A stretch of 64,000 nt of DNA from a phage: sequence record PZ172995.1; one strand, written 5' to 3'. The translations under genes were made by a program, and so were the position numbers. This document shows, piece by piece, positions 1-64,000 of this stretch. Positions within the stretch are counted from its first letter, which is position 1; each line of letters opens with the position of its first letter. A model generated the notes under the pieces. That model was not told the DNA's origin and did not search any database. It saw nothing but the letters and a program-made list of their open reading frames with translations.

Positions 1-12
1 GCCCCCTTAACA

Positions 13-980
13 TTTTCTTAACAATTTCTTAACAATCCCTACATAGTTATGCTTTTAAGGTACTTGTTAGCAACTTGTTAGCCCCTTGTTAAATCTCTGT
101 TAAAACCACGTAAAAGCCTTGTAAGAGCCTTTGACATAGCCTATAAAGCCTCTGTAAAGCCCTATAAATAGCTTTCTGTATAGTTGGGGTGTAATTACTA
201 GGAAGAGACTAAAAAGAGCTTATAAGGAGCTATAAAGGGCTTTTAAGAGGGCTATTTAAAGGGTCACTAAGAGAGAAAGGGAACGATAAGAAAAGAGATA
301 GTGACCATGTTAATAGCTTGTTAAAAAGATTAAACACTTGTTAGAAACTTGTTAATTATCTTAACAAAATAACTCTTTAAAATTAACTTGTTAGCTCTTG
401 TTAGTCATCTGTTAAGACACTGTAAAGCCTATGTATCAACTGTTAAGAAACTGTTAAGTTCTTGTTAAAACTGTTAAGAATCTGTTAAGACCTCTGAAGA
501 GATGTTAAGAGGTTGTAAGAACTGTTAAGAGATTGTTAATGATATTTTAAAATTCTGCAAAGGGGATGTTACAGGGCTGTTAAGGGCTACCAAGCAGATA
601 TACATCTTTTACAGATATTTTTGAGTTCCTTCAAAGACCCTAAAAAATGACTTGATAGTCCTATTTTATAAAAATTTTAAAATTCTGAATAATTACCTAG
701 ACAGTCTTTTAAAAATACAGGCATAAACAGGCTTATAAGATACCTTGTTAATACCGTGTTAGACCTTGTGAGATAAGGTCTGTAAAGATATTCCTGTTAA
801 GTTTGTTAAAACAGTCTATATAGAGGCTTAGTAATACCTAGTGAACACCTATAGAGGGTAACATAGCTGACATAGAGATTAAGAGGTGTATAGGGGCTTC
901 TAAGAGGCTATAGAGAGATGGTTAAGGTGATTGTATAGGTTGTTAAGAAGGCTTGTTAGAAGGCTTGTTAGAGGGCTATT
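13..980. repeat. Dense array of about 30 degenerate short repeats (core YTGTTAR, e.g. CTTGTTAG, CTGTTAAG) in a non-coding region of about 1.2 kb
   Basis: Read directly: clusters at 13-40 (opposite orientation), 61-110, 305-545, 741-830, 931-975; no convincing ORF with RBS in 1-1190. Confidence 0.75.
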
Positions 981-1191
981 TAGAAGGTTTATACAGAGTG
1001 GCTATTAAGACCACTAGATAGATACTAAGATACTATATAGTACTATATAACTATATAGAGAGTAAGCTTAAGAAGGATGTTAAGAAGGGTAGATATTTTA
1101 TTCACATATGATGGTGACCCAGAGGTTGGAACAACCGATAAAATTTTATAAAAATTAAAAAGCCCCCAATTAAGGAGGCTCTTAAGATATT

Positions 1192-1740
1192 TTAAACCAG
1201 TGTTTCCAGAACTGTCTTCAGTGATGACTTGGTTGTCTGATAAAAATGAGTAAATCCATTGTTGTTATCAAATACCTGCATCATGATATCATCTCCCTTA
1301 ATTGGGTACACTCGGATATCATAGTGAAAACCATTAAAGACACAAGAACCACTACAGAATGCTCTAAAGTCATCTACTGAGATATACTCTTCATGACCTG
1401 TGATTTTTATACAAACACCTTTACTCGGTCTCTTAGGGTTGATATCTTCCATTACAGACATACTCTGTCCACCAAGAGATACCATAGTGACCACTTTACG
1501 GTTCTTCTGTTTAAAGTACATCTTAACTTTCTGCAAAGTGTCTTCATAGAACGGATAAGATTTCTCTACAAAGACTCCTTCAAGTGGGTCTTTACCATTT
1601 TTAACTTCTCTGTAACCCCGTACTGCAAAAACAATCTGTTTTAATCTGTCAAGACTTTCTTCAGAGAGTGCTTCTTGAGCATCACTCCAGTCAAGGACTA
1701 GATAGTTACCTTCAACATCTTTTAAGTTATCTTTTTCCAT
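1192..1740 (-). CDS. hypothetical protein
   Basis: ORF track 1192..1785 begins at a TTG; first ATG at 1740 avoids overlap with the upstream gene. Confidence 0.55.
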   Translation of the reverse strand: MEKDNLKDVEGNYLVLDWSDAQEALSEESLDRLKQIVFAVRGYREVKNGKDPLEGVFVEKSYPFYEDTLQKVKMYFKQKNRKVVTMVSLGGQSMSVMEDINPKRPSKGVCIKITGHEEYISVDDFRAFCSGSCVFNGFHYDIRVYPIKGDDIMMQVFDNNNGFTHFYQTTKSSLKTVLETLV

Positions 1741-1753
1741 ATCTATCACACCA

Positions 1754-2218
1754 TTATCGTAAAACTTGGTAATCTGGGACTGCAAACTTGTTGTCTTTGT
1801 TTTTAATGAGGTCTTCTTTTGTTACAAAGAATGTAAGCCCACACAAGTGTGTATAGTGGCTATCATACTCAAATACTTTAAGTAAGTATTCTCCATCATC
1901 ATAAACATGCTCTACTACACCTTTTGCAACAATCTTTCCAGTCTTGAAGTCTTTAAGGTGGTATACATTACCAACTTTAGGAACTGTTTTCATCTCAGGT
2001 TCTTTTAGCTTCTCACCAACTTCTACATCACCTAGTAAGTGAGAACTTTCAAAAGCTACATATTGCATATAAGCCTCTGAGCATTCCCAGATAAAACAAT
2101 GTACAAGAACCTTAGCAGCATGTCTTGAGCAATTCAACTTATCACAAATTTCTTTGTACATTTCATCTTTAGTTGAGTTATCAAGCATTGCTTTTCGAAC
2201 TGTTTCTTTAATTTTCAT
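1754..2218 (-). CDS. hypothetical protein
   Basis: ORF with ATG and GGGAG RBS. Confidence 0.6.
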   Translation of the reverse strand: MKIKETVRKAMLDNSTKDEMYKEICDKLNCSRHAAKVLVHCFIWECSEAYMQYVAFESSHLLGDVEVGEKLKEPEMKTVPKVGNVYHLKDFKTGKIVAKGVVEHVYDDGEYLLKVFEYDSHYTHLCGLTFFVTKEDLIKNKDNKFAVPDYQVLR

Positions 2219-2636
2219 AAGCTCCCCGAATAACCCTATTAAGCATCTCTAAAGTCAGCTTTCCAGATTCTAAATGTGGCACAATAAGTTTTAAAGCTTC
2301 TTCAACATCATGCACAACATCTATTATACCTTCTGCATAGGCTTCTACAAGGATATCTTTTACATTTTGTGATTTACCTTTTTGTGGTATCACTAGACGC
2401 ATATCAAACTCATTTGCTTGAGGATGGTTCTTACCTTGCCAGTAACCATCTTTGTTAAAGCTGATGTAGTCACCGTGGTAAAAGTGTACACCATTAGCTT
2501 TAAACTTCTCCAGCACAAGGCATTGAATTGGGTATTCAGTATTCCACTCCCTGACTCCTATAACCTTCACTGTTGCGATGTACTCCTGTGTTTTTGCATC
2601 TATGATGTCAAGTTCTTGACCAGCTATGATTTGCAT
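2208..2636 (-). CDS. hypothetical protein
   Basis: ORF with ATG and AAGGTAG RBS; overlaps neighbour by a few nt. Confidence 0.6.
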   Translation of the reverse strand: MQIIAGQELDIIDAKTQEYIATVKVIGVREWNTEYPIQCLVLEKFKANGVHFYHGDYISFNKDGYWQGKNHPQANEFDMRLVIPQKGKSQNVKDILVEAYAEGIIDVVHDVEEALKLIVPHLESGKLTLEMLNRVIRGAYEN

Positions 2637-2690
2637 ATTCGCTACCTTCTAAGTTCCTACAAAGGGGCTATCAAGTAACCCCTCAAGTTG

Positions 2691-2915
2691 TTACTCAGAC
2701 TTTTCAGTCTTCTTATCAGATTTCTTACTAGTCTTCTTCTCAGCTTTCTGCTCAGGTTCCTTCTCAGAAGTTGCCTTGATAACCATATCAAGAAGCTCTG
2801 ATAAGTCACTCTTCAGCAAAGTAACAGGCTGCTCATTGTAGAAGTTTTTGTCAAGATAAACTTTGAACTCTTCAATAGAAGGAAATCCAAAAATTGGTAC
2901 AGGTGTCTTAGTCAT
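2691..2915 (-). CDS. hypothetical small lysine-rich protein
   Basis: ORF with GGAGA RBS; K/E-rich C-terminus. Confidence 0.5.
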   Translation of the reverse strand: MTKTPVPIFGFPSIEEFKVYLDKNFYNEQPVTLLKSDLSELLDMVIKATSEKEPEQKAEKKTSKKSDKKTEKSE

Positions 2916-2991
2916 TACTTAGTTTCTCCATAGGCATCTTTCAAGATTGCCTTGTTAATCATTTCAGCGATTGCAAAACGAACACATACAG

Positions 2992-3495
2992 CTATAATTG
3001 TAGGTTGCATTCTTTACTTACCTCTTCAAGTTTAACCTCAGAGTCCTTAAGTCGTTTCTTATGAACTCTAAATCTCATTAGTGCGATGATGATACCAACT
3101 AAAGGAACAGCATACAAGTACCAGACATCATATACCTTTGCAGTAATCTGTGTAATGGTCAAGTCTTGAGCTATGGAACTGATTGCTGATACTGCCAGTA
3201 ATGTTGCTAAGAAAAATGCCAGTACCATTACCGTACTTAAACAACCTCTGGCATGGTGTTCATGCTTAATGCACTTATTCTTTTCGTCAACAACCCTATT
3301 GTAGTCGTTTGTAAAGTCTCTGTAGAAAGCTTTCAAGTATTCTTTATTGTAGCCTTCAAAGCAACCTGTACCGTACCAATAATCACCACCAAAATGTGCT
3401 ATGATACCAGTATCCCCATTTGGTTTAGTTACTCTCAAAGATGTGTGATGACGAGTATCTTGATAGTCTATTTTGTATCTTTCTTCGTAAATCAT
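2992..3495 (-). CDS. hypothetical membrane protein (two predicted TM helices near C-terminus)
   Basis: Track start 3525 is GTG without RBS; ATG at 3495 has GAGAGGGA RBS and ATGA overlap with upstream stop; hydrophobic segments VMVLAFFLATLLAV and AVPLVGIIIALM. Confidence 0.6.
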   Translation of the reverse strand: MIYEERYKIDYQDTRHHTSLRVTKPNGDTGIIAHFGGDYWYGTGCFEGYNKEYLKAFYRDFTNDYNRVVDEKNKCIKHEHHARGCLSTVMVLAFFLATLLAVSAISSIAQDLTITQITAKVYDVWYLYAVPLVGIIIALMRFRVHKKRLKDSEVKLEEVSKECNLQL

Positions 3496-3710
3496 TTCCC
3501 AATCCCTCTCAATCGTTTGTTCCACTCAAGGTCAACAAGTCTTTGTAGGACTTTCCCTCTAGGTGTTACACCTTTTAAATCTGCATCATAACAATGGTAA
3601 AAGTCACCTTCAGCGTGTTTACCATAGCATTTTCTGATGTTCTGACTCCTACGATACTGCTCTAACAGGGACAGTTTGTAGTAATCTTCAACTGTAGTTA
3701 GTTTTTTCAT
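3492..3710 (-). CDS. hypothetical protein
   Basis: ORF, ATG start, coupled to neighbours. Confidence 0.5.
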   Translation of the reverse strand: MKKLTTVEDYYKLSLLEQYRRSQNIRKCYGKHAEGDFYHCYDADLKGVTPRGKVLQRLVDLEWNKRLRGIGK

Positions 3711-4252
3711 TCTTTCACCATAGCATTTCTGAACTGACGTTGAGTTTCTCTTGTAATTTCGTCTGGAGTAAACCCTGCTTTCAGCATATCTCTGAAAAGA
3801 ACTTCTAAGTGATTCTTTTCAATAATGTAAATTGCATTCTGCACAGATGTTTTAAGTTCCTTCAGGTCACTGCTAATTTCTTCACACTTGTTGATAATCT
3901 CTGTATCAACTTTCTTAAAGACTGGCATAGCATATCGACAACCACTATTAGCAGCATCCATGAAAAATTTAAAAGATTCCTCAGAGTCCTTTAAAGCAAT
4001 CCCGATAAAGTTCTTGTAAGCACCTGTGAAAGCTAAAGACTCAATCTCAGCAGTTGAGTACACAGTTCCTGCGCACAGTCTTGCAGAGGTACTAAATGTG
4101 TAGCTTTGTGTTATGTCAAAGTCTAAGTTCTTCAGTGGTCGAAAATAAACTGTGCCAGTATGCGAGACATGTGTTACAACAGCCTCCACACTCTTTGAAG
4201 GGTTCTGTTTAACATACAAAATAATTTTATCGTGTTCTTTCACTTTAGGCAT
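3707..4252 (-). CDS. hypothetical protein
   Basis: ORF with GGAGA RBS. Confidence 0.6.
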   Translation of the reverse strand: MPKVKEHDKIILYVKQNPSKSVEAVVTHVSHTGTVYFRPLKNLDFDITQSYTFSTSARLCAGTVYSTAEIESLAFTGAYKNFIGIALKDSEESFKFFMDAANSGCRYAMPVFKKVDTEIINKCEEISSDLKELKTSVQNAIYIIEKNHLEVLFRDMLKAGFTPDEITRETQRQFRNAMVKE

Positions 4253-4324
4253 ATCTATTCTCCAGAAACTAAAAAGGGAACTACCTCTCGATAGCTCCCA
4301 TCATAGTTAATATTGTATATTCGG

Positions 4325-4906
4325 TCAAGAGTATTTTTTAGGCAGTAATGCGCTACGCTTGTTACTCTCTTCACTCAATAGTGCAATAAATTCATCGCCT
4401 TTCCCTTTCCACGGACTGAATGTAGGGATATGCTCTCGGATAGCCTCAATCACTGTTTTCAGGGCGTTGTTCTTTAACCACCAATCAGACACTGCCGAAG
4501 CTACAATGTAGTAAGCACCATCATCTGTGAAGATTGGCTCAGAGATACATGGTGAAATCATAGTGGTAATGATAGAACCATTATTCATGTAGTATGTTCT
4601 TTTTTCAACCTTGTCAAGAAGTTTATGAAGGTCTGCAAAGAGACTTACCACCTCTTTATGGTCAATATCTTTTTCAAGATTTGCCCTGTATTTCAATAGT
4701 GCAGCATCAACCTCTTTATCATTGAATTTGAAGTATTGGACTTCTTCATTCACACATACACTAATGTTGTTGGTGTTTATCGTCAATTTGCACAGTTTGA
4801 CTGGAGAGTTGATGTTGGTCTGGAAAAGTGCTACACAGCCTTCTACATTCCCGAAATGTTTGACTAATGTAACTTCTGGTTGAATGTGTTCATGCTCTTC
4901 TGACAT
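4325..4906 (-). CDS. hypothetical protein
   Basis: ORF with GAGGA RBS. Confidence 0.6.
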   Translation of the reverse strand: MSEEHEHIQPEVTLVKHFGNVEGCVALFQTNINSPVKLCKLTINTNNISVCVNEEVQYFKFNDKEVDAALLKYRANLEKDIDHKEVVSLFADLHKLLDKVEKRTYYMNNGSIITTMISPCISEPIFTDDGAYYIVASAVSDWWLKNNALKTVIEAIREHIPTFSPWKGKGDEFIALLSEESNKRSALLPKKYS

Positions 4907-5250
4907 TATAGTTTCCTCATTAAATACTTTTTAAGTTGTGTGTTAGGTTTCTCAAAAACTTCTATAGAAGATATCTTGACAGATTCACCACGCATACCAG
5001 TGTGTTTGAAAATATAGTACTCCAACATACCTATGTATTTTGCTGGTAAGTCATACTTGACGTACACTGTTACAGAATCTTCAAATTCAACAACCTTTGT
5101 ACCATCTTTGTAGTTAAACTCTTTAGGATGGTTGTAATTGTCGATGTCGTACATTAAAAAGAGTCTTTTCCGTTGCATGTCAAGCTTATTGGTTAAAGAC
5201 TCTTTGATATCTGAGAAGTTTTTATAGACTATGACATGGAGCTTACTCAT
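4906..5250 (-). CDS. hypothetical protein
   Basis: ORF with GAGAG RBS; start overlaps upstream stop. Confidence 0.6.
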   Translation of the reverse strand: MSKLHVIVYKNFSDIKESLTNKLDMQRKRLFLMYDIDNYNHPKEFNYKDGTKVVEFEDSVTVYVKYDLPAKYIGMLEYYIFKHTGMRGESVKISSIEVFEKPNTQLKKYLMRKL

Positions 5251-5536
5251 CGTTAAACTCTCTGACGAAGAAATAGTTGACTTTGTTATTACCTACCATA
5301 AGGTCAAAGCAGGTGTTCTCAAAAGGTTTGTTGTAGGCATCATATGAAGTGTACGTATCAGCTACTTGTTTAGTATTGAGCTTTTTACTTGATGGATTTA
5401 AGAGGCCACCATACAGTTTCTTGATAGCCTCTTCTACAACAGACCAGATGATTTCGTCAGTAATTTCTTCGTACAGGTCAAGTTCACGCTCTAGTGAGAA
5501 GTCACAAATAGGGAAAATAACCTGTACTTTACTCAT
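5243..5536 (-). CDS. hypothetical protein
   Basis: ORF; weak RBS. Confidence 0.5.
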   Translation of the reverse strand: MSKVQVIFPICDFSLERELDLYEEITDEIIWSVVEEAIKKLYGGLLNPSSKKLNTKQVADTYTSYDAYNKPFENTCFDLMVGNNKVNYFFVREFNDE

Positions 5537-5931
5537 TAGCGAATAACCTGTGTGACTTGAATTGCTTCAGTTACGGACAAATCACCTACTTTCTCTTCTT
5601 TGATAAAAGTGAAGGTGAGTTCAACAGGTTCTTGCTCTTCTTGCTCAACTGGAATACCGTTAAGCTCATCAAAGATTGATTGGGTAGTCCAGTCTTCTCC
5701 ACCATCTGGATAGTGGATGGCATAAAGAGGAAACTCTAAATTATACCAAGCAAAAACAGGACAACCGTCTGCATCATCTCGGCATCTGTGGAGGTACGTA
5801 TTTGTACCTTCAAAATGCAAATGAAGATTGCCATTCTTCTCAAATAGAAGAGCATCTCGCAGGTCTAGTTCCTCATTTTCGCTGTAACGACTGACATCAA
5901 CTTTAACGTGGATATGACTGTTATTATTCAT
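5536..5931 (-). CDS. hypothetical protein
   Basis: ORF with GAGAGAGG RBS. Confidence 0.6.
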   Translation of the reverse strand: MNNNSHIHVKVDVSRYSENEELDLRDALLFEKNGNLHLHFEGTNTYLHRCRDDADGCPVFAWYNLEFPLYAIHYPDGGEDWTTQSIFDELNGIPVEQEEQEPVELTFTFIKEEKVGDLSVTEAIQVTQVIR

Positions 5932-6322
5932 AAAAACCTCTCTCTGCTTGTTCGATTTTTGCTCTTAAAGTTTCGCAATGCTGTAAATGGTAGTTAGCTT
6001 CTTGTTCATGTGTTGCTAACTGCCTTTCAAGAACAGTTTTATAGTAACCTGCAAGTTGCTCTTTTGTCAATGGGTGCTCTGAAATAATATCAAGTCCACT
6101 TTCACCAAGAGGATTGAATTGTCCATGCTCATTGACATTGTAAGTCTCAAACTTGAACATACCATTGTTCACAGACTCAATAGGTGACAGTTCAACAAGC
6201 TCTACAGTAAACCGTGTATACACCTTGTCGCCTCTTGAAACTACATTGTTTCCAATGATGCGTACAAGCGAACCATTACGAGTGTACTTAAAAGTCCCAA
6301 AGTCACTAGCCCAAAGCTTCAT
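5924..6322 (-). CDS. hypothetical protein
   Basis: ORF with AAGGAGA RBS. Confidence 0.6.
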   Translation of the reverse strand: MKLWASDFGTFKYTRNGSLVRIIGNNVVSRGDKVYTRFTVELVELSPIESVNNGMFKFETYNVNEHGQFNPLGESGLDIISEHPLTKEQLAGYYKTVLERQLATHEQEANYHLQHCETLRAKIEQAERGFYE

Positions 6323-6327
6323 AGTTT

Positions 6328-6362
6328 TCTCCTTAGAAAATAAAAAAGGCTCCCGAAGGAGC
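6328..6362 (-). terminator. Rho-independent terminator downstream of endolysin gene
   Basis: Minus-strand hairpin GGCTCC-TTCG-GGAGCC followed by a T-run. Confidence 0.7.
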
Positions 6363-6373
6363 CTATGAAGATA

Positions 6374-6838
6374 TTACTTTGGGTATACACTGTCAAGATA
6401 AATGTCAGCTTCCATTCTACGTCTGTTTTTCAGACCGTTTGAAGTGACCTTCTTACCTTTGACTGTAACCTTGTTCCACCACTGCATAGCTTCTGCACAA
6501 CCTACCTTATTACCAGCATTGTGACGCTTGATAAATGTAGAATCCTGCATAGCTGTGATACCGATGTTGTATGTTTCACTTACAAGTGCATCAAACTCAT
6601 TCTGAGAAGTTGGAACATTGATAGCTTTGTTCACTGCTGCAACGAATTTCTCAACATCTGCGAGAAGATACTGTTCAGCTTGTTCAGCAGTAATTTTCAT
6701 ACCCATCTTAACAGGTTTTTCGTCAATACTGATTGTACCATACCCGATTGTTGGGATTCCGGCAGAGTCTTCGTAAGCCTCTAACTTCAGACCTTCAAAG
6801 AACTTAATAGCTTCTAAACCTTTTCTTGAGAGTTGCAT
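6374..6838 (-). CDS. endolysin, T4-lysozyme-like (glycoside hydrolase family 24)
   Basis: N-terminal LEAYxDxAGIPTIGYG signature and overall T4 lysozyme-like layout in the 154-aa translation. Confidence 0.85.
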   Translation of the reverse strand: MQLSRKGLEAIKFFEGLKLEAYEDSAGIPTIGYGTISIDEKPVKMGMKITAEQAEQYLLADVEKFVAAVNKAINVPTSQNEFDALVSETYNIGITAMQDSTFIKRHNAGNKVGCAEAMQWWNKVTVKGKKVTSNGLKNRRRMEADIYLDSVYPK

Positions 6839-7722
6839 TATACCTCCCCTGTTGGGTTAACTGTAACTGTTGCTGCATTAGATGTCACAGAGCCACCTGC
6901 ACCAGTAACTACACAGGTGTAGCTTCCTGCGTCAGCAGTGGTTGCACCTTCTTTGGTGTAAGTTGCAGCAGTTGCGTCTGGGATGACTTCCTCACCTTTC
7001 TTCCACTGGTAACCTGTTGCACCAGTAGCTACAACACTTAGTGTCAAGGCAGAACCTTCAGTGATTTCTTGATTGGCTGGTTGTTGAGTGATAACTGGCA
7101 AAGCATTCACGGTTACTGTTGCTGCATCTGAGGTGACACTTGTCCCGCCCTCTCCAGATACAACGCAAGTGTATGAACCAGCATCAGAAGGAGCTACCGA
7201 CTGTTTTGTGTAAGTTGCAGAAGTGGCACTGGAGATATCCTCACCATCTTTCTTCCACTGATAACCAGTGGCATTAGATGCAACAACACTCAGAGTAAGC
7301 GTTCCACCTTCATTGACTGTTTGGTTTGTTGGTTGCTGAGTGATTGATGGTGGTGTGATGGCATCTTTCAACTTAGCGTTCAGCATTGAAAAAGGTTTAA
7401 CCCTTGCCAGCCATTCACAGTAAATTGTGTCAACATCTTTACCGTTGATGATTGCATACTGTAAATCCATGAAGAAATCAGCAGTCCTCATCTGTGCACC
7501 AACACTGTAAAGGAGTTCATCACTAAAAGGAACTTTGTAGTCTGGTTTGTAGTCAAACTTCTTAACCTCTGCGATATCAGCTTCAGGCCAATATGAGCTA
7601 TAGGTGAGTGGTAAAATAGCTTCTTGATATGTTCTAAAATCATATCTCTTACCAGCCTTTACATTTGCGATGAAACCCTTCACAAATTCTTTGAAGTCTG
7701 GGTAAGTCTTTGCTTTAATCAT
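6838..7722 (-). CDS. protein with two tandem Ig-like domains and an N-terminal domain paralogous to the upstream gene
   Basis: Two repeats of about 85 aa, each with YQWKK...DAGSYTCVV; N-terminus aligns with 7719..8090 product (FFMDLQYAI vs FLMDIQYVI); start overlaps upstream stop. Confidence 0.7.
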   Translation of the reverse strand: MIKAKTYPDFKEFVKGFIANVKAGKRYDFRTYQEAILPLTYSSYWPEADIAEVKKFDYKPDYKVPFSDELLYSVGAQMRTADFFMDLQYAIINGKDVDTIYCEWLARVKPFSMLNAKLKDAITPPSITQQPTNQTVNEGGTLTLSVVASNATGYQWKKDGEDISSATSATYTKQSVAPSDAGSYTCVVSGEGGTSVTSDAATVTVNALPVITQQPANQEITEGSALTLSVVATGATGYQWKKGEEVIPDATAATYTKEGATTADAGSYTCVVTGAGGSVTSNAATVTVNPTGEV

Positions 7723-8090
7723 TTCTTTTTAGCCTCTAAACGTGCGTTTAATCTAAAATAGCCTTTATGTTGTGGAGACACGTCACCAACAACGATACCT
7801 TCAACTTTATAACCTTTACCGATTACATACTGGATATCCATAAGAAATGTACCAAGTCCTACAATGTGGAACATTGGATATAATAACTTATCTGAATCTG
7901 GGAGATTAATGTCTGGGTTGTAGGTAGGTTGTTTACTAGTAGGTGTAATATCTTCTTCAGGCCATTTACTTAGTCTCCATGTCAAAGGTGTTGGGATAAC
8001 ATCATTAAGATTATATCTCTCACCTCTCTCCACGGAATTGATATAGGATTGTAGGAAGCAATAAAAGTCTTTTGCACTCTTAGCCTTCAT
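7719..8090 (-). CDS. hypothetical protein, paralog of N-terminal domain of the Ig-like protein
   Basis: Visible similarity to residues 1-110 of the 6838..7722 product; AAGGA RBS. Confidence 0.65.
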   Translation of the reverse strand: MKAKSAKDFYCFLQSYINSVERGERYNLNDVIPTPLTWRLSKWPEEDITPTSKQPTYNPDINLPDSDKLLYPMFHIVGLGTFLMDIQYVIGKGYKVEGIVVGDVSPQHKGYFRLNARLEAKKK

Positions 8091-8100
8091 TAAATATCCT

Positions 8101-8130
8101 TATAAATAGATAAAGGGGCATTAGCCCCTA
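8101..8130 (-). terminator. putative Rho-independent terminator
   Basis: Hairpin AGGGGC-ATTA-GCCCCT with T-rich tail on the minus strand. Confidence 0.45.
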
Positions 8131-8137
8131 TTTATAC

Positions 8138-8728
8138 TTAAGCTTTGGTCTTAAGTAGGTTCTTAAGTTTTTTGAGATTCATGCTCTCGTCAAACTTAAA
8201 ACCAAATCCATTGACATAATCAATGAACTCGGATTTCTTACTAAGTGATAGCGCGTAACTCATATCAAAGTTATTACTTGTTTCTGCGTCTGGGCTAGAG
8301 TTCACATCAAATGAAATTTCTGTAGGCTCTTGCTTGCTACTTCTCATATTATCAATCAATAGGCATGTATAGTTCGCTGGATAGAAGTTTGCACTACCAT
8401 CAACATACCCATACTTATTGTTGTGAATAAGGTTTGAAAATACCTTAAGAAATGTTTCTGAGTCGTGGCATACAAGTTTGAATTGACTGCACTCTCCAAG
8501 AGCCACTAGAGAGTAAGGGCTTTCACTATCAATGTCATAGTTTGGATTTAATGCTGTAACCGTCACACGCATCAAGTTATTAGCAATAGTCTTCTGTTTA
8601 AAAGAATTTGGGACATAGTGAAGACCTCTATCACACTGATTAACTAACTCTTTAAGTAGGTCATTTGCATAGGGTGAATTAATTGATACAGAGCCGTCAC
8701 TATTGTAATTAAAACTTACTGTTAACAT
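8138..8728 (-). CDS. hypothetical protein
   Basis: ORF with AGGAGA RBS. Confidence 0.65.
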   Translation of the reverse strand: MLTVSFNYNSDGSVSINSPYANDLLKELVNQCDRGLHYVPNSFKQKTIANNLMRVTVTALNPNYDIDSESPYSLVALGECSQFKLVCHDSETFLKVFSNLIHNNKYGYVDGSANFYPANYTCLLIDNMRSSKQEPTEISFDVNSSPDAETSNNFDMSYALSLSKKSEFIDYVNGFGFKFDESMNLKKLKNLLKTKA

Positions 8729-8955
8729 TTTTCAGTTCTCCTGCGATTTATGATTTTGCTGCAATAGAGAAACGAAGTAAACTCACTGGAAGAAACCATC
8801 AAGTGCTGTTCACTAGATTGAGCCATTGCCCTGAAATACATTCCAGTCAAAGCATCGTAGTGACTATTCTTTCCAATTGAGGTTATATAGCCATGACTCT
8901 TTGCAGTTTGATATAAATCTATAATATCTGCGATTTCTAATTGGGAACTACACAT
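8722..8955 (-). CDS. hypothetical protein
   Basis: ORF with AGAGGA RBS. Confidence 0.55.
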   Translation of the reverse strand: MCSSQLEIADIIDLYQTAKSHGYITSIGKNSHYDALTGMYFRAMAQSSEQHLMVSSSEFTSFLYCSKIINRRRTEKC

Positions 8956-9098
8956 AGATAATCCTCTTGTCTTCTGTAATTTTGAAAGAACAGGTACAGA
9001 CCAATTTCAGAGGATGAATAGTAGAGTAACTCTACCCTTTTTGATTCCTTACAGTGATTGGTATTTTTACCTTTCTTCGGGTTGTTTGATTTTCTCAT
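8937..9098 (-). CDS. hypothetical small basic protein
   Basis: Track start 9119 not supported; ATG at 9098 has AAGGAG RBS. Confidence 0.5.
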   Translation of the reverse strand: MRKSNNPKKGKNTNHCKESKRVELLYYSSSEIGLYLFFQNYRRQEDYLCVVPN

Positions 9099-9192
9099 TA
9101 AGTCTCCTTTGTAGAACAAGGCAGACCTACAGCTTTAAGTAAGATGGTACAGTAATCCATACAACAAGTCAAGAACTATTGCAAGTTAAAAA

Positions 9193-9220
9193 AGTTGTTG
9201 ACAAAGTACTTGACAAGGTG
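9193..9220 (+). promoter_or_regulatory. conserved 24-nt element with tandem TTGACAA (GTTGACAAAGTACTTGACAAGGTGT) in the divergent switch region
   Basis: Near-identical copy at 51326-51353 in the other divergent switch region; contains two -35-like hexamers. Confidence 0.55.
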
Positions 9221-9347
9221 TAGGCTTATAAATACTTAGAAGATAACTTAAAAGGTTCCTCTAAAAAGGCTATTTAAACAGATATCTTTCTGGATATCTA
9301 TCTTTTATCTTAAAAGCCTTTTAAGAGGTCTTATAAGAGGCATACCA

Positions 9348-9719
9348 ATGAAAAACAGAACAAACAAAGGCCAGTTTAAAAAAGGCCAGTCTGGAAACCC
9401 ATCTGGAAGACCAAAAGGCTCTCGTAACAAAAGCTCACTCGTAAAAGCTCAACTGACCATTGACAATTCTGCTGAGTTTGCTGCAAAGTTGTTTGAAGCA
9501 ATTGTTACAAGGGACGCTGCTAAGCTTGCAGAGTTCGGGTTAAACACAGATGACGTAACCATCAAGAGCATGATTGAGGTCGGTAAAACTATCTTTACTC
9601 ACTCAGCAGGTGAGATGAAAGCACTTGCAGCAGACACTAAGAAGACTTCTGATAATGGTGGTCAGTCACAGACAGATAACAAACCAACGTTCTCTGCTGT
9701 AGCGACTCTCAAAAAATAA
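9348..9719 (+). CDS. hypothetical protein with basic Gly/Pro-rich N-terminus (KKGQSGNPSGRPKG)
   Basis: ORF with AGAGG RBS; first gene of the rightward block. Confidence 0.65.
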   Translation: MKNRTNKGQFKKGQSGNPSGRPKGSRNKSSLVKAQLTIDNSAEFAAKLFEAIVTRDAAKLAEFGLNTDDVTIKSMIEVGKTIFTHSAGEMKALAADTKKTSDNGGQSQTDNKPTFSAVATLKK

Positions 9720-9731
9720 TTTTAAAAGGTG

Positions 9732-9767
9732 TTGACAGACTCTACAAAGTTGCTCTAAAGTCTGTCA
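9732..9767 (+). promoter_or_regulatory. sigma70-like promoter (TTGACA, 18-nt spacer, TAAAGT) overlapped by a 9-bp inverted repeat
   Basis: TTGACA at 9732-9737; TGACAGACT at 9733-9741 and AGTCTGTCA at 9759-9767. Confidence 0.5.
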
Positions 9768-9800
9768 CATCAAACAACAAATGAGAGAAGAGAGTAAAAT

Positions 9801-11216
9801 ATGAGCGAATTATTTAAACATGCGCACCTTCATGCAGGTCGAACTGAAAATGGTGCTGTAAACCATACTTCATCAATGTCTGCTCTGGTGGACTTTTACA
9901 AAGCCGCTGGCTCAAGCCGTAGCAATGTAGAAATCTTACCAGACCTGTTCTACAAAGCTTTGCGTGAGGATGTTGATGTTGCAGTTCGTATTTTACTGCA
10001 TATGCGAGATGTACGAGAAGGTATGGGTGAGCGTAAAGCTTTCCGAACTGTTTTACTTCAAGCGATTGAAGATAAGGTTTTAGAACCTACACAGGTTCTT
10101 CGCATTATGGATAAGATTGCAGAACTTGGTCGTTTTGATGACTTCAAAATCTTCGTAGGCACTCGTTTTGAGACAGATGCCTTCAAACATTTAGAAGCAG
10201 CATTACTAGACCCTGCAACAGCAGGTTTAGCAGCTAAGTGGTTACCACGAGTAAAACCACGCCACAAACAGTTTGTAAAACGTTTCTGTAAGTTTGCAAA
10301 CTTAAGCGAGAAGGAGTATCGCACACTGTTATCTGCACTGTCTGATACGGTTGAGCAAAAAATCTCTGCTAATGAGTTTGGTAAGATTGACTACAGCAAG
10401 GTTCCTTCACTCGCTGCTGCACGTTACCAAAAACTCTTTAACCGTAAAGATGGGGAACGTTACAAAGCTTACGTTGAGTCACTCTCAAAGGGTGAGGCTA
10501 AGATTAACGCTGGTGCTGTTTACCCATACGATGTGATTAAATCTATCAAGTATGGTAATGCAGATGTGGCTAATGAGCAGTGGAAAGCACTACCAAACTG
10601 GATGGCAGAAGGTGAGAACATCTTGTGTATGACTGATGTTTCAAGTTCAATGTCTTGGGTGAGTCTTGGTTCAATCACTGCCCTTGATGTTGGTGTATCC
10701 CTTGCCTTGTATGTAGCAGAACGCAACACAGGTTGCTTTAAAGATGAGTTAATGGTCTATTCAACAAACCCTCATTTCATTGAACTGAGTGGTGATTTAC
10801 GAAACCGTCATCGTCAGGTAATGCGTCATGTTGAATATGGTTCAACTAACTTACAAGCAGCTTTTGACCGCATTCTTGAAATAGGTAAGAGAAACAACTT
10901 GACTCAGAAAGATATGCCAAGTAAGCTTATTATCTTCTCTGATATGGAGTTTAATCAGGTTGATGGTGCAAATGGTCGTACAAACTTTGAAGCAATTCAG
11001 AGTAAGTACAAAAAAGCTGGATACGAAATGCCACAACTAGTATTCTGGTACTTAGCAAACCGTAATGGTACTTGCGAAGTATCTGTTAAGGATAATGGTG
11101 TAGCAATGGTATCAGGGTTCTCTCCAGCCACTTTAAAAGCTCTGCTTGGTGGTGAGAAGTTTGACCCAATCAGCGTAATGCTCAAAGCAGTAATGATTGA
11201 CCGTTACATCTGGTAA
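9801..11216 (+). CDS. DUF2828-like protein with C-terminal vWA/MIDAS-like motif (possible TROVE/Ro60-like fold)
   Basis: N-terminal RTENGAVNHTSSMSAL motif and DVSSSMS (DxSxS) motif in the 471-aa translation; strong RBS; family assignment from recalled signatures, not a search. Confidence 0.6.
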   Translation: MSELFKHAHLHAGRTENGAVNHTSSMSALVDFYKAAGSSRSNVEILPDLFYKALREDVDVAVRILLHMRDVREGMGERKAFRTVLLQAIEDKVLEPTQVLRIMDKIAELGRFDDFKIFVGTRFETDAFKHLEAALLDPATAGLAAKWLPRVKPRHKQFVKRFCKFANLSEKEYRTLLSALSDTVEQKISANEFGKIDYSKVPSLAAARYQKLFNRKDGERYKAYVESLSKGEAKINAGAVYPYDVIKSIKYGNADVANEQWKALPNWMAEGENILCMTDVSSSMSWVSLGSITALDVGVSLALYVAERNTGCFKDELMVYSTNPHFIELSGDLRNRHRQVMRHVEYGSTNLQAAFDRILEIGKRNNLTQKDMPSKLIIFSDMEFNQVDGANGRTNFEAIQSKYKKAGYEMPQLVFWYLANRNGTCEVSVKDNGVAMVSGFSPATLKALLGGEKFDPISVMLKAVMIDRYIW

Positions 11217-11228
11217 AAAGTTTTAAAA

Positions 11229-11263
11229 AGGGTATTGACAATGTGTTTGATACCCTTTAATAT
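11229..11263 (+). promoter_or_regulatory. sigma70-like promoter (TTGACA, 17 nt, TAATAT) with flanking palindrome, upstream of tRNA array
   Basis: TTGACA 11235-11240, TAATAT 11258-11263; AAGGGTAT / ATACCCTT inverted repeat around the -35. Confidence 0.6.
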
Positions 11264-11324
11264 GTTCTACATAGAAACGAAATGAGAGCTTTTCTAAGAT
11301 ACTGAAAAATATTTTAAAAAGTTC

Positions 11325-11353
11325 TTGACAACCACTAAAAAATAATGTTAAAG
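11325..11353 (+). promoter_or_regulatory. second sigma70-like promoter (TTGACA, 18 nt, TAAAGT) upstream of tRNA array
   Basis: Same -35, spacer and -10 pattern as the promoter at 9732. Confidence 0.5.
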
Positions 11354-11380
11354 TGGTTACATAGAGTTTGAAAAGTTTAT

Positions 11381-11457
11381 CTCTGTTTAGCTCAGCTTGG
11401 TAGAGCGTTCCGTTTGGGGCGGTAAGGCCGGAGGTTCAAGTCCTCCAACAGAGACCA
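11381..11457 (+). tRNA. tRNA-Pro (TGG)
   Basis: Hand-folded cloverleaf: acceptor CTCTGTT/AACAGAG, anticodon loop TTTGGGG, T-arm GGAGG-TTCAAGT-CCTCC, CCA encoded. Confidence 0.75.
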
Positions 11458-11464
11458 AATTAAT

Positions 11465-11542
11465 GTTCCAGTAGACAAAACGGTAAAGTCACCACTCTTT
11501 CAAAGTGGATATTTGAGGGTTCAAATCCCTTCTGGAACGCCA
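11465..11542 (+). tRNA. tRNA-Glu (TTC)
   Basis: Acceptor GTTCCAG/CTGGAAC, anticodon stem CCACT/AGTGG with loop CTTTCAA, T-loop TTCAAAT, CCA encoded. Confidence 0.75.
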
Positions 11543-11547
11543 GTTTT

Positions 11548-11623
11548 GACAGAAGACCAATTACAGCAAACTTAATCTACTCATCTGACACGAAATCGGA
11601 CAAAGAAGATATTTGGTCTGGTC
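11548..11623 (+). ncRNA. conserved hairpin element, copy 1 (basal stem CAGAAGACC / GGTCTGG, loop with CAGCAA)
   Basis: GACAGAAGACCA pairs with TGGTCTGGTC around a loop of about 50 nt; same stem in three further copies. Confidence 0.5.
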
Positions 11624-11632
11624 ATTAAGAAT

Positions 11633-11709
11633 TGCGGGTATAGAGAAAGGGCGTCTCACATGTCTCATTAGCATGGTATCGGCAGGTTCGACTCCTGCAC
11701 CCGCCTCCA
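11633..11709 (+). tRNA. tRNA-Met (CAT), irregular acceptor stem
   Basis: D-stem GAGA/TCTC, anticodon stem CATGT/GCATG with loop CTCATTA, T-arm GCAGG-TTCGACT-CCTGC; acceptor pairing imperfect. Confidence 0.55.
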
Positions 11710-11714
11710 ATTTT

Positions 11715-11778
11715 GCAGAAGACCGTATGCAGCAACAAACTACTTTTTTTGCGGATAAAAGAAAAAACACGGTCTGGC
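11715..11778 (+). ncRNA. conserved hairpin element, copy 2
   Basis: GCAGAAGACCG ... CAGCAA ... CGGTCTGGC. Confidence 0.5.
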
Positions 11779-11788
11779 AATATATTAA

Positions 11789-11865
11789 GGTTAGGAAGCA
11801 CATAAGGTATGTGCGGTCGCCTGTTAAGCGAATGGCACAGGGTTCGAATCCCTGACTAACCGCCA
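11789..11865 (+). tRNA. tRNA-Asn (GTT)
   Basis: D-stem GCAC/GTGC, anticodon loop CTGTTAA, T-arm CAGGG-TTCGAAT-CCCTG, CCA encoded. Confidence 0.7.
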
Positions 11866-11874
11866 AATTTAAAT

Positions 11875-11962
11875 GTGTCGTTATCCCGTAGATGGTAGCG
11901 GTGGGGACTGTAAATCCCTTGTCATTGAGACTCGGTAGGTTCGACTCCTACACGGCACACCA
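11875..11962 (+). tRNA. tRNA-Tyr (GTA), long variable arm
   Basis: Acceptor GTGTCGT/ACGGCAC, anticodon loop CTGTAAA, long variable arm, T-arm GTAGG-TTCGACT-CCTAC, CCA encoded. Confidence 0.7.
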
Positions 11963-11968
11963 AATAAA

Positions 11969-12046
11969 GGTTATGTAGTTTAATCTGGTTAAAATACTCC
12001 CCTGTCACGGGAGATGATGAGGGTTCAAATCCCTTCGTAACCGCCA
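11969..12046 (+). tRNA. tRNA-Asp (GTC)
   Basis: Anticodon stem CTCCC/GGGAG with loop CTGTCAC, T-arm GAGGG-TTCAAAT-CCCTT, CCA encoded. Confidence 0.8.
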
Positions 12047-12129
12047 AATTATAATAAGTATTTCAAAATGATGTTTGAGAGGGCTATTTAGCCCCTCCCT
12101 TAAAGAGTTCTTACGAGTATTCTTTAAAG

Positions 12130-12212
12130 GAGCAGAAGACCAAATTCAGCAAGTACGTATGATATTTTCAAGCCAATTTAATTTTGAAAAAATTTAAAAC
12201 TTGGTCTGGCTC
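12130..12212 (+). ncRNA. conserved hairpin element, copy 3
   Basis: GAGCAGAAGACCAA pairs with TTGGTCTGGCTC; loop contains CAGCAA. Confidence 0.5.
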
Positions 12213-12221
12213 AACAAATTT

Positions 12222-12357
12222 ACAGAAGACCGTTTACAGCAAAACTTAAACAATCTATTTCTCCGGTAAAGAAAAGGCGAAGGTTCGATTCCTTCACTCG
12301 GCAGATGTCGAGTTGGTGTAATGGTAGCACTTAAGATGACAAACAACGGTCTGGTAA
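12222..12357 (+). ncRNA. conserved hairpin element, copy 4, enclosing a tRNA-like module (T-arm hairpin, acceptor-like hairpin, D-arm-like hairpin); candidate Y-RNA-like RNA
   Basis: Basal stem ACAGAAGACCGTT / AACGGTCTGGTA; inside: GAAGG-TTCGATT-CCTTC (12279-12295), ACTCGGC-AGAT-GTCGAGT (12296-12313), GTGT-AATGGTA-GCAC (12316-12330). Confidence 0.45.
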
Positions 12358-12503
12358 TTATCTTTGTAGGTGAGCTATTAAGCTTACTTGTGAGTATGCG
12401 ACCACAAAGGGTGAAAGGGCAAATTCTAGATTTAAACCCAACAAGGCACATCGCTACAGACCTTAAGCAAGTCTGGGTAGCTTATCTACAAAGATAATTT
12501 AAT

Positions 12504-12579
12504 GGAAGTGTAGCAGAATGGTGATGCGGCAGACTTTTAATCTGACAGGCGATGGGTTCGAATCCCTCCACTTCTACCA
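12504..12579 (+). tRNA. tRNA-Lys (TTT)
   Basis: Acceptor GGAAGTG/CACTTCT, anticodon loop CTTTTAA, T-loop TTCGAAT, CCA encoded; paralogous to the Lys(CTT) tRNA at 13820. Confidence 0.7.
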
Positions 12580-12583
12580 ATAT

Positions 12584-12660
12584 GGTTCAGTCGCAGATAA
12601 GGTAATGCAGGGGTCTCATAAGCCCTATGAATGTGGGTTCGATTCCCATCTGAACCTCCA
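12584..12660 (+). tRNA. tRNA with CAT anticodon (Met or lysidine-Ile)
   Basis: Acceptor GGTTCAG/CTGAACC, anticodon loop CTCATAA, T-arm GTGGG-TTCGATT-CCCAT, CCA encoded. Confidence 0.7.
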
Positions 12661-12661
12661 A

Positions 12662-12737
12662 GCTGGTATAGTTAAGAAGGTTATAACACTCCCCTGATAA
12701 GGGAATATCGGTGGTTCGATTCCACCTACCAGTACCA
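12662..12737 (+). tRNA. tRNA-Ile (GAT)
   Basis: D-stem GTTA/TAAC, anticodon loop CTGATAA, T-arm GGTGG-TTCGATT-CCACC, CCA encoded. Confidence 0.75.
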
Positions 12738-12752
12738 ATTTCAATAAAGTTG

Positions 12753-12781
12753 TTGACATTGATATGTGACTATTTTATAGT
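12753..12781 (+). promoter_or_regulatory. sigma70-like promoter (TTGACA, 17 nt, TATAGT) inside the tRNA array
   Basis: TTGACA 12753-12758, TATAGT 12776-12781; downstream about 300 nt has no tRNA or ORF. Confidence 0.55.
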
Positions 12782-12832
12782 AACTGAAAATGATTCAGCA
12801 TATGTATAATTCAAACACCAATACATGAGCGT

Positions 12833-12904
12833 TAGACGTAACACAATGTGGGGAAATTTGTTGTACATATTCTGAATAGTTTTCGTTGCGTAGCGTCTAT
12901 TTTG
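12833..12904 (+). terminator. putative structured element ending in a T-run (possible sRNA 3' end)
   Basis: TAGACG ... CGTCTA stem enclosing about 55 nt, followed by TTTTGC. Confidence 0.3.
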
Positions 12905-13074
12905 CAAATTTAAAATAAATGCAAACGACAATGTTTTTCTGGCAGTAGCTTGATAGGCTAAACACCAGTGAGGTCTTCCAATCCCTCATCAAAGAATTTG
13001 GCGTACTAGCCCACGGTATGATTAATAAGGTGGGCATCTTTAAGGGCTTTCTAAGAGAGTCTTTAAAGATTAAT

Positions 13075-13151
13075 GCACCCTTAGTTCAATTGGATAGAGC
13101 AACGGTCTTCTAAATCGTTAGTTACAGGTTCGAATCCTGTAGGGTGTGCCA
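13075..13151 (+). tRNA. tRNA-Arg (TCT)
   Basis: Acceptor GCACCCT/AGGGTGT, anticodon loop CTTCTAA, T-arm ACAGG-TTCGAAT-CCTGT, CCA encoded. Confidence 0.75.
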
Positions 13152-13293
13152 AATAGTTAGCAGATTGCTTAGACGACCTTATCGGGTCTCCGCGTAAGGA
13201 GGTGGTCTGTATCTCATGTTTTCCAGAACATGTAAATAATCTGAGAAGGGGCTTTACAGTGTTGCGAAAATACGGTAAGCTTCGAATTATAGT

Positions 13294-13376
13294 GTGGGAC
13301 GATGTTAAGACTCTAAGGCATGAGCAACGGCCTCCAAAACCGTTTCAAAGGGGTTCAACTCCTCCGTCCCATGCCA
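13294..13376 (+). tRNA. tRNA-Trp (CCA)-like, atypical length and D-region
   Basis: Acceptor GTGGGAC/GTCCCAT, anticodon loop CTCCAAA, T-loop TTCAACT, CCA encoded; about 7 nt longer than canonical. Confidence 0.45.
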
Positions 13377-13389
13377 AAGTCTTATTAGG

Positions 13390-13477
13390 GGTAGGTAGCG
13401 GCTAATGGCAGCCAAACAGTCTTGAAAACTGTTGCAACTGTAGAGATACGGTGAGGGTTCGACTCCTTTACTTACCA
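13390..13477 (+). tRNA. tRNA-Ser (TGA), long variable arm
   Basis: Acceptor GGTAGGT/ACTTACC, anticodon stem ACAGT/ACTGT with loop CTTGAAA, variable arm about 20 nt, T-loop TTCGACT. Confidence 0.7.
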
Positions 13478-13634
13478 CCTAATAAGATTTTACACCGTCC
13501 ATGCTTGCTCGCATTTTCGGTTTATCCCTCGTGTATTGTCGTACACACTGATAAAGCACCTAGTAGGTGTCACGGAGAAGAGATAATATCAAGCTCTCCA
13601 AAGGTTCTAGTCACCGGATTAAACAAGACTATGC

Positions 13635-13656
13635 AAAGACCAATTTAGGTCTTTTT
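13635..13656 (+). terminator. putative Rho-independent terminator
   Basis: AAAGACC-AATTTA-GGTCTTT followed by TTT. Confidence 0.45.
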
Positions 13657-13735
13657 AGAGGGCTTCTAAGGTTATTACAGCTTGTTGTGGAACCTTGTTG
13701 CTTAGGTTCTTAGAAGTTCTCTAAAAAGATTTAAT

Positions 13736-13812
13736 GCACCTATAGCCCAACTGGTAGAGGCAGCAGACTTAGAATCTGCTCAGTGTGAGTTCGAATCTCT
13801 CTAGGTGTACCA
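13736..13812 (+). tRNA. tRNA with TAG anticodon (Leu by anticodon), short variable arm
   Basis: Acceptor GCACCTA/TAGGTGT, anticodon stem GCAGA/TCTGC with loop CTTAGAA, T-loop TTCGAAT, A73, CCA encoded. Confidence 0.65.
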
Positions 13813-13819
13813 AATTAAT

Positions 13820-13895
13820 GCAGGTGTAGCAAAATGGTTATGCGGCTGACTCTTAATCAGTAAGACGATGGGTTCAATTCCCTCCACCTGTACCA
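13820..13895 (+). tRNA. tRNA-Lys (CTT)
   Basis: Acceptor GCAGGTG/CACCTGT, anticodon loop CTCTTAA, T-loop TTCAATT, CCA encoded. Confidence 0.7.
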
Positions 13896-13901
13896 AACAT
13901 T

Positions 13902-13977
13902 GGGGTCATAGTTTATATGGTTAAAATTCGAGTTTTGCAAACTTGGGAACTGAGTTCAATTCTCAGTGACTCCACCA
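13902..13977 (+). tRNA. tRNA-Ala (TGC)
   Basis: Acceptor GGGGTCA/TGACTCC, anticodon loop TTTGCAA, T-arm CTGAG-TTCAATT-CTCAG, CCA encoded. Confidence 0.7.
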
Positions 13978-13983
13978 ATTAGT

Positions 13984-14058
13984 GCATCCATAGTTTAAAC
14001 GGGAAAATTACAGTCTTCCAAACTGAGGTTGAGGGTTCGATTCCCTCTGGATGCTCCA
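13984..14058 (+). tRNA. tRNA-Gly (TCC)
   Basis: Acceptor GCATCCA/TGGATGC, anticodon loop CTTCCAA, T-loop TTCGATT, CCA encoded. Confidence 0.75.
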
Positions 14059-14065
14059 AATTAAT

Positions 14066-14141
14066 GCTCCTATCGTATAATTGGCTATTACGGTTGCCTT
14101 GTAAGTAACTTATCAGGGTTCGAATCCTTGTGGGAGCACCA
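14066..14141 (+). tRNA. tRNA-Thr (TGT)
   Basis: Acceptor GCTCCTA/TGGGAGC, anticodon loop CTTGTAA, T-arm CAGGG-TTCGAAT-CCTTG, CCA encoded. Confidence 0.7.
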
Positions 14142-14238
14142 ATTTAGAGGTCAAGTGAAAGACCGCTTTGAGTCAACTGAAGACCGTAACAAATCCCACG
14201 GAGTTGAGTTAGCGGCACAACTTCAGACCTCTTTCCAC

Positions 14239-14313
14239 ACTCGCTTAGTTTATATGGTAAAACATCACCCTTACAAGATGAAGAAAAAGGTTCAAGTCCT
14301 TTAGTGAGTACCA
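14239..14313 (+). tRNA. tRNA-Val (TAC)
   Basis: D-stem GTTT/AAAC, anticodon loop CTTACAA, T-arm AAAGG-TTCAAGT-CCTTT, CCA encoded. Confidence 0.7.
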
Positions 14314-14314
14314 T

Positions 14315-14392
14315 GTTCCAGTATCCCAATTGGCAGAGGATGCAAGCTCAAACCTTGCACTAGTGACGGTTCGAATCCGTCTTGGAACACCA
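14315..14392 (+). tRNA. tRNA with CAA anticodon (Leu by anticodon), short variable arm
   Basis: Acceptor GTTCCAG/TTGGAAC, anticodon stem GCAAG/CTTGC with loop CTCAAAC, T-arm GACGG-TTCGAAT-CCGTC, A73, CCA encoded. Confidence 0.65.
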
Positions 14393-14397
14393 ATTTT

Positions 14398-14473
14398 GCA
14401 GGATTAGTTCAAATGGATAGAGCAACAGTCTACGAAGCTGTTAATAGGGGTTCGAGTCCCTTATCCTGCGCCA
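14398..14473 (+). tRNA. tRNA-Arg (ACG)
   Basis: Acceptor GCAGGAT/ATCCTGC, anticodon loop CTACGAA, T-loop TTCGAGT, CCA encoded. Confidence 0.75.
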
Positions 14474-14491
14474 GATAAGTAAGAGTGATTT

Positions 14492-14734
14492 ATGCAAACA
14501 TTAATCGTCGTTGAACATGAAAATTCCAATAGCATTGAGTTTGTAAGGGTTCCCACTATAGATACCCACATTTTCTTGAAAGTAGGCTGGGAATGTGACC
14601 CAATAAGAGTAGAAAAATTTATTGGTCATTACTTTGGTGGAAGACAACTTAAAAGTGTTAATTTTGAGACAATGTTACCAGAAAACTCAGAAACAAATAA
14701 TAATGTTTACCTCCTTACAAGGATTAGACAATGA
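14492..14734 (+). CDS. hypothetical protein encoded inside the tRNA array
   Basis: ORF with RBS; ATGA overlap with the next gene. Confidence 0.5.
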   Translation: MQTLIVVEHENSNSIEFVRVPTIDTHIFLKVGWECDPIRVEKFIGHYFGGRQLKSVNFETMLPENSETNNNVYLLTRIRQ

Positions 14735-15288
14735 GATATTTGAAGTATGTTTCATGGATTTTCTTAGCTTTGCTAGAGCCATTTGCAGCAATCTTAGCAG
14801 TCATCTTAGCACCTTTTGTAGTTCTATTCTACAGTGAGAAGAGAGGACACTTACCTTTCGGCTTCAGATGGATGGAAACATATGATAACCCAATTGATGG
14901 TGATAAAGGTCATGTCGAACGATGGGCTAAGATTAGAAAGATTGGTAAGCTTGGTATCTATATGCAGAGAGTTGGTTGGCTCTGGAGAAACAAAGCTTAT
15001 AACTTCTCTTACCATGTGTTAGGAAGAGATGTAAAAGATGTTACTAAGTGGAAAGGTAATATCAATGTAAGTTCTAACCCTGAAGATAATCAGACAGGTT
15101 ATCTCCTAATGTGGAACAGTAATGCTTGGGGATTATTCGCTTTTATCCCATCAATTAAACTCTTTGGTAAGCAATTCTACTGGAGAATTTATGTTGGATG
15201 GAAACTTAAAAGTGTTGTTCCAAAAGAAAGAGCATTCTCAAGGGAAAGAGTTATGTTGGCATTCTTTATTCATCCACTGAGAAAGTAA
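14731..15288 (+). CDS. hypothetical Trp-rich membrane protein encoded inside the tRNA array
   Basis: N-terminal hydrophobic helix WIFLALLEPFAAILAVILAPFVVLF in the 185-aa translation. Confidence 0.6.
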   Translation: MRYLKYVSWIFLALLEPFAAILAVILAPFVVLFYSEKRGHLPFGFRWMETYDNPIDGDKGHVERWAKIRKIGKLGIYMQRVGWLWRNKAYNFSYHVLGRDVKDVTKWKGNINVSSNPEDNQTGYLLMWNSNAWGLFAFIPSIKLFGKQFYWRIYVGWKLKSVVPKERAFSRERVMLAFFIHPLRK

Positions 15289-15296
15289 AGATTTAA

Positions 15297-15372
15297 AGGG
15301 GATTAGTTTACAAGGTTAAAACCTCGGTCTTTGAAATCGAAGAAGTTGGTTCAATTCCAACATCCCCCGCCA
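15297..15372 (+). tRNA. tRNA-Gln (TTG)
   Basis: Anticodon stem TCGGT/ATCGA with loop CTTTGAA, T-arm GTTGG-TTCAATT-CCAAC, CCA encoded. Confidence 0.7.
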
Positions 15373-15374
15373 AT

Positions 15375-15453
15375 GCTCCATTACTCCAATTGGCAGAGAG
15401 GCCAGACTTAAAATCTGTGTTATGTATCGGTTCGAATCCGATATGGAGTACCA
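15375..15453 (+). tRNA. tRNA with TAA anticodon (Leu by anticodon), short variable arm
   Basis: Acceptor GCTCCAT/ATGGAGT, anticodon loop CTTAAAA, T-arm ATCGG-TTCGAAT-CCGAT, A73, CCA encoded. Confidence 0.65.
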
Positions 15454-15458
15454 AATTT

Positions 15459-15534
15459 AGCGGTATAGCATAACTGGCAATGCAGCAGTCTCTGAAGCTG
15501 TCTTATTAAGGTTCAAATCCTTATGCCGCTGCCA
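15459..15534 (+). tRNA. tRNA-Gln (CTG)
   Basis: D-stem GCAT/ATGC, anticodon loop CTCTGAA, T-arm TAAGG-TTCAAAT-CCTTA, CCA encoded. Confidence 0.7.
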
Positions 15535-15565
15535 CTTCTAAGGATTCTTACGAGAGTCCTTAAAT

Positions 15566-15641
15566 GTGGCCTTATCATAAATGGTAATGACCCATGCTGT
15601 GAACATGGTCTATACGGGTTCAAATCCCGTAGGTCACCCCA
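15566..15641 (+). tRNA. tRNA-His (GTG)
   Basis: D-stem TCAT/ATGA, anticodon stem CCATG/CATGG with loop CTGTGAA, T-arm ACGGG-TTCAAAT-CCCGT, CCA encoded. Confidence 0.75.
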
Positions 15642-15646
15642 ATTTA

Positions 15647-15723
15647 TAGTCCAAGTAGCTTATATGGTTAAAGCGCGTGTCTGAAAAACATGAGAAGAGG
15701 GTTCAAATCCCACTGGACTACCA
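15647..15723 (+). tRNA. tRNA-Phe (GAA)
   Basis: Acceptor TAGTCCA/TGGACTA, anticodon stem CGTGT/ACATG with loop CTGAAAA, T-loop TTCAAAT; linker lengths slightly irregular. Confidence 0.65.
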
Positions 15724-15739
15724 ATTTCAAAGGTGCTTA

Positions 15740-16474
15740 ATGAAAGAGATGACAGGACAAGGTAAGGAGATTTTTAATCTCTTAAAAACCGGTAGAGGGT
15801 TTTCTAATCCCCTTATTACTGGTGCAGCAGTTCTCGGTGGAACCGTAGCTGCCTCTACATCACTTGTAAGCTCTATTAGCTCTGTAACAGACCCTACAAT
15901 AAAGGATAAACTTGTTGCCGCTGGACTTACAACAGTTCTGCTTAACAGCTTTACAACGAGTCTGACAAGCACTACATCCACCACTAAGACATTGACAGAT
16001 TACGGTCAAAAATCAATTGATGAGTTTTCATCACGTATGCAGGTAGCAAAAGGATATTCCAATGTTATGGGTGCAGCAGGAGAGCAAGTTGGTTGTACAC
16101 CATTTAGTGGTATTATGGGTGTTGCTACAGAATATGGTCAAAAAGCTATTGACACGATTAACAACACGTTAGACAGTGTTAACGGCGTGTTAAGTGACTT
16201 ACAGGATGCTATTGATAAAGGTCTTGATACTGTTTCTGATTTAGCTAACCAAGCTGTTAGCAAGATTAATGAAGGTATCTCGAAGATTACAGCTTATGCA
16301 GATGAAGTTGTGCAGATGATTGAAGAAGAAGCTGCCCTTATTGCAGAGTACCTTAAAACGAATATCAATGGGTTCTTAGCAGGTATTTTACCAGACTGGT
16401 TTGATGATGCTTGTAAAACTGGTGTGATTGACACTATTGCAACACCAGAAATGAAGAACGCATTACAGAAATAA
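15740..16474 (+). CDS. hypothetical Ser/Thr-rich protein encoded inside the tRNA array
   Basis: Track start 15677 lies inside tRNA-Phe; ATG at 15740 has AAAGGTG RBS; low-complexity S/T region then a helical C-terminal half. Confidence 0.6.
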   Translation: MKEMTGQGKEIFNLLKTGRGFSNPLITGAAVLGGTVAASTSLVSSISSVTDPTIKDKLVAAGLTTVLLNSFTTSLTSTTSTTKTLTDYGQKSIDEFSSRMQVAKGYSNVMGAAGEQVGCTPFSGIMGVATEYGQKAIDTINNTLDSVNGVLSDLQDAIDKGLDTVSDLANQAVSKINEGISKITAYADEVVQMIEEEAALIAEYLKTNINGFLAGILPDWFDDACKTGVIDTIATPEMKNALQK

Positions 16475-16475
16475 T

Positions 16476-16568
16476 GGAAGATTAACCCTAAAAGGTAAGG
16501 GAGCAGTTTGCTAAACTGCCAGTAGCTGAGAAATCGGTGTACCAGTTCAAGTCTGGTATCTTCCCCCA
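16476..16568 (+). tRNA. tRNA-Ser (GCT), long variable arm
   Basis: Acceptor GGAAGAT/ATCTTCC, anticodon stem GCAGT/ACTGC with loop TTGCTAA, variable arm about 21 nt, T-arm ACCAG-TTCAAGT-CTGGT, CCA encoded. Confidence 0.75.
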
Positions 16569-16572
16569 ATTT

Positions 16573-16648
16573 GAATCCGTGACAGAAATGGCTATGTGCC
16601 TGTCTGCAAAACAGGTTTATAAGGGTTCGAGTCCCTTCGGATTCTCCA
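16573..16648 (+). tRNA. tRNA-Cys (GCA)
   Basis: Acceptor GAATCCG/CGGATTC, anticodon stem CCTGT/ACAGG with loop CTGCAAA, T-arm AAGGG-TTCGAGT-CCCTT, CCA encoded. Confidence 0.8.
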
Positions 16649-16685
16649 AGTTATTTTACTCTCTCTCAATTAAAATAATAATAAT

Positions 16686-16746
16686 GCCCTGCTATAAGTA
16701 TTCTTCCTTTCGCTACCGAAGAGTATTTTTAGACAGGGCTTTTTTA
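16686..16746 (+). terminator. putative terminator (long imperfect hairpin plus T-run) after the tRNA array
   Basis: GCCCTG ... CAGGGC followed by TTTTTT. Confidence 0.45.
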
Positions 16747-16810
16747 CAGAGTTATACTTTATAAGAAGGCTTATACAGTATGTCTCTGACGTACATTGTG
16801 GTTTCTCCTT

Positions 16811-16834
16811 GACGGTCTCTGTACCGTCTTTTTT
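16811..16834 (+). terminator. Rho-independent terminator after the tRNA array
   Basis: GACGGT-CTCTGT-ACCGTC followed by TTTTTT. Confidence 0.75.
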
Positions 16835-16870
16835 AAGGGGAAACATGGTTAATTATTTGGAGAAAACATA

Positions 16871-17071
16871 ATGAGTGAGACCGTTTATAAAGAACTTTAT
16901 GAAGCTAACAAAAAGCTAGAATTTATGCAGAACACTATCATGGCAATTGCAGATAGATTGTCTGTAGCAACAGGTATTGATATCAAAGAAGCCTCTATGG
17001 ATACACTTCTTGATGCTGTTGATGCAAAGTTCGAAGTTAAGAAAGAAGAGACTGCTACAGACTCTGAATAA
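16871..17071 (+). CDS. hypothetical small acidic protein immediately upstream of the large terminase
   Basis: ORF with GGAGAAA RBS; position would fit a small terminase partner but sequence is uninformative. Confidence 0.5.
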   Translation: MSETVYKELYEANKKLEFMQNTIMAIADRLSVATGIDIKEASMDTLLDAVDAKFEVKKEETATDSE

Positions 17072-17092
17072 TTCTATTTGCGGAGGTGCTTA

Positions 17093-18694
17093 ATGGACTT
17101 AAATGCTGTTAAGCAGAAGCGAGTGGAAGATGTTAGGAAAGTCCTAGCTGGAGAGTTGGGGCTTTCTGATGAAGTAAAAGAAATTATCAAATCATTCGGT
17201 AAAGACCCCTCTAAATTCCTTCCAACTCAAATTCTGACTTTATTAAGATACACACCAGACCAAGTTAGACTTATCTTCAAATTGATGACTGATAAGAACT
17301 ATGTAGCCCCTCAGCCGGGTTCTCAAGAGGTGTTTTTAAATACTAATGCTGACTTGGTTTTATATGGTGGTGCTGCTGGTGCTGGTAAAACTGCTGCATT
17401 GTTAATGGACTCTTTAAGGTTTATTGAAGACCCTAACTATAATGCTGTATATTTCCGTCGAAATACAACACAGTTACAAGGTGGTTTATGGCCTGCTGCA
17501 AAGAAACTATTTGGTAAGTTTGGTGGGGTTCCGCACGAGCAGAAGATGACTATCACATTCCCTTCTGGGGCAACTATCAAGTTCACCTACCTAGAACTTG
17601 AAAAGCACGCTGAAGGTCATCAGGGTATTGAATACTCAGCTATCTATTTTGACGAAGGTACACACTTCTCTGCTTCACAGATTTCATACCTACAGACCCG
17701 TCTACGTTCTGGTGCTGAAGGTGACTCATACATGAAGATTTCTATGAACCCAGATAGAGACCACTTCATTTATGATTGGGTAGAACCATTCTTAGATGAA
17801 GAAGGTTACCCAGACCCTGAGAAGTGCGGTCGTATTCGTTGGTATGTTATGAATGATGGTGTGATGGTTTCTGATTGGGAGAGAGACAAGATTCTTGAAA
17901 TGTTCCCTCTTGAGATTCCTCAGACATACACCTTCATCTCTGGTACGATTGATGATAACCCAATTCTTGACTTCTTAGAACCTAAATATCGTGGTAAGTT
18001 GGAAAACAACACACCTGTAAACGTTGCAAGACTTCGTTTCGGTAACTGGAAGGCTCGTGCAGAAGGTTCAAACTATTGGCAAAGACAATGGTGTGAGATT
18101 GTTGATTCACTCCCAGAAGATGTGTTTGATGTCAGAGCATGGGACTTAGCAGCAACTTTACCATCTGAGATTAACCCTAATCCAGACTGGACAGCAGGTG
18201 TTAAGATGGGTAAATCTAAAAAAGACGGTTGCTATTATATCATTGATGTAGTAAGATTTAGAGATAGACCCTCTGGAGTCGAAACACAAATTAATTTGAC
18301 TGCTGAAAGTGACGGTAAGCGAACTGGTATTTTTATCCCTCAAGACCCAGGCGCTGCTGGTAAATCCTATGCAACATCCCTCATCAGGAAACTTGCCGAG
18401 AAAGGTTATCGCGCAAGAGCTAAACCAACAAATAAAGATAAAGTTACCCGCTTTGCGGGATTTTCTGCTGCTTCTGAAGCTGGACTTGTAAAAGTCTTGA
18501 GAGGAAGTTGGAACGAAGCTTATTTCCAAGAACTTGAAGGTTTTTGTGGTGATGGCAAAACTAAAGATGACCAAGTGGATGCTACCAGTGATGCTTTCAA
18601 CAGTCTTAACGAAGTTAAATTATTCAAGCCACCATCAATGGGTGCTCACACAGACTTAGTGAGAGGAAACCCATACGAGGGGCTTAGACGTTGA
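17093..18694 (+). CDS. terminase large subunit
   Basis: Walker A GGAAGAGKT and Walker B IYFDEGTH in the translation; C-terminal nuclease-like domain; ATG at 17093 with GGAGGTG RBS (track start 17078 is TTG). Confidence 0.9.
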   Translation: MDLNAVKQKRVEDVRKVLAGELGLSDEVKEIIKSFGKDPSKFLPTQILTLLRYTPDQVRLIFKLMTDKNYVAPQPGSQEVFLNTNADLVLYGGAAGAGKTAALLMDSLRFIEDPNYNAVYFRRNTTQLQGGLWPAAKKLFGKFGGVPHEQKMTITFPSGATIKFTYLELEKHAEGHQGIEYSAIYFDEGTHFSASQISYLQTRLRSGAEGDSYMKISMNPDRDHFIYDWVEPFLDEEGYPDPEKCGRIRWYVMNDGVMVSDWERDKILEMFPLEIPQTYTFISGTIDDNPILDFLEPKYRGKLENNTPVNVARLRFGNWKARAEGSNYWQRQWCEIVDSLPEDVFDVRAWDLAATLPSEINPNPDWTAGVKMGKSKKDGCYYIIDVVRFRDRPSGVETQINLTAESDGKRTGIFIPQDPGAAGKSYATSLIRKLAEKGYRARAKPTNKDKVTRFAGFSAASEAGLVKVLRGSWNEAYFQELEGFCGDGKTKDDQVDATSDAFNSLNEVKLFKPPSMGAHTDLVRGNPYEGLRR

Positions 18695-18710
18695 TAGCTA
18701 GGTGAGAAGA

Positions 18711-20177
18711 ATGGCAGAAATTACAGAAACACAAGAAAGCTTACCACCATTTAGAATGGGTGAAGTAGGTTCTTTGGGTCTGAAGGTTAAGAATGGTAGA
18801 ATCTATGAAGAACCTCGTCAGGCACTAAGGTTCCCTGAAAGTATTAAAACTTTCCAATTAATGATGCGTGACCCTGCTGTAGCAGCATCTGTAAATATTA
18901 TTAAGATGTTTGTCAGAAAAGTCAACTGGAGATTCGTACCTCCAAAGGGAAAAGAGCAAGACCCTAAAATGCTTGAAAGAGCAGACTTCTTTAATTCTTT
19001 AATGGATGACATGGAGCATGATTGGGCAGATTTTATTAACTCTGTAATGTCATTCTGCACTTATGGGTTCTGTGTTAACGAAAAGGTTTATAAGAAACGT
19101 CAGGGTAAAAAAGGAAAGTATCAGTCGAAATTTGATGATGGTCTAATTGGGTGGGCTAAATTACCAATCAGAAACCAGTCAACGCTTGATAAGTGGTATT
19201 TTGACGAAGACTTTAGAAAAGTTACTGGTGTCAGACAAAATCTAAGAAATGTTTCACATATTGCTGGAGCAATTAATCTTGGAGAAAGACCACTAACAAG
19301 AAAACTTCCACGAGCTAAATTCATGCTGTTTAAGTATGATGATGAGTATGGTAACCCAGAAGGTCGTTCACCATTACTTAATGCTTATGTACCGTGGAAG
19401 TATAAAGTACAGATTGAAGAGTATGAAGCTGTTGGTGTTTCAAGAGACTTAGTAGGTATGCCAAAGATTGGTTTACCACCAGATTATCTGGATGAAAATG
19501 CAGAACCTGAAAAGAAAGCTTTCGTACAATACTGCAAAACTGTTGTTAATGATATGATTGCTAATGACAGAGCAGGTTTAATCTGGCCTAGATATATCGA
19601 CCCAGATACTAAAGAGGATATTTTTGAGTTCTCATTAGTTTCTAGACAGGGTGCTAAAGCATACGATACAGGTTCTATTATTGACAGATATTCCAAGCAA
19701 ATTATGATGGCATTTATGTCAGATGTTCTTGCTATGGGTCAGTCAAAATACGGTTCATTCTCTCTTGCAGATTCTAAGACAAGCTTATTAGCAATGTCAG
19801 TAGATATTCTGCTGAAGCAAATTAAGAACGTAATTAACCGTGACTTAGTTGCACAGACTTATGCTCTTAATATGTGGGATGATGAAGAACATGTGCAAAT
19901 CACATATGATGATATCGAAACTCCAGACCTTGAAGCAATTGGTTCTTATATTCAGAAGACTGTTGCAGTAGGTGCTTTGGAAGTTGACAAAGAGCTATCT
20001 AACAAACTTAGAGAGCATATTGGTCTTCCTCCTGCTGATGAGTCTCAGCCAGTATCTGAAAAGCTTTCTCCGAATAGTCAAAGCCGTTCAGGAGATGGTT
20101 ATAAGACCGCTGGGGAAGGTACTGCAAAGACACCTTCAGCGAAAGACCCAAGCACAGCAAATAAGGCAAATAAATAA
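18711..20177 (+). CDS. portal protein
   Basis: About 490-aa protein directly after the terminase with acidic C-terminus; ATG at 18711 with RBS (track start is GTG). Confidence 0.7.
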   Translation: MAEITETQESLPPFRMGEVGSLGLKVKNGRIYEEPRQALRFPESIKTFQLMMRDPAVAASVNIIKMFVRKVNWRFVPPKGKEQDPKMLERADFFNSLMDDMEHDWADFINSVMSFCTYGFCVNEKVYKKRQGKKGKYQSKFDDGLIGWAKLPIRNQSTLDKWYFDEDFRKVTGVRQNLRNVSHIAGAINLGERPLTRKLPRAKFMLFKYDDEYGNPEGRSPLLNAYVPWKYKVQIEEYEAVGVSRDLVGMPKIGLPPDYLDENAEPEKKAFVQYCKTVVNDMIANDRAGLIWPRYIDPDTKEDIFEFSLVSRQGAKAYDTGSIIDRYSKQIMMAFMSDVLAMGQSKYGSFSLADSKTSLLAMSVDILLKQIKNVINRDLVAQTYALNMWDDEEHVQITYDDIETPDLEAIGSYIQKTVAVGALEVDKELSNKLREHIGLPPADESQPVSEKLSPNSQSRSGDGYKTAGEGTAKTPSAKDPSTANKANK

Positions 20178-20677
20178 TGGCTGAAGTTATCTCTATTTCA
20201 AATGCTACACGAGTGCATTCGTATAGAGGTGTCCTTATCATTACTGATAAGTTATCTGTAGAGGCTGGCTCAAGGGTCAGCCTTTCAGGTTATGTTAGTG
20301 ATGGTGGAATCTCTGACGTTTTCACTATTTGTAGGTTACTTGATGCACCAATGAGTGGAAAACCGTTTATTTCAGGAAATTGTAGTGAAATTGTTAAAAT
20401 TCCATTTGACAGTTCATGCCTTTTGGGTGTAAAGTTATATAACTGCGAGAATAAACGTATCAATGTTAATAGCATTGAAGCCGCTTTCATTACCCTCGAC
20501 ACTGCATTTCAATCTCCAATGACAGTTAATAAAGAAACAAACAGACTTGAATACATTTTTTCACAAAATGATTACAAAGTACTTGTCAAAGGTAAAGTAT
20601 ATGATATGATTGTAAATGTGGTAGATGAATCTGGTAACCATTCAACAGTCCTTAAACAAAAAGTAAGGTTTAATTAA
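20177..20677 (+). CDS. hypothetical head-associated protein
   Basis: ORF coupled to portal (TAATG overlap). Confidence 0.55.
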   Translation: MAEVISISNATRVHSYRGVLIITDKLSVEAGSRVSLSGYVSDGGISDVFTICRLLDAPMSGKPFISGNCSEIVKIPFDSSCLLGVKLYNCENKRINVNSIEAAFITLDTAFQSPMTVNKETNRLEYIFSQNDYKVLVKGKVYDMIVNVVDESGNHSTVLKQKVRFN

Positions 20678-21009
20678 TGGGAACATTAACTATTGATGGT
20701 AAGAATAAAATCCTCGCCACGCTAACCCCAACGACTATTATTTTACACAATGTAGACCCAACGGCAGACCCTACAGCAAATAAGGTTACTCAGCCAGTGG
20801 CTATTTATTTTTCTGAACCGGATAATGGCTTAATTGCCTCAGAAGACACAGTTAATATTACTGTCCCAGCTTCTGCAACGGTCTCACACTATAGCTTGTG
20901 GGATGCTAACGATAAATGCGTGGCAACTGGTGCTCTTAGCAAACCTCAATTCTTTGCTGAAGAAGGTATCTATGTTATCTCTTCAGTCTCTGTAGATTTA
21001 AACAAATAG
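20677..21009 (+). CDS. hypothetical protein
   Basis: ORF with AAGGT RBS, coupled. Confidence 0.55.
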   Translation: MGTLTIDGKNKILATLTPTTIILHNVDPTADPTANKVTQPVAIYFSEPDNGLIASEDTVNITVPASATVSHYSLWDANDKCVATGALSKPQFFAEEGIYVISSVSVDLNK

Positions 21010-21020
21010 GGTGAGTAAAA

Positions 21021-22367
21021 ATGAGTTCGAATATCTTCAGACTTGCTGATAGATTATTCAACCAACCTTTACTAGCCACTGAATCATTAGCTCACTCAGC
21101 AGCAACTTATGTGAATAACAGATTGCTGGGTGATGTCCAAGCAGCAGTAAACTTTGATAAACCTAAAGGTGAAGCAAGAAGTCTTTTAAAAGTAAAAGAC
21201 GATATTGCTATTATCCCTATTATGGGTGGTTTAACTCATCGTATGACATTCATTGATGCAATGTGTACAGGTGGTTTAAGCTCTTATGAAGGTTTACGCA
21301 GAGGCTTTGACGAAGCTCTAGCAGATGAGTCAATCAAGACTATTGTTCTGCACATTGATTCTGGTGGTGGTGAAGCTTCAGGTTGCTTTGAATTAGCACG
21401 TCACATCATGGCTTCAAGAGGCCAAAAGAAAATTATTGCTTATGTAGATGAGTTCGCTTGTTCCGCTGCATATGCTCTTGCATCTTCTGCTGAAGAAATT
21501 ATTGCATCACCAGATGCAGATGTTGGTTCTATTGGTGTAATCATGGTTCATCAGGAATTAACTAAGGCATTTGAAAAGAATGGCGTAACAATTAACGTCA
21601 TCAAAGCTGGTGAGTTTAAAGGTATGGGTTCACCATTCCAAGCACTTTCAGAAGAAAGCAAAGAAAGACTTCAAAAGAGAATTAATGATACCTACGCAAC
21701 CTTTACAGGTTTTGTAGCTGAATCTCGTAATCTCTCTGAAGAAGCTGTAAAGAATACTGAGGCGAATGTTTATTCTGCTCAGGAAGCTCTTGAACTTGGT
21801 TTAATTAACTCAATCATGTCTCAAGATGATTTCTTAAATTACTTACAAGGTTCTGAAGAGGCTCCTGTAAGTTTAAACGTTAACAATTCAGGTGAAGAAA
21901 TGACTGAACAAGAAAAGCAAGAACTAGAAGCTTTGCGTCTTCAGGTTGCTCAAATGAAAGCTAAAGAACAGGAAGCTGCTTTGTCAGATTTGACTAATAA
22001 GATTTCTGCTTCTGCTGAAGCTTTTGGATTTGATGCAAAAGAAGCTGCAACGACTATTTTAGGTGCTGGTCTTGATAACCCTCTGAGTGTTCTGTTTATG
22101 AATGCTATGGAAGGTGCTAACCAGAAACTTAATGAAACTATCGCATCCCATGCTTCTGCAATGGAAGAAAAAGAATCAGAAATTACCAAGCTGAAAGAAA
22201 CTGCTGGTGCTGTTCTTGAACATTCCAACGCTATGGAAGAAGTGGGTAATGACGGCGAAGCTGATTTGGTTGAAGAAGAAAAAGAACCAGCTAAGAATGC
22301 TTCCGAAGACACCGCTGAACAACGCAAACTGGCTCTCCAGAATGCTCTAAAATCTCTTATCAAATAA
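21021..22367 (+). CDS. prohead protease (S49/ClpP-like) fused to an acidic coiled-coil scaffold-like C-terminal region
   Basis: IDSGGGEASG and FACSAAYALASSA protease-like motifs in N-terminal half; E/K/A-rich repetitive C-terminal half. Confidence 0.8.
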   Translation: MSSNIFRLADRLFNQPLLATESLAHSAATYVNNRLLGDVQAAVNFDKPKGEARSLLKVKDDIAIIPIMGGLTHRMTFIDAMCTGGLSSYEGLRRGFDEALADESIKTIVLHIDSGGGEASGCFELARHIMASRGQKKIIAYVDEFACSAAYALASSAEEIIASPDADVGSIGVIMVHQELTKAFEKNGVTINVIKAGEFKGMGSPFQALSEESKERLQKRINDTYATFTGFVAESRNLSEEAVKNTEANVYSAQEALELGLINSIMSQDDFLNYLQGSEEAPVSLNVNNSGEEMTEQEKQELEALRLQVAQMKAKEQEAALSDLTNKISASAEAFGFDAKEAATTILGAGLDNPLSVLFMNAMEGANQKLNETIASHASAMEEKESEITKLKETAGAVLEHSNAMEEVGNDGEADLVEEEKEPAKNASEDTAEQRKLALQNALKSLIK

Positions 22368-22378
22368 GGAACACAACA

Positions 22379-22756
22379 ATGGCATATCAAGGTTTTACTA
22401 AGTTAGGTAAAAGAGAACCTCTGAATGATATCATTCTTTGGGAACAGGTTACCCCAACAGGCCACTCTCGTAAAGAGTACACTCCACAGGCGTCTACAGA
22501 ATATCGTGTAGGTGAGGTTCTGAAGGCAGACGGTACTAAAGTTACAGCAGGACAAGAAGCTCAGGCTGATTCGGTATGTATCGTTAACTTCTATGCAGAC
22601 CTGCAACTGTCTTACCACGGTCAGTTGAAAGTTGTTGGCATTTACCGCGACGCAGAACTAAAAGACCTGCTTACTCTTGAGTCTGGTGTTGATGCTGCCG
22701 CAGTCAAGACAGCTCTGGCTGCTAAAGGTATTGATTTCGTACCAACTGGCCTGTAA
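22379..22756 (+). CDS. hypothetical head protein
   Basis: ORF between protease and capsid genes. Confidence 0.5.
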   Translation: MAYQGFTKLGKREPLNDIILWEQVTPTGHSRKEYTPQASTEYRVGEVLKADGTKVTAGQEAQADSVCIVNFYADLQLSYHGQLKVVGIYRDAELKDLLTLESGVDAAAVKTALAAKGIDFVPTGL

Positions 22757-22789
22757 TAACAATAATAAGACATTCTGGAGAATTTTACA

Positions 22790-23896
22790 ATGTTGACTAA
22801 TTCTGAAAAAAGCAGATTTTTCCTTGCTGACCTGACTGGTGAAGTCCAGTCTATCCCAAATACTTATGGGTATATTTCCAACTTAGGTCTGTTCCGTTCA
22901 GCACCAATCACCCAAACTACTTTCCTTATGGACTTGACTGATTGGGATGTTAGCTTGCTTGATGCGGTAGACCGTGATAGCCGTAAAGCAGAGACTAGCG
23001 CACCTGAGCGTGTTCGCCAAATCAGCTTCCCAATGATGTACTTCAAAGAAGTTGAAAGCATCACTCCTGATGAGATTCAGGGTGTACGTCAGCCAGGCAC
23101 TGCAAACGAACTGACTACTGAAGCTGTAGTACGTGCTAAGAAGCTGATGAAGATTCGTACCAAGTTCGATATTACTCGTGAGTTCCTGTTTATGCAAGCT
23201 CTGAAGGGTAAAGTTGTCGATGCTCGTGGTACTCTGTACGCTGACCTGTACAAGCAGTTCGACGTTGAGAAGAAGACTATTTACTTCGACCTTGACAATC
23301 CTAATGCTGACATTGACGCTGCTATTGAAGAACTGCGTATGCACATGGAAGACGAAGCTAAGACTGGCACTGTAATCAACGGTGAAGAAATTCACGTAGT
23401 TGTTGACCGCTTATTCTTCAGCAAACTGGTTAAACACCCTAAGATTCGTGACGCTTATCTTGCACAGCAGACTCCGCTGGCTTGGCAACAGATTACTGGT
23501 TCTCTGAGAACTGGTGGTACTGACGGCGTTCAGGCTCACATGAACACCTTCTACTACGGTGGTGTTAAGTTTGTCCAGTACAACGGTAAGTTCAAAGACA
23601 AGCGTGGCAAGGTTCACACTCTGGTGAGCATTGATAGTGTAGCAGCAACTGTTGGTGTAGGTCATGCTTTCCCTAACGTTTCTATGCTGGGTGAAGCAAA
23701 CAACATCTTCGAAGTGGCATATGGTCCATGTCCTAAGATGGGTTATGCAAATACACTTGGTCAGGAACTGTATGTATTCGAATACGAAAAAGACCGTGAC
23801 GAAGGTATTGACTTTGAAGCTCACTCTTACATGCTGCCATACTGCACACGTCCTCAGTTGCTGGTAGACGTTCGTTCTGACGCTAAACCAGACTAA
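22790..23896 (+). CDS. major capsid protein (by synteny and size)
   Basis: 368-aa ORF with GGAGA RBS directly after the protease/scaffold and small head gene. Confidence 0.65.
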   Translation: MLTNSEKSRFFLADLTGEVQSIPNTYGYISNLGLFRSAPITQTTFLMDLTDWDVSLLDAVDRDSRKAETSAPERVRQISFPMMYFKEVESITPDEIQGVRQPGTANELTTEAVVRAKKLMKIRTKFDITREFLFMQALKGKVVDARGTLYADLYKQFDVEKKTIYFDLDNPNADIDAAIEELRMHMEDEAKTGTVINGEEIHVVVDRLFFSKLVKHPKIRDAYLAQQTPLAWQQITGSLRTGGTDGVQAHMNTFYYGGVKFVQYNGKFKDKRGKVHTLVSIDSVAATVGVGHAFPNVSMLGEANNIFEVAYGPCPKMGYANTLGQELYVFEYEKDRDEGIDFEAHSYMLPYCTRPQLLVDVRSDAKPD

Positions 23897-23917
23897 TATT
23901 CTTAAGGGGGGTTATGA

Positions 23918-24367
23918 ATGTGCTATACAGGCGACCCAGCCAATAACCCTCTTGATAGAGTAAGAATCCTCTGCACAGACACCAATAATGATGAAATTCT
24001 TATTGAACAGTCTGTGCTAGAGTGGTTCTATCTAGAATCTGGAAAGGATGAAAAGAAAGCAGCCATCAAAGCTCTTAAATATTTACTCTTTCAAGTAGCC
24101 AAGATGGGAGATGAGAAGGTTGGTGGTGTTTATTTACGTAACTCTTCCAGATTCAAATCTCTGAAAGCTGTTTATGACGACCTTGTTAAAAGCTCTGTTT
24201 CAGGACTACCCTATGCAGGTGGTATTAACCAGTGTGACATTGACATGCGTCGTCAGAATCCTTGCTCTGTCAAGAAATACACAGAATATGGTGATGCTGC
24301 CAGATACGAAGGCAGAGATTACTGCAACCGTGTTAATGGCGTATTTATTATCGAGCGAGATGAATAA
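23918..24367 (+). CDS. putative head-tail connector/adaptor protein
   Basis: Synteny only. Confidence 0.4.
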   Translation: MCYTGDPANNPLDRVRILCTDTNNDEILIEQSVLEWFYLESGKDEKKAAIKALKYLLFQVAKMGDEKVGGVYLRNSSRFKSLKAVYDDLVKSSVSGLPYAGGINQCDIDMRRQNPCSVKKYTEYGDAARYEGRDYCNRVNGVFIIERDE

Positions 24368-24849
24368 TGGTTAAAAGGGTTATTCACCCCGCTAGAGCAA
24401 AATTAGTCGGGGCTATGAAGAACTTGCAAACGGCTAATGCTCAAGTTGGGTATTTTCAAGAACAAGGTCAACATAGCTCTGGTTTTTCTTATCCTGCTTT
24501 AATGTATTTACAAGAAGTTATTGGGGTTCCTTCAGCTTCTGGTAAAGTATATCGTAGGTTGTTTGAAATCACTATGATGCTAAACAGACAGACCTTGTTA
24601 GAGCAGACTAAGAAGAATCTATATAAGCAACTTAGCAGTCTCAACACAGACCCTTCAAATACCTTAGAAGCATTTGCAAAGAATGCTCAGAAGGCAATTA
24701 AAAGAGGTTTTGGTAATTCTGCTATCCTCCCTCCTAACGCACCTTCCACAGTCAAGAAAAAAGGCTTTAATGCACCTCTTGTTGAGACAGGTGACTTAAG
24801 GGATAACCTTGCTTATAAAATTTCTACTAAGAAGGGTATTAAAAAATGA
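24367..24849 (+). CDS. putative head completion or neck protein
   Basis: Synteny; overlapping start/stop. Confidence 0.4.
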   Translation: MVKRVIHPARAKLVGAMKNLQTANAQVGYFQEQGQHSSGFSYPALMYLQEVIGVPSASGKVYRRLFEITMMLNRQTLLEQTKKNLYKQLSSLNTDPSNTLEAFAKNAQKAIKRGFGNSAILPPNAPSTVKKKGFNAPLVETGDLRDNLAYKISTKKGIKK

Positions 24850-25247
24850 GACTCTTAAACAGACACAGCTTTGTAGTAAAGCGTAAAGTCTCTGAAGACG
24901 GTTATTATAATGATGATGGTGATTGGGTAGCTTCACAAGATATTGTAGAGGTTAACTGTAAAGGTAATATCCAACCATACATCAAAGGTTCTGTAAAGAA
25001 TGGTACGCAGATTGCTTTACCGGAAGGTATTAGGCTCACTGATACAAGAATCCTGTATACAACATATAAACTTAGAACTTCAGATGATGTAGAGTGGAAT
25101 GAGTCTGATATTGTTATGATTGATGGTCATGAGTATGAAGTATTTATGACTATGGATTGGTCACAGCAATTAGCCCATACGTCCCATTATGAATATATCA
25201 TTATTAGAAGGGATAAAATGAATGCAGTTAGAAACAGCAGAACTTGA
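24846..25247 (+). CDS. putative neck or tail-completion protein
   Basis: Synteny; ATGA overlap. Confidence 0.4.
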   Translation: MRLLNRHSFVVKRKVSEDGYYNDDGDWVASQDIVEVNCKGNIQPYIKGSVKNGTQIALPEGIRLTDTRILYTTYKLRTSDDVEWNESDIVMIDGHEYEVFMTMDWSQQLAHTSHYEYIIIRRDKMNAVRNSRT

Positions 25248-25821
25248 AAAAGGTCTAGTTAGAACCTTAGTGGATGTTATTGGTCACAGACTAGCTCGTG
25301 ATAAAAATAATAGACCAAATGTAATTAGAGCTTACCCTTCTGATAACTCAAATGACAAAGGTTTAAAACCTGACCAGCCATTTATTACCGTATATTGTCA
25401 AGATGCTGCAACACCTTATGGTTGGGTTCTTGATAAATTTGTTGAAGATGATGTAGTTTGTTACAGAATTGCTTTTCAGATTCCTGTACTGATTACGGTA
25501 AATGGTAAAGGTGCTCACAGCATCATGCTTGAGCTTAAACAACGATTAGAGATGAGTTCAGTCAGAGATTTAATCCTTGAAGAAACAGGGGCTACAGTAC
25601 TAGACACTGGAGCAATCCCAAATGATTATACTTATCTCAATACAGATTTCGAAAATTCTGCACCTCTTGTTGTAACTCTTGTAAAAAATTCAGTCCTGAA
25701 AGATGAACGTGGGGGTATTATTGAACGTGTCATTGTCGATGGTGAATTGGTTTACGAAGAAGGACAAGAGCCACCAGAATATACTATCCATCTAGATGTA
25801 GACTCCAAAGGGGTAAAATAA
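25222..25821 (+). CDS. putative tail terminator or completion protein
   Basis: Synteny. Confidence 0.4.
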   Translation: MQLETAELEKGLVRTLVDVIGHRLARDKNNRPNVIRAYPSDNSNDKGLKPDQPFITVYCQDAATPYGWVLDKFVEDDVVCYRIAFQIPVLITVNGKGAHSIMLELKQRLEMSSVRDLILEETGATVLDTGAIPNDYTYLNTDFENSAPLVVTLVKNSVLKDERGGIIERVIVDGELVYEEGQEPPEYTIHLDVDSKGVK

Positions 25822-27174
25822 ATGTGGAATCCAATTGTTAATGTAGATATTACATTGAACACCGCAGGAACTACAAGAGAAGGTTTTGGGCTACCACTAT
25901 TTTTAGCTTCAACAGATAACTTTGAAGAAAGAGTCCGTGGTTACACTTCCTTAACTGAAGTTGCTGAAGATTTCGATGAAAATTCTGCTGCATATAAGGC
26001 TGCTAAACAACTTTGGAGTCAGACTCCTAAAGTAACTCAGCTTTATATTGGTAGACGTGCTATGCAGTACACTGTGTCAATTCCTGACTCTGTTACTGAA
26101 AGTACCGATTATTCTTTAACTGTAGCTGTTAGAGGTGGAGTTTCTCAACCATTCCAGTACACTTCACAGTCAGAAGATACTGCTGAGAAGGTGTTACAGC
26201 AGCTTAAAACACAGATTGAAGCAGAACCTTCTGTAAAAGACCTTGTTACTGTCAATGTAACTGGTACTGGTGGTTCAGCAACAATGGTAATCACCAAAGC
26301 TGGTGACAACGACTTCGTGAAGGTTACTACTACAGCACAAACAGTGTCAATTGCAAGTACAACTGCTGACACGGCATCGACTGCTCTGGCAGCTATTGAA
26401 GCTTATTCAACTGACTGGTATTTCATTGCAGCAGAAGACAGAACTCAACAGTTTGTCTTAGCAATGGCTTCTGAGATTCAAGCTCGCAAGAAGATTTTCT
26501 TTACAGCTAACTCCGATGTAGCAGCACTGCAAGGTACAGAATTAGCTAGTGCAAATGATGTTCCAGCACAACTTGCTAAGAATAAATACACTCGTACAGT
26601 TTGCTTGTGGCATCACACAGCAGCAGAAGACTATCCAGAAATGGCATACATTGCTTATGGTGCTCCATATGATGCAGGTTCAATTGCTTGGGGTAACGCA
26701 CAGTTAACTGGCGTAGCTGCTTCTCTACAGCCATCTAATCAGAGACCTCTGACAAGTATTCAGAAGTCAGCTTTAGATGCACGTCACTGTAACTTCATTG
26801 ACCTTGATGGTGGTGTTCCAGTGGTTCGTAGAGGGATTACTTCTGGTGGGGAATGGATTGATATCATTCGTGGTGTTGACTGGTTAGAATCAGACCTGAA
26901 AACTTCTCTGAGAGACTTGCTAATTAACCAGAAGGGTGGTAAGATTACTTATGATGATACTGGTATTACCCGTATTCGTCAAGTCATTGAAACCTCTCTA
27001 CAAAGAGCAGTCAACAGAAACTTCCTGTCATCTTACACAGTTAATGTTCCTAAAGCCTCTCAAGTTGCTTTAGCAGACAAGAAAGCTCGTATCCTGAAAG
27101 ATGTTACCTTCGCAGGTATCTTAGCAGGGGCTATCTTGGATGTTGACTTGAAAGGTACAGTGGCTTACGAATAA
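25822..27174 (+). CDS. tail sheath protein (putative)
   Basis: 450-aa protein directly followed by a 148-aa tube-like protein, a terminator, a chaperone pair and tape measure: canonical contractile-tail gene order. Confidence 0.6.
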   Translation: MWNPIVNVDITLNTAGTTREGFGLPLFLASTDNFEERVRGYTSLTEVAEDFDENSAAYKAAKQLWSQTPKVTQLYIGRRAMQYTVSIPDSVTESTDYSLTVAVRGGVSQPFQYTSQSEDTAEKVLQQLKTQIEAEPSVKDLVTVNVTGTGGSATMVITKAGDNDFVKVTTTAQTVSIASTTADTASTALAAIEAYSTDWYFIAAEDRTQQFVLAMASEIQARKKIFFTANSDVAALQGTELASANDVPAQLAKNKYTRTVCLWHHTAAEDYPEMAYIAYGAPYDAGSIAWGNAQLTGVAASLQPSNQRPLTSIQKSALDARHCNFIDLDGGVPVVRRGITSGGEWIDIIRGVDWLESDLKTSLRDLLINQKGGKITYDDTGITRIRQVIETSLQRAVNRNFLSSYTVNVPKASQVALADKKARILKDVTFAGILAGAILDVDLKGTVAYE

Positions 27175-27189
27175 TAGAGGTAAATTGGA

Positions 27190-27636
27190 ATGGCTATGTA
27201 TCAGCAATATTCCCCTAAAGACGTTGTGTGTAGCTGGAATGGTATTGCCATTGAAGGCTTTGCCCCAGACTCATTTTTACGTCTACAGAGAACATCACCA
27301 CTTGTGACACCAGTTGTAGGTGCAGGTGGTCAAGTTGCTCTGACAAGAAATGCAGACAAGACAGGTACTATTGAGATTGAGCTAATGCAGACTTCTCTCT
27401 CTAATCAGATGCTTTCTGCAATTCAAGCTAAACAAGACAATATGGAACTTGAAGAAGATATCTCTTCTAACTTCGTAATCTACGACCCATCAGGCTCTGT
27501 TCTGGCAACTGGTATTAATGCTTGGTTGCAGGAACTACCACAGATTGAACTTGGTCGTGACCAGAACTCTAAAACTTGGATTTTTGGTTGTGAGAAGCTA
27601 GACTACACTTCTACAATTCCAGCGTCAAGTGTTTAA
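27190..27636 (+). CDS. tail tube protein (putative)
   Basis: 148-aa protein after sheath; synteny. Confidence 0.6.
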   Translation: MAMYQQYSPKDVVCSWNGIAIEGFAPDSFLRLQRTSPLVTPVVGAGGQVALTRNADKTGTIEIELMQTSLSNQMLSAIQAKQDNMELEEDISSNFVIYDPSGSVLATGINAWLQELPQIELGRDQNSKTWIFGCEKLDYTSTIPASSV

Positions 27637-27648
27637 TAAATCCTATAA

Positions 27649-27680
27649 GGGGGAGACTTTAAAAGGTCTTCCCCTTTTTT
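27649..27680 (+). terminator. Rho-independent terminator after sheath/tube genes
   Basis: GGGGGAGAC-loop-GTCTTCCCC followed by TTTTTT. Confidence 0.75.
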
Positions 27681-27709
27681 GTTTCTTTTAAAAGTATTAA
27701 GGAATCACA

Positions 27710-28108
27710 ATGAAAACAGAAGCTAGAGTAATTAATGGTAAGAAAGTAAATATCGTTCTGCTTGGGGCAAGAGATGGTATTAAGATGTCTATGAAGCTGG
27801 GTAAAATTGTTGTTCCAACCTTTGCACAGATGCTGTCAAGCCTGACTGATAAAGATAAGAAAGAAGCTCCAATGGTTCCATTTAAAGAACTTGTTGAAGC
27901 TTGTTTTGACAGAATTGAAGAAATTAACCTTGAAGAAATGGCTACCCTGTTATTTCAAGGGGCAACTGTTGATGACTTCCCACTTAATATTGATACATAC
28001 TTCCAAGCAAACTATGGTGAATTTATTGATTACTTAGCATTTGCGCTGGAGGCAAACTTCGGAAGTTTTTTCGAAGCAAGCATTTTCAAAAGCCTAACTT
28101 CTCAGTAA
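27710..28108 (+). CDS. tail assembly chaperone (G-like)
   Basis: Position between tube and tape measure; slippery TTTTTTC near 3' end. Confidence 0.6.
   Translation: MKTEARVINGKKVNIVLLGARDGIKMSMKLGKIVVPTFAQMLSSLTDKDKKEAPMVPFKELVEACFDRIEEINLEEMATLLFQGATVDDFPLNIDTYFQANYGEFIDYLAFALEANFGSFFEASIFKSLTSQ
28066..28072 (+). other. candidate -1 programmed ribosomal frameshift site (T_TTT_TTC)
   Basis: Heptamer in the zero frame of 27710..28108; the -1 frame runs open from here into 28111..28350. Confidence 0.55.
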
Positions 28109-28110
28109 AC

Positions 28111-28349
28111 ATGGGTAACACTCTACAGACACCACTAACTGATGCTGCTGTAGAGGCAACCTATGAAGAAGCAGACGAGATGAAATTTGTGCTTGCTATT
28201 TATGGTATGGAAGGGTGTAAAGAAACACTTGACCAACTCTTTGCTATGACATTCTCTGATTTATTATCATTGAGACAATTTCTTGAAATTCAGAGGTCGT
28301 ATAAAGAGGAAATTGCTTACAACGAACTTAGAAGAGCAGGAAAAATGTA

Positions 28350-28350
<1 letters not shown>
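28111..28350 (+). CDS. tail assembly chaperone extension (T-like; probably expressed as G-T fusion by -1 frameshift)
   Basis: -1 frame relative to upstream gene; no stop between slippery site and this ORF. Confidence 0.55.
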
Positions 28351-33737
<5,387 letters not shown>

Positions 33738-33738
<1 letters not shown>

Positions 33739-35207
33739 TGGCAGGACTAACTACAACAGGATTACAAACTCTAAGATATCAGGAGATTTTTGATAATATC
33801 AAATCAAGACTTCTTAGAGATATTTCACCAAACCTTGACGTTTCTGAAGATAGTCAATTAGGACTCTTCCTAGCTTCAATTGCAAGGTCTTTAGCAGATA
33901 CCCATGAGATTCTATCAGAAGTCTATGACGGTGGAACAATTGACAAGGCCGAAGGCTTTAACCTTGATGATATTACAGCTTTAAATGCTGTATATAGATA
34001 TGTTGCTCAGGCAACAAGAGGTCAGGTAGAGTTTACTGGAACGACTGGTGCTACCATTCCTTCAACAACAAGATTAAGAAGTACTGCCGGAAATATCTTT
34101 TATCCAGTTAACAACATTACCCTAACCCCATCATATTGTGTTGAAGCTGTCCTTGAAGTTAACTCTTTACGAACTGATGCAGATTATGTTATTATTATTG
34201 ATAACGTCATTTTCTCATATAAACCAACCTCATCAGACACAATCACCACACTTCTAACAAAATTAGCAGAAGCTATTAATGGTGGTATTGTAGCAAAGGC
34301 AGAAGTCATTAATGATGGAGCATCATTGAGAGTCTATAAAGATGAGGGTGATATCATTGCCAGAACAAACCCTATGGTTGTCACTGCGACAACATTTCTG
34401 ACCTTTACAAAAATTACAACTATTTCAGATGTAGTAGCTGAAGAGGTGGGTGCTACCCCTGCTTTGGCTGGTACGCTTATTGAGATTGAGACAACTGTTG
34501 ATGGTCTTGACAGTATTTATAACAGATATGACTTAACAACTGGTAGAAACGAAGAAACTGACACAGAACTGAGACAGAGATATTTAGAATCCTTAGCAGT
34601 TACTGGTGTGGGGACTTTAGATGCAATTGTAGCTGCTGTTAAAAGAGTTCAAGGTGTCTCAGATGCTTCAGGTGTTGAAAATGATACTGAAGAGACAAAC
34701 TCAGAAGGTCTTCCACCAAAATCTTTTAAGATTGTCGTAGTTGGTGGTCAAAATGATAATGTAGCTCAGGCAATCTGGGATACAAAACCTGCTGGTATTA
34801 GAGCTTATGGTTCAATTTTTGGTACAGCCTATGATTTAGGTGGTTTAGCACATAATATCTATTTTAGCAGACCAACACCAAAATACGCATTTGTTAAAGT
34901 CTCTTACTCTTTATATGATGAAGAAAGCTTGACAATCCCTGAAGAAGATATCAGAGACAGTATTGTACAAGGTATTAATGCCTACGGAAGAACTCTTAAG
35001 GTTGGTAATGACGTTATCCCTAACAGAATCTATGGATATATCTATGACGTAATTAAAGGTATTGAGATTAATGAAGTTAAAGTAGCATTATCAAACAGTC
35101 AATCAGTTCCACCTAGTGACGGACAGTATACTACAGCAAGAATTACTGTTGACGGTGACCAATATACTGTTTGGGAAAGCAGCCAGTATACCATCACTAA
35201 GGAGTAA
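33738..35207 (+). CDS. putative baseplate protein (gpJ-like, by position)
   Basis: 489 aa; synteny. Confidence 0.4.
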
Positions 35208-35209
35208 TA

Positions 35210-36064
35210 ATGTTTGAAAAGATTGATAGTGTTTATTACAAAACACTTGATGAACGAACTGTAACACAGTTTAAAGATAAGTTTATCTACACAAGCATCT
35301 TGAAAGCAATCACTGATGAGTTACAAACACTAGAGGATGTTTGCTGGCAGATGCACACAGAGAGAAATATCAGGACATCAGTAGGTCAACAACTTGATAA
35401 TATTGGCTCACTGATTAAAGTTCCTAGACCTTTAGGTGCTGATGATGAAACATATAGAGCTATGCTTTATATCCAAATCTTCCTAAGACGCTCTGACACT
35501 ACTCCAACATTCTTGCAAAAAGCAATTATGACACTGTATGGTGCAACTTTCTCTCAGATTTTTGAGCATATTACTCCTAAGACTGGTGGTATCGTTATCC
35601 GTATCAACACTAGGAAAAGCGTTCTAGATGCTGCATATACACTGTCAAAGATTTCTGCAACAACTACTGGTTCTGCTGTTATCTTAAGAGATGTTACTTT
35701 AAAAGGAACTGCTTGGACACCTGTAGAGGTTGCTGATTCAGCACTTGCCATTGTTGATGATAAAGAGAACTGGTTTGTAACTGATGCTAACAGAGGTCTT
35801 GTCACAAATAACACTGGTGGCTCTCTGGAGTCCAACCTAGTAGGAAGTCTTGCAGATGCTGGTGTTATTGATGGTTACTTTAAGGTTGACAGAACAGCAA
35901 ACTCACAGAGTGATGATTACATGACTGTAGATAGGTCTAATAATAGTGGATATTTCATCGTTGGTAAAGAAGCTGTTGCAGGTGGTGCATACGGAATCAT
36001 GGCTGAGGTTGCACAAATTGTCAAAGGCAGAAAAGATAAATCACAACAAGAAGGAAATTCTTAA
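35210..36064 (+). CDS. putative baseplate or tail-fibre attachment protein
   Basis: 284 aa; synteny. Confidence 0.4.
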
Positions 36065-36366
36065 TGGCAGTTTTAAATTGGTCTACAAATGAAGTGGATA
36101 CTGATGGTAATCAGTTAAAAGTTTTACCACCACCGGAAATTCAAGAGACAGGTCTTTTAAAGGGTGAGCCTATGGGTAGACAGTGGTTCAACTATATTAT
36201 CAACTACCTGCTGAATAAAGTAAACGGCACTGTTGGTGAAGTTCGCTCATATGCAACTGAGCAACCAGATTTAGTGGCTAATGGCTGGAATCTAATTAAG
36301 TCTGAGACAGGGACTGCATCAACAAGCACAAGAAACCTTTACACATATGAATATGTAGGAGCTTAA
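36064..36366 (+). CDS. hypothetical tail protein
   Basis: ORF, overlapping start/stop. Confidence 0.45.
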
Positions 36367-36368
36367 TA

Positions 36369-37544
36369 ATGGCAGTAGGTGAAATTCAAATTAGTGCCTT
36401 GCCACAAGCGGCCTTACCAATTGATTTGAGTGATATCTTCCATCTTAAGCAAGGTGTTGAGGATAAAAGATGTACGCTTGAACAGTTGTTAGCACCTCAC
36501 GCATCTTTGAGGAATAATCCTCATGGTGTAACTAAATCACAAGTAGGTCTTGATAATGTTATTAACTCTCTTCAATTAGTTGCAGCTAATAACTTGTCAG
36601 ATATTGTAAATGTTGCTGAGGCAAGAGCAAATCTACAAATTATGTCGTCAGAGGAAGTGAATAACTTAATTCAGCAACATATTGACGACAAAAGTAACCC
36701 ACACAACACAACGAAAGCACAGGTTGGTTTAAGTAATGTTCAGAACTGGACAACATCCAACCTGTACAATGAAGATGCTGATAAATATGCTACCGCGAGA
36801 GCAGTGAATAATCTATACAAAGCTATCCAAGCATCATATCCAGTGGGGACTATTCATCTGTCTGTTAACTCTGCTAACCCATCCACTTACTTGCTTTGTG
36901 GAGGTACTTGGGAGTTGGTTTCTAAAGGTAGGGCGCTTGTTGGTTATGATACAGAAGCTAGACCTGTTGGTTCAACGTTCGGTTCTCAGACTGTAGCATT
37001 AACAAATAATAATTTACCAGCACACACCCACTCTATCTATTTAACAGGTGGTGGTCACACACACTCTGCAAGCGTATCTATCTCTAGTTTTGATTATGGT
37101 TCAAAAAGTACATCAACTTTTGATTACGGTACAAAAACGACTAATAGTGCTGGTGCTCACACTCACACGTTTAGCGGCACGACAAGTAATGATGGTAACC
37201 ATAACCATAGAGTACCACTGAGAGGTAATGATAGAAGTGGGGGGGATGCTATTACTGCATCTGCTTATGCTGGGGTTAATAATAATACGTATACTGATTT
37301 AGCAGGTGCTCACACCCATAGCTTCTCAGGCACAACTGCATCATCTGGTGCTCATAACCATACTGTTGCAATTGGTGCTCATAGCCACACTGTTAATATT
37401 GGTTCACACAGTCATACGGGCACTGTTACTGTCTCTAGCTCTGAACATACACACTCAGGAACATCTGGTTCTGTTGGTGGTGGTCAAGCTTTCAGTGTTG
37501 AGCAGCCATCTTTTGTCGTGTATGTATGGCAGAGAACAGCTTAA
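36369..37544 (+). CDS. tail fibre protein with His-rich HxH repeat tip
   Basis: C-terminal AHTHS, GHTHS, AHTHTF, NHNH, AHSHTV, SHSHTG repeats; terminal motif shared with the next gene. Confidence 0.7.
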   Translation: MAVGEIQISALPQAALPIDLSDIFHLKQGVEDKRCTLEQLLAPHASLRNNPHGVTKSQVGLDNVINSLQLVAANNLSDIVNVAEARANLQIMSSEEVNNLIQQHIDDKSNPHNTTKAQVGLSNVQNWTTSNLYNEDADKYATARAVNNLYKAIQASYPVGTIHLSVNSANPSTYLLCGGTWELVSKGRALVGYDTEARPVGSTFGSQTVALTNNNLPAHTHSIYLTGGGHTHSASVSISSFDYGSKSTSTFDYGTKTTNSAGAHTHTFSGTTSNDGNHNHRVPLRGNDRSGGDAITASAYAGVNNNTYTDLAGAHTHSFSGTTASSGAHNHTVAIGAHSHTVNIGSHSHTGTVTVSSSEHTHSGTSGSVGGGQAFSVEQPSFVVYVWQRTA

Positions 37545-37590
37545 TTTCTTTACAGGGGCTTTGTAGCCCCTTTTAAGAGGAAAATTCATA

Positions 37591-39957
37591 ATGGCAGATT
37601 ACAAATTGAGTCAGTTAAACTCAATCGACACAATTCGTTCAGAAGACCTATTGCATATCAGAGTTAAGAAAAGACCTGAAATGTTGGGTGACGAAGACCG
37701 TAGAATGACCTATCAAGACTTCTTAGCTTCCTTCAAACTAGAAAGGTTTGTTCAGATTGCTGGGAGTAATATGACTGGGGATTTAGGTATTGTCAAGCTA
37801 CTTTACGGTGGAAAGATTGTATTTGACCCTACAGGCTCTTCTGAGATTACTATTGGGGATGTTTTAAAGACTTTTAAACTTAATGCAAGTGGCCTTAAAC
37901 TCACTATTGCAGACTCTTCAAGGTCAGCAACTGTTTATCACACTCTGAATAAGCCAAGCCCTAATGAGCTTGGTATGAGAACTAATGAAGAGAATGATGC
38001 AAGATATGCAAGGCTTGCTGCAAATAACATCTTTACATCCCAACAGACTATCCAAGCAAATGGTGAAGGTATTAGGTTAAAAAACTCTTCTGAGAACTCA
38101 CCGTTGTATATCAGAGGTCAGGATAGTGCTGGTGAGAATAGATGGTATATCGGTAATGGTTCAGGGGGTGATAATGTTACTATCCGCAACCACAAGACAG
38201 ACTGTGAAGTTATTCTATCTAGTGTCGTGGCTATCAATAAAACATTAAGCATCACTGGTCAAGTCAAACCTTCAGATTTCTCTAACTTAGATGCTAGATA
38301 CTTCACTCAGACAGTTGCTAATCAGAGATTTGCACAGTTAGCTGGTAATAACACTTTTACAGGTGCTAATACATTTAGGACTATGAGTATTATCTCAAAT
38401 GCTGCTGCTATCACACTACAATGTGCATCAGCAAATGAATCCCTGTATCTACTTGCAAAAGATTATCAAGGTGGTAACTTATGGTATGTTGGTAAAGGTA
38501 GCTCAGGTGATGGTGTAACTATCTACAACTATACCACTAACACCTCTTTGGTCTTAGATGCTGCTGGAGTATCAGCAAATAAAAATGTCAGAATCACTGG
38601 TCAAGTTCAACCTTCTGATTGGGCTAATATTGACTCTAGATACATTCCAGCAGGAACTTTGAGTAACCTTGCTAAACTGAGTGATGTGAATACTTTTAGG
38701 TCTGCGCAAGTTATTAAACAGAATGGTCCAGTGTTGCAGCTAAGGAATACTATTCAGGACAGGGAGCTATATATCTCTGCTCATAATGCTGATGATGTTA
38801 GAAAGTGGTACATCGGTAACGGGGATGCTAACCCAGCAAGGCTTATTATCCACAACGACAGAACTGCAACTACGATTTATATGCAAGACGATTTCTTGCT
38901 GAATAAAACAGTTAGAATCACTGGTCAAGTCCAACCTTCAGATTTCTCTAACTTAGATGCTAGATATTATACGCAATCTGTAGCAAACTCTAGGTACATG
39001 CTTGCTGTCTCTACTGGTTCTGGTACAGAGGCTGGTGATGGTGATGGTATTGCTTGGAATGCTAGGACTGGTCTGTATAATGTTACAGGGAAATCTGGTT
39101 GTTCAACACAGCTAGTTTATCAAATGTTTATCGGTGGTGGCTCAACACCAACTGCACAGTTGAAGTTTAGCTACAGGAATGGTGGTGTCTGGTATAGGAC
39201 AGCAAGAGATGGCTATGGATTTGAGAATAGCTGGGCTAAAATCTATACAGACCAAGATAAGCCAACCCCTTCAGATATCGGTGCATACACTAAAGCTGAA
39301 ACTGACCAGAAGATTGCAGAAGCAATTAGTGACTCTACAGACCTGAATAAAATCTATCCAGTAGGTATTGTAACGTGGTTTAACAGTAATGTTAACCCTA
39401 ATACAGCACTTCCTGGTCTAACTTGGACGTACCTGAATAATGGTGTTGGCAGAACTATTAGGATTGCAGCAGCAAATGGTTCAGATGTTGCTACAACTGG
39501 TGGTTCAGACTCTGTAACGTTATCTGTTGGTAACTTACCTTCACACACACATAGTTTCTCTGCTACCACTTCATCATTTGATTATGGTACTAAGACTTCT
39601 AGCACAACTGGTAACCATAACCACAACAGAGGTAACATGGAAATTTCTGGTGTGGTTGGTTGGTTCAGAAGTGATAACAGTGCATTCTACACTGCGAGCG
39701 GTGCGTTTCAGATGGGTAGTTCTCAGGCTTCACATGGCTTCACAGGCTCTAACTTCACTTACGGTGCTGCTGCTGATTTCCACGCGTCAAGAACTTGGAC
39801 AGGTGTAACCAACACAACTGGCAACCACGCGCACACTGTTGGTATTGGTGCTCACAGCCACACAGTTAGCGGTAACACAGGTGGTACTGGTTCTGGTTCA
39901 GCATTTAGCGTCACTAACCAGTTCTACAAGTTAATGGCTTGGGTAAGGACTGCTTAA
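37591..39957 (+). CDS. long tail fibre protein with internal repeats and His-rich HxH repeat tip
   Basis: 788 aa; repeated ITGQVxPSD(F/W)SNLD(A/S)RY modules; C-terminal SHTHSF, NHNHN, NHAHTV, AHSHTV motifs. Confidence 0.75.
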   Translation: MADYKLSQLNSIDTIRSEDLLHIRVKKRPEMLGDEDRRMTYQDFLASFKLERFVQIAGSNMTGDLGIVKLLYGGKIVFDPTGSSEITIGDVLKTFKLNASGLKLTIADSSRSATVYHTLNKPSPNELGMRTNEENDARYARLAANNIFTSQQTIQANGEGIRLKNSSENSPLYIRGQDSAGENRWYIGNGSGGDNVTIRNHKTDCEVILSSVVAINKTLSITGQVKPSDFSNLDARYFTQTVANQRFAQLAGNNTFTGANTFRTMSIISNAAAITLQCASANESLYLLAKDYQGGNLWYVGKGSSGDGVTIYNYTTNTSLVLDAAGVSANKNVRITGQVQPSDWANIDSRYIPAGTLSNLAKLSDVNTFRSAQVIKQNGPVLQLRNTIQDRELYISAHNADDVRKWYIGNGDANPARLIIHNDRTATTIYMQDDFLLNKTVRITGQVQPSDFSNLDARYYTQSVANSRYMLAVSTGSGTEAGDGDGIAWNARTGLYNVTGKSGCSTQLVYQMFIGGGSTPTAQLKFSYRNGGVWYRTARDGYGFENSWAKIYTDQDKPTPSDIGAYTKAETDQKIAEAISDSTDLNKIYPVGIVTWFNSNVNPNTALPGLTWTYLNNGVGRTIRIAAANGSDVATTGGSDSVTLSVGNLPSHTHSFSATTSSFDYGTKTSSTTGNHNHNRGNMEISGVVGWFRSDNSAFYTASGAFQMGSSQASHGFTGSNFTYGAAADFHASRTWTGVTNTTGNHAHTVGIGAHSHTVSGNTGGTGSGSAFSVTNQFYKLMAWVRTA

Positions 39958-40036
39958 TCCCTTGTTGACTGATTGTTAAGATGGTGTTAATATTCTTTAT
40001 GGGTATTCTCACCATCTTGGCTGATGAGGTGATTAA

Positions 40037-40234
40037 ATGCCTACAATCCTAGCAATTCTTCTAAAAAATCTAGGTAGCTTCTTCTGGAAACTCATTTTAT
40101 CCCTTCTAAGTGAATACATGATTGAGAAAGTGTTCTTTAAGCTTGCAAGATATCTTGCTAGTAAGACAGACACACCTATTGATGATGAGTTCGTAGATAA
40201 CTTAGAAAAAGCTTTTAAGGGGGAGAATAAATGA
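40037..40234 (+). CDS. hypothetical small protein with hydrophobic N-terminus
   Basis: 65 aa, ILAILLKNLGSFFWKLILSLL segment. Confidence 0.45.
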   Translation: MPTILAILLKNLGSFFWKLILSLLSEYMIEKVFFKLARYLASKTDTPIDDEFVDNLEKAFKGENK

Positions 40235-40602
40235 AGTGGCTAGAGGAAGCTTTTAAAAATAATATTGGTGCAATTGTAGTTGGTATTTTTAGTGTTATTG
40301 GGATGTATACCACGATGCAAGTTTCAAGTGGTAAACAAGAAGTGTCTATCACAACAAAATTACAGCAGCTAGATAATTATTCCAAAAGTAATTATTCAGC
40401 TATTCGTGATTTACAGTCTGATATGAGGCTGCTTCAGCTAGGGATGGAGAACCAGAAAGTCCAGTTAGAGAATGTTAAGGGTGAGAACGCAAAACTTACT
40501 AAGACTCTTGATAAATTCTCTGATAGTGTGAACAATCTGGCTCAATCAGTATCAGCCCTCCAAGCTATTACTGAAAAGAACACAAAGAATACTGAAAAGT
40601 AA
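40231..40602 (+). CDS. hypothetical membrane-anchored coiled-coil protein
   Basis: N-terminal TM IGAIVVGIFSVIGMY then heptad-like region. Confidence 0.5.
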   Translation: MKWLEEAFKNNIGAIVVGIFSVIGMYTTMQVSSGKQEVSITTKLQQLDNYSKSNYSAIRDLQSDMRLLQLGMENQKVQLENVKGENAKLTKTLDKFSDSVNNLAQSVSALQAITEKNTKNTEK

Positions 40603-40607
40603 AGTTT

Positions 40608-40637
40608 AAGGCTCCTTTTTACGGGAGCCTTTTTTGT
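40608..40637. terminator. bidirectional Rho-independent terminator between convergent late and replication blocks
   Basis: AGGCTCC-loop-GGAGCCT with T-runs on both strands. Confidence 0.75.
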
Positions 40638-40638
40638 T

Positions 40639-41538
40639 TTATTTACCTACTGATAAAGGTGCTTCAATCTTTCCTGCATGTTGGTAGTTGTTAATTCCAC
40701 CGATAAAGTCACTTGCAGTGAGATGTTTTAGGTCACTTAAAGTATTAAGTTGTAAACCAATCTCAAAAGTAGGTGCATGAAACTCTTCATTGTTCATCAG
40801 TTCATAAACCTGCTTCATATGATTCTGATAAATCTGAGTATCTCCAAAGACACCTATCAAGTACCGTGGAGTGTATCCAGTCATCTTACAAAGAACTTCC
40901 AGAATAAAACCGTAAGATGCAATATTGAATGGAAGTCCTAAAAAGGTGTCTACTGAACGCTGATACCATTGTAAGTCAACTTCACCCTCGTTAGTAATAT
41001 AAATCTGAAACAGAACATGACAAGGTGCTAGAGCCATTGAGTTTGCTGCAATATCTGCTGCATTCCAAGCATTAACAAGCATGTAACGGTCTGTGATATC
41101 ACCCTTCATCTTTGTTACTAAGGTCTCTAACTGGTCTACAACACAACCGTTATGACCTTCAAAGTTTCTCCACTGAACTCCGTAGATTCTTCCACCTGCA
41201 TCCTCTAACCAATCTTGTTCAGAAGAATAATTAGAGCTTAACCAGCGTTTAAAATCATCTGACCAGATAGTCCAACGTTCCCCATCATTTTCACCCCAAG
41301 TGCGGTAACGGAGTTCACCAAGCTTATTCTCACCGTTCAGGAACCATAAAGCTTCCCCAATAACTTGCCGTGTAAACACCTGTTTAGATGTTAAGAGCGG
41401 GAAACCAGTTCGCATATCAAAACGAAACTGAGGTGGAGCAAATGCAGAGATAACATCTCCAGTTCGTGTAGTACGCAGTTCGCCAACTGATAAAACATGG
41501 TTCAGGATATTTTTGTAACTTGAATCTGCTTGTGACAT
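40639..41538 (-). CDS. thyA: thymidylate synthase
   Basis: LAPCHVLFQ active-site region and QRSVD motif in the 299-aa translation; adjacent DHFR. Confidence 0.85.
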   Translation of the reverse strand: MSQADSSYKNILNHVLSVGELRTTRTGDVISAFAPPQFRFDMRTGFPLLTSKQVFTRQVIGEALWFLNGENKLGELRYRTWGENDGERWTIWSDDFKRWLSSNYSSEQDWLEDAGGRIYGVQWRNFEGHNGCVVDQLETLVTKMKGDITDRYMLVNAWNAADIAANSMALAPCHVLFQIYITNEGEVDLQWYQRSVDTFLGLPFNIASYGFILEVLCKMTGYTPRYLIGVFGDTQIYQNHMKQVYELMNNEEFHAPTFEIGLQLNTLSDLKHLTASDFIGGINNYQHAGKIEAPLSVGK

Positions 41539-41539
41539 A

Positions 41540-42085
41540 TCAAAAGTGTCCTTTTACTTGTGGAACATAAATTTCAAAGGTTGCTTTACCATCATCTGAT
41601 GGTTTTGACTGTACCTTTGTAAATACACGACCATCATACAACTTCTCGAAGAAGTTTTCAAAAGGTAAATGCACAGTGACCTCTTCAGTAACCTTATGGA
41701 AAACTGTATGGAACACTACATCAGCATACGGTAAAGCATTGATAAGGACACCTGCACCACCAATTACAAAGACATCTTCATCAATAGAGCTATCAAGATA
41801 CTTCAAAAATGCTCCAAACGACTCTTTACTGGCTTTAGCATACATTACCTCATCTTTGCCAAAGTCTATGCCTAAGTATGGTACAGAGTTTGTTAAGATG
41901 AGGTTTGCACGTTCTGGTAAAGGTTTACTACCCAGAGTCTTAAAAGTCTCATTCCCCATCACTACTAAGTTATTTTTAGTGAGTCTCTTAAACTCTTGCA
42001 TGTCCTGTTTATGTCGAGGCCACGGCATACCAGTTGGAGTACCAAACTCACCATTTTCACCACTTGCAAAGATTAGTTTAATCAT
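41540..42085 (-). CDS. folA: dihydrofolate reductase
   Basis: GMPWP and VVMGNETF motifs; 181 aa. Confidence 0.85.
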   Translation of the reverse strand: MIKLIFASGENGEFGTPTGMPWPRHKQDMQEFKRLTKNNLVVMGNETFKTLGSKPLPERANLILTNSVPYLGIDFGKDEVMYAKASKESFGAFLKYLDSSIDEDVFVIGGAGVLINALPYADVVFHTVFHKVTEEVTVHLPFENFFEKLYDGRVFTKVQSKPSDDGKATFEIYVPQVKGHF

Positions 42086-42342
42086 TTTATAAATCCTTTC
42101 TTAATGAACCAGTTGATAACATTCTTCACAGCTTTATTGCTATGGTAGATTAAGTGTGGTGTAGGCTGGTATGAACCATAGGCCCAGAATGATAGATGCT
42201 CACCACAACCAACACATGTAGTACTTTCTTCAGCTATATGACCATTAACAATCACATGAACTTCACCTTGCAAGTCTGTACACCCACAATGTGGGCAACG
42301 GATAGGTGTTCCATCAGACTCATAGCAGTGTTCAATTTTCAT
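42082..42342 (-). CDS. hypothetical zinc-ribbon protein
   Basis: CPHCGC ... CVGCGEH cysteine pairs. Confidence 0.5.
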   Translation of the reverse strand: MKIEHCYESDGTPIRCPHCGCTDLQGEVHVIVNGHIAEESTTCVGCGEHLSFWAYGSYQPTPHLIYHSNKAVKNVINWFIKKGFIK

Positions 42343-42858
42343 TTATTTAACCTCAAAAACTGGTTCAAGAACCAATATAAAGTCTACACAGTCATCTTCT
42401 TCATCCAGAATACCATCAAAGTTCTTAGGAACGAAGTCGAATAGACTCATAACAAAACAGTCAGAAGTAACCCTAATAGTGCCTCCCATATTCTCTACAG
42501 TCAACACTGTACGACTTTCTTTTACCTCTCGCAGAAGATTGCTCACAAAGTCATCTAAGAAGTACTTCATCAGTGACTTAAAACCTTTAGGGTAATCTGT
42601 ACCAGAGTATGTTTCAATCTGGGGCGCAAGCTTAACATTTATACTAGTCTTTGCTAAGAACGTGCTAGAGAACATACTATCAGGTAACTTACAAACAGTC
42701 TTTCCAGTACCTTCATGTTCAATCTCAACAAAACCAGCTTCGTCGCCACATGTGACTATTTTAAAAGATGCTTCATTATCATGCTGTGAAGCCATAAACT
42801 TTTTAAGCATCACTTTAAGGAAGTCTGCATGAGCATCTTGTAAGTAGATATCAATCAT
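42343..42858 (-). CDS. hypothetical protein
   Basis: ORF in operon. Confidence 0.55.
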   Translation of the reverse strand: MIDIYLQDAHADFLKVMLKKFMASQHDNEASFKIVTCGDEAGFVEIEHEGTGKTVCKLPDSMFSSTFLAKTSINVKLAPQIETYSGTDYPKGFKSLMKYFLDDFVSNLLREVKESRTVLTVENMGGTIRVTSDCFVMSLFDFVPKNFDGILDEEDDCVDFILVLEPVFEVK

Positions 42859-42871
42859 AGTTAATCACCTA

Positions 42872-43231
42872 TTATGGGAACAGACACTTGATGTCATCAT
42901 TTTTGAAAACGAAACTTGTGTAGTTGTGACCATCAACATCCAGCCAAACAGCCTGAACATCGACACCATCAAGATTGTGGTAAAGCTCTTTGATGAAGTG
43001 GTCTTTCACAATCTGGCTGCTAGTGGTTTCCAGCTTAATGTTTGAGATTGCTGAACCTACAGCCATATAACCCATTACACGTTTCTTCTCAGTATGCTTA
43101 ATCTTACCATCTTTGTAAGCCATAATGAGATTGGAAAGAATCTTCACACCATAATACTTTTCAAGGTGAGTAGGTACACCATAAAAGCCTAATGCGAAGT
43201 TTTCAGAGTGGATAATGTTTTCACGTTTCAT
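42872..43231 (-). CDS. hypothetical protein
   Basis: ORF in operon. Confidence 0.55.
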   Translation of the reverse strand: MKRENIIHSENFALGFYGVPTHLEKYYGVKILSNLIMAYKDGKIKHTEKKRVMGYMAVGSAISNIKLETTSSQIVKDHFIKELYHNLDGVDVQAVWLDVDGHNYTSFVFKNDDIKCLFP

Positions 43232-43232
43232 A

Positions 43233-43562
43233 TTAATCTGCCAACCTTAAGTTAAAATTAACACCAAATTTTTCGCATACTTCCAACATAAACTCAAGCG
43301 AGACATTACCAGTGAGATTGATTATGTTGGATACACGAGCCTGAGAGATACCACAAATTTTAGCAACTTGCTCTTGAGAAAGACCTCTGGATTTAATCTC
43401 TCTCTTAAAACGATGTGCAACGAAATCTCTCATTTCGTCTACATCCATTGGACAAATATAACTCTCCATTTCAGCTTCTCTGTCAGCCTCCCAATCATCT
43501 TGTGGAGCATAAGGGTCAAAAACCTCATTCATCTTTCTTCTTCCGTTTGCGTGAAGTGTCAA
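43233..43562 (-). CDS. helix-turn-helix DNA-binding protein
   Basis: LSQEQVAKICGISQARVSNIINL HTH-like segment; start may lie at a downstream ATG. Confidence 0.6.
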   Translation of the reverse strand: MTLHANGRRKMNEVFDPYAPQDDWEADREAEMESYICPMDVDEMRDFVAHRFKREIKSRGLSQEQVAKICGISQARVSNIINLTGNVSLEFMLEVCEKFGVNFNLRLAD

Positions 43563-43737
43563 TCAATGAATCTATGCTTGTAGCCCTAACCTTTTCACGT
43601 TCATCGTTAAGATAATCATCAAGAGCCTTTTCAATCTGTGAATCATCTTGACAGATAACTGTAAAGACTGTAAAGCCATCTGTATCATCAATTATCTTAC
43701 CATAACCGCTTCTTGGATGTAACTTTTTAAGAGCCAT
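43525..43737 (-). CDS. hypothetical protein
   Basis: ORF; overlaps downstream gene by about 38 nt. Confidence 0.45.
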   Translation of the reverse strand: MALKKLHPRSGYGKIIDDTDGFTVFTVICQDDSQIEKALDDYLNDEREKVRATSIDSLIDTSRKRKKKDE

Positions 43738-43738
43738 A

Positions 43739-44122
43739 TCAAATACCTGTGCAGCTTCTGTTTTCTAAGAAATACTCAACACCATACATAGCTTTTTGCA
43801 TCAAATCTTCTTTAAACTGAATACGATGATTGAGCATAGCCTGTACATCAATATCATCATGGTGCTTCTCTTTAATATTTGCAGATTGCAGGAAATACTC
43901 TGCAAGAACACGATACTGATAGTCAGTTACCTTGTCAGTCATCTCTGTTAAAGACTCTTCAGAGATTGGTTTAAGTAACTCACCATTAGCCAGAGCAACA
44001 CCTTTAACAATCTGGCAAGTGTCTTCTGGAACACCTGATAAGTCCACGTTTGGGAGTTCTGTTGCATTGACTGGTAAATTCATTGCCATAACCATTGCAG
44101 CAGCTAATAAAATCTTTTTCAT
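43739..44122 (-). CDS. secreted or periplasmic protein (signal peptide)
   Basis: MKKILLAAAMVMAMNLPVNA N-terminus in translation. Confidence 0.6.
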   Translation of the reverse strand: MKKILLAAAMVMAMNLPVNATELPNVDLSGVPEDTCQIVKGVALANGELLKPISEESLTEMTDKVTDYQYRVLAEYFLQSANIKEKHHDDIDVQAMLNHRIQFKEDLMQKAMYGVEYFLENRSCTGI

Positions 44123-44301
44123 AATGACCTCAAAGTTATATTAAATTTTGTATTACATTGAGTATAAAAATAAGCTATAACACCTGACTTGTCAACAGAT
44201 TTTATAGCTTATTTGGCAGATTTTTTATAAGGCTACTGCCATCCTTCCATACATTACCTAACCAAGCCGAACATCACACAACCAGACCGAGCCGCACCCC
44301 G

Positions 44302-44385
44302 CCTTATTAAAAGACCCTGTTTAAAGACCTTTTAAAAAGGTAAGTCTCATTTTAATGTAGCTGAGACTAACTACCCATACCTCAC
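44302..44385. repeat. about 83-bp intergenic repeat, copy A, with internal hairpin AGTCTCA ... TGAGACT
   Basis: Near-identical to 45696-45779; partial third copy at 44440-44477; flanked by C/A-rich tracts. Confidence 0.7.
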
Positions 44386-44476
44386 CTTACCACGCCGAAC
44401 AGTACCGGACTATACCAGACCATGCCGAACATTGCCGAGCCTTATTAAAAGACCCTCTTAAAGACCTTTTAAAAAG

Positions 44477-44494
44477 GAGCCTCCGAAGAGGCTA
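44477..44494 (-). terminator. putative terminator hairpin downstream of 44505..44945
   Basis: AGCCTC-TTCG-GAGGCT followed by CCTTTTT on the minus strand. Confidence 0.5.
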
Positions 44495-44504
44495 CCTAGT
44501 CAAC

Positions 44505-44945
44505 TTAGAAAGGTTTTCTACGTTGCTTGTTAATGTTAGCTTTCATAGCAGCTAAATGGTTTTGCTGTTCAATCAGTCGTGAACGTTCTTGATGACTAAG
44601 TGCCATAGTGTTCACATTCTCAATTGCTTGAGTGGCTTGCTTTAAAGCACGACCAATCTTACCAGACATTTTACGTTTTGCAATAGTTGCTTGATGTTTA
44701 GGTTCAACCACACGATAACCAACACCCATTGAAGCAACCAGATAAATCTTCTCTTCTTTAAGAAGCTTCTCAATAAACTTCTCAAGTCGGTTTAGACGTG
44801 TAAGTGCATAAGCCTTCATTTCATCTTCGTACTTAACAATGTCACCTTGATAAGTTGGCTTCGCAATACCTAAGAAGGTATCCATCTCAGAATGTGATAC
44901 AGTGTCACCGTAACTAAACTTTGCTGCTAATGCTTTTGTATTCAT
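44505..44945 (-). CDS. hypothetical protein
   Basis: ORF with ATG. Confidence 0.55.
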   Translation of the reverse strand: MNTKALAAKFSYGDTVSHSEMDTFLGIAKPTYQGDIVKYEDEMKAYALTRLNRLEKFIEKLLKEEKIYLVASMGVGYRVVEPKHQATIAKRKMSGKIGRALKQATQAIENVNTMALSHQERSRLIEQQNHLAAMKANINKQRRKPF

Positions 44946-44947
44946 AA

Positions 44948-45553
<606 letters not shown>

Positions 45554-45695
45554 TTAGTTGATTGTTAAGTTGTTTGTAAAGAACCCTCAACAGAAGACTC
45601 TTTAGAAACTTGGTAGATTTTTAACGTGGCTACTACCATCCACCCTTACCGCGACACACCGAACCAGACCTTACACCACCTTACACCACCCCACC

Positions 45696-45779
45696 TCATT
45701 AAAAGACCCTCTTAAAAGGCCTTTTAAAAAGGTAAGTCTCATTTTAATGTAGCTGAGACTAACTACCCATACCTCACAT
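45696..45779. repeat. about 83-bp intergenic repeat, copy B
   Basis: See copy A; flanked by C/A-rich tracts with repeated TTACACCACC. Confidence 0.7.
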
Positions 45780-45945
45780 CACCGCACCATACTACACCTG
45801 ACACCACCTTACACCACCGCACCATACCTGACCGAGCTACACATCACTTAAAAACCCTCTTAGAAAGACTCTTAAGTGATGCTGGTGAGTACCTGTTGGT
45901 TTATGCTGCTCAGTATACTCACCAAATTTTCTATGTCAACAACTT

Positions 45946-47046
45946 TTATTCATAATCTCGTATAACGAGACCAACAGGGAACTGTAAAGACCCCTTACGA
46001 GTCATCTTCTGGAACTGAACAGTTAAAGGTTTCCCGATAAACTCTTCAGGATGTTCAGCAAGATACTGTTTCTTCTCGTGTGTAGTTTTCCATGAGACAT
46101 CTACAAAGACGTTAGGAAGAGTCTCTACAACGAACTTGCCATGACCACGCTTATCAGTCTTTACACCAGTCACTTTAAACTCTTCAGTGTGCATCTTCTT
46201 GTGCTTAATCAAGAAGTATGAACGGTGACAACACTCATAGAAGGAGTCTTCAGAGATTGAACGGTACATTGCACCTTCAAACTTAGCTTCAACCCACTTA
46301 TCATGAGCTTCATCAAACTCTTCCCAAGAATTTACACGACGAGACTTAACAGGAACAACTTTACAGCCATCTCTAAAGTCATTCAATGGTGAAGTCTCAA
46401 TAATATCTCTACGCTCAGGCCACGTCTTAGTGCTGTCACAGATATCGTACCAGTAGAACTGGAGTAGATGTCGGTCTGGATTGTCAGCATTCTTAATCAT
46501 AGACACAATATCTTCTAAGTCCCAACCGTGAGCATAAATCTCACCATCAAAGTCTTCTACTTGTGGATGCAATTTAAGCAACAAAAGCAAATCTGGGATT
46601 AGTTCTTCTGGGACGTTGTAAATAGTATTCTCACGAGAATAAGCCGTGAAGCTAACTAAATCAGCATCTCTTGAAATCCTACAACGGACACCATCAAGTT
46701 TCGGTTGAGCATCAGCAGGGAACTTCAGATACTTTGCATGGCTAACCTTTGCAGCATCATGAGCAAGCTGTACACCTACCTTCTCAGTATTCTGTGCAGA
46801 CTCTTTTGTGTAAGCATAACCTTTGCGGTCAACCTGCTTTTTATACTTTGCAGCAACTTCAAAGAGAGCTTGCTGTTCAGCGTTACGCTCATTCTTTTTA
46901 CCGATGTTTTTAGGTTCTGCTGTATACTCTTCAAACATCATCTTGCCATTTTCTTTACCGTAGGTTGTAATAACTTTGTCACCTACAGCAACGCATGACC
47001 AGACGTTGAAAGAGCCATCTTTATTTTGTTTGTACAGTATTGTCAT
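45946..47046 (-). CDS. ATP-dependent DNA ligase
   Basis: KLDGVRC adenylation motif I; ATG at 47046 with AGAGG RBS (track start is upstream non-ATG). Confidence 0.8.
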   Translation of the reverse strand: MTILYKQNKDGSFNVWSCVAVGDKVITTYGKENGKMMFEEYTAEPKNIGKKNERNAEQQALFEVAAKYKKQVDRKGYAYTKESAQNTEKVGVQLAHDAAKVSHAKYLKFPADAQPKLDGVRCRISRDADLVSFTAYSRENTIYNVPEELIPDLLLLLKLHPQVEDFDGEIYAHGWDLEDIVSMIKNADNPDRHLLQFYWYDICDSTKTWPERRDIIETSPLNDFRDGCKVVPVKSRRVNSWEEFDEAHDKWVEAKFEGAMYRSISEDSFYECCHRSYFLIKHKKMHTEEFKVTGVKTDKRGHGKFVVETLPNVFVDVSWKTTHEKKQYLAEHPEEFIGKPLTVQFQKMTRKGSLQFPVGLVIRDYE

Positions 47047-47239
47047 TTTTAACCTCTGAGTGATACCAAGTGTAACAAGCATTACATGCGTAAAGCTCTA
47101 AGTCATTTTTATCTGGTTTATGGAAACAGTTTGACCCACAACGACACCGAAATAGTTTACCATCAACACGAAGAATGAATGTTTCAAGCTCACCATCTTC
47201 TGTAAGAACTGCGTTCTTAAATTTATCTGCTACAGTCAT
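47021..47239 (-). CDS. hypothetical zinc-ribbon protein
   Basis: CRCGSNC ... CNACYTW motifs. Confidence 0.5.
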   Translation of the reverse strand: MTVADKFKNAVLTEDGELETFILRVDGKLFRCRCGSNCFHKPDKNDLELYACNACYTWYHSEVKNDNTVQTK

Positions 47240-47442
47240 TTTCTCTTACCGCCAATCTCTACGTCGATAACTTGAACATCACCAGCAACATCAAACTTAT
47301 GGATGATGCTTTCCACAGTGTAAGTCCAACCCCCAATGCGAACCAACTCACCTTCTCGTGGGACGATTGGATTACGTTGAGCTACGGTTGTAGTGGAGTG
47401 AACAACATCATAACAGTAGATATAGTTTACTAGGACTTCCAT
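47236..47442 (-). CDS. hypothetical protein
   Basis: ATG at 47442 with GAGTGAGG RBS; track start 47541 would overlap the upstream gene. Confidence 0.45.
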   Translation of the reverse strand: MEVLVNYIYCYDVVHSTTTVAQRNPIVPREGELVRIGGWTYTVESIIHKFDVAGDVQVIDVEIGGKRK

Positions 47443-47452
47443 CGTAAAAACC

Positions 47453-47689
47453 TCACTCAATAACCGTGGTATGTGATTGACTATTTTTACCATATCTATA
47501 AGATGTTGTTGTTTGAGAGTTTGGACATCTGACAACAACAATATCTGTGCTTATTGCATCACCATTTAACTTATAGACTTTGCAATCTTGCATCTCTGGC
47601 GGGAGACTATAAGAAGCATTCTTGTCCTCGTAAGAGGGGTTACAGCCAGATAGAAAGATAATACTAAGCACAATTACTGCTTTCCACAT
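47453..47689 (-). CDS. lipoprotein (signal peptide with lipobox LSGC)
   Basis: MWKAVIVLSIIFLSGC N-terminus; ATG at 47689 with AGGAGA RBS. Confidence 0.65.
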   Translation of the reverse strand: MWKAVIVLSIIFLSGCNPSYEDKNASYSLPPEMQDCKVYKLNGDAISTDIVVVRCPNSQTTTSYRYGKNSQSHTTVIE

Positions 47690-47702
47690 AATACTTCTCC
47701 TA

Positions 47703-47858
47703 TTACTGTTCACGATGTTCTACTTCTCTGTACGTTCGTCGATAGTTTATAATAAGCTGTGCTAATTCGTTGCTTTTAACATCTGAACGTAGCAGTTGCC
47801 AATCAAAACCTTTACCGACCCTTCCATATAAACTAAAGAGTTTTACTTTGCGTTTCAT
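47703..47858 (-). CDS. hypothetical small basic protein (51 aa; not in ORF track)
   Basis: Hand translation MKRKVKLFSLYGRVGKGF...; GGAGA RBS. Confidence 0.4.
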   Translation of the reverse strand: MKRKVKLFSLYGRVGKGFDWQLLRSDVKSNELAQLIINYRRTYREVEHREQ

Positions 47859-47875
47859 TTTGGTATCTCCAATAC

Positions 47876-48088
47876 TCAGATGTCAATGCTAATACGTTCA
47901 CCCTTAAGGACTCCTGTACGGTCCCTTGCAATCTTACCGTCAACAATAAGGATATGCGCAGACTTTAAAGATTCACTATTAAAACCTTTTACGAACTTAC
48001 TAGGCATCACTACAATAAGCATCTCCTGAATCAACTCTGGAGTATAGCAATTGTCGTGAAGTTGCTGAATAACGTCTGAAAGTGTCAT
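47876..48088 (-). CDS. small protein, paralog A of a duplicated pair
   Basis: DGKIARDRTGVLKGERISID aligns with GGKIAKDKTGYLKGERVNIE of 48291..48509; ATGA coupling to the gene between. Confidence 0.6.
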   Translation of the reverse strand: MTLSDVIQQLHDNCYTPELIQEMLIVVMPSKFVKGFNSESLKSAHILIVDGKIARDRTGVLKGERISIDI

Positions 48089-48294
48089 TTTTGATGTCTC
48101 CAATACTCAATATCAATAAGTTCTTGTGCAATGCTTTTCAGATTACCTTTCAAGAAAACCTTCTCAGAACCTGAAAGAGATGAATTGTCAATTAACCTGT
48201 TCATTCTCTCAAACAACTTCTGCTTACGGTTCTTGATAGTTTCCTTTGAAGCATCTTTCATCATTGCTGCATGGGTTCTTCCACGGTGGCTCAT
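48085..48294 (-). CDS. small basic helical protein between the paralog pair
   Basis: ORF with ATG; ATGA overlaps at both ends. Confidence 0.55.
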   Translation of the reverse strand: MSHRGRTHAAMMKDASKETIKNRKQKLFERMNRLIDNSSLSGSEKVFLKGNLKSIAQELIDIEYWRHQK

Positions 48295-48509
48295 AGTAAA
48301 CTCTCAATATTTACACGCTCACCTTTTAAGTAGCCTGTCTTATCTTTTGCGATTTTACCTCCAGCAATAAAGATATCTACTCTACGTAGAACTTCAGGGT
48401 TTACCTTCAAATTCCTACAGCTACTGCAAAGAACAATAAACATCCCTTCAATCTCTTTTTGAGAATAACCTGCACATTGCAACTGAACTTCAATCTCTGA
48501 AAGTGTCAT
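48291..48509 (-). CDS. small protein, paralog B of a duplicated pair
   Basis: See paralog A. Confidence 0.6.
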   Translation of the reverse strand: MTLSEIEVQLQCAGYSQKEIEGMFIVLCSSCRNLKVNPEVLRRVDIFIAGGKIAKDKTGYLKGERVNIESLL

Positions 48510-48570
48510 GTGACCTCCTATACAAGATATAGTATAAGGTACTCTTCCATGAGCACCTTGTCAATACTAA

Positions 48571-51270
48571 TTAGTGTACTTCAAGCCAGCTTTTACCAAC
48601 CTTACCAGTACCTGTAACAAGTGTTTCTTTCTTAAGACCTAAGTTTTTAGAAGCTTGTCCATAATACCAGTCAGTAACTGCTTTCACATCTGCCGTCATA
48701 CTTTCTGGACATTCCCAGCTTGTTTCATCGTGATATGCGCAGAGCAAACGAGCACCAATAGCTGGTTGACGACCATTCAACTTCATCAAGCCTTCGTCAA
48801 TCATACGGCGACAAGCAAGGTTAATTGCCTCATTTTGAATCTGAGCCTCCGAACCCATTAGCAAATAATTCAATAACTTATGTGGAGATTTACACCACAA
48901 CCAAGCTCCAGCAACCTTTACAAAACCTCCTTTAGAGATTGCAGCAGTCTTACCAAACACCTCTTCAAGTGCCTTTTTAGTCGCTTTGTAGTCAGCTTCC
49001 AAGTCATCTAGCAGCTTCTTAATTTTAGGCAAACGAATAAAGTAAGTCTGTTTAGTCAGTGCACCTTCCTGAGTAGTTGCAGCTTTAATCGTCTTAGCAA
49101 ACTTCTCATCACCTGCACCGAACAGCAGTGCATAGATACCATTCTTAGCTTTCTTACGACCCTTACTAATCTCATGAAGGAGATTCTCATCTTGAGTAGC
49201 TCGGCAAGTCAAGATATCCTGCTCATCATTCAAGCTAAAGTAAATACTGTTCAGTGTGTGTGCATCAGTCCCTGAATAGACAACGTAAAGGTCATTCTCA
49301 GAGTCATAGCGAAGGTACTTATCAATCTCTGGATTGAGGTACTCATCAAAATGTTTGCAGTAATAGCGTCCATCTTCTTGACGAATAAACTCAATTTCTT
49401 CTTTACCTTGCGTTACCGCTTTGGTGAAGTCTTTGTCACCCATAAAGTTACAAAGAAGAACTAGCTGGGCTGAGTTCATGTCTACAGAGACAACGTTAGT
49501 ACCTTCTTCACAAATCCACACTGCCCTCATTGGTTCCCCATAGACAGCAGCACCAGACGGTACGTTTACAATACCATACTGTGTCATACGTCCAGTTGAA
49601 GTACCAAATACCATTGCACCAGCACTAAGGCGACCATCTGGACGAATCTGGTTCAACCAACCTTTTTCATCATCCTTTGAGTTCTCAATAGTTCTGCGTC
49701 GGTGCATCAAAGTATAGTACTTAGCAATCTTCTGTCCAAGCTCACCTTCAATCGTATCATAAGATGATTCAGTAAGTTTTGGTGAAGTACGGATTAAGCA
49801 AGGCTCAAGCAAATCTGTGTACTTCTTCACAGACCAGTTATGCTCAATGTATTGGACACCTTCATGTTCAACATAACTCAAACCACACCGTTCAACCATC
49901 TCCTGCCACTTAGGATGCTTGGTAATCATCTTTTTGTTGTCTTTGAAACGACAAACCTTAACAGGACGACCATCTGAGTCTTTCTTGTAGTTCCAGTCAT
50001 CTGGAATCCAACCAACTGATTTCAAGTAGTCTTTAACAACTGCTACCTGAGTCATACGAGAAACTTCGAACTCAATTGGTGTATATGGTGCATCAATCAA
50101 ACCTGTGTAGCGACTTGACTCAAGTTCAAAGTGGTTAACAACATGACTGTTATAGTACTTCACAGTCTTAACTGTTTTTACTGGCTTCCAGTCTTTGCAC
50201 TTCTTACCAATCTTTGCATTCAACTCATTGCAAATTGCACGAGCATCCTTCATTGCTACAAAACCTTCCTTGTACTCTTCACCAGTTACAGAGTTGGTTG
50301 GGGTATAGCAATTCCGCTTTTCAATGTTAAAAATCTTGGTAGTTGGTTTACCAAATGGCTTGATTTCATATGTCTGCATCTCACCGTTACGTACCTGTTG
50401 ACGATACTTTGTCTTAGGGTACTTGGTAATTCTTTTCAGTCCATCTGCATGACCAAACGCTTCAACATACTCATTCCAAGCTTTTGCAAACTCTTCTCCA
50501 GTAACTTTACCTTTGGTTTTAATAGTTGGAGGAAGATGTGGTTCAACTTCTGAAGCAAGCTCATTAGTCAACTTATCAAGTTCCTTTACATGGAACTCCA
50601 TAAGCTCTTTATCAGCTTTCCAACCATTGATAGCCTGTTGACTCATCCAGAAAGATGTTTCTTTAGCTCGCATGTAGGTTTCATAAGTATCTACGCCACA
50701 CTTCTTCAGCTTGAGATATTCATTATCCAGTGCACGTTTAGTTTTGGCGTTAATACGGATATCCTCTACGACACGAGTGAAGATTTCTGCATTCCACACA
50801 CCCCAATGTTCAATCTCTGGTTTACGTACACCAACACGAGCACCCCATGCTGCCAAGCCATGAGCACCTTTATAGCCCTTTGGAGTTGGTCTATCCATCC
50901 ACTGAACACGAGACTGGATAAGAGAATCCTGAAAGAAATTACTCCACGGCTTACACTTTGGATTATCAAAGTTCCATAAATCAGGTGCAATGTGATTGAA
51001 AACCCACCAGTCATAACCCAAACCATTATGGATGCAAAGTCGTTTTGCCTTTAACGCAAACTCAATACCTTCACGCAAACCACCCTTGATGTACTTGGTG
51101 TATTTGTGACCGAGGATAGGCTCATCTGTAAAGACCCATACAGGTGGCTCTTCATCGTCAGATTTATAGTCTGCGAAAGCCATTACGTGCACTTTAGTGA
51201 ACTCAAGGAGTAAACCATCAGTTTCTGTATCACCAACTAAATGTAAGTTTTTAAAATCTACGTTTTCCAT
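48571..51270 (-). CDS. DNA polymerase, family A, with 3'-5' exonuclease domain
   Basis: N-terminal DTETDG exo motif; pol motifs DMNSAQLVLL, KNGIYALLFGAG and YHDE; ATG at 51270 with GAGGGAG RBS. Confidence 0.9.
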   Translation of the reverse strand: MENVDFKNLHLVGDTETDGLLLEFTKVHVMAFADYKSDDEEPPVWVFTDEPILGHKYTKYIKGGLREGIEFALKAKRLCIHNGLGYDWWVFNHIAPDLWNFDNPKCKPWSNFFQDSLIQSRVQWMDRPTPKGYKGAHGLAAWGARVGVRKPEIEHWGVWNAEIFTRVVEDIRINAKTKRALDNEYLKLKKCGVDTYETYMRAKETSFWMSQQAINGWKADKELMEFHVKELDKLTNELASEVEPHLPPTIKTKGKVTGEEFAKAWNEYVEAFGHADGLKRITKYPKTKYRQQVRNGEMQTYEIKPFGKPTTKIFNIEKRNCYTPTNSVTGEEYKEGFVAMKDARAICNELNAKIGKKCKDWKPVKTVKTVKYYNSHVVNHFELESSRYTGLIDAPYTPIEFEVSRMTQVAVVKDYLKSVGWIPDDWNYKKDSDGRPVKVCRFKDNKKMITKHPKWQEMVERCGLSYVEHEGVQYIEHNWSVKKYTDLLEPCLIRTSPKLTESSYDTIEGELGQKIAKYYTLMHRRRTIENSKDDEKGWLNQIRPDGRLSAGAMVFGTSTGRMTQYGIVNVPSGAAVYGEPMRAVWICEEGTNVVSVDMNSAQLVLLCNFMGDKDFTKAVTQGKEEIEFIRQEDGRYYCKHFDEYLNPEIDKYLRYDSENDLYVVYSGTDAHTLNSIYFSLNDEQDILTCRATQDENLLHEISKGRKKAKNGIYALLFGAGDEKFAKTIKAATTQEGALTKQTYFIRLPKIKKLLDDLEADYKATKKALEEVFGKTAAISKGGFVKVAGAWLWCKSPHKLLNYLLMGSEAQIQNEAINLACRRMIDEGLMKLNGRQPAIGARLLCAYHDETSWECPESMTADVKAVTDWYYGQASKNLGLKKETLVTGTGKVGKSWLEVH

Positions 51271-51325
51271 TTTTACTCCCTCTAAAATCATTAACCTCAT
51301 ACATTACTGCAAAAAATTATAAAAA

Positions 51326-51353
51326 GCAAGTTGACAATGTACTTGACAAGGTG
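51326..51353 (+). promoter_or_regulatory. second copy of the conserved tandem-TTGACAA 24-nt element
   Basis: GTTGACAATGTACTTGACAAGGTGT; one mismatch to the copy at 9193-9220. Confidence 0.55.
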
Positions 51354-51527
51354 TTAATCTTTGCGAAGTGGGTTTTTACTTAAAAGGTTACTTAACAGTT
51401 TAACTATACAGATACTTTAAAACTCTTAAAAGATTATTTAATAGCTTTTAAAAAGCTTTAAAGTATAACGTATAGAATACGTTAAGATAAAAGATTAAAA
51501 CTTAATAGTTACTTAAAAGAGGCTTAC

Positions 51528-51950
51528 ATGCAGAAAATGTTTGTTCACCCAGACATAGCTGACTTTGTTAGAGCTTTGCAGAAGTTGGAAGAACTTGACA
51601 TTGCTGCTCAACGGGAATATGCTCACCATCACAGGAGAATGGTTGATATACAACATGAAATAGAGTTGTCTGAAAACTATGAAGATGACTTAAAATGCTC
51701 TGTGTTTGAGCATATGAAAGATGTTGCTACAGCGAGACGTAAAGCTAAAGACACAGTTGCTTTACTAGATTCTCTTAAAAAGAGGTTGCAAAGTGGTACA
51801 GACCTGTGTAATCTAGCGTCACTGATTAATGATGTTGAAACTTCTTGGGATAGACATTACTATCCACGTTCTGAAAAGACACTTGACTTTTCTTCATCAG
51901 AAAACTTAAAATGTTCTAGAAAGAAACTTAACCAACTGAGAGAGAAATAA
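51528..51950 (+). CDS. hypothetical protein
   Basis: ORF with AAGAGG RBS; first gene of rightward replication block. Confidence 0.6.
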   Translation: MQKMFVHPDIADFVRALQKLEELDIAAQREYAHHHRRMVDIQHEIELSENYEDDLKCSVFEHMKDVATARRKAKDTVALLDSLKKRLQSGTDLCNLASLINDVETSWDRHYYPRSEKTLDFSSSENLKCSRKKLNQLREK

Positions 51951-51951
51951 T

Positions 51952-52764
51952 ATGAATACTACTGTAGACCAGATGCTTGAAGAAAAAGGTATTGACGAAG
52001 CATTCTTAATCAATGCCGTAGAAAGCATGGCTATGATTCTTCGTGGAAACAACTACACAGAACAGTTTATGCCTGCAAGCTATAACTTGCCTAAAGACAA
52101 GTCTGATAACGGTGCTTTTGCAGAACAGGTTAATATGATGCTGTGCGACAAAAAACTTGCCTTAGCATCTATCGTTGTAGGTGTTGATGCTCTTGCAGAG
52201 TTCATTTTTTATGAGATGCAGAAAAATGACTATATTGCCATGACCTCTGAAGAAAAAGACTCGCTACTGCTCTTAGATAATAATGAGCTAGTTGACCTGT
52301 TAATTTCGTCAACGAGTGCTGTTATGGCTGCTCTTGAGAAGCGCATGGAAGAGAAGCTGTCACGATATGAAAAACTTGATTGGGGTGTAGAAGAGTTAAA
52401 CCCACGAATCAAAGAGATTATCCAGCAAACTAAAGACTCTTTAGCAGAAGCTGTGAAAGATGATTCTGTAGCTGATGTAGAACCACTACAGGTGAAGGTT
52501 GCTCTGATGATTCCAGCTATTTCTACAATGATGAATATCGTTGCACTAATCCAACTTTCTCAGATGTTGGGTGTGACCATTGAGTTCGTTGAGGAGATGA
52601 CTGGTGGTGTCAGTATGCAAGCAATCAATGATGTTTTGGTAAACATTGGTGCTTCAATCATTGAAGAGAAGCTACGTATCAACTTCGGTGATGATTTTGT
52701 GAAGCAAATCTCAGCTATGGCTGAAAAAGAGCACTCACAAATTACTAGTGACCAACTGCACTAA
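51952..52764 (+). CDS. hypothetical protein
   Basis: ORF with RBS. Confidence 0.6.
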   Translation: MNTTVDQMLEEKGIDEAFLINAVESMAMILRGNNYTEQFMPASYNLPKDKSDNGAFAEQVNMMLCDKKLALASIVVGVDALAEFIFYEMQKNDYIAMTSEEKDSLLLLDNNELVDLLISSTSAVMAALEKRMEEKLSRYEKLDWGVEELNPRIKEIIQQTKDSLAEAVKDDSVADVEPLQVKVALMIPAISTMMNIVALIQLSQMLGVTIEFVEEMTGGVSMQAINDVLVNIGASIIEEKLRINFGDDFVKQISAMAEKEHSQITSDQLH

Positions 52765-52782
52765 GTCTTTATGAATCTTATA

Positions 52783-52806
52783 AGCCTCCTTAGTTGGGGG
52801 CTTTTT
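52783..52806 (+). terminator. Rho-independent terminator
   Basis: AGCCTCC-loop-GGGGGCT followed by TTTTT. Confidence 0.6.
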
Positions 52807-52825
52807 AGTAATTAAGGGAGATAAA

Positions 52826-53569
52826 ATGAGTAGTATTATTGCATTTACTGGAAAAGCACGTTCTGGAAAGGACACCTCATGTTCTATTGTCAAGAATATC
52901 TTAGAAGATGAGTATGGCTACAATGTTGCAGTAATGGCCTATGCAGACAATCTTAAGCTATCTGCATCAAAGATATTTGACTTGACGTGGAATGACCTGT
53001 ACGGTGAAACTAAAGAGACTCCACAGGTCTTTGATTTATCATACTCTGAACTTATGAGTAAAGTTACAGAAGCTATGGAGTTCACCTTCAGAGATGAACG
53101 TTACCATATGGACTTTAAGCTTATGTCAGAGTTAACCGGACGATTAATCATGGAACTTAAGAAGGTTGCTAAGCCAACTCTATTGACACGTCTGGGATTT
53201 AGCAAGAAGTATAAATTCTCATCAAGACAAATTCAACAGATTTGGGGTACTGAAGTTATCCGTAAAGTTATGGGTGACAAGTTCTGGGCTAAAGACCTTG
53301 AAAAAAGAATGGTAAACTTCTTTGACGTTTGCTCACTTAGAAATCAAGAAGGTGTTGTTTTAATCAGTGACTTAAGGTTTGACTCTGAAGCTGAGTGGCT
53401 GAGCAGATTTGCACACCAAATTATTGAAGTAAAAAGAGACAATGTGGACAAGGTTTCATCACATGTTTCAGAAAATGGAATTTCTACCAAATATGCGCGT
53501 GACATTATTCATAATAATGGTACTCTTGAAGACCTTGAAAGCAAGCTAAGAGCTATCCTGAAAATTTAA
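52826..53569 (+). CDS. deoxynucleoside monophosphate kinase
   Basis: N-terminal P-loop FTGKARSGKDT in the 247-aa translation. Confidence 0.75.
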   Translation: MSSIIAFTGKARSGKDTSCSIVKNILEDEYGYNVAVMAYADNLKLSASKIFDLTWNDLYGETKETPQVFDLSYSELMSKVTEAMEFTFRDERYHMDFKLMSELTGRLIMELKKVAKPTLLTRLGFSKKYKFSSRQIQQIWGTEVIRKVMGDKFWAKDLEKRMVNFFDVCSLRNQEGVVLISDLRFDSEAEWLSRFAHQIIEVKRDNVDKVSSHVSENGISTKYARDIIHNNGTLEDLESKLRAILKI

Positions 53570-53577
53570 AAGAGAGA

Positions 53578-53778
53578 ATGAAGATGAGAGTAAAAGATAA
53601 TTTTAAAGTTATTGACCATCGTTTAGTGGAACTCTCATCTCTTTCCAATGAGGTAATGATTGAACGTCTTAAGAGAGTTGAATCACGAAGGAAAGAGATT
53701 GCAGATGAAATTCATGAACTGGACAAGATTGAAAATGGATTGAAGGCAGAACTACAACGAAGAGGTGCTAATGTCTAA
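53578..53778 (+). CDS. hypothetical small coiled-coil protein
   Basis: ORF; start 53578 or 53584. Confidence 0.45.
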   Translation: MKMRVKDNFKVIDHRLVELSSLSNEVMIERLKRVESRRKEIADEIHELDKIENGLKAELQRRGANV

Positions 53779-55756
53779 AGGTCGTAAATTGAAAGAGGCT
53801 GGTCAGTTTATTGGTCATTGTGCATGTCCACGTTGTGGTTCATCAGATGCTGGTTCAATCTACCATCATGACGATGATTCTTATTCGATGACTTGCTTTA
53901 GCTGTAACAAAGGTTTCCCAGAGTGGGATTTTGATAAAGGACAAATCGTGAGCACTTATTCTACTGGTTCAGATAATAAAAACCGTACTTTCCGTGGAAT
54001 GGATTTAGACGATGTAAAAGAAAACCTAGAAGCAATGGACTTGAAAGACAGGAAGATTCCTGCAAAAGTCCTCGAACGCTTAGGTATCAAGGTTGACATT
54101 GATAGTGACGGTGAAATTGATGCACATTTCTATCCAACTTACAAACGTAATGAAGATGGCAAGCTAGAACATGTTGGTTATCGTGTTCGTCACCGTTACC
54201 CAGAAGACCATCCAAAAGAACACCTACGTGGTAAGTTAAAAGACTTTTCAGGTGGTGTTGGAGATATTAAAGGTGAACTGGCAATGTTCGGTTCATGGAT
54301 TGCTCCAGAAGGTGGGAACCGACTGTTCATCTGGGAAGGTGAGATGGAATGTGCGACAGCTATCTACATGACTTCTTTGGCGATTAAAGATAAGTCTCGT
54401 CGTAAGAATTACTGTCACGTATCTGTTCCATCAGGTGCAAACATTAAGTCTATCAAAGACAACTATCAGTACATCACATCATTTGATGAGATTTACTTGT
54501 GCTTTGATAACGATGAAGCAGGTGCTAAAGCTACCAAAGAGGCTGCTGGTATCCTACCTATTGAGAAGGTTCGTTTGTTCCAGTATCCAGAGGGTGTAAA
54601 AGACCTTAATGAATGGTGGACAAAGTTCTACAAAGAGAAAGACACAGTTCTGGAAGGATTTAAACAGCGTATCTACAACGCACCTCGTTACTGTCCTGCT
54701 GGTATCAAGAACTTCGCAGATGGTTTTGAGGCAATGAAGAATCGTGGTCAGATTCCATTGATTCCTTTCCCAGAATCTTTCGGGGATTTGAACAGGTTGA
54801 CTTATGGTGGTTACGGTTTAGGTGAGATTACAACTCTGGCAGCACCATCTTCAGTAGGTAAATCAGCATACACCCGTGAAATGATTTACACTGCTTGGAA
54901 GGAAACCGATTACAATATTGGTGTAATTCCAGTTGAAGATACCTATGAAGAGTTGATGGAGATGCTCTGTGCAATCCACTTAAGCAAGCAGATTTCTGAG
55001 ATTCCTTATGACGAACGTGATTGGGATGAATTAAAGGAAGCACACGCAGAACTATCTAAAGGTCGTCGTATCCACATCGTAGACCATCAAGGGGCAATTG
55101 ACCAAGATAACCTGCTGGAATTTGTTGACTATCTTGTTAACAGTTTAGACTGTAAGATTATTATTCTTGACCCTATTACGTTGGCTCTGTCACGTTCAGA
55201 TACGGATGAAGAGGAAGTTTTGTCTGAACTATTGCGTCGTTGCAAACGCTACCAGTATGCACAGGTTAACGTCTGCCACGTTCGTAAGAGTGCAGGTGGT
55301 CAGAAAGCTAACTCTGAAGGTGGAGATATCTCTGAAGAGGATATTAAGGGTTCTGGTGCATACTTCCAGATTTCCATGAACAACATTCTGTTAATGCGTA
55401 ACAAGGTTGACCCAGACCCTGTTAAGAAAAACTTGACAAAAATCAAGTTAACTAAGTGTCGTCGTCATGGTAAGTCAACAGGTATTGCTGGTCACACTTG
55501 GTACAATCCAGATACAGGACGGCTTATCAAAGCTTCTGGGTGTGGTGTTGATATTGATGGTGCAGCAGAAAATATTCGTCAACAGTTTGGTATTGGTGAA
55601 GCTGAAGACCATTACGATGACTCTTTACCTCATTATGAGGATGAAGTGTTTGACCGTGAGACTGGTGAAGTCTATACTGAAGAACAGCGCCAAAGCTCAA
55701 CGATTCCACCTGTATTAAGTGAGGATGCAGATGACTGCCCGTTTGAAACTGAGTGA
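53771..55756 (+). CDS. DNA primase-helicase (zinc ribbon, TOPRIM, DnaB-like helicase fusion)
   Basis: CPRCGS...CFSCNKG zinc ribbon; TOPRIM-like EGEMECATAI and DNDEAG; Walker A APSSVGKSAYT, Walker B IIILDP; ATG at 53771. Confidence 0.9.
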   Translation: MSKGRKLKEAGQFIGHCACPRCGSSDAGSIYHHDDDSYSMTCFSCNKGFPEWDFDKGQIVSTYSTGSDNKNRTFRGMDLDDVKENLEAMDLKDRKIPAKVLERLGIKVDIDSDGEIDAHFYPTYKRNEDGKLEHVGYRVRHRYPEDHPKEHLRGKLKDFSGGVGDIKGELAMFGSWIAPEGGNRLFIWEGEMECATAIYMTSLAIKDKSRRKNYCHVSVPSGANIKSIKDNYQYITSFDEIYLCFDNDEAGAKATKEAAGILPIEKVRLFQYPEGVKDLNEWWTKFYKEKDTVLEGFKQRIYNAPRYCPAGIKNFADGFEAMKNRGQIPLIPFPESFGDLNRLTYGGYGLGEITTLAAPSSVGKSAYTREMIYTAWKETDYNIGVIPVEDTYEELMEMLCAIHLSKQISEIPYDERDWDELKEAHAELSKGRRIHIVDHQGAIDQDNLLEFVDYLVNSLDCKIIILDPITLALSRSDTDEEEVLSELLRRCKRYQYAQVNVCHVRKSAGGQKANSEGGDISEEDIKGSGAYFQISMNNILLMRNKVDPDPVKKNLTKIKLTKCRRHGKSTGIAGHTWYNPDTGRLIKASGCGVDIDGAAENIRQQFGIGEAEDHYDDSLPHYEDEVFDRETGEVYTEEQRQSSTIPPVLSEDADDCPFETE

Positions 55757-56012
55757 TAGTTATAAAAGAGAGGGGTTCATACCCTTCTTTGAAGAAAAAA
55801 GTTTAAACGAATTTCAGGAAGAGTGTTTGACAAAGGTTGATAGGTTCTATAGAATGCTCTACATGAAATGTGATGGAGGCGTTGAGGTAGAAGAAAAGTT
55901 CCATCACAGTATGATAACAGTCACTATTACTATACCTCGACATAATATTGGTTGGCTGTTTATAATTAAAGAAAATGTGTTTGAATATCAAGTATATCGG
56001 AGAATATCATGA
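55731..56012 (+). CDS. hypothetical protein
   Basis: ATG at 55731 has GAGGAT RBS; track start is GTG inside the primase gene. Confidence 0.45.
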   Translation: MTARLKLSDSYKREGFIPFFEEKSLNEFQEECLTKVDRFYRMLYMKCDGGVEVEEKFHHSMITVTITIPRHNIGWLFIIKENVFEYQVYRRIS

Positions 56013-56158
56013 AACACTCTAAAGCATTTGAACAAGTTTTTGGGGATTCCTTAAAAGCCACTGCTGGTAAACCAGCAAAATACTACGAAGAGAAGCGTGT
56101 AAGAACTGGAAAAACTGCACGTAAAGCAGCTTCTAAAGATAAGCACAACTTCCAGTAA
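56009..56158 (+). CDS. hypothetical small basic protein (49 aa; not in ORF track)
   Basis: Hand translation MKHSKAFEQVFGDSLKATAGKPAKYYEEKRVRTGKTARKAASKDKHNFQ; GGAGA RBS; ATGA overlap. Confidence 0.45.
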   Translation: MKHSKAFEQVFGDSLKATAGKPAKYYEEKRVRTGKTARKAASKDKHNFQ

Positions 56159-56165
56159 TTAATGT

Positions 56166-56194
56166 TTGACAATAGAGTATCAACAAATTAGAAT
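56166..56194 (+). promoter_or_regulatory. sigma70-like promoter (TTGACA, 17 nt, TAGAAT)
   Basis: Read directly upstream of 56231. Confidence 0.5.
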
Positions 56195-56230
56195 TGGTAC
56201 TCTTCATAAATTGAGATAGAGGTTTAAATA

Positions 56231-57088
56231 ATGTCTAAAGTTGTTAAAATGAAAGCTCCGGTAGAGAAGTACAATGGTACTGAACGTCAAACTCTGCGTT
56301 ACCTTCTGAAAGATGTCTGGTTTTATTACCTGAACACTTCACCACGTCCGGGAAAAGGTAAATCCATTGATAAGAAGTTCCCAGGAAAAGACTGCAACTA
56401 CAGTGTTTCAATTCTGGCAGAAGATGGTAACAAGCTGTTTAAAGAGTTCACTAAGTCTAAGAAAAACCCAGAAGGTTGGGATAAAGTTACTACTGAAGCT
56501 GTTGATGCAGATGACTTCGAAGAGAAGTTTGGTTGCAAACCACCATTTGAAGCAGACACTTACTACATCTTGAAAGTAAGTCGTGCAGCAGCTTATAAAG
56601 ATGGTGCTGTGTGGACAGCTAAACAGTCATTCCCTGTAATGCTGATTGAAGAAGTAAACGGTAAGCGTGTAGCTGTTAAGCAGCCGATGAAGAAAATCAA
56701 AGCTCAAGCATCTGACAAACATGAAGATGACAAGAACTATGATGTAATTCATCCAGATATTGCAGTTGGTAACGGTTCTTTTGGTAGCGTGATTCTTTCT
56801 ACTCACTTCTACACTTTTGAGAACAATGTTCTGACAAAACCTATTCAGGAACAGTTTATCATTGATACTCTTGTACCTTACACTGGTGGTAACGGTGGTA
56901 ACGGTGAACCTGAACTGGATGAAGACGAACTGGCTATGCTTGGTCTTGATGGTGTTGAAGATAACGGTGAAATCACTGAAGAAGACGCAAAAGACCACAA
57001 ACCTTCGAATCACTCTGATGATGGTGATGATGAAGACTTGCCAGACCCAGATGACGAAGAAGATGAAGACTTCGATACAGAAGACTAA
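56231..57088 (+). CDS. single-stranded DNA-binding protein (putative; acidic C-terminal tail)
   Basis: 285 aa with very acidic C-terminus ...DDEEDEDFDTED; position inside replication module. Confidence 0.5.
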   Translation: MSKVVKMKAPVEKYNGTERQTLRYLLKDVWFYYLNTSPRPGKGKSIDKKFPGKDCNYSVSILAEDGNKLFKEFTKSKKNPEGWDKVTTEAVDADDFEEKFGCKPPFEADTYYILKVSRAAAYKDGAVWTAKQSFPVMLIEEVNGKRVAVKQPMKKIKAQASDKHEDDKNYDVIHPDIAVGNGSFGSVILSTHFYTFENNVLTKPIQEQFIIDTLVPYTGGNGGNGEPELDEDELAMLGLDGVEDNGEITEEDAKDHKPSNHSDDGDDEDLPDPDDEEDEDFDTED

Positions 57089-57106
57089 TCTCTAAAAGTT
57101 ACTTTA

Positions 57107-57134
57107 AAGCCCTGTACTTAGTATGGGGCTTTTT
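57107..57134 (+). terminator. Rho-independent terminator
   Basis: AAGCCC-loop-GGGCTT followed by TTTT. Confidence 0.55.
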
Positions 57135-57150
57135 CATATGGAGAGTCACA

Positions 57151-58191
57151 ATGGAGAAGTATACGCTAACAAAACTTCCCGATTCAGTTACACATGTCTT
57201 TATTGACTCTGACAGTATTGCCTATAAAGGTGCTTGTGTAGTTGAGAAAGCAAAATATAAATACGTCAATAAACTCACAGCAGAAGAATCTGAATCATTT
57301 GATAATGCAAAAGATGCTGCAAGATGGTTAGCAGACCAGAGAATCCTTGTAGAAGAGCTTGGCCTAGCATTTGATGAAGATGAATGGGAAAGACAGACTT
57401 GGAAAGAAGCTAAGAGTGAAAAAGAAGCTATCATGGCTACTCAGCAGGTTCTTCAGGAATGGCTTAAGGTTGTTGGTAAAGAAAGAACTTGGGTAGGTTA
57501 CTTAACAGAGAAAGGTGTGCATAAGCATAAAGACGTTAAAGGTCTTGAGCACCAATATCAAGGTAACCGTAAAGATGCTGTCACACCAACACACTTAGTT
57601 GCTTGTCGTGAATATCTCCTGTCAAGACCAGAGTTCAAACTCTTAAAGGGTGGCTTCGAAGCCGACTCAATCGTTATTGCTAAAGCTGAAAAGATGGGTA
57701 AGAAAGCTGCTCTTATGAGTATTGACAAAGACCTTCGACAAGCTGAAGGGACTTATTGTATTGATATGACTTATGAAAAGTCACCACTAATTTTTATTGC
57801 TGACAATAATGTTGGTGATATCTGGGATTGCCCTATCAAATCAAAACCAAAAGCTGCAAAAACAGTTGGTGTAGGTTTTAAATTCTTGTGTTATCAGGCT
57901 GTTGCTGGAGATAATGCAGACAACTACTTCGGCCTTAAAGGTGCTGGTAAAGTAGCTGTGATGAATGCTTTAGAGGGTAAAGAGACCTACAAAGAGTGTC
58001 TTGATGCTATCTATGAACTTTATGCTAAAAAAGATTCTTATACCTATGTATCATGGGATGGACAGACTGTTACCAAAACACCATTAGAGTTAATGGAACA
58101 GCATTTCTGGATAGCATATCAAGAGAGAAATCCAAAAGATAATTTCTCTTTTAAGAAATATAATTGGGAGCCGTGTATGAATGAAGATTAA
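57151..58191 (+). CDS. 5'-3' exonuclease / flap endonuclease (FEN-like)
   Basis: N-terminal VFIDSDSIAYKG and later AGDNADNYFGLKGAGKVA (GDxSDN...G.G.KTA-like) in the translation. Confidence 0.6.
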   Translation: MEKYTLTKLPDSVTHVFIDSDSIAYKGACVVEKAKYKYVNKLTAEESESFDNAKDAARWLADQRILVEELGLAFDEDEWERQTWKEAKSEKEAIMATQQVLQEWLKVVGKERTWVGYLTEKGVHKHKDVKGLEHQYQGNRKDAVTPTHLVACREYLLSRPEFKLLKGGFEADSIVIAKAEKMGKKAALMSIDKDLRQAEGTYCIDMTYEKSPLIFIADNNVGDIWDCPIKSKPKAAKTVGVGFKFLCYQAVAGDNADNYFGLKGAGKVAVMNALEGKETYKECLDAIYELYAKKDSYTYVSWDGQTVTKTPLELMEQHFWIAYQERNPKDNFSFKKYNWEPCMNED

Positions 58192-58678
58192 AGGATTTGG
58201 CAATTGTCCTACCTATGGTCATTGGGTATCTTTATGTGGGGAAGTTGACCCCACTAAACATTTTGGTTTTGTCTATTTAGTACACTGTAAGAAGACCGGA
58301 CAATATTATATCGGAAAGAAACAGCTTAATAGTGTGACCAAAAGAAAAGTTGCTGGCAAGACTCGGAAGAAGGTAGTCACTAAGGAGAGTGATTGGATGA
58401 CTTATGAGACTTCTTCTGAGTATATTAAAAAAGATATTGAGAGCTTTGGGAAAGAATTTTTTGACTTTTACATTATCCAAACCTACTACACGAAAGGTGG
58501 TCTAGTTTATGGTGAAGCAAACCTCCAACATAAATTCGATGTAATGACAAAAAGGATTGACTCTAAGCTCAGACTCTTCTACAATGCCAATATTGCAGCA
58601 ATTAAGTTTATCACTAAAGAAACTTATGAAGATGCTGAAAAAAGAATCCATAAGGTAATGAAAGCAAATTGTGCTTGA
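58181..58678 (+). CDS. GIY-YIG family nuclease (putative)
   Basis: FVYLVHCKKTGQYYIGKK resembles the GIY-(9-11)-YIG motif; 165 aa. Confidence 0.5.
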   Translation: MKIKGFGNCPTYGHWVSLCGEVDPTKHFGFVYLVHCKKTGQYYIGKKQLNSVTKRKVAGKTRKKVVTKESDWMTYETSSEYIKKDIESFGKEFFDFYIIQTYYTKGGLVYGEANLQHKFDVMTKRIDSKLRLFYNANIAAIKFITKETYEDAEKRIHKVMKANCA

Positions 58679-58699
58679 TAACTATTGAGAGAGAATAAA

Positions 58700-58930
58700 A
58701 TGTTTAACAAAAGTAAAGCTGTGAGTCATGTAGCAAAGGTTGACAGCAAGATTGAAGAACTTGAGCGCATTCTTGCAAATGCCAGAGAGTCAATAATTAA
58801 AGAGGTTGAAGCTGTTGAATCTCAAATGCAGCACCTAATGCTTAAACGTCAAGAGTTACGTGAGCATCTGGAATATATTGAAACACGAGAGCTAAAAGTT
58901 AACAGATTTTTAAGGAGTCCGAATGTTTAA
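58700..58930 (+). CDS. hypothetical small coiled-coil protein
   Basis: ATG at 58700 with GAGAGAG RBS (track start is TTG). Confidence 0.5.
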   Translation: MFNKSKAVSHVAKVDSKIEELERILANARESIIKEVEAVESQMQHLMLKRQELREHLEYIETRELKVNRFLRSPNV

Positions 58931-59678
58931 CTCAAGAGAATCAGTAAAAAACTGGAATCTTCGTTGCGGAAACACCCAAAAGCAACCTTACAGTGATGAG
59001 TATTGGGAATCTTTGAAATCCCAGTCTCTGTGTATGCTTGAAGAAGCAAAAGAGCTTGTAAAAGCAATTGAAGAGAAAGACCCCATTGAGACATTGGATG
59101 CTCAGGCAGATTTGCAATATGTTCTTGACGGTCTAATTTATCTGTCACAACATGACCACAATGGCGCTATGGAAGCTGTTTGCCATAATAATGACCTGAA
59201 GTACACAGACGACTATGAAGAAGCTTTAAAACGTCTTGCAGATATTGAGAAGCGTACTGGTCAAGAGTGTATTATCAGAATGTCAGTGGTTGATGGTAAA
59301 GAGTGGTATGCGATTGTCCGTGCAGCCGATGGGAAGATTATGAAGCAATCAAATCTCCCTAAAGTACAACTTGGTGAATACATTGTAGAACTTGAAAGCC
59401 AAGAACTTTTTGTGGTAGTATCTGAGACATGCGTTATCTGCAAAGGTATTGTATGTAGCTTAAAGGATTTGGGTGTAGATGGTTTTGTAGAAGTTAATCC
59501 AATTACCTCTAAAGCAGATAAAGATTTCTGTAAAGAGAATGGATTATGGATTGCAGATATTGTCTACTACGATGGTGAGCAGTTCCATGTAACCTCATAC
59601 CCGAAACTGAATTATGATGCTAATAACCTAAAGTGCTGGTTAAAAGGGGTTGGTTATAATGGATTCACAGAACATTAA
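58923..59678 (+). CDS. hypothetical protein
   Basis: ORF with AGGAG RBS. Confidence 0.6.
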   Translation: MFNSRESVKNWNLRCGNTQKQPYSDEYWESLKSQSLCMLEEAKELVKAIEEKDPIETLDAQADLQYVLDGLIYLSQHDHNGAMEAVCHNNDLKYTDDYEEALKRLADIEKRTGQECIIRMSVVDGKEWYAIVRAADGKIMKQSNLPKVQLGEYIVELESQELFVVVSETCVICKGIVCSLKDLGVDGFVEVNPITSKADKDFCKENGLWIADIVYYDGEQFHVTSYPKLNYDANNLKCWLKGVGYNGFTEH

Positions 59679-59982
59679 TAAAGAAGGTGTGGCTCAGAAG
59701 AGCCACTTCTCAAACTACAATATTTCTATGACGGTGTTTATGAATGACCCGTTACTTGAGAAGTATGGTGAGACTCCAGATACACTTCTGGATAATGAAC
59801 AAGTTTTAAAAGCAGTCCTGTACAAATATGGGATTGATATTGAGAAAGAGTATTCCTTTGAAATCTGCCAACACAGAAATACTTTTGGTAAAGTTGTGAT
59901 GGCTCCGCTCTTTATGGGTGTAGAAAGGACTGACTACGGTTGGTTATATCTAAAAAGAAACTTGGAGAAATACCGTGTCTAA
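59659..59982 (+). CDS. hypothetical protein
   Basis: ATG at 59659 (track start is TTG). Confidence 0.5.
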   Translation: MDSQNINKEGVAQKSHFSNYNISMTVFMNDPLLEKYGETPDTLLDNEQVLKAVLYKYGIDIEKEYSFEICQHRNTFGKVVMAPLFMGVERTDYGWLYLKRNLEKYRV

Positions 59983-60316
59983 AGCAAAAAAGTTATCTTA
60001 TGATGACATTATCTCAGGTGCTAAGTTAGGTGTTGACAGTATCGGACAAGATGTTAAGCACGGAGACACAGTTATGTACTGTGATGACCGAAGAGGGAGA
60101 AGTGCAATCTTGTTTGGAAGAATTGTTTGCAAGATGCGAGGTAATTACGTTGTTGCAGACATGGATGTGAACGTTACACAAAAACTTGAAACACTTATGG
60201 ATGATAATACATCATCATCATGGTTCTTCCTGAATTGTATGCACACTTCTTCAGTCACAAAAGTAAGTGATAAGTTTTACGATATGTGGCAGAATGAGCA
60301 AATTTTCAAGATTTAA
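59975..60316 (+). CDS. hypothetical protein
   Basis: GTG start with GGAGAAA RBS. Confidence 0.5.
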   Translation: MSKAKKLSYDDIISGAKLGVDSIGQDVKHGDTVMYCDDRRGRSAILFGRIVCKMRGNYVVADMDVNVTQKLETLMDDNTSSSWFFLNCMHTSSVTKVSDKFYDMWQNEQIFKI

Positions 60317-60320
60317 ACTA

Positions 60321-60344
60321 GGGAGCCTCTTCGGAGGCTCTTTT
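60321..60344 (+). terminator. Rho-independent terminator upstream of nrdA
   Basis: GAGCCTC-TTCG-GAGGCTC followed by TTTT. Confidence 0.8.
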
Positions 60345-60362
60345 CACCTGTAGGATTCAAAA

Positions 60363-62597
60363 ATGATTAAGACAATTAAAAAATCAAACGGTACAGTAGT
60401 AAACTTTGACCCAGAAAGACTGAATAAGTGGGCATCATGGGCAGATAAGCGTGGTATTATCTGGTCAGAAGTCACTATGGAAGCTATGAAACGTGTCTAT
60501 GAAGGTTGCACCACAAAAGAGATGCACCAAGCCATGATTGATGTTTGTGTTGATAAACAAACTCAAGAGTACTCAGATATGGCTGGACGGCTACTTCTGG
60601 GAATTATCTACAAAGAAGCCTTTGGAGGCTTTACTAAGGTTCCTACGCTGGTTACCTTCGTTAAAAATATGGAGAGAGCAGGACTTTGGGAGAAGATGGA
60701 TTATTCTCAGGAAGAGCTTGAATATCTGCAAGGGTACATTGTGCACTCAAAAGATATCTCTTACGGTTATGCAGTCCTGAAACAGTTCAGAGACAAGTAT
60801 GGTATCCGTGATATTAAAACGGGAAGACTTTTTGAGTCACCACAATTTATGTTTATGGGTATGGCTATGAAAGCCTTTGAGAAGCAACCAAAGCACCGTA
60901 GACTGCAAGATGTTATCAAGCTGTACACTTACCTATCTGACCTGAAGATTAACGCTCCTACGCCTTATCTGAATGGTTTAAGAGCTACTAAATCAGGTTA
61001 TGCGTCATGCTGTTTGATTAAGGCGAATGATACTGCTGAGTCTCTAGGTATTGCTGCAAAGGTTGCCTATGACATGACCACAAAGCAAGCTGGTATTGGT
61101 ATGCTGATGGAGACTCGCACTATTGGTGATGGTATCCGTCAAAATACTATTGAGCATATGGGTAAGCTGCCTTATTACAAGCTTGTACGTTCATCTGTAG
61201 AGGCAAACAAACAAAAGAGCCGTGGTGGTTCAGCTAACAACTTCTACACTGCTCTAGACCCGCAGATTGAAGATTTACTGCGTTTGAAGCACCCTACAAC
61301 GGTTCCTTCGAAACGTATTAATGAGATGGACTACTCATTCGGCACAAATGATTATTTCTGGCAGTGTGTTCAATATGATACCGATTGGTTGCTATTCTCT
61401 TACAAGGATGCACCAAAACTCTATGACATGTTCTACACAGCATCTGCTGATGAGTTTGCTATGGCAGTTGGTCACGCAGTACATTCAGGTGTTAAGCACA
61501 GACGGGTGAAGGCTCGTGAAATTGCTAAACTGTTTATCCAGCAGCGTTATGCAACAGGCCGTGTGTACCCATTCTTCACGAATAATGCAAACACACATAC
61601 ACCATTTAAAGAACCTTTGAAGATGTCAAATCTTTGTATGGAAATTGTGTTGCCAGTGTATGGGTTTGAGAAAGAGACAGACCTTTACAGAGATGATGCT
61701 GTGAAAGAGGATGGTGAGGTAGCTCTTTGCTTCCTAGCTAGTTTGGTTGCAGGGAGAATTTCAGAAGATGAATACGCTGACGTTGCTTATTATGCTCTTG
61801 CAATGGTTGACTCCGTTATTGACCTTATGGATTATCCGTATCCGTCGATGCGCAACCATGTTCAGAAGCGTCGTTCTGTTGGTATTGGCCTTACAAATGT
61901 GGCTCATTACCTTGCGAAAAACTACGTGAACTACTCTTCAAGAGCAGGTAAGACGAAGCTTCATGAGCTTGCTGAAATGCACTCTTACTACTTACACGAA
62001 GCTTCTTTAAGACTTGCTAAAGAACGTGGTGTACCTGAGTATATGCAGTTCACTAAGTATCCTGAAGGTTGGGTTCCTCCGAAGACAGCTAACAGGAAGA
62101 TTGATGAGAAGCATGATGCAAAACTTCGTTATGATTGGGATGACTTAGCACAACGTATTAAAGAAAATGGTGGAATCCGCAACTCTGTATTAGAAGCTTA
62201 CATGCCTAATGAAAGTTCTTCACTGGCAACTAATACGACAAATGGCTTGTATCCAATTCGTGACTTTATTTTAACTAAAAAGTCTGCAACTGGTAACGTA
62301 CTGTTTATTGTTCCAGATTACGAAGAGTTGAAGTATGTCTATGAAATTGCTTGGGATATTGACACCTTTGACCTGATTGATTGTTATGCAATTGTTCAAA
62401 AGTTCACTGGTCAAGCTATCTCTTCAGATTTCTATGTTGACTATGCAAAGTCTAAGAAGGTATCATTGGCTCAAGCTTTGAAGTACATGATTTATGCCAA
62501 CTCAGTAGGTATGAAAACCATGTACTACCTTAACAGTCGCATTGGTGTAGGTAAATCTGCACTGCAAGATGCTTATTGCGAGGGTTGTGGTGTTTAG
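60363..62597 (+). CDS. nrdA: ribonucleoside-diphosphate reductase large subunit (class I)
   Basis: NLCMEIVLP active-site motif and C-terminal CEGCGV in the 744-aa translation; followed by nrdB. Confidence 0.9.
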   Translation: MIKTIKKSNGTVVNFDPERLNKWASWADKRGIIWSEVTMEAMKRVYEGCTTKEMHQAMIDVCVDKQTQEYSDMAGRLLLGIIYKEAFGGFTKVPTLVTFVKNMERAGLWEKMDYSQEELEYLQGYIVHSKDISYGYAVLKQFRDKYGIRDIKTGRLFESPQFMFMGMAMKAFEKQPKHRRLQDVIKLYTYLSDLKINAPTPYLNGLRATKSGYASCCLIKANDTAESLGIAAKVAYDMTTKQAGIGMLMETRTIGDGIRQNTIEHMGKLPYYKLVRSSVEANKQKSRGGSANNFYTALDPQIEDLLRLKHPTTVPSKRINEMDYSFGTNDYFWQCVQYDTDWLLFSYKDAPKLYDMFYTASADEFAMAVGHAVHSGVKHRRVKAREIAKLFIQQRYATGRVYPFFTNNANTHTPFKEPLKMSNLCMEIVLPVYGFEKETDLYRDDAVKEDGEVALCFLASLVAGRISEDEYADVAYYALAMVDSVIDLMDYPYPSMRNHVQKRRSVGIGLTNVAHYLAKNYVNYSSRAGKTKLHELAEMHSYYLHEASLRLAKERGVPEYMQFTKYPEGWVPPKTANRKIDEKHDAKLRYDWDDLAQRIKENGGIRNSVLEAYMPNESSSLATNTTNGLYPIRDFILTKKSATGNVLFIVPDYEELKYVYEIAWDIDTFDLIDCYAIVQKFTGQAISSDFYVDYAKSKKVSLAQALKYMIYANSVGMKTMYYLNSRIGVGKSALQDAYCEGCGV

Positions 62598-62610
62598 TTT
62601 TAATAACTAT

Positions 62611-62630
62611 GAGGGTCGTAAAAGACCCTC
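62611..62630 (+). terminator. hairpin between nrdA and the downstream small ORF (possible attenuator)
   Basis: GAGGGTC-GTAAAA-GACCCTC with weak T-tail. Confidence 0.35.
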
Positions 62631-62652
62631 TAAAATTAACTTTGGAGAAACT

Positions 62653-62910
62653 ATGAAAGACTTAATAGCAAATCACGAGTGGCCCATATACTTGCTCCAC
62701 AAACCTCGGAAAACGATGTACTATGTGAGTAGCACAGACATGATGATAAAACAAAATGATGACTCATGGGTCGCTGGTGTCTCTTACATCTCTACAGCAG
62801 ATGGTAAAATCTATGCAAGACCTTATGACATGTTTAACAAAGAAAATTGGGAAGTTTTAGACAGAAAACAAGCCTTAGAGATGATAAAGAAAGGAGAAAT
62901 CACACTATGA
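62653..62910 (+). CDS. hypothetical small protein between nrdA and nrdB
   Basis: ATG at 62653 with GGAGAAA RBS; stop overlaps nrdB start (ATGA). Confidence 0.5.
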   Translation: MKDLIANHEWPIYLLHKPRKTMYYVSSTDMMIKQNDDSWVAGVSYISTADGKIYARPYDMFNKENWEVLDRKQALEMIKKGEITL

Positions 62911-63980
62911 TTAACCAACACCCAATCTTTTTAGGTGGTGAGAGAAAAACTTTTGACTCACTTAATAAACACTACCCAAAAATCTTTGAACTTTATAAAC
63001 AACAAAAAGCACAAGACTGGTCAGAAGATGAGTTCCCTTTTGAACAATCACGTCTTGATTTTGAGAGTGTTCCAGCATCTATGTCAGGTGTAATGCTTGA
63101 GATTCTTAAGTGGCAATGGGAAGCAGATACCCAAGTTGCTAAGAGCTTGGCATTTGCCTTTGCACCATTTATCTCTGATGACATCTATGCAACTGCAATT
63201 ATGAAGCAGTCGGAGATTGAAAACCTACATGCTCTTACTTACTCGGAGATTGTAAGGCAATGTATTAAAAATCCTGAAACAATCTTAGATGAGATTAACC
63301 AGAATGTTGCTGTACAAGACCGATTAAAAACTGTGAATCGTGTTCTTGAAGAATTACTAGATGAAGGCATAAACTATCGTCTGAGTTATGTCCGTGACTC
63401 GCTTCTGGACAAAGACCCTTTACACTTTCATAAAGTGATTCTAAAAGGTCTATTTGCAGTGACTGCACTTGAAGGTATCTCTTTTATGGCATCCTTTGCA
63501 TGTACTTTTGCACTTGATGCTCAAGATAAATTTCAAGGTATTGCTCAAGCTGTCCAGAAAATTATGCTTGACGAAATCCTTCACACTAAAATTGATATTG
63601 AAGTTTTAAAAGAAACTTTAAGAGATGATGAGTGGCAAAAAGCTTTCCAACAAATTCTCCCAGAGATTAAAGTAATCTTAGATGAAGTAGTTGAAAGCGA
63701 AGAGAAATGGTCGTATTATATCTTCTCCGAAGGACGCGCTGTAGTTGGGTTAAATACAAAACTTCTTCATGAGTGGGTTTACTATAATGCTGCCCCACTG
63801 TATGATATGTTTGGCATTCCCAGAGATTTTGTAGCTCCTAAAGAACCACCTTTGAAGTATATGATTAAGAAGATGGAAATTGATAAAGAGCAGAATGCTA
63901 ATCAGGAGCAACAGAACGGTGCGTATTTATTGAATACTGTTGTAGATGATTTGAATAGTGGATTTTTAGAGGTTCCTTAA
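62907..63980 (+). CDS. nrdB: ribonucleoside-diphosphate reductase small subunit
   Basis: Diiron-ligand regions EIENLHALTYSEIV and MLDEILHTK; ATG at 62907 with AAGGAG RBS (track start 62847 is upstream non-ATG). Confidence 0.85.
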   Translation: MINQHPIFLGGERKTFDSLNKHYPKIFELYKQQKAQDWSEDEFPFEQSRLDFESVPASMSGVMLEILKWQWEADTQVAKSLAFAFAPFISDDIYATAIMKQSEIENLHALTYSEIVRQCIKNPETILDEINQNVAVQDRLKTVNRVLEELLDEGINYRLSYVRDSLLDKDPLHFHKVILKGLFAVTALEGISFMASFACTFALDAQDKFQGIAQAVQKIMLDEILHTKIDIEVLKETLRDDEWQKAFQQILPEIKVILDEVVESEEKWSYYIFSEGRAVVGLNTKLLHEWVYYNAAPLYDMFGIPRDFVAPKEPPLKYMIKKMEIDKEQNANQEQQNGAYLLNTVVDDLNSGFLEVP

Positions 63981-64000
63981 TGACTTATGTAATTTACTCC

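What the first reader, a model, noticed from the sequence alone, without database searches (positions are those of the whole stretch)
12279..12330. tRNA-like module with permuted topology (T-arm and 3' acceptor strand precede 5' acceptor strand and D-arm)
A canonical T-arm (GAAGG-TTCGATT-CCTTC) is followed by ACTCGGC, a 4-nt loop AGAT, then GTCGAGT, which pairs with ACTCGGC over 7 bp including one G-U, and then a D-arm-like hairpin GTGT-AATGGTA-GCAC. No anticodon arm is present. This could be a tRNA mimic, a decayed or circularly permuted tRNA gene, or the tRNA-like domain of a Y-like RNA.
Basis: seen in the sequence. Interest (0 to 1): 0.65.

Follow-up and report, generated by a model that had tools for sequence, protein, structure and literature searches.

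The report
Phage Y-RNA-like tRNA mimic beside Ro60-like gene
The permuted tRNA-like module is real and conserved, and it is most likely the tRNA-mimic domain of an unannotated Y-type small RNA that partners with a Ro60-like protein encoded 1 kb upstream in Felix O1-type phages, a protein already shown experimentally to counter a bacterial anti-phage defence.

The parts
9801..11216 (+). Ro60-like protein gene (471 aa; Pfam DUF2828 + DUF7788 + weak VWA_2; PHROG 850 'RNA-binding protein'); the presumed protein partner
11548..11623 (+). Module M1: bulged closing stem (GAC-AGA-AGACCAA / TTGGTCT-G-GTC) + CAGCAA, with no tRNA-like insert
11714..11779 (+). Module M2: TGC-AGA-AGACCGT / ACGGTCT-G-GCA + CAGCAA, with no tRNA-like insert
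12130..12212 (+). Module M3: GAGC-AGA-AGACCAA / TTGGTCT-G-GCTC + CAGCAA, with no tRNA-like insert
   Evidence: nearly invariant across genera
12220..12357 (+). Module M4: the whole candidate Y-like RNA that contains the finding (about 138 nt)
   Evidence: The MFE fold gives a closed multi-arm junction. The unit is conserved across Felixounavirus, Mooglevirus and Suspvirus.
12220..12234 (+). 5' strand of the closing stem: outer helix TTAC (12220-12223), internal loop AGA (12224-12226), inner helix AGACCGTT (12227-12234)
   Evidence: Pairs with 12345-12357. The outer helix and the distal inner pairs differ compensatorily among M1-M4. The stem sequence differs in every distant phage yet always pairs.
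12237..12242 (+). Conserved single-stranded CAGCAA motif (extended roughly as YUU-CAGCAA-ACUUAAA); candidate protein-recognition element
   Evidence: Present in M1-M4 and 5' of all 12 distant tRNA-like cores. Modules carrying it are enriched beside the Ro60-like gene.
12258..12274 (+). V hairpin, anticodon-arm-like: TTTCT-CCGGTAA-AGAAA, followed by AGGC (12275-12278)
   Evidence: The stem is kept but the loop varies: CTGGTAA, AGGGTAT, CTATAAA and a 6-nt CGGTAA.
12279..12295 (+). T-arm: GAAGG-TTCGATT-CCTTC
   Evidence: 3 of 5 pairs covary; GGTTCRA is invariant
12296..12313 (+). Loop-closed acceptor-like hairpin (AS): ACTCGGC-AGAT-GTCGAGT
   Evidence: All 7 pairs show double-sided changes. It is ACACGT-TACG-GCGTGT in the Sf15 group and ACCCTTC-GCCAAACA-GAAGGGT in Mordin/Michonne.
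12314..12330 (+). U8/G9-equivalent dinucleotide TG, then D-arm GTGT-AATGGTA-GCAC
   Evidence: T at the U8 position and GG in the D-loop occur in all 16 aligned members.
12345..12357 (+). 3' strand of the closing stem: AACGGTCT (12345-12352), G (12353), GTAA (12354-12357)

Best explanation
The finding is the tRNA-like domain of a roughly 138-nt non-coding RNA (M4, 12220-12357) built on the plan of bacterial/phage YrlA-type Y RNAs. A bulged stem made from the two ends encloses a V hairpin, a T-arm, an acceptor stem closed by a loop, and a D-arm. The RNA can therefore form a tRNA elbow but has no free acceptor end and no functional anticodon loop. Inferred mechanism: M4 and its three insert-less paralogues M1-M3 are transcribed with the first tRNA operon and released when RNase P and 3' processing excise the flanking tRNAs. 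The Ro60-like ring protein encoded just upstream (9801-11216; Bas63 gp130 ortholog) binds the conserved bulged stem / CAGCAA region. The tRNA-like domain then acts as the effector end that tethers or decoys a tRNA-recognising host factor (exoribonuclease, RNase P, CCA-adding or modification enzymes, or a tRNA-directed defence nuclease). Shown here: the structure, its conservation and covariation, the Ro60-like fold of the neighbouring protein, and the genomic coupling of stem+CAGCAA modules to that gene family. Inferred: that the RNA accumulates, that the protein binds it, and what the complex does.
Against: No expression, end-mapping or binding data exist; everything is computational. The published YrlA Ro-binding motif GNCGAAN0-1G is absent from the expected place. 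The protein has no Pfam TROVE hit even at E = 10, and profile comparison with Bxz1 Ro60 aligns only the MIDAS segment at 49% probability, so its Ro60 nature rests on a predicted fold. gp130 alone, from a plasmid or inside T7, rescues plaquing on Ppl, so that activity does not need these RNAs. Only 9 of 75 distant loci show a strong tRNA-like core within +/-5 kb. Distant members were selected by a pairing descriptor, so their pairing statistics are partly circular. Isolates SP116 and ESCO56 lack an intact M4, so it is dispensable for propagation.
Confidence: 0.7

Rival explanations
1. It is a working two-piece (circularly permuted) tRNA. RNase P cuts at U12306|G12307 in the acceptor loop, the 3' side is trimmed to A12303, and CCA is added. 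The two pieces, held together by the closing stem, are then aminoacylated (Thr, anticodon GGU) and used in translation.
For: All four tRNA arms plus a 4-nt variable loop are present in permuted order. The window variant has a 7-bp acceptor. 4 of 16 family members encode N-CCA directly after a 7-bp acceptor 3' strand: Michonne G-CCA-AACA, L055b, L085a and L085c. M. smegmatis YrlA is cleaved by RNase P and receives CCA in vivo (PMC4201824). tRNAscan-SE called a 'tRNA-Thr-GGT' here in two records.
Against: The anticodon-like loop has C33 here, G33 in Michonne and CUAUAAA in ESh22, and is only 6 nt in L010-L012. The Sf15/EcSzw-2 clade has a 6-bp acceptor closed by a stable UACG tetraloop. An extra helix emerges between positions 26 and 27. 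U2-G71 does not fit Thr identity (established knowledge). The phage already has tRNA-Thr(UGU). RNase P cleavage plus CCA addition would be compatible with the Y-RNA reading, so only the decoding part is a true rival.
Confidence: 0.08
2. It is a structural/processing element of the tRNA operon, independent of the Ro60-like protein. For example, it could be a tRNA-shaped RNase P/RNase E entry or decoy site, or a stabiliser that sets processing order or protects neighbouring tRNAs.
For: It lies inside a tRNA transcription unit between promoter-like sites at 11325-11354 and 12753-12781. The whole 457-nt spacer is packed with conserved hairpins. tRNA-like inserts occur only in loci that also carry tRNA genes: 9/9 versus 15/66, Fisher p = 1e-5.
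Against: The enclosing stem+CAGCAA signature tracks the Ro60-like gene rather than tRNAs; 32 loci have gene-proximal modules but no tRNA gene. In this window the modules occur only in the operon next to the gene and not among the 17 tRNAs farther downstream. The same core sits by a canonical Ro60 gene in Bxz1, away from its tRNA pair.
Confidence: 0.13
3. It is debris with no function. Either it is the 3' part of one tRNA abutting the 5' part of a tandem copy after two deletions, or it is a chance tRNA-tRNA junction.
For: Tandem tRNAs with 1-9 nt spacers are the rule in this cluster. Chen et al. warn that dimeric tRNAs mimic YrlA. T-loop-mediated recombination does occur here: SP116 fuses the M4 T-arm to the tRNA-Lys 3' end.
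Against: The permuted layout is the same in about 250 Ounavirinae genomes across three genera, with compensatory changes in every acceptor pair. No relative has an intact tRNA at this site. Real junctions score below 30 bits against 38-67 bits for family members. The un-permuted sequence is no closer to any of the 26 resident tRNAs than they are to each other. The flanking stem and motif are conserved in unrelated phages.
Confidence: 0.03
4. The region encodes a small protein, as annotated in some records: the minus-strand ORF 12194-12451 (bas63_0137/0138 equivalents) or the plus-strand ORF 12321-12497.
For: ORFs of 85 and 58 aa exist. 'Hypothetical protein' annotations cover the region in several records.
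Against: The longest stop-free frame over the core changes strand, frame and length between genera: -95, -61, +82, -49 and +62 aa. Indels of 1, 2 and 4 nt distinguish relatives in the V loop and acceptor hairpin. The substitutions preserve base pairing, not codons.
Confidence: 0.02

Closest known systems
YrlA-type bacterial and phage Y RNAs (Chen et al. 2014, RNA 20:1715; PMC4201824), e.g. S. Typhimurium and M. smegmatis YrlA and the mycobacteriophage YrlAs
   Same: The order of elements is the same: stem from the two ends, V stem-loop, T-arm, loop-closed acceptor-like stem, then D-arm. tRNA elbow nucleotides are conserved (GGTTCRA, U8-equivalent T, D-loop GG). It is encoded within 4 kb of a Ro60-type gene and on its strand. 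More than one Y-like RNA occurs per locus. Some members carry a 7-bp acceptor with a CCA-type end, as in M. smegmatis. My core model also finds the RNA beside Bxz1's TROVE gene.
   Different: The GNCGAAN0-1G Ro-binding motif is missing, and a conserved CAGCAA follows the 5' stem strand instead. The partner protein is a DUF2828-type Ro60-like protein that no TROVE sequence model detects, which is why the 2014 survey, limited to TROVE-annotated genomes, could not have seen it. The V hairpin plus 4-nt linker looks like a complete anticodon arm plus variable loop, so the closing stem emerges at tRNA positions 26/27. The unit is embedded in a tRNA operon. No Rfam family matches it.
Thermus phage phiLo Ro60 with Yrl1/Yrl2 (NAR 2025; PMC12135203)
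   Same: A phage-encoded Ro60 ring with two or more adjacent Y-like RNAs of stem-bulge-stem design. It is proposed to hijack host PNPase as an anti-defence strategy. The phiLo Ro60 structure is among the top structural matches of the window protein.
   Different: The phiLo Yrls were identified by a CGAA motif in a bulge and are not described as tRNA-like. The protein is a recognisable TROVE protein.
Bas63 gp130 (PhageMaP preprint, PMC11482910)
   Same: It is the same gene (97% identity, identical synteny). It was reported as structurally Ro60-like and as a counter to the Ppl defence. The authors suggested that some annotated tRNAs might be Y RNAs.
   Different: No RNA was identified there. The candidate found here is not one of the annotated tRNAs; it is an unannotated spacer element, annotated in Bas63 as a minus-strand CDS. 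gp130 works against Ppl without it.
Circularly permuted tRNA genes (Cyanidioschyzon merolae) and two-piece permuted tmRNA genes (alpha-proteobacteria, cyanobacteria)
   Same: The 3' acceptor strand and T-arm are encoded upstream of the 5' acceptor strand and D-arm, separated by a short intervening segment that could be excised.
   Different: From established knowledge, C. merolae permuted tRNAs mature through a circular intermediate made by the eukaryal/archaeal splicing machinery and yield normal decoding tRNAs. Here the anticodon-like loop is not constrained and many members close the acceptor with tetraloops. tmRNA features are absent: no G3:U70, tag ORF or pseudoknots, and ARAGORN, which models permuted tmRNA, reports none.

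Membership tests
YrlA-type Y RNA (Chen et al. 2014) | T-arm-like stem-loop with tRNA T-loop consensus | tested here: met
   GAAGG-TTCGATT-CCTTC at 12279-12295. GGTTCRA is invariant in 16 members, and 3 of 5 stem pairs covary.
YrlA-type Y RNA (Chen et al. 2014) | D-arm-like stem-loop with conserved GG | tested here: met
   GTGT-AATGGTA-GCAC at 12316-12330. GG is present in all 16 members and the stem covaries.
YrlA-type Y RNA (Chen et al. 2014) | Stem-loop between T and D occupying the acceptor-stem position and closed by a loop (AS) | tested here: met
   7 bp + AGAT at 12296-12313. All 7 pairs change on both sides across the family, with three fully compensated versions within Ounavirinae.
YrlA-type Y RNA (Chen et al. 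2014) | Less-conserved V stem-loop upstream of the T-arm | tested here: met
   TTTCT-CCGGTAA-AGAAA at 12258-12274. The stem is kept and the loop varies in relatives. A V hairpin is present in several distant members (L085a, L033, L055b) and not obvious in others.
YrlA-type Y RNA (Chen et al. 2014) | 5' and 3' regions pair to form the stem that carries the Ro60 site | tested here: met
   12220-12234 pairs with 12345-12357. Stems of 6-9 bp with different sequence occur in every distant member. The true RNA ends are unknown.
YrlA-type Y RNA (Chen et al. 2014) | GNCGAAN0-1G motif near the 5' end (putative Ro60 contact) | tested here: not met
   The only GNCGAA in 11300-12520 is at 12276, inside the variable-loop/T-stem. 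CAGCAA occupies the equivalent place. Bxz1 has GCCGAG there.
YrlA-type Y RNA (Chen et al. 2014) | Encoded within 4 kb of, and on the same strand as, a Ro60 (TROVE) ortholog | tested here: inconclusive
YrlA-type Y RNA (Chen et al. 2014) | Core recognisable by the same structural model as an accepted YrlA locus | tested here: met
   Model R1 gives one strong hit in 46 kb of Bxz1, 200 nt upstream of TROVE gp220 on the same strand. I did not have the published YrlA coordinates to confirm that this is the RNA reported in 2014.
YrlA-type Y RNA (Chen et al. 2014) | Bound by Ro60/Rsr in vivo; carries tRNA modifications (pseudouridine 55, dihydrouridine) | not testable with these tools
   This needs RIP/EMSA and modification mapping.
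Canonical tRNA gene | Contiguous cloverleaf order, detectable by tRNA models | tested here: not met
   No ARAGORN call. Rfam tRNA gives only 22 bits, partial, against a gathering score of 29. The tRNAscan-SE 129-131 nt 'tRNA-Thr' calls in two records depend on an upstream 5' strand GCCAATT. That strand stays invariant while the 3' strand changes, leaving 2 of 7 pairs in Michonne.
Canonical tRNA gene | 7-nt anticodon loop with U33 and purine 37 | tested here: not met
   The loop is CCGGTAA (C33) here, AGGGTAT in Michonne, and the 6-nt CGGTAA in L010-L012.
Circularly permuted / split tRNA gene | 3' half upstream of 5' half, together reconstituting a complete functional tRNA after processing | tested here: inconclusive
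   The topology is met and all arms are present. Functional constraints on the anticodon loop and the free acceptor end are not kept across relatives. Processing is untestable here.
Two-piece (permuted) tmRNA | G3:U70 alanine identity pair, tag reading frame, pseudoknots | tested here: not met
   The acceptor pairs are G1-C72, U2-G71 and C3-G70. ARAGORN reports no tmRNA and Rfam gives no tmRNA hit.
Ro60/TROVE protein family (for ORF 9801-11216) | HEAT-repeat ring plus C-terminal vWA domain with MIDAS motif | tested here: met
   AF2 pLDDT 85.7. Near-full-length structural matches to Ro60 from frog, Deinococcus and phage phiLo. DxSxS, T and D MIDAS residues are invariant in 36 homologues. This is a prediction, not a solved structure.
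Ro60/TROVE protein family (for ORF 9801-11216) | Sequence membership: Pfam TROVE PF05731 / vWA_Ro60 PF25045 | tested here: not met
   Only DUF2828, DUF7788 and weak VWA_2 were found, even at E <= 10. PDB sequence searches find no Ro60.

The most novel reading that the evidence does not exclude
Stem+CAGCAA modules define a large, undescribed family of phage Y-like RNAs that serve DUF2828-type Ro60-like proteins found in hundreds of phage lineages. The tRNA-like insert is a swappable effector domain acquired only by phages that carry their own tRNAs. In variants with a 7-bp acceptor followed by N-CCA, RNase P cuts it into a two-piece, CCA-ended tRNA mimic. The RNP would act in counter-defence, for example by decoying or recruiting tRNA-directed nucleases or exoribonucleases, beyond the RNA-independent anti-Ppl activity already reported for gp130.
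Probability: 0.2. Interest if true: 0.8.

Novelty: new variant of a known kind. Interest (0 to 1): 0.62.

Why it matters
Ro60-Y RNA particles are known in animals, about 5% of bacteria and a few phages, but their function is still poorly understood. This result locates a concrete candidate Y RNA, plus three sister modules, in Felix O1-type phages, which are tractable E. coli/Salmonella phages. Their Ro60-like gene already has a genetic phenotype: it counters the Ppl defence in Bas63 and is transferable to T7. The published guess that "some tRNAs may be Y RNAs" thereby becomes a testable object with exact coordinates and a defined motif. Two further implications follow. Ro60-like systems in phages appear much more widespread than TROVE annotation shows, since this gene has more than 589 confirmed IMG/VR loci. 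The RNA signature (bulged stem + CAGCAA) also differs from the classical GNCGAA/GGUCCGA site. On the practical side, several GenBank records annotate this RNA as a hypothetical protein or as an aberrant 129-nt tRNA-Thr, and those annotations should be corrected.

Tried and rejected
(1) Rfam 15, at gathering and permissive thresholds, on the window and on 8 distant loci found no family other than tRNA, and a group I intron elsewhere. (2) Sequence searches of the protein against the PDB, as a single sequence and as a profile, found no Ro60 hit. hhalign against Bxz1 Ro60 aligned only the MIDAS segment. Only fold comparison worked. (3) A MAFFT alignment of full modules from distant phages misaligned the AS and D regions. 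I replaced it with a core-only seed plus Infernal realignment. (4) A relaxed module scan (6-bp stems, degenerate motif) was too noisy, so I tightened it to stems of at least 7 bp for statistics. (5) Missing tRNA-Trp hypothesis: the cluster lacks Trp, but the anticodon-like loop reads GGU and is unconstrained, so this was rejected. (6) The tRNAscan-SE model of a 129-nt intron-containing tRNA-Thr was rejected because its 5' strand does not covary. (7) Recent duplication of a resident tRNA was rejected; identity to all 26 tRNAs is within background. (8) Tracking of tRNA clusters rather than the gene was rejected. (9) Chen et al.'s supplementary YrlA alignments are not held, so I could not compare directly with published YrlA sequences. 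Bxz1 served as a surrogate. (10) A literature search for DUF2828 returned nothing relevant.

Full report
WHAT IS THERE. The window is a Felixounavirus (Felix O1-like myovirus). About 250 GenBank phages match this spacer at 80-99% identity. The finding lies in a 457-nt gap between tRNA-Asp (end 12046) and tRNA-Lys (start 12504), inside a 26-tRNA cluster on the + strand. These are the T-arm 12279-12295, ACTCGGC 12296-12302, loop AGAT, GTCGAGT 12307-12313 (7 pairs, one G-T), TG, and the D-arm 12316-12330. Neither ARAGORN nor Rfam calls a tRNA here; Rfam gives only a partial 22-bit hit.

Directly upstream is a 5-bp/7-nt hairpin, TTTCT-CCGGTAA-AGAAA (12258-12274), followed by AGGC. This is the geometry of an anticodon arm plus variable loop. 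The whole set of four arms is enclosed by a bulged stem. On the 5' side this is TTAC-AGA-AGACCGTT (12220-12234), and on the 3' side AACGGTCT-G-GTAA (12345-12357). A CAGCAA follows the 5' strand at 12237-12242. RNAfold recovers exactly this closed junction. The unit, which I call M4, spans 12220-12357. Three paralogues share the same bulged stem and CAGCAA but lack the tRNA-like insert. They are M1 (11548-11623), M2 (11714-11779) and M3 (12130-12212). Their outer helices differ compensatorily: GAC/GTC, TGC/GCA, GAGC/GCTC and TTAC/GTAA.

IS IT MORE THAN CHANCE OR DECAY? Yes. Positional homologues in Mooglevirus and Suspvirus keep the permuted order while rewriting the acceptor helix. It is ACACGT-UACG-GCGTGT in Sf15, KMM4, EcSzw-2 and ESh22, and ACCCTTC-GCCAAACA-GAAGGGT in Mordin and Michonne. 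The T- and D-arms and the flanks stay conserved. A covariance model of the T-AS-D core (R1) scores the site at 66.9 bits. The window's real tRNA-tRNA junctions, the known false positive for this architecture (PMC4201824), reach at most 23.6 bits. On 16 family members, 98.8% of cells pair, against 64% in shuffles and about 45% with slid partners. All seven acceptor pairs change on both sides. No reading frame over the core is conserved between genera. The 129-131-nt 'tRNA-Thr-GGT' that tRNAscan-SE produced in two records uses an upstream 5' strand that does not covary with the 3' strand.

DOES THE RNA GO WITH THE GENE? I fetched 80 IMG/VR loci encoding relatives of the protein, of which 75 are at 39-47% identity. 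A strict descriptor found 12 further permuted T-AS-D cores in 8 of them, and R1 later added one more locus, L016. All are on the gene's strand and none overlaps a tRNA call, against 0.2 hits expected per shuffled pass. Several close the acceptor with GNRA-type or other tetraloops (GTAA, GCAA, GAAA, TTAG). Four have a 7-bp acceptor followed by N-CCA. Every one of the 12 descriptor cores proved to sit inside a complementary 6-9-bp stem of different sequence whose 5' strand is followed by C[AC]GCA, usually UUUCAGCAA. Those flanks were not used for selection. Stem(>=7 bp)+CAGCAA modules occur at 0.635 per kb within 700 nt of the gene on its strand. This compares with 0.088 on the other strand, 0.078 farther away and 0.039 in shuffles. 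53 of 75 loci have a gene-proximal module, often starting 20-30 nt after the stop codon. 32 of those loci have no tRNA gene at all. The module therefore follows the gene, not tRNA clusters. The tRNA-like insert occurs only where the phage also carries tRNAs: 9/9 versus 15/66, p = 1e-5.

COMPARISON WITH THE KNOWN FAMILY. Chen et al. 2014 define YrlA RNAs by five features. These are a 5' GNCGAAN0-1G motif; V, T, AS and D stem-loops in that order; tRNA-like tertiary nucleotides; and location within 4 kb of a TROVE gene on its strand. M. smegmatis YrlA (7-bp AS) is cut by RNase P and receives CCA. Their survey covered only genomes annotated with a TROVE domain, which excludes Felix O1-like phages. 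As a positive control I fetched mycobacteriophage Bxz1. Its gp220 is a canonical TROVE + vWA_Ro60 protein. R1, trained only on the DUF2828-phage modules, gives a single strong hit in 46 kb (33.3 bits, E 1.4e-7). The hit is 200 nt upstream of gp220 on its strand, with the layout closing stem, GCCGAG, V, T, AS, TA, D. The tRNA-like core is thus of the same kind. The differences are the motif (CAGCAA, not GNCGAA), the divergent protein partner, the 4-nt V-to-T linker that makes V look like a full anticodon arm, and the embedding in a tRNA operon. Rfam 15 has no model that detects any of these RNAs. Thermus phage phiLo offers a second phage precedent, a Ro60 plus two Y-like RNAs proposed to hijack PNPase (PMC12135203).

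MECHANISM (INFERRED). Promoter-like sites at 11235-11263 and 11325-11354 precede tRNA-Pro, and the next strong one is at 12753-12781. M1-M4 are therefore probably co-transcribed with nine tRNAs and released by tRNA processing. The Ro60-like ring would bind the bulged stem/CAGCAA region common to M1-M4 and to the short modules of other phages. M4 additionally displays a tRNA elbow, with GGTTCRA, the U8-equivalent T and the D-loop GG conserved in all 16 members. That elbow could engage tRNA-recognising enzymes, as shown experimentally for YrlA. The window's 7-bp acceptor might allow RNase P cleavage at 12306/12307, whereas the 6-bp UACG version in the Sf15 clade probably does not. As a speculative aside, the 3' strand GGUCU-G-G resembles the GGUCCGA strand contacted by Xenopus Ro60 (quoted), read in a helix of opposite orientation relative to the RNA ends.

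CAVEATS. There are no expression or binding data. The Ro60 assignment rests on a predicted structure. gp130 alone rescues T7 and Bas63 on Ppl, so the RNAs are not needed for that phenotype. SP116 has lost the 3' half of M4, the following hairpin and tRNA-Lys through T-loop-to-T-loop recombination, and ESCO56 lacks the region. M4 is therefore accessory. Pairing statistics for distant members are partly circular. The non-circular support is the Ounavirinae homologues, the unselected flanks, the strand and position bias, and the Bxz1 control.

VERDICT. The element is a new variant of a known kind: a YrlA-like tRNA mimic with a distinct motif and a divergent Ro60-like partner, widespread in phages. 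Confidence is about 0.7 for the Y-RNA partnership and above 0.9 that it is a selected, structured, non-coding tRNA mimic rather than tRNA debris.

Noticed in passing
window 12353-12500: A long hairpin lies directly 3' of M4, with a stem of about 24 bp (TAATTATCTTTGTAG... / ...CTACAAAGATAATTTA). It is conserved in Mooglevirus and Suspvirus with compensatory changes (GTAG/CTAC to GCAG/CTGC; ATAAG/CTTAT to TGAC/GTTA). The apical part diverges except for GATTCTAGATT. It is probably another structured RNA of unknown role, and it overlaps a 58-aa ORF that is unlikely to be real.
   Followed up: partly
window 12072-12131: Two further conserved hairpins lie at the start of the Asp-Lys spacer: GAGAGGGCTATTTAGCCCCTCCC and CTTAAAGAGTTCTTACGAGTATTCTTTAAAGG. 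They are nearly invariant across three genera, with one A-T to G-C compensatory change in phage ASO1B.
   Followed up: no
window 11381-16648: The 26-tRNA cluster covers 19 amino acids (plus two tRNA-Met) but has no tRNA-Trp.
   Followed up: no
L090 (Bas63 MZ501086) 16749-17023; also records under: GenBank records annotate small 'hypothetical protein' CDSs over the RNA modules (bas63_0137/0138 on the minus strand). Two records carry a 129-131-nt 'tRNA-Thr-GGT' from tRNAscan-SE. Both annotations are probably wrong.
   Followed up: yes
L091 (Salmonella phage SP116) 1000-1030: This is a natural deletion. The 5' half of the M4 T-arm is fused to the 3' end of tRNA-Lys(UUU) (...GAAGGTTCGATTCC|CTCCACTTCTACCA). 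That implies recombination between the two T-loops which removed the acceptor hairpin, the D-arm, the downstream hairpin and most of tRNA-Lys.
   Followed up: partly
L023 1532-1640: A distant module with closing stem AGAATGA/TCATTCT and CCGCAA has a T-arm (CCGG-TTCAACT-CCGG) followed almost directly by a D-arm (GTGT-AACGGTA-GCAC). It has no acceptor hairpin, so it is a reduced 'elbow-only' variant.
   Followed up: no
L085 6386-7110 and 9484-9606: One distant phage carries at least six stem+CAGCAA modules in tandem downstream of its Ro60-like gene. Three of them have tRNA-like inserts of different sequence. One V hairpin, TTTGC-CTACGAA-GCAAA + AGGT, looks like an intact tRNA-Arg(ACG) anticodon arm.
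   Followed up: partly
L031 10696-10922: A group I intron (Rfam 71.5 bits) lies in a distant phage locus about 4 kb downstream of its Ro60-like gene.
   Followed up: no
records BPS17S6, Meda, radambza: Some Felixounavirus relatives have HNH homing-endonuclease genes inserted in the stretch that aligns to window 9801-12360 (Ro60-like gene to M4).
   Followed up: no

What the first reader, a model, noticed from the sequence alone, without database searches (positions are those of the whole stretch)
12753..12904. Promoter plus terminator-like structure with no ORF or tRNA: candidate small RNA
A near-consensus promoter (TTGACA, 17 nt, TATAGT at 12753-12781) is followed by about 120 nt ending in a stem (TAGACG ... 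CGTCTA) and T-run near 12900, inside a 340-nt tRNA-free gap (12738-13074). A second gap (13478-13735) has hairpins and a terminator-like AAAGACC-AATTTA-GGTCTTT-TT at 13635-13656. These gaps may encode stable small RNAs analogous to those known in the tRNA regions of other large phages.
Basis: inference. Interest (0 to 1): 0.4.

Follow-up and report, generated by a model that had tools for sequence, protein, structure and literature searches.

The report
Phage tmRNA-like RNA targeting host tmRNA
The tRNA-free gap holds an unannotated, widely shared phage RNA gene that copies the message half of the bacterial ribosome-rescue RNA (tmRNA), lacks its tRNA half, and starts with a stretch antisense to the host's own tmRNA, so it probably hijacks or blocks ribosome rescue during infection.

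Summary
The window is a FelixO1-like phage. The promoter at 12753-12781 is real and conserved, and the gap 12738-13074 has no tRNA. The conserved unit runs from about 12788 to 13074. It has a tmRNA-like resume context (AUAAAU), a 10-codon tag frame (GCA..., ANDNVFLAVA, stop in a hairpin loop) and two pseudoknots. Covariation across 90 distinct copies supports the structure. All 93 distinct copies examined keep exactly 10 codons, using all three stop codons. Copies occur in Ounavirinae, Ackermannviridae, N4-like, Chaseviridae and lambdoid phages, phage-plasmids, and 411 of 5426 E. coli genomes, never annotated. ARAGORN and Rfam do not call it, and no tRNA-like domain is present. The 5' arm is antisense to host tmRNA nt ~68-106, not to the phage's own tag. 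Two divergent families carry an arm matching a different natural tmRNA allele. Best reading: an anti-tmRNA arm plus a surrogate tag template that docks on host tmRNA. This is inferred, not shown. The second gap is lineage-restricted; its "terminator" belongs to a long pre-tRNA leader hairpin.

The parts
12753..12781 (+). Sigma-70-type promoter TTGACA-17 nt-TATAGT; predicted start near 12787-12789
   Evidence: 11/12, best in region. Conserved in all Felixounavirus variants, including those with a different upstream tRNA-Ile allele. Equivalent promoters sit 6-12 nt upstream of Box 1 in 25 of 81 distinct contexts.
12786..12884 (+). Long imperfect 5' hairpin. 12786-12875 is a 90-nt indel present in the window, L001 and L120 but absent from most Felixounaviruses.
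   Evidence: Alignment; fold; Rfam alignment. A homologous hairpin precedes the element in Chaseviridae phages JL1 and PYps3T. Its base pairs 12786-12791 with 12879-12884 and so partly covers Box 1.
12877..12886 (+). Box 1, UAGUUUUCGU: exact reverse complement of host tmRNA nt 97-106 (ACGAAAACUA, codons 3-6 of the host tag)
   Evidence: At least 8 nt of perfect complement in 74 of 77 distinct arms.
12893..12903 (+). Box 2, GCGUCUAUUUU: complementary, with one mismatch, to host tmRNA nt 81-91 (AAAAUAGUCGC). This covers A86 and the first bases of the host resume codon.
12915..12920 (+). AUAAAU upstream context of the resume codon, with U at -5 and A at -4 as in E. coli tmRNA U85/A86
   Evidence: Invariant in alignment A2, though part of the scan pattern. 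The role of A86 is taken from PMC2481249.
12921..12953 (+). Tag-like reading frame GCA AAC GAC AAU GUU UUU CUG GCA GUA GCU UGA = ANDNVFLAVA*, with no in-frame start codon
   Evidence: Exactly 10 codons in 93/93 distinct copies; stop TAA 82, TGA 8, TAG 3; other frames vary. Tags listed.
12939..12968 (+). Hairpin equivalent to tmRNA helix 5, with the stop codon in its loop
   Evidence: Covariation (helices 1 and 2). R1 aligns it to E. coli tmRNA helix 5.
12969..13001 (+). Pseudoknot a: stem 1 is 12969-73/12984-88; stem 2 is 12978-81/12998-13001
   Evidence: helices 3 and 4: 99.3% and 93.9% of cells paired, with three pairs in each changing on both sides.
13004..13035 (+). Pseudoknot b: stem 1 is 13004-07/13015-18; stem 2 is 13009-14/13030-35; conserved loop UGAUUAAUAA at 13019-28
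   Evidence: helix 5; more than 12 different complementary stem-2 sequence pairs.
13037..13071 (+). Perfect hairpin directly 5' of tRNA-Arg; likely 3' boundary or processing element of the RNA
   Evidence: Fold. Variable among relatives. A similar leader precedes tRNA-Leu.
13075..13151 (+). tRNA-Arg(UCU), the downstream neighbour; RNase P cleavage at its 5' end would define the RNA's 3' end (inferred)
13646..13733 (+). Not part of the tmRNA-like RNA.

Best explanation
Window ~12788-13074 (+) encodes a promoter-driven structured RNA of about 290 nt (about 200 nt in relatives that lack the 5' hairpin). It is derived from the message half of tmRNA. It keeps the resume context, a 10-codon degradation-tag-like frame ending in a stop inside a helix-5-like hairpin, and two downstream pseudoknots. 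It has no tRNA-like domain. Its 5' arm (Box 1 at 12877-86, Box 2 at 12893-903) is antisense to the single-stranded part of the host tmRNA, from the A-rich stretch and A86 through the resume codon to codon 6.

Proposed mechanism (inferred). The arm hybridises to host tmRNA and masks the host's frame-setting nucleotides and tag codons. Because the duplex is antiparallel, the phage's own resume codon ends up close to host pseudoknot 1. The host tRNA-like domain with SmpB then either delivers ribosomes onto the phage-encoded tag (a two-piece tmRNA assembled from host and phage RNAs, a 'tag swap') or is simply blocked.

Shown: the sequence family, its structure, the frame conservation and the complementarity. 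Inferred: expression, pairing in vivo and translation of the phage tag.
For: Family and structure.
- The core matches unrelated phages: lambdoid HK633, Ackermannviridae, N4-like, Roufvirus and Chaseviridae; 615 phage records in all.
- 411 of 5426 complete E. coli genomes carry it, including SSU5-like phage-plasmids.
- On alignment A2, 94.9% of cells pair, against 33-44% when partners are slid. 197 cells change on both sides, against 20 or fewer when slid.
- Pseudoknot b stem 2 has more than 12 complementary variants.
- The window RNA folds at -86.2 kcal/mol, z = -5.8.

tmRNA relationship.
- Rfam tmRNA-family models hit the tag region below threshold in every copy tested.
- Model R1, built from the phage copies, finds genuine tmRNAs of nine bacterial loci at the matching place (E. 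coli nt 72-201; 17-22 bits; E = 5e-4 on L125 alone).
- The frame is 10 codons in 93/93 copies, with all three stop codons used at the same position. Tags follow AN[DE][DEN]x[FYV]L[AM][VA]A.
- U(-5) and A(-4) are kept; A86 is the key frame determinant.

Antisense arm.
- A 10-nt exact complement to host tmRNA nt 97-106.
- Every family's arm aligns to the reverse complement of E. coli tmRNA at nt 57/68/81-106, with 0-8 of 1000 dinucleotide shuffles scoring as high.
- Arm vs host scores 32.8 on average, arm vs own tag region 14.3; host is higher in 77 of 77.
- Predicted duplexes are -26 to -41 kcal/mol at tmRNA nt 56-107.
- The downstream half shows no such signal, which serves as an internal control.
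- The target is almost invariant across Enterobacterales.
- Box 1 lies within a few nt of the predicted 5' end in independent contexts: primary promoters and, in L376, directly after a tRNA 3' end.

Allele matching.
- Two divergent families are confirmed members by R1 (33-56 bits). They carry Box 1 = UAUUGUUCGU, the double variant complementary to the GACGAACAAUA (ANDEQY) tmRNA allele seen in Photorhabdus temperata.
- Their arms score better on that allele (37/26) than on E. coli's (27/17-19). Felix and lambdoid arms do the reverse.

Precedent. Antisense oligonucleotides specific for a given tmRNA variant abolish that variant's tagging in vitro (PMC7038980).
Against: - There are no expression, interaction or tagging data.
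- No precedent exists for a ribosome resuming on a template held to tmRNA only by an intermolecular duplex.
- In this window Box 1 is partly sequestered by the inserted 5' hairpin.
- The Felix-type arm is the weakest: 1-3 of 1000 shuffles by alignment and 5 of 300 by energy. The cp21 arm gives 15 of 300 by energy.
- Copies in a Yersinia phage and an Aeromonas phage carry E. coli-type boxes, not boxes tuned to the Yersinia similis or Aeromonadaceae alleles I recovered, although wobble pairs would tolerate these.
- The hosts of the EQY-type families are unknown, and those families were found by a directed pattern search.
- A predicted host sequence exactly matching the P2 Box 2 was not found in metagenomes.
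- The arm could partly reflect origin by inverted duplication of a tmRNA fragment.
- The 120 IMG/VR copies were collected with a pattern that fixes codons 1-3 and 7, so conservation there is by construction.
Confidence: 0.55

Rival explanations
1. Pure anti-tmRNA inhibitor or decoy. The arm blocks the host tmRNA message region, or the tmRNA-like body titrates S1, SmpB or RNase R. The tag frame is never translated and is kept only as part of a stable scaffold inherited from tmRNA.
For: The arm complementarity is the same as for the main explanation. Antisense to the tag region suffices to inhibit tagging in vitro. A TLD-only RNA in mycobacteriophage DS6A has been proposed to titrate SmpB.
Against: A plain inhibitor would not need an exact 10-codon frame in 93/93 copies, use of all three stop codons at one position, retention of U-5/A-4, or a tag with a hydrophobic, Ala-rich C-terminus.
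Confidence: 0.2
2. Autonomous split tmRNA. The RNA is the coding piece of a phage-encoded two-piece tmRNA. Its acceptor piece would be another phage RNA: the tRNA-like scaffold found downstream in lambdoid and Ackermannviridae copies, a neighbouring tRNA, or the permuted-looking tRNA at 12250-12345.
For: The element is associated with tRNA clusters in most genomes. A tRNA-like scaffold with compensatory changes lies 190-450 nt downstream in about a third of copies. Two-piece tmRNAs exist in nature (my own knowledge).
Against: ARAGORN, which detects permuted tmRNAs, calls nothing in 125 copies. The scaffold is absent from the window and from the N4-like and phage-plasmid copies. It has G3-C70, not G3:U70, and no conserved CCA. 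No complementarity tethering it to the coding piece was seen. This model does not explain the host-directed arm.
Confidence: 0.1
3. One reading: an independent sRNA of about 120 nt (12788-12905) ended by an intrinsic terminator.
For: The promoter is real, and 12786-12884 folds into a stable hairpin.
Against: No terminator is called. The proposed stem has a 55-nt loop and is not in the minimum-energy fold. 90 nt of the segment are missing in most relatives, which keep the promoter and everything downstream.
Confidence: 0.03
4. Non-functional relic: a captured and rearranged fragment of a bacterial ssrA gene drifting in phage genomes.
For: The arm plus body look like an inverted and a direct copy of tmRNA nt ~57-200.
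Against: The element persists across at least six unrelated phage groups. It shows compensatory changes in five helices, frame and stop conservation, and boxes kept while the linkers between them vary.
Confidence: 0.05
5. A conventional small ORF, for example ATG at 12919 giving MQTTMFFWQ*, or a minus-strand ORF (12770-12931, 12897-13037) as annotated in some relatives.
For: Some GenBank records annotate hypothetical proteins here. The ORFs are listed.
Against: The ATG frame varies from 4 to 12 codons among copies (frame +1). There is no Shine-Dalgarno sequence. Covariation is of the RNA type. The minus-strand ORFs cross the 90-nt indel.
Confidence: 0.02

Closest known systems
Bacterial one-piece tmRNA (SsrA; Rfam RF00023)
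   Same: Resume codon GCA preceded by U(-5) A(-4). A 10-codon AND...-type tag ending in hydrophobic/Ala residues. The stop codon sits in the loop of a helix-5-like hairpin, followed by H-type pseudoknots. Models detect each other in both directions.
   Different: No tRNA-like domain (no acceptor stem, T-arm or CCA). No helix 2. Two rather than three downstream pseudoknots. Pseudoknot 1 is replaced by a host-directed antisense arm. Scores fall below the Rfam gathering thresholds and ARAGORN is negative.
Two-piece (circularly permuted) tmRNA of alpha-proteobacteria, cyanobacteria and others (RF01849, RF04321)
   Same: The concept of a coding piece that is physically separate from the acceptor piece and held to it by base pairing. 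Weak hits to these models (22-29 bits).
   Different: In known cases both pieces come from one permuted gene and pair through the acceptor stem and helix 2. Here no acceptor piece is encoded nearby, and the complementarity is to the message region of the host's tmRNA.
Phage-encoded tmRNAs (mycobacteriophage Bxz1 group, Bacillus phage G) and the TLD-only RNA of mycobacteriophage DS6A
   Same: Phage genes that act on trans-translation. The DS6A RNA is also a partial tmRNA proposed to interfere with the host system (PMC4131195).
   Different: Those are complete tmRNAs, or the opposite half (the tRNA-like domain only). None was reported in enterobacterial phages in that survey. None has an antisense arm.
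Prophage-encoded anti-sRNAs of enterohaemorrhagic E. coli (AgvB, AsxR)
   Same: Phage-encoded RNAs that act by base pairing with a host non-coding RNA. They are often located in lambdoid late regions. This rests on my own knowledge and was not tested here.
   Different: Those are short Hfq-dependent sponges for regulatory sRNAs. This RNA targets tmRNA and carries a surrogate template.
Synthetic antisense oligonucleotides against the tmRNA tag region
   Same: They target the same accessible region and are specific for a given tmRNA variant. They inhibit tagging by more than 95% in vitro (PMC7038980).
   Different: They are artificial and have no attached replacement template.

Membership tests
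tmRNA (SsrA) | tRNA-like domain: 5'/3' ends forming an acceptor stem with G3:U70, a T-arm and a 3' CCA | tested here: not met
   ARAGORN calls no tmRNA in the window or in 125 copies with flanks of -600/+900 nt. Rfam matches cover only model positions 56-294 of 374. No such motif was found in the gap by reading.
tmRNA (SsrA) | Score at or above the curated Rfam gathering threshold | tested here: not met
   RF00023 scores 15.2 bits against a threshold of 47. RF04321 scores 22-29 against 47. RF01849 scores 19 against 50.
tmRNA (SsrA) | Alanine resume codon with conserved upstream U85/A86-type context | tested here: met
   AUAAAU|GCA in all copies of A2 (part of the scan pattern). Also present in the BLAST-found copies JL1, PYps3T and pIS4-A. 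The phage-plasmid copy has UACAAGU|GCA instead.
tmRNA (SsrA) | Short tag frame ending in hydrophobic/Ala residues and a stop codon in the helix-5 loop | tested here: met
   for the frame and stop. for helix 5.
tmRNA (SsrA) | Pseudoknots flanking the message region | tested here: inconclusive
   Two downstream H-type pseudoknots are supported by covariation. A pseudoknot-1 equivalent upstream was not established.
Two-piece permuted tmRNA | Acceptor piece encoded upstream of the coding piece in the same gene | tested here: not met
   ARAGORN is negative. In short Felixounavirus and pIS4-A-type copies only a promoter lies upstream of Box 1.
Trans-acting antisense RNA against a host RNA | Extended complementarity to the target, more than chance, conserved across homologues | tested here: met
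   Negative control. Allele-matched variants.
Trans-acting antisense RNA against a host RNA | Demonstrated expression and physical interaction with the target | not testable with these tools
   No transcriptome or interactome data could be accessed. Literature searches found nothing.

The most novel reading that the evidence does not exclude
An inter-genomic two-piece tmRNA. The phage RNA docks by its 5' arm on the host tmRNA message region. The host tRNA-like domain and SmpB rescue stalled ribosomes as usual, but translation resumes on the phage-encoded frame. Rescued proteins then receive a phage-specified tag (e.g. AANDNVFLAVA) instead of AANDENYALAA. This would reprogram proteolytic quality control during infection, and in the roughly 8% of E. 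coli genomes that carry the element in prophages or phage-plasmids.
Probability: 0.35. Interest if true: 0.95.

Novelty: new variant of a known kind. Interest (0 to 1): 0.87.

Why it matters
Trans-translation is the main ribosome-rescue pathway of bacteria and an antibiotic target. Some phages are known to depend on it. Known phage interventions are complete tmRNA genes or, in one case, a tRNA-like half.

A message-half-only RNA with a built-in anchor to the host tmRNA would be a new way for a virus to take over a host ribonucleoprotein. It occurs in at least six unrelated groups of enterobacterial phages and in hundreds of E. coli genomes, yet no annotation pipeline reports it. It would be the first natural antisense regulator of tmRNA.

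If the tag is used, it would also show that the template of trans-translation can be supplied in trans. That is of interest for mechanism and for engineering, for example programmable tagging of stalled-ribosome products. It also explains one of the long 'empty' gaps in phage tRNA arrays. Finally, it provides a covariance model (R1) with which such genes can be annotated.

Tried and rejected
- **Terminator reading of TAGACG...CGTCTA and of AAAGACC...GGTCTTT.** Rejected.
- **A hidden tRNA-like domain.** I checked ARAGORN on all copies, low-threshold Rfam scans on the window and on L002-L004, reading of the flanks, and a motif search in the window. Nothing was found.
- **The T-arm-like GGUUCAACUCC upstream of the SP058 copy.** No complementary acceptor strand; dropped.
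- **A second contact between the conserved loop UGAUUAA plus ACUAGCC and host tmRNA nt 236-249.** Seen as 7-mers, but the downstream half shows no consistent or significant complementarity across families. Rejected as chance.
- **Unrestricted RNAduplex on 80-nt upstream regions.** It gave messy long-loop duplexes and poor statistics for the Felix type (one search timed out). I replaced it with local alignment and short-arm duplexes.
- **Host-covariation tests with the Yersinia phage PYps3T and the Aeromonas phage pIS4-A.** Inconclusive.
- **Directed scans for arms matching other tmRNA alleles.** The EQY pattern found two real families. The Xenorhabdus-type pattern found only a one-base variant of a known copy (L042). 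The Y. similis-type pattern found none. The first, looser pattern returned only chance hits.
- **Metagenome scan for a tmRNA exactly matching the P2 Box 2.** No hits.
- **Host assignment of the EQY-type contigs by DNA or vRNAP similarity.** Failed.
- **T5-like origin of 'phage selz'.** It is a deletion mutant of an Ackermannviridae phage.
- **Literature searches for prior description.** Nothing found, including searches with the tag peptide strings. Subscription journals are not covered.
Full report
**Context.** The window is a Felixounavirus (FelixO1-like myovirus), 95-97% identical over 12000-16800 to Escherichia phages vB_EfeM_pEP20 and vB_EcoM_E9. It contains an array of 26 plus-strand tRNA genes at 11381-16648. 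The finding concerns the 337-nt tRNA-free gap between tRNA-Ile (12662-12737) and tRNA-Arg(UCU) (13075-13151), and a second gap at 13480-13735.

**Checking the observation.**
- The promoter TTGACA-17-TATAGT at 12753-12781 is the best match (11/12) in 8-18 kb.
- It is conserved immediately after tRNA-Ile in every Felixounavirus-type copy aligned, including copies with a different tRNA-Ile allele.
- The 'terminator' does not hold up. TAGACG (12833-38) and CGTCTA (12894-99) are 55 nt apart, no terminator-like site is called, and they are unpaired in the predicted fold.
- The alignment of relatives shows that 12786-12875 is a precise 90-nt indel. It is present in the window and two other copies and absent in most, which read TATAGTAACC|TTAGTTTTCG.
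- With its flank, the insert forms a long imperfect hairpin at 12786-12884.

**What is conserved.**
- A sensitive BLAST of the gap against 50,697 phage records gave 615 hits. Positions 12912-13036 match at 70-81% identity in unrelated phages: lambdoid HK633, Ackermannviridae (cp21, SenALZ1, IME250), N4-like phages (FSL SP-058, St11Ph5), Sf11 and Aeromonas phage pIS4-A. Nothing is annotated there in almost all of them.
- The 5' hairpin matches Chaseviridae phages.
- In HK633 the element lies about 290 nt downstream of PR', between Q and the holin gene. In other phages it lies next to tRNA genes.
- In complete E. coli genomes, 411 of 5426 carry it: 215 chromosomal and 208 plasmid places, never annotated. 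A plasmid example is an SSU5-like phage-plasmid with the element upstream of a tRNA cluster.

**tmRNA-like anatomy.** Aligning four copies showed an invariant AUAAAUGCAAACGA. From GCA there is a frame of exactly ten codons followed by a stop:
- ANDNVFLAVA in the window
- ANEEMYLAVA in HK633
- ANDNTFLAVA in cp21
- ANDDVVLMAA in SP058

For comparison, the E. coli tmRNA tag is ANDENYALAA.

All 125 copies have ten codons. Among 93 distinct core sequences, including copies found by BLAST rather than by the pattern, the frame is always ten codons. The eleventh triplet is TAA (82), TGA (8) or TAG (3). The other two frames vary in length. There is no in-frame start codon.

The stop lies in the loop of a hairpin (12939-12968) like tmRNA helix 5. 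Two H-type pseudoknots follow (12969-13001 and 13004-13035).

On alignment A2 (90 distinct sequences):
- 94.9% of cells form pairs, against 33-44% when partners are slid.
- 197 cells change on both sides, against 20 or fewer when slid.
- No shuffle out of 500 reaches the observed covariation score.

The second stem of pseudoknot b has more than a dozen different complementary sequence pairs. U(-5) and A(-4) before the resume codon correspond to U85/A86 of E. coli tmRNA. A86 is the main frame determinant (PMC2481249).

**Relationship to tmRNA, and what is missing.**
- Rfam tmRNA-family models hit the tag region of every copy tested, always below threshold (11-29 bits).
- In the other direction, covariance model R1 built from A2 finds the window once (135.5 bits, 12903-13051).
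- R1 also finds divergent copies in Chaseviridae (66-69 bits, tag ANDSEMRVAA) and the phage-plasmid (77 bits).
- R1 finds genuine tmRNAs of nine bacterial loci at the equivalent position (E. coli nt 72-201; 17-22 bits; E = 5e-4 on the ssrA locus alone).
- The element therefore looks homologous to the message half of tmRNA.
- It has no tRNA-like half. ARAGORN calls no tmRNA in the window or in any of 125 copies with generous flanks. Nothing resembling an alanine acceptor stem, T-arm or CCA is present in the gap.
- The N4-like copy ends at an intrinsic terminator about 110 nt after the second pseudoknot, and the phage-plasmid copy ends in a strong hairpin. The minimal unit lacks any acceptor piece, so it fails the defining test for tmRNA membership.

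**The antisense arm.**
- Comparing the window RNA with E. coli ssrA (L125 294-656), the best match was on the opposite strand. UAGUUUUCGU (12877-12886, 'Box 1') is the exact reverse complement of tmRNA nt 97-106, which are codons 3-6 of the host tag.
That covers the A-rich stretch, A86 and the start of the resume codon.
- In 13 representative arms spanning the main groups sampled at that point, the 70 nt upstream of the phage resume codon align to the reverse complement of tmRNA at the same place (nt 57/68/81-106), with 0-8 of 1000 dinucleotide shuffles scoring as high.
- In the long forms the complementarity extends into the 3' strand of pseudoknot 1.
- Across 77 distinct arms the mean score is 32.8 against the host and 14.3 against the phage's own tag region. 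The host score is higher in all 77. Box 1 has at least 8 perfect bases in 74 of 77.
- Predicted arm:tmRNA duplexes are -26 (Felix type) to -41 kcal/mol at nt 56-107. No shuffle out of 300 matches them in four of six families; 5 of 300 do for the Felix type and 15 of 300 for cp21.
- The downstream half of the element shows no consistent complementarity to tmRNA. This serves as an internal negative control and disposes of a second contact I had suspected.
- The target region is almost invariant across Enterobacterales, which fits the conservation of the boxes while the linkers between them vary.
- Box 1 sits at or within a few nucleotides of the predicted 5' end in independent contexts:
  - 7 nt after the -10 hexamer in short Felixounaviruses.
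  - 12 nt after a TTGACA-17-TAGATT promoter in a family of about 47-kb phages that includes pIS4-A.
  - 6 nt in L098, and close behind a weaker promoter-like site I read by eye in the phage-plasmid copy.
  - Three nt after a tRNA 3' end in contig L376.

**Allele matching.**
- I scanned IMG/VR for arms complementary to other natural tmRNA alleles recovered from smpB-linked loci.
- The pattern for the GACGAACAAUAC allele (tag ANDEQY..., seen in Photorhabdus temperata) recovered two very divergent families. P1 is in contigs of a distant N4-like phage, with tag ANDDSFEVARLAA. P2 is in jumbo-phage contigs of about 250 kb, with tag ANDDLFVVAA.
- Both are significant R1 hits (33-56 bits).
- Their Box 1, UAUUGUUCGU, differs from the E. 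coli type at exactly the two positions that pair with the two differences between the alleles.
- In a cross-comparison, Felix and lambdoid arms score best on E. coli tmRNA (30.5/41.5, against 20.5/32 on the EQY allele). P1 and P2 arms score best on the EQY allele (37/26, against 27/17-19).
- Caveats: the search was directed, and I could not identify the hosts of these contigs. Copies in a Yersinia and an Aeromonas phage are not tuned to the alleles I recovered for those groups, although wobble pairs would tolerate them.

**Mechanism.**
- Shown: a conserved, structured, promoter-preceded RNA gene that keeps every feature needed to be read as a tmRNA template, lacks the tRNA half, and begins with an arm complementary to the accessible message region of host tmRNA.
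- Inferred: the arm hybridises to host tmRNA. That would mask A86 and the host tag codons.
- Supporting precedent: antisense oligonucleotides specific for a given tmRNA variant abolish tagging by that variant in vitro (PMC7038980), and pairing around A86 has been proposed to block the ligand that sets the frame there.
- Geometry: because the duplex is antiparallel, the phage RNA leaves it next to host pseudoknot 1. Its own resume codon lies 21-36 nt further on, roughly where the host's would be.
- The economical reading is a hybrid, two-piece tmRNA in which the host supplies the tRNA-like domain and SmpB, and the phage supplies the template. I put this 'tag swap' at about 0.35.
- A pure inhibitor or decoy is at about 0.2. 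It does not explain the frame and stop-codon conservation.
- Together, action through pairing with host tmRNA is at about 0.55.

**In this window.** The 90-nt hairpin lies between the promoter and Box 1, and its base pairs with part of Box 1. A homologous hairpin occupies the same position in Chaseviridae copies. It is therefore an alternative 5' module (stabiliser or regulator) rather than random insertion. Its effect on arm accessibility is unknown.

**Second gap (13480-13735).** It is conserved only in Ounavirinae (254 records, 82-100% identity). It has no Rfam match beyond a spurious miRNA hit. It folds modestly better than shuffles (z = -2.9). That hairpin resembles in sequence and position the hairpin before tRNA-Arg (13037-13071). 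I found no evidence for or against a separate sRNA in 13480-13640.

**Novelty.** Searches of the open literature returned nothing describing such an element. They covered tmRNA with phage terms, 'tmRNA-like', the tag peptide strings, antisense with message-domain terms, and anti-sRNA. The 2014 tmRNA census found phage ssrA only in mycobacteriophages and Bacillus phage G, plus a TLD-only RNA in DS6A. Subscription-only papers are not covered. I class it as a new variant of a known kind (a tmRNA-derived RNA). If the trans-assembled hybrid is real, the mechanism itself would be new.

Noticed in passing
window 12250-12345: A tRNA 3' half (T-arm GAAGGUUCGAUUCCUUC, acceptor strand ACUCGGC-A) is followed after 3 nt by a tRNA 5' half (GUCGAGU-UG-GUGUAAUGGUAGCAC...). 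The two acceptor strands are mutually complementary. This is either a circularly permuted tRNA-like gene or two truncated tandem copies. Rfam gives a partial tRNA hit (22 bits).
   Followed up: partly
window 13296-13370: A tRNA-like sequence with a CCA (Trp) anticodon loop that ARAGORN misses in the window but calls as tRNA-Trp in relatives L061 and L109. Only a weak tRNA-Sec hit (23 bits) in Rfam. Possibly an atypical or decaying tRNA-Trp.
   Followed up: partly
window 11547-11625, 11715-11780, 12132-12212, 12222-12357: A repeated spacer cassette, (G/A)CAGAAGACC...CAGCAA...GGTCTGG, lies between tRNA genes. The ends (AGACC/GGTCT) can pair. Possibly processing hairpins or remnants of a mobile spacer.
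   Followed up: no
window 13037-13071 and 13646-13733: Long, near-perfect hairpins with shared sequence (GGGCTT(T)CTAAG ... AAAGATT(T)AAT) lie immediately 5' of tRNA-Arg and tRNA-Leu. They look like pre-tRNA leader or processing elements.
   Followed up: partly
L019, L061, L026, L015, L120 (Felixounavirus relatives), position equivalent to window 13075-13151: In place of the canonical tRNA-Arg(UCU), these relatives carry a tRNA-like sequence with a UCU anticodon loop, no D-arm and a long variable arm. ARAGORN does not call it.
   Followed up: no
L002 2708-2815, L003 ~2690-2800 and about 37 other loci, 190-450 nt downstream of the resume codon: A tRNA-like scaffold: UGUGGUG-AAU-GCGCAGGCUGAUGCGC-[20-100 nt hypervariable insert]-GCCGGAGAUCAGCACCGGC-CACCACA. 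All three stems show compensatory changes. It has G3-C70 and no conserved CCA, no Rfam hit, and is absent from the window. Function unknown.
   Followed up: partly
L003 4117-4330 (Klebsiella phage cp21): A match above threshold to the Salmonella sRNA family STnc100 (RF02076, 50.7 bits against a threshold of 47) inside an Ackermannviridae phage genome.
   Followed up: no
L002/HK633 and other long forms, -127/-59 and +124/+207 relative to the resume context: Repeated hairpin arms GGUAAGAGCAU ... UGCUCUUUCC flank both the tmRNA-like unit and the tRNA-like scaffold. This suggests cassettes separated by a common processing hairpin.
   Followed up: partly
L004 (Salmonella phage FSL SP-058): The tRNA coordinates in the GenBank feature table, as shown in locus coordinates, are offset by about 1.1 kb from where ARAGORN and Rfam find the tRNAs in the same locus.
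   Followed up: no

Follow-up and report, generated by a model that had tools for sequence, protein, structure and literature searches.

What kind of tRNA is encoded by a gene that carries a leucine anticodon and lacks the long variable arm? Three such genes lie in the 64,000-nucleotide stretch of DNA analysed here (the window), whose source is a Felixounavirus, a Felix O1-like phage infecting E. coli and Salmonella. They belong to an array of 26 tRNA genes (Table 1), all on the same strand, often only 1 to 9 nt apart, and interrupted by small ORFs; 25 of the 26 called genes encode a CCA end, the exception being the Ser-UGA call, which ends in ACC. The array also holds a degenerate tRNA-like remnant, and a sequence search of the PDB returned no match to the DUF2828 protein adjoining the array. 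The part of the array containing the leucine genes matches 278 records in the phage collection, which represent a coliphage family.

Table 1. Positions of the three short-arm tRNA-Leu genes and of neighboring features in the window
Feature	Position	Strand	Length	Parts	Basis
tRNA array, 26 genes including the three Leu genes	11381..16648	+			gene calls
tRNA-Tyr(GUA), type II, long variable arm	11875..11962	+	88 nt		ARAGORN structure
Degenerate tRNA-like remnant	13289..13376				
tRNA-Ser(UGA), type II, long variable arm	13390..13479	+	90 nt		ARAGORN structure
tRNA-Leu(UAG), type I	13736..13812	+	77 nt	acceptor 13736-42 / 13802-08; D arm 13745-61; anticodon 13770-72; variable region UCAGU 13780-84; T arm 13785-13801; A73 13809; CCA 13810-12	ARAGORN, RF00005 57.3 bits, segment parse
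tRNA-Leu(CAA), type I	14315..14392	+	78 nt	anticodon 14349-51; variable region ACUAGU 14359-64; A73 14389; CCA 14390-92	ARAGORN, RF00005 43.7 bits, segment parse
tRNA-Leu(UAA), type I	15375..15453	+	79 nt	anticodon 15409-11; variable region GUUAUGU 15419-25; A73 15450; CCA 15451-53	ARAGORN, RF00005 47.5 bits, segment parse
tRNA-Ser(GCU), type II, long variable arm	16476..16568	+	93 nt		ARAGORN structure

A preliminary description of the array had proposed, from a fold made by hand, that the three tRNAs have anticodons UAG, CAA, and UAA, perfect or nearly perfect anticodon stems, a similar D loop (AAYTGGYAGA), a common A73, and variable regions of 5 to 7 nt in place of the long arm, while the Tyr and both Ser tRNAs of the array are long-armed. 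ARAGORN returned identical coordinates and anticodons, and long arms for the Tyr and Ser tRNAs; a segment-by-segment parse bears out the rest. Specifically, i) each gene forms a cloverleaf with a 7-bp acceptor stem, a 7-nt anticodon loop containing U33, and the T loop UUCGAAU; ii) in each the D stem has 3 bp, the D segment reads C-AAYUGGYAGA, and A73 is followed by an encoded CCA; iii) the anticodon stems of the UAG, CAA, and UAA tRNAs are paired at 5/5, 5/5, and 4/5 positions, the mismatch being C27.U43 in Leu-UAA, and the T stem of Leu-UAG has a single mismatch, U50.U64; and iv) the variable regions are 5, 6, and 7 nt long, respectively, and free of any helix, as in type I tRNAs (usually 4-5 nt) rather than canonical bacterial type II tRNA-Leu (an arm exceeding 10 nt and built on a stem of 3-5 bp). 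Automated folding had been named beforehand as the test of the hand fold, and neither a long arm nor a shifted anticodon appears in the ARAGORN or Rfam model output; indeed, 77 to 79 nt including CCA are too few to accommodate a class II arm. The RF00005 covariance model matches all three tRNAs end to end (model positions 1-71) with scores to be read against a gathering score of 29 bits. In single-sequence thermodynamic folding, the cloverleaf is the minimum free energy or centroid structure for the UAG and CAA tRNAs but not for UAA, and the z-scores range from -0.2 to -1.9; the folding energy is thus unremarkable, and what supports the fold is the covariance model together with covariation.

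The covariation is extensive. RNAalifold folds 34 distinct phage short tRNA-Leu sequences into a simple cloverleaf in which 19 of 20 pairs show compensatory changes; 96.5% of stem cells in the alignment are paired, compared with 56.5% after shuffling and 36-45% when the partners are slid; and A73 is present in 34/34 sequences and U48 in 33/34. Short Leu tRNAs are found in all four of the Ounavirinae genera examined. Outside the variable region Leu-CAA is 99% identical to its SUSP2 counterpart, the FelixO1 and Sf14 sequences being the same as that of SUSP2; the Leu-UAA sequence is unchanged in SUSP2 and FelixO1 and differs by one base in Sf14; and the CAA and UAA genes of the window are 99% identical to those of SUSP2, compared with 88% for the surrounding region. 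This pattern points to selection on the genes.

An origin by trimming of the arm from a host tRNA-Leu can be rejected: the window Leu tRNAs are 63-68% identical to those of E. coli, as opposed to up to 84% for actinobacterial and phage short forms. Among the matches listed, Leu-UAG is 84% identical to a chromosomal short tRNA-Leu(UAA) of Actinomycetaceae (68% to E. coli leuW), and 80-84% identical to actinobacterial chromosomal genes as well as to genes of Klebsiella, Streptomyces, and Mycobacterium phages. This kinship, the covariation across phage lineages, Rfam scores well over threshold, and the greater conservation of the genes than of their surroundings across Ounavirinae all speak against the three being decaying or recently truncated, nonfunctional copies of type II tRNA-Leu, a reading that the stem mismatch in each of Leu-UAG and Leu-UAA and the remnant at 13289-13376 might otherwise encourage, but which we regard as extremely improbable.

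If the genes are sound, are they leucine genes? The E. coli leucine identity set (reviewed by Giege and Eriani, PMC9976931; see also PMC6614811) is reported to comprise A73, U8:A14, A15:U48, G18G19, A20a, and the elbow pairs G18:U55, G19:C56, and U54:A58, and by the parse it is complete in all three tRNAs. U54, U55, C56, and A58 are supplied by the T loop UUCGAAU; G18G19-Y20-A20a-G21-A22 falls in the same register throughout, and U48 is the last nucleotide of the variable region. The D arm, too, is of the leucine type, since the D stem of 3 bp and the segment 13-22 of 11 nt are common to the window tRNAs and E. coli leuW, leuX, leuZ, and leuV, with equal segment lengths and near-identical sequence. 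Apart from the arm, the resemblance to type II tRNA-Leu (the same four E. coli genes, T4, and T5) extends to A73, the 3-bp D stem, the 11-nt segment N-AAYYGGYAGA, U48, and the anticodons UAG, CAA, and UAA; the differences are the variable region, which in E. coli, T4, and T5 tRNA-Leu spans 13-15 nt and includes a stem but in the window is 5-7 nt long, and A9 and C13, positions at which long-arm tRNA-Leu has G (59/65) and a purine (64/65), respectively. The tRNAscan-SE isotype models rank Leu first for the near-identical Sf14 tRNAs (67.4, 49.1, and 60.2), although by a small margin for Sf14 Leu-UAG (Leu 67.4, Ile2 65.7, Lys 63.4; PMC12482277).

That small margin, together with the absence of an arm that is the hallmark of bacterial tRNA-Leu, speaks for a second possibility: that the anticodons mislead, and that either another synthetase takes the place of LeuRS or the tRNAs stay uncharged, with UUA, UUG, and CUA recoded, or the molecules acting as decoys, primers, or regulators. 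It also gains something from the failure of E. coli LeuRS to charge one natural type I tRNA-Leu, the tRNA-Leu(CAA) of Streptomyces coelicolor, and from the description of that enzyme as type II-only (PMC6614811); however, the S. coelicolor tRNA, which is of like type, is a proven leucine acceptor (PMC6614811). The anticodon loops of the window tRNAs are canonical. An anticodon-blind scan of bacterial genomes for the D loop, type I spacing, and T loop, a pattern-biased search, found Leu anticodons in 116 of 122 tRNAs (95%) among the matches listed. The identity rules of IleRS, LysRS, and ArgRS depend on the anticodon, and leucine anticodons are wrong for them. The other anticodon-independent synthetases, AlaRS and SerRS, are excluded because the 3:70 pairs (A-U, U-A, and U-A) include no G3:U70, and because there is no long arm; the discriminator is A73 rather than the G73 of tRNA-Ser. 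With all LeuRS elements in place, we consider misleading anticodons very unlikely. The preliminary description had left it undecided whether these were class I Leu tRNAs or tRNAs of another identity; the D arm, the identity elements, the anticodon-blind scan, the Sf14 isotype scores, and the exclusion of AlaRS and SerRS favor the former.

Why could leucine tRNAs dispense with the arm when serine and tyrosine tRNAs cannot? SerRS and TyrRS require the long arm, and the arm would be dispensable in Leu because only those two enzymes depend on it. For LeuRS, biochemistry summarized in the review (PMC9976931) indicates that the arm is unneeded, arm-less E. coli constructs including the minimalist tRNAs of Larkin et al. 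2002 having been charged; and the VLAD mutant of E. coli tRNA-Leu(CAA), from which the entire arm has been removed, is as good a substrate for methylation by TrmL as the wild type (PMC4615657). LeuRS and TrmL thus appear to tolerate removal of the arm as long as A73 and the corner formed by the D and T loops are intact. Those molecules are laboratory constructs, whereas the window tRNAs would be their equivalents in nature, preserved by selection. According to a comparison of crystal structures, the variable arm of E. coli tRNA-Leu contacts K809 and R811 in the C-terminal domain of LeuRS (PMC12360207), so its loss may carry a cost in efficiency. Host modification of the anticodon loop may also differ, because Leu-UAG carries A37 instead of the G37 of host CUN readers, and Leu-CAA carries C38. 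We could find no LeuRS of the phage's own: of the 11 window ORFs that reach 400 aa (some 24 kb of the genome lie outside the window), the seven largest gave no match to a synthetase family, and the sole window ORF as large as a LeuRS, at 909 aa, encodes a family A DNA polymerase.

The closest known system is that of S. coelicolor, where type I and type II tRNA-Leu share one cytoplasm and a single LeuRS, and where a variable loop of about 5 nt replaces the long arm of tRNA-Leu(CAA) (PMC6614811); in our genome scan, the scaffold UA-NCC-CAAYUGGYAGA-GGN, which is also that of the phage tRNAs, is widely distributed over Actinomycetota in single chromosomal genes, up to 84% identical to Leu-UAG of the window. 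The differences are nonetheless considerable. The window tRNAs are phage-borne, comprise three isoacceptors with variable regions of 5, 6, and 7 nt, and would need an enterobacterial LeuRS, whereas the Streptomyces tRNA is served by ScoLeuRS, which ignores A73 where EcLeuRS uses it (PMC6614811), and A73 is what the phage tRNAs have. Moreover, the S. coelicolor loop, ACAGC, ends in C48, whereas the phage variable regions end in U48 and so retain the A15:U48 pair reportedly needed by E. coli LeuRS (PMC9976931, PMC6614811); C48 may account for the failure of EcLeuRS on the Streptomyces tRNA. Animal mitochondrial tRNA-Leu is likewise type I, without a long arm and with A73 and A14 as identity elements (PMC9976931), but it has a dedicated mitochondrial LeuRS, a loosened structure, and no close sequence kinship to the window tRNAs, and reportedly does not cross-react with cytoplasmic systems (PMC9976931, PMC6614811).

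Short tRNA-Leu genes are by no means confined to this phage. They occur in phages of Enterobacteria, Pseudomonas, Vibrio, Enterococcus, Lactobacillus, Mycobacterium, Streptomyces, and Gordonia and, as single genes, are widespread in Actinomycetota chromosomes (pattern scan of bacterial genomes). One scaffold fits all three window tRNAs and describes the family: a Leu anticodon, U8-A9, a 3-bp D stem, C13-AAYUGGYAGA, a variable region of 5-7 nt ending in U, the T loop UUCGAAU, and A73. The variable regions of 106 tRNA-Leu, those of the window and of retrieved loci combined, are bimodal in length, either 5-7 or 10-20 nt. Outside that region, identity to the nearest neighbor is 0.6-0.8 and similar for long and short relatives, and some short tRNAs are nearer to long ones (0.80 versus 0.58 for one Leu-GAG); this hints that the arm may have been lost more than once, although the sequences are too short to decide. 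In full-text literature searches, no paper turned up that describes a phage tRNA-Leu without the arm. The short-arm tRNA-Leu is therefore an under-noticed, yet precedented, kind of tRNA rather than a new kind of molecule.

Might loss of the arm have been adaptive, as an addition to ordinary leucine decoding? It could evade host or competitor enzymes directed at the arm, or yield an adaptor portable across distant hosts, which would explain one family in the phages of three phyla; the family does recur in phages of Proteobacteria, Firmicutes, and Actinomycetota. Of the 49 tRNA-Leu, 15 are short (about 31%) in sampled viral loci with at least 6 tRNAs, as against 0/15 in those with only 1 or 2. 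Precedents for arm-directed or loop-directed enzymes can also be cited: the M. tuberculosis toxin MenT3 anchors on the long variable loop, and modification of loop-deleted tRNA-Ser is undetectable at low enzyme concentration; human SLFN11 cleaves type II tRNAs; and loop changes let phage tRNAs evade anticodon nucleases (PMC10264068). On the other hand, MenT3 favors tRNA-Ser over tRNA-Leu; a bacterial Schlafen is a poor candidate for the threat, since the sole one characterized cuts Lys, Met, Ala, Val, Phe, and Ile tRNAs and is not type II-specific; long-arm tRNA-Leu is kept by T4, T5, and many viral arrays; and the phage's own Ser and Tyr tRNAs are long-armed. A bacterial enzyme that uses the arm to target tRNA-Leu is not known to us, and literature searches for one found none. 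An adaptive loss therefore seems to us unlikely. A bolder version of the idea, to which we give only a slim chance, is that short-arm tRNA-Leu is a mobile, phage-favored "universal" leucine adaptor, selected for loss of the arm through resistance to arm-directed tRNA toxins or nucleases or through charging across very different hosts, and exchanged among Actinomycetota chromosomes and the phages of three or more bacterial phyla.

Taking together the observed gene structure, conservation, covariation, identity elements, distribution, and codon usage, we conclude that the three genes are, with a probability of roughly 85%, genuine and functional type I leucine tRNAs, which would be charged by host LeuRS and decode the phage's leucine codons. 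The three would be transcribed within the 26-tRNA array and processed by host enzymes, the CCA being already encoded; charged with leucine by the LeuRS of E. coli or Salmonella, which reads A73 and the shape of the corner between D and T loops, and neither the anticodon nor, judging by the biochemistry, the long arm; and used to decode UUA and UUG (UAA), UUG (CAA), and CUA and probably other CUN codons (UAG). They belong to a widespread short-arm tRNA-Leu family common to many phage lineages and Actinomycetota chromosomes. Codon demand fits such a role: the phage is AT-rich (39% G+C), and leucine codons in window ORFs are 27% UUA, 28% CUU, 13% UUG, 11% CUA, and 16% CUG, so that the codons presumably decoded by the three tRNAs are used far more than CUG, which the host's abundant tRNA-Leu serves. 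Most likely, the three tRNAs supply the heavily used UUA, UUG, and CUA/CUU codons.

Textbooks and recent literature alike hold that bacterial tRNA-Leu is type II, with Streptomyces the exception and E. coli LeuRS restricted to type II (PMC6614811). A coliphage family in which selection maintains three type I tRNA-Leu genes is thus a natural test of enterobacterial LeuRS on type I substrates, and of which tertiary elements, for example U48 versus C48, decide charging; were the universal adaptor real, enterobacterial LeuRS would naturally charge type I tRNA, contrary to the type II-only statement (PMC6614811). The short-form pattern also bears on tRNA annotation and isotype models, on why leucine tRNAs alone, and not those for serine or tyrosine, shed the arm, and, because the same scaffold occurs in single-tRNA loci of actinobacterial chromosomes, on tracing the flow of tRNA genes between phages and their hosts.

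The three tRNA-Leu genes of the window are short-armed, and the preliminary description of them, which reported tRNAs with TAG, CAA and TAA anticodons, variable regions of 5-7 nt, a common AAYTGGYAGA D loop and A73, in an array whose Tyr and both Ser tRNAs have long arms, is confirmed in all details. Specifically, i) ARAGORN calls agree exactly in position, length and anticodon; ii) parsed segment by segment, the three tRNAs have variable regions of 5, 6 and 7 nt and share A73, a D stem of 3 bp, and the D segment C-AAYUGGYAGA; iii) in the ARAGORN folds, the Tyr tRNA (88 nt) and the two Ser tRNAs (90 and 93 nt) are long-armed; and iv) covariance-model scoring, which the description had proposed as a check, matches all three over their full length to the Rfam general tRNA model (threshold 29 bits). 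The stems contain two mismatches, U50.U64 in Leu-UAG and C27.U43 in Leu-UAA. Single-sequence energy folding is not distinctive, and the minimum free energy fold of Leu-UAA is not the cloverleaf.

Features of the tRNA array and its surroundings
Feature	Position	Strand	Description
471-aa ORF	9801-11216	+	matches DUF2828, DUF7788 and, weakly, von Willebrand A domain
tRNA array	11381-16648	+	26 tRNA genes (ARAGORN)
Array gap	12047-12503		partial tRNA at 12246-12296 (22 bits, Rfam sub-threshold)
Array gap	12738-13074		tmRNA-like, 12786-13074 (Rfam sub-threshold)
tRNA-like element	13289-13376	+	degenerate; anticodon CCA (Trp)
Array gap	13480-13735		hairpin at 13643-13735 (Rfam sub-threshold)
tRNA-Leu(tag), Leu-UAG	13736-13812	+	77 nt (ARAGORN); Rfam 57.3 bits; variable region UCAGU (5 nt)
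tRNA-Leu(caa), Leu-CAA	14315-14392	+	78 nt (ARAGORN); Rfam 43.7 bits; variable region ACUAGU (6 nt)
tRNA-Leu(taa), Leu-UAA	15375-15453	+	79 nt (ARAGORN); Rfam 47.5 bits; variable region GUUAUGU (7 nt)
In-array ORFs	14492-15288 and 15677-16474	+	80 aa; 185 aa, DUF7338; 265 aa, DUF7217

The region around the three genes shares 95-97.5% identity with Felix O1-like myoviruses that infect E. coli, Salmonella and Shigella, and matches 278 phage records, best among them Escherichia phage JN01. All four Ounavirinae genera examined (Felixounavirus, Suspvirus, Mooglevirus and Kolesnikvirus) have only short tRNA-Leu genes (77-79 nt by ARAGORN), and the CAA and UAA genes of the window and SUSP2 are 99% identical outside the variable region, compared with 88% for the surrounding region. 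When 34 different short tRNA-Leu, taken from phages or viral contigs, were aligned, the RNAalifold consensus was a simple cloverleaf of four arms, with 19 of its 20 pairs showing compensatory changes; 96.5% of stem cells were paired, compared with 56.5% after shuffling and 36-45% with partners slid by 1-3 columns, and A73 was present in 34 of 34 sequences and U48 in 33. Both conservation and covariation contradict the idea that the three genes are pseudogenes. The Leu-UAG slot holds two unrelated alleles within the Ounavirinae, both short-armed, GCACCUA-UA-GCC-CAACUGGUAGA in the window and phage Sf14, and GGGAGAU-UG-AUG-GUAAUUGGUAAA in Felix O1 (locus L134, 2537-2614) and SUSP2 (locus L131), which suggests that one tRNA gene has been exchanged for another at this position.

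Short tRNA-Leu genes are not peculiar to Felix O1-like phages. A BLAST search with the Leu-UAG gene found ungapped, near full-length matches annotated as tRNA-Leu in unrelated phages, and the fetched matches proved short (74-80 nt by ARAGORN call or record annotation): Melpomini (Bixzunavirus; Mycobacterium host), StarPlatinum (Karimacvirus; Streptomyces), KaOmega (Vequintavirinae; Klebsiella), phiPsa315 (Otagovirus; Pseudomonas), EFDG1 and Bromius (both Herelleviridae; Enterococcus and Lactobacillus), F86 (not classified; Vibrio), and Mareelih (Forzavirus; Gordonia). T4 (87 nt) and T5 (85 nt), in contrast, have classical long-arm tRNA-Leu. IMG/VR was scanned with a pattern allowing either arm length (AATTGGTAGA, 28-51 nt, then GTTC), and ARAGORN was run over the window, fetched loci, and IMG/VR matches listed; variable length among the resulting 106 tRNA-Leu was cleanly bimodal, 5-7 nt in 39 and 10-20 nt in 67. 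Short forms accounted for 0 of 15 in IMG/VR loci with 1-2 tRNAs, 1 of 10 with 3-5, and 15 of 49 (31%) with at least 6, figures that are indications rather than a census because they cover only the matches listed and are biased by the pattern. Both forms can occur in one array: StarPlatinum (locus L002, 4089-4170) has 76-nt and 82-nt tRNA-Leu(UAG) 12 nt apart, and an IMG/VR contig (L102) has a long Leu-UAA alongside short Leu-UAG and Leu-CAA.

A scan of bacterial chromosomes, with each prokaryotic species represented by a single genome, looked for the D-loop motif together with type I (short-armed) spacing and the T loop, leaving the anticodon unconstrained (GATTCGAAC N30-32 TCTRCCARTT). Among the matches listed, 116 of 122 inside called tRNAs had Leu anticodons (CAA, UAA, UAG, CAG or GAG), and 76 Leu-anticodon matches lay in loci without another tRNA. 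Again among the matches listed, all but one of the titled single-tRNA loci were from Actinomycetota, including Mycobacterium, Nocardia, Pseudonocardia, Amycolatopsis, Cellulomonas, Bifidobacteriaceae, Acidimicrobiia and Coriobacteriia, and those outside Actinomycetota lay mostly in dense tRNA arrays (7-34 genes per 8 kb). The actinobacterial matches fit published observations that S. coelicolor tRNA-Leu(CAA) is type I (PMC6614811) and that long loops are described for only three tRNA-Leu of M. tuberculosis (MenT3 paper). Leu-UAG shares 84% of its sequence with a chromosomal tRNA-Leu(UAA) of Actinomycetaceae, including the D arm, anticodon stem, and variable loop UCAGU, but only 68% with E. coli leuW; the phage genes are thus members of a short-arm family shared with chromosomes rather than trimmed copies of host tRNA-Leu genes. 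A9 and C13 predominate in short forms, and G9 and a purine at 13 in long forms, a sequence pattern which suggests that the tRNA core may have been re-fitted after arm loss.

The preliminary description left two alternatives, class I Leu tRNAs or an identity differing from that implied by the anticodon. We fetched E. coli K-12 leuZ, leuX, leuW and leuV and the T4 and T5 tRNA-Leu, and parsed them identically to the window tRNAs. E. coli and window tRNA-Leu are alike in D-arm build (a 3-bp stem and an 11-nt 13-22 segment, N-AAYYGGYAGA), placing G18G19, A20a, and A14/A15 in the same register; A73 and U48, the last variable position, are common to the E. coli, T4, T5 and window tRNAs; and the sole difference in this comparison is the variable region, 13-15 nt in the former and 5-7 nt in the window. 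Every E. coli leucine identity element reviewed by Giege and Eriani (A73, the A15-U48 pair, G18G19, A20a, and elbow pairs; PMC9976931) occurs in the three window tRNAs. The other anticodon-independent identities, Ala and Ser, were rejected on the sequence parse, which finds neither G3:U70 nor an arm with G73. In the related phage Sf14, whose CAA and UAA tRNAs are 99% identical to those of the window outside the variable region and whose UAG tRNA differs by one base, tRNAscan-SE isotype-model scores tabulated in 2025 rank Leu first for all three, narrowly for UAG (Leu 67.4, Ile2 65.7); that paper nowhere mentions the variable arm (PMC12482277). The identity elements and the association of the scaffold with Leu anticodons contradict a different amino acid identity and, with the Sf14 scores, favor class I Leu tRNAs.

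The short tRNA-Leu(UAG) of Enterococcus phage EFDG1 (locus L255, 294-367) has G3.U70, the pair defining alanine identity, in its acceptor stem, and might be charged with alanine besides or in place of leucine. The anticodon loops of Leu-UAG (13768-13774, CUUAGAA with A37; UUUAGGU with G37 in leuW) and Leu-CAA (14347-14353, CUCAAAC with C38; UUCAAAA in leuX) are unlike those of the host, so modification may differ; such changes, also discussed for Sf14 (PMC12482277), could affect m1G37 or i6A37 modification and anticodon-nuclease sensitivity.

Leucine codons in window ORFs are UUA (27%), CUU (28%), UUG (13%), CUA (11%), and only 16% CUG. CUG is strongly favored in E. coli, where tRNA for UUA, UUG and CUA is scarce, and codon supply is the usual role of phage tRNAs; the three phage anticodons cover exactly the codons over-used by the phage, and a codon-supply role is likely. 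No synthetase family match was found among the seven largest window ORFs (11 ORFs have at least 400 aa), so that host LeuRS is the presumed charging enzyme and would charge all three tRNAs. Leu is the sole tRNA kind to have shed its arm in this array, and bacterial SerRS and TyrRS use the variable arm. LeuRS does not need it according to biochemical work described in a review (PMC9976931), and the loss of the arm from Leu alone matches this division. E. coli LeuRS (EcLeuRS) failed to charge S. coelicolor type I tRNA-Leu (PMC6614811); the variable loop of that tRNA ends in C48, in contrast to the U48 retained by the phage tRNAs. According to a structural comparison from 2025, the E. coli tRNA-Leu arm contacts LeuRS K809 and R811 (PMC12360207).

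Many genes of the array are spaced by 1-9 nt, 25 of the 26 encode the CCA end, and window G+C is 39.1%. Three gaps of 256-457 nt lack a called tRNA; GenBank annotates stable RNAs without known function at comparable positions in the T5 tRNA region. Trp is the sole isotype without a called tRNA, and relative phiEa21-4 has an annotated tRNA-Trp. The degenerate element, which lies immediately 5' to tRNA-Ser(UGA), combines a 7-bp acceptor stem, a T arm (loop UUCAACU), discriminator G, an encoded CCA end, and anticodon loop CUCCAAA with an irregular, too large D region; ARAGORN calls it only at the 80% threshold, and the Rfam tRNA-Sec model gives 23 bits. The 80-aa in-array ORF had no match in a Pfam search; some related records annotate a gene of this region as holin, and in Sf14 the counterpart of the DUF7217 ORF carries the annotation putative membrane protein. 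The DUF2828 ORF immediately precedes the array, as the same protein does in Sf14, and a sequence search of PDB found no relative; any connection with the handling of tRNA or RNA would be speculative.

Arm loss could conceivably be adaptive, the short form escaping arm-directed toxins or working across distant hosts; arm-directed enzymes have precedents in MenT3 and human SLFN11, but many phages keep long-arm tRNA-Leu, and we know of no enzyme that targets bacterial tRNA-Leu via its arm. Type I tRNA-Leu is already known from mitochondria and Streptomyces, and many phage records already annotate these genes as tRNA-Leu; our full-text literature search found no paper on the frequent absence of the arm from phage tRNA-Leu, or on the presence of short-armed tRNA-Leu in coliphages. 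We wish to stress that enterobacterial LeuRS has been claimed to handle type II (long-arm) tRNA-Leu only, and that the three genes offer a natural system in which this claim can be tested directly.
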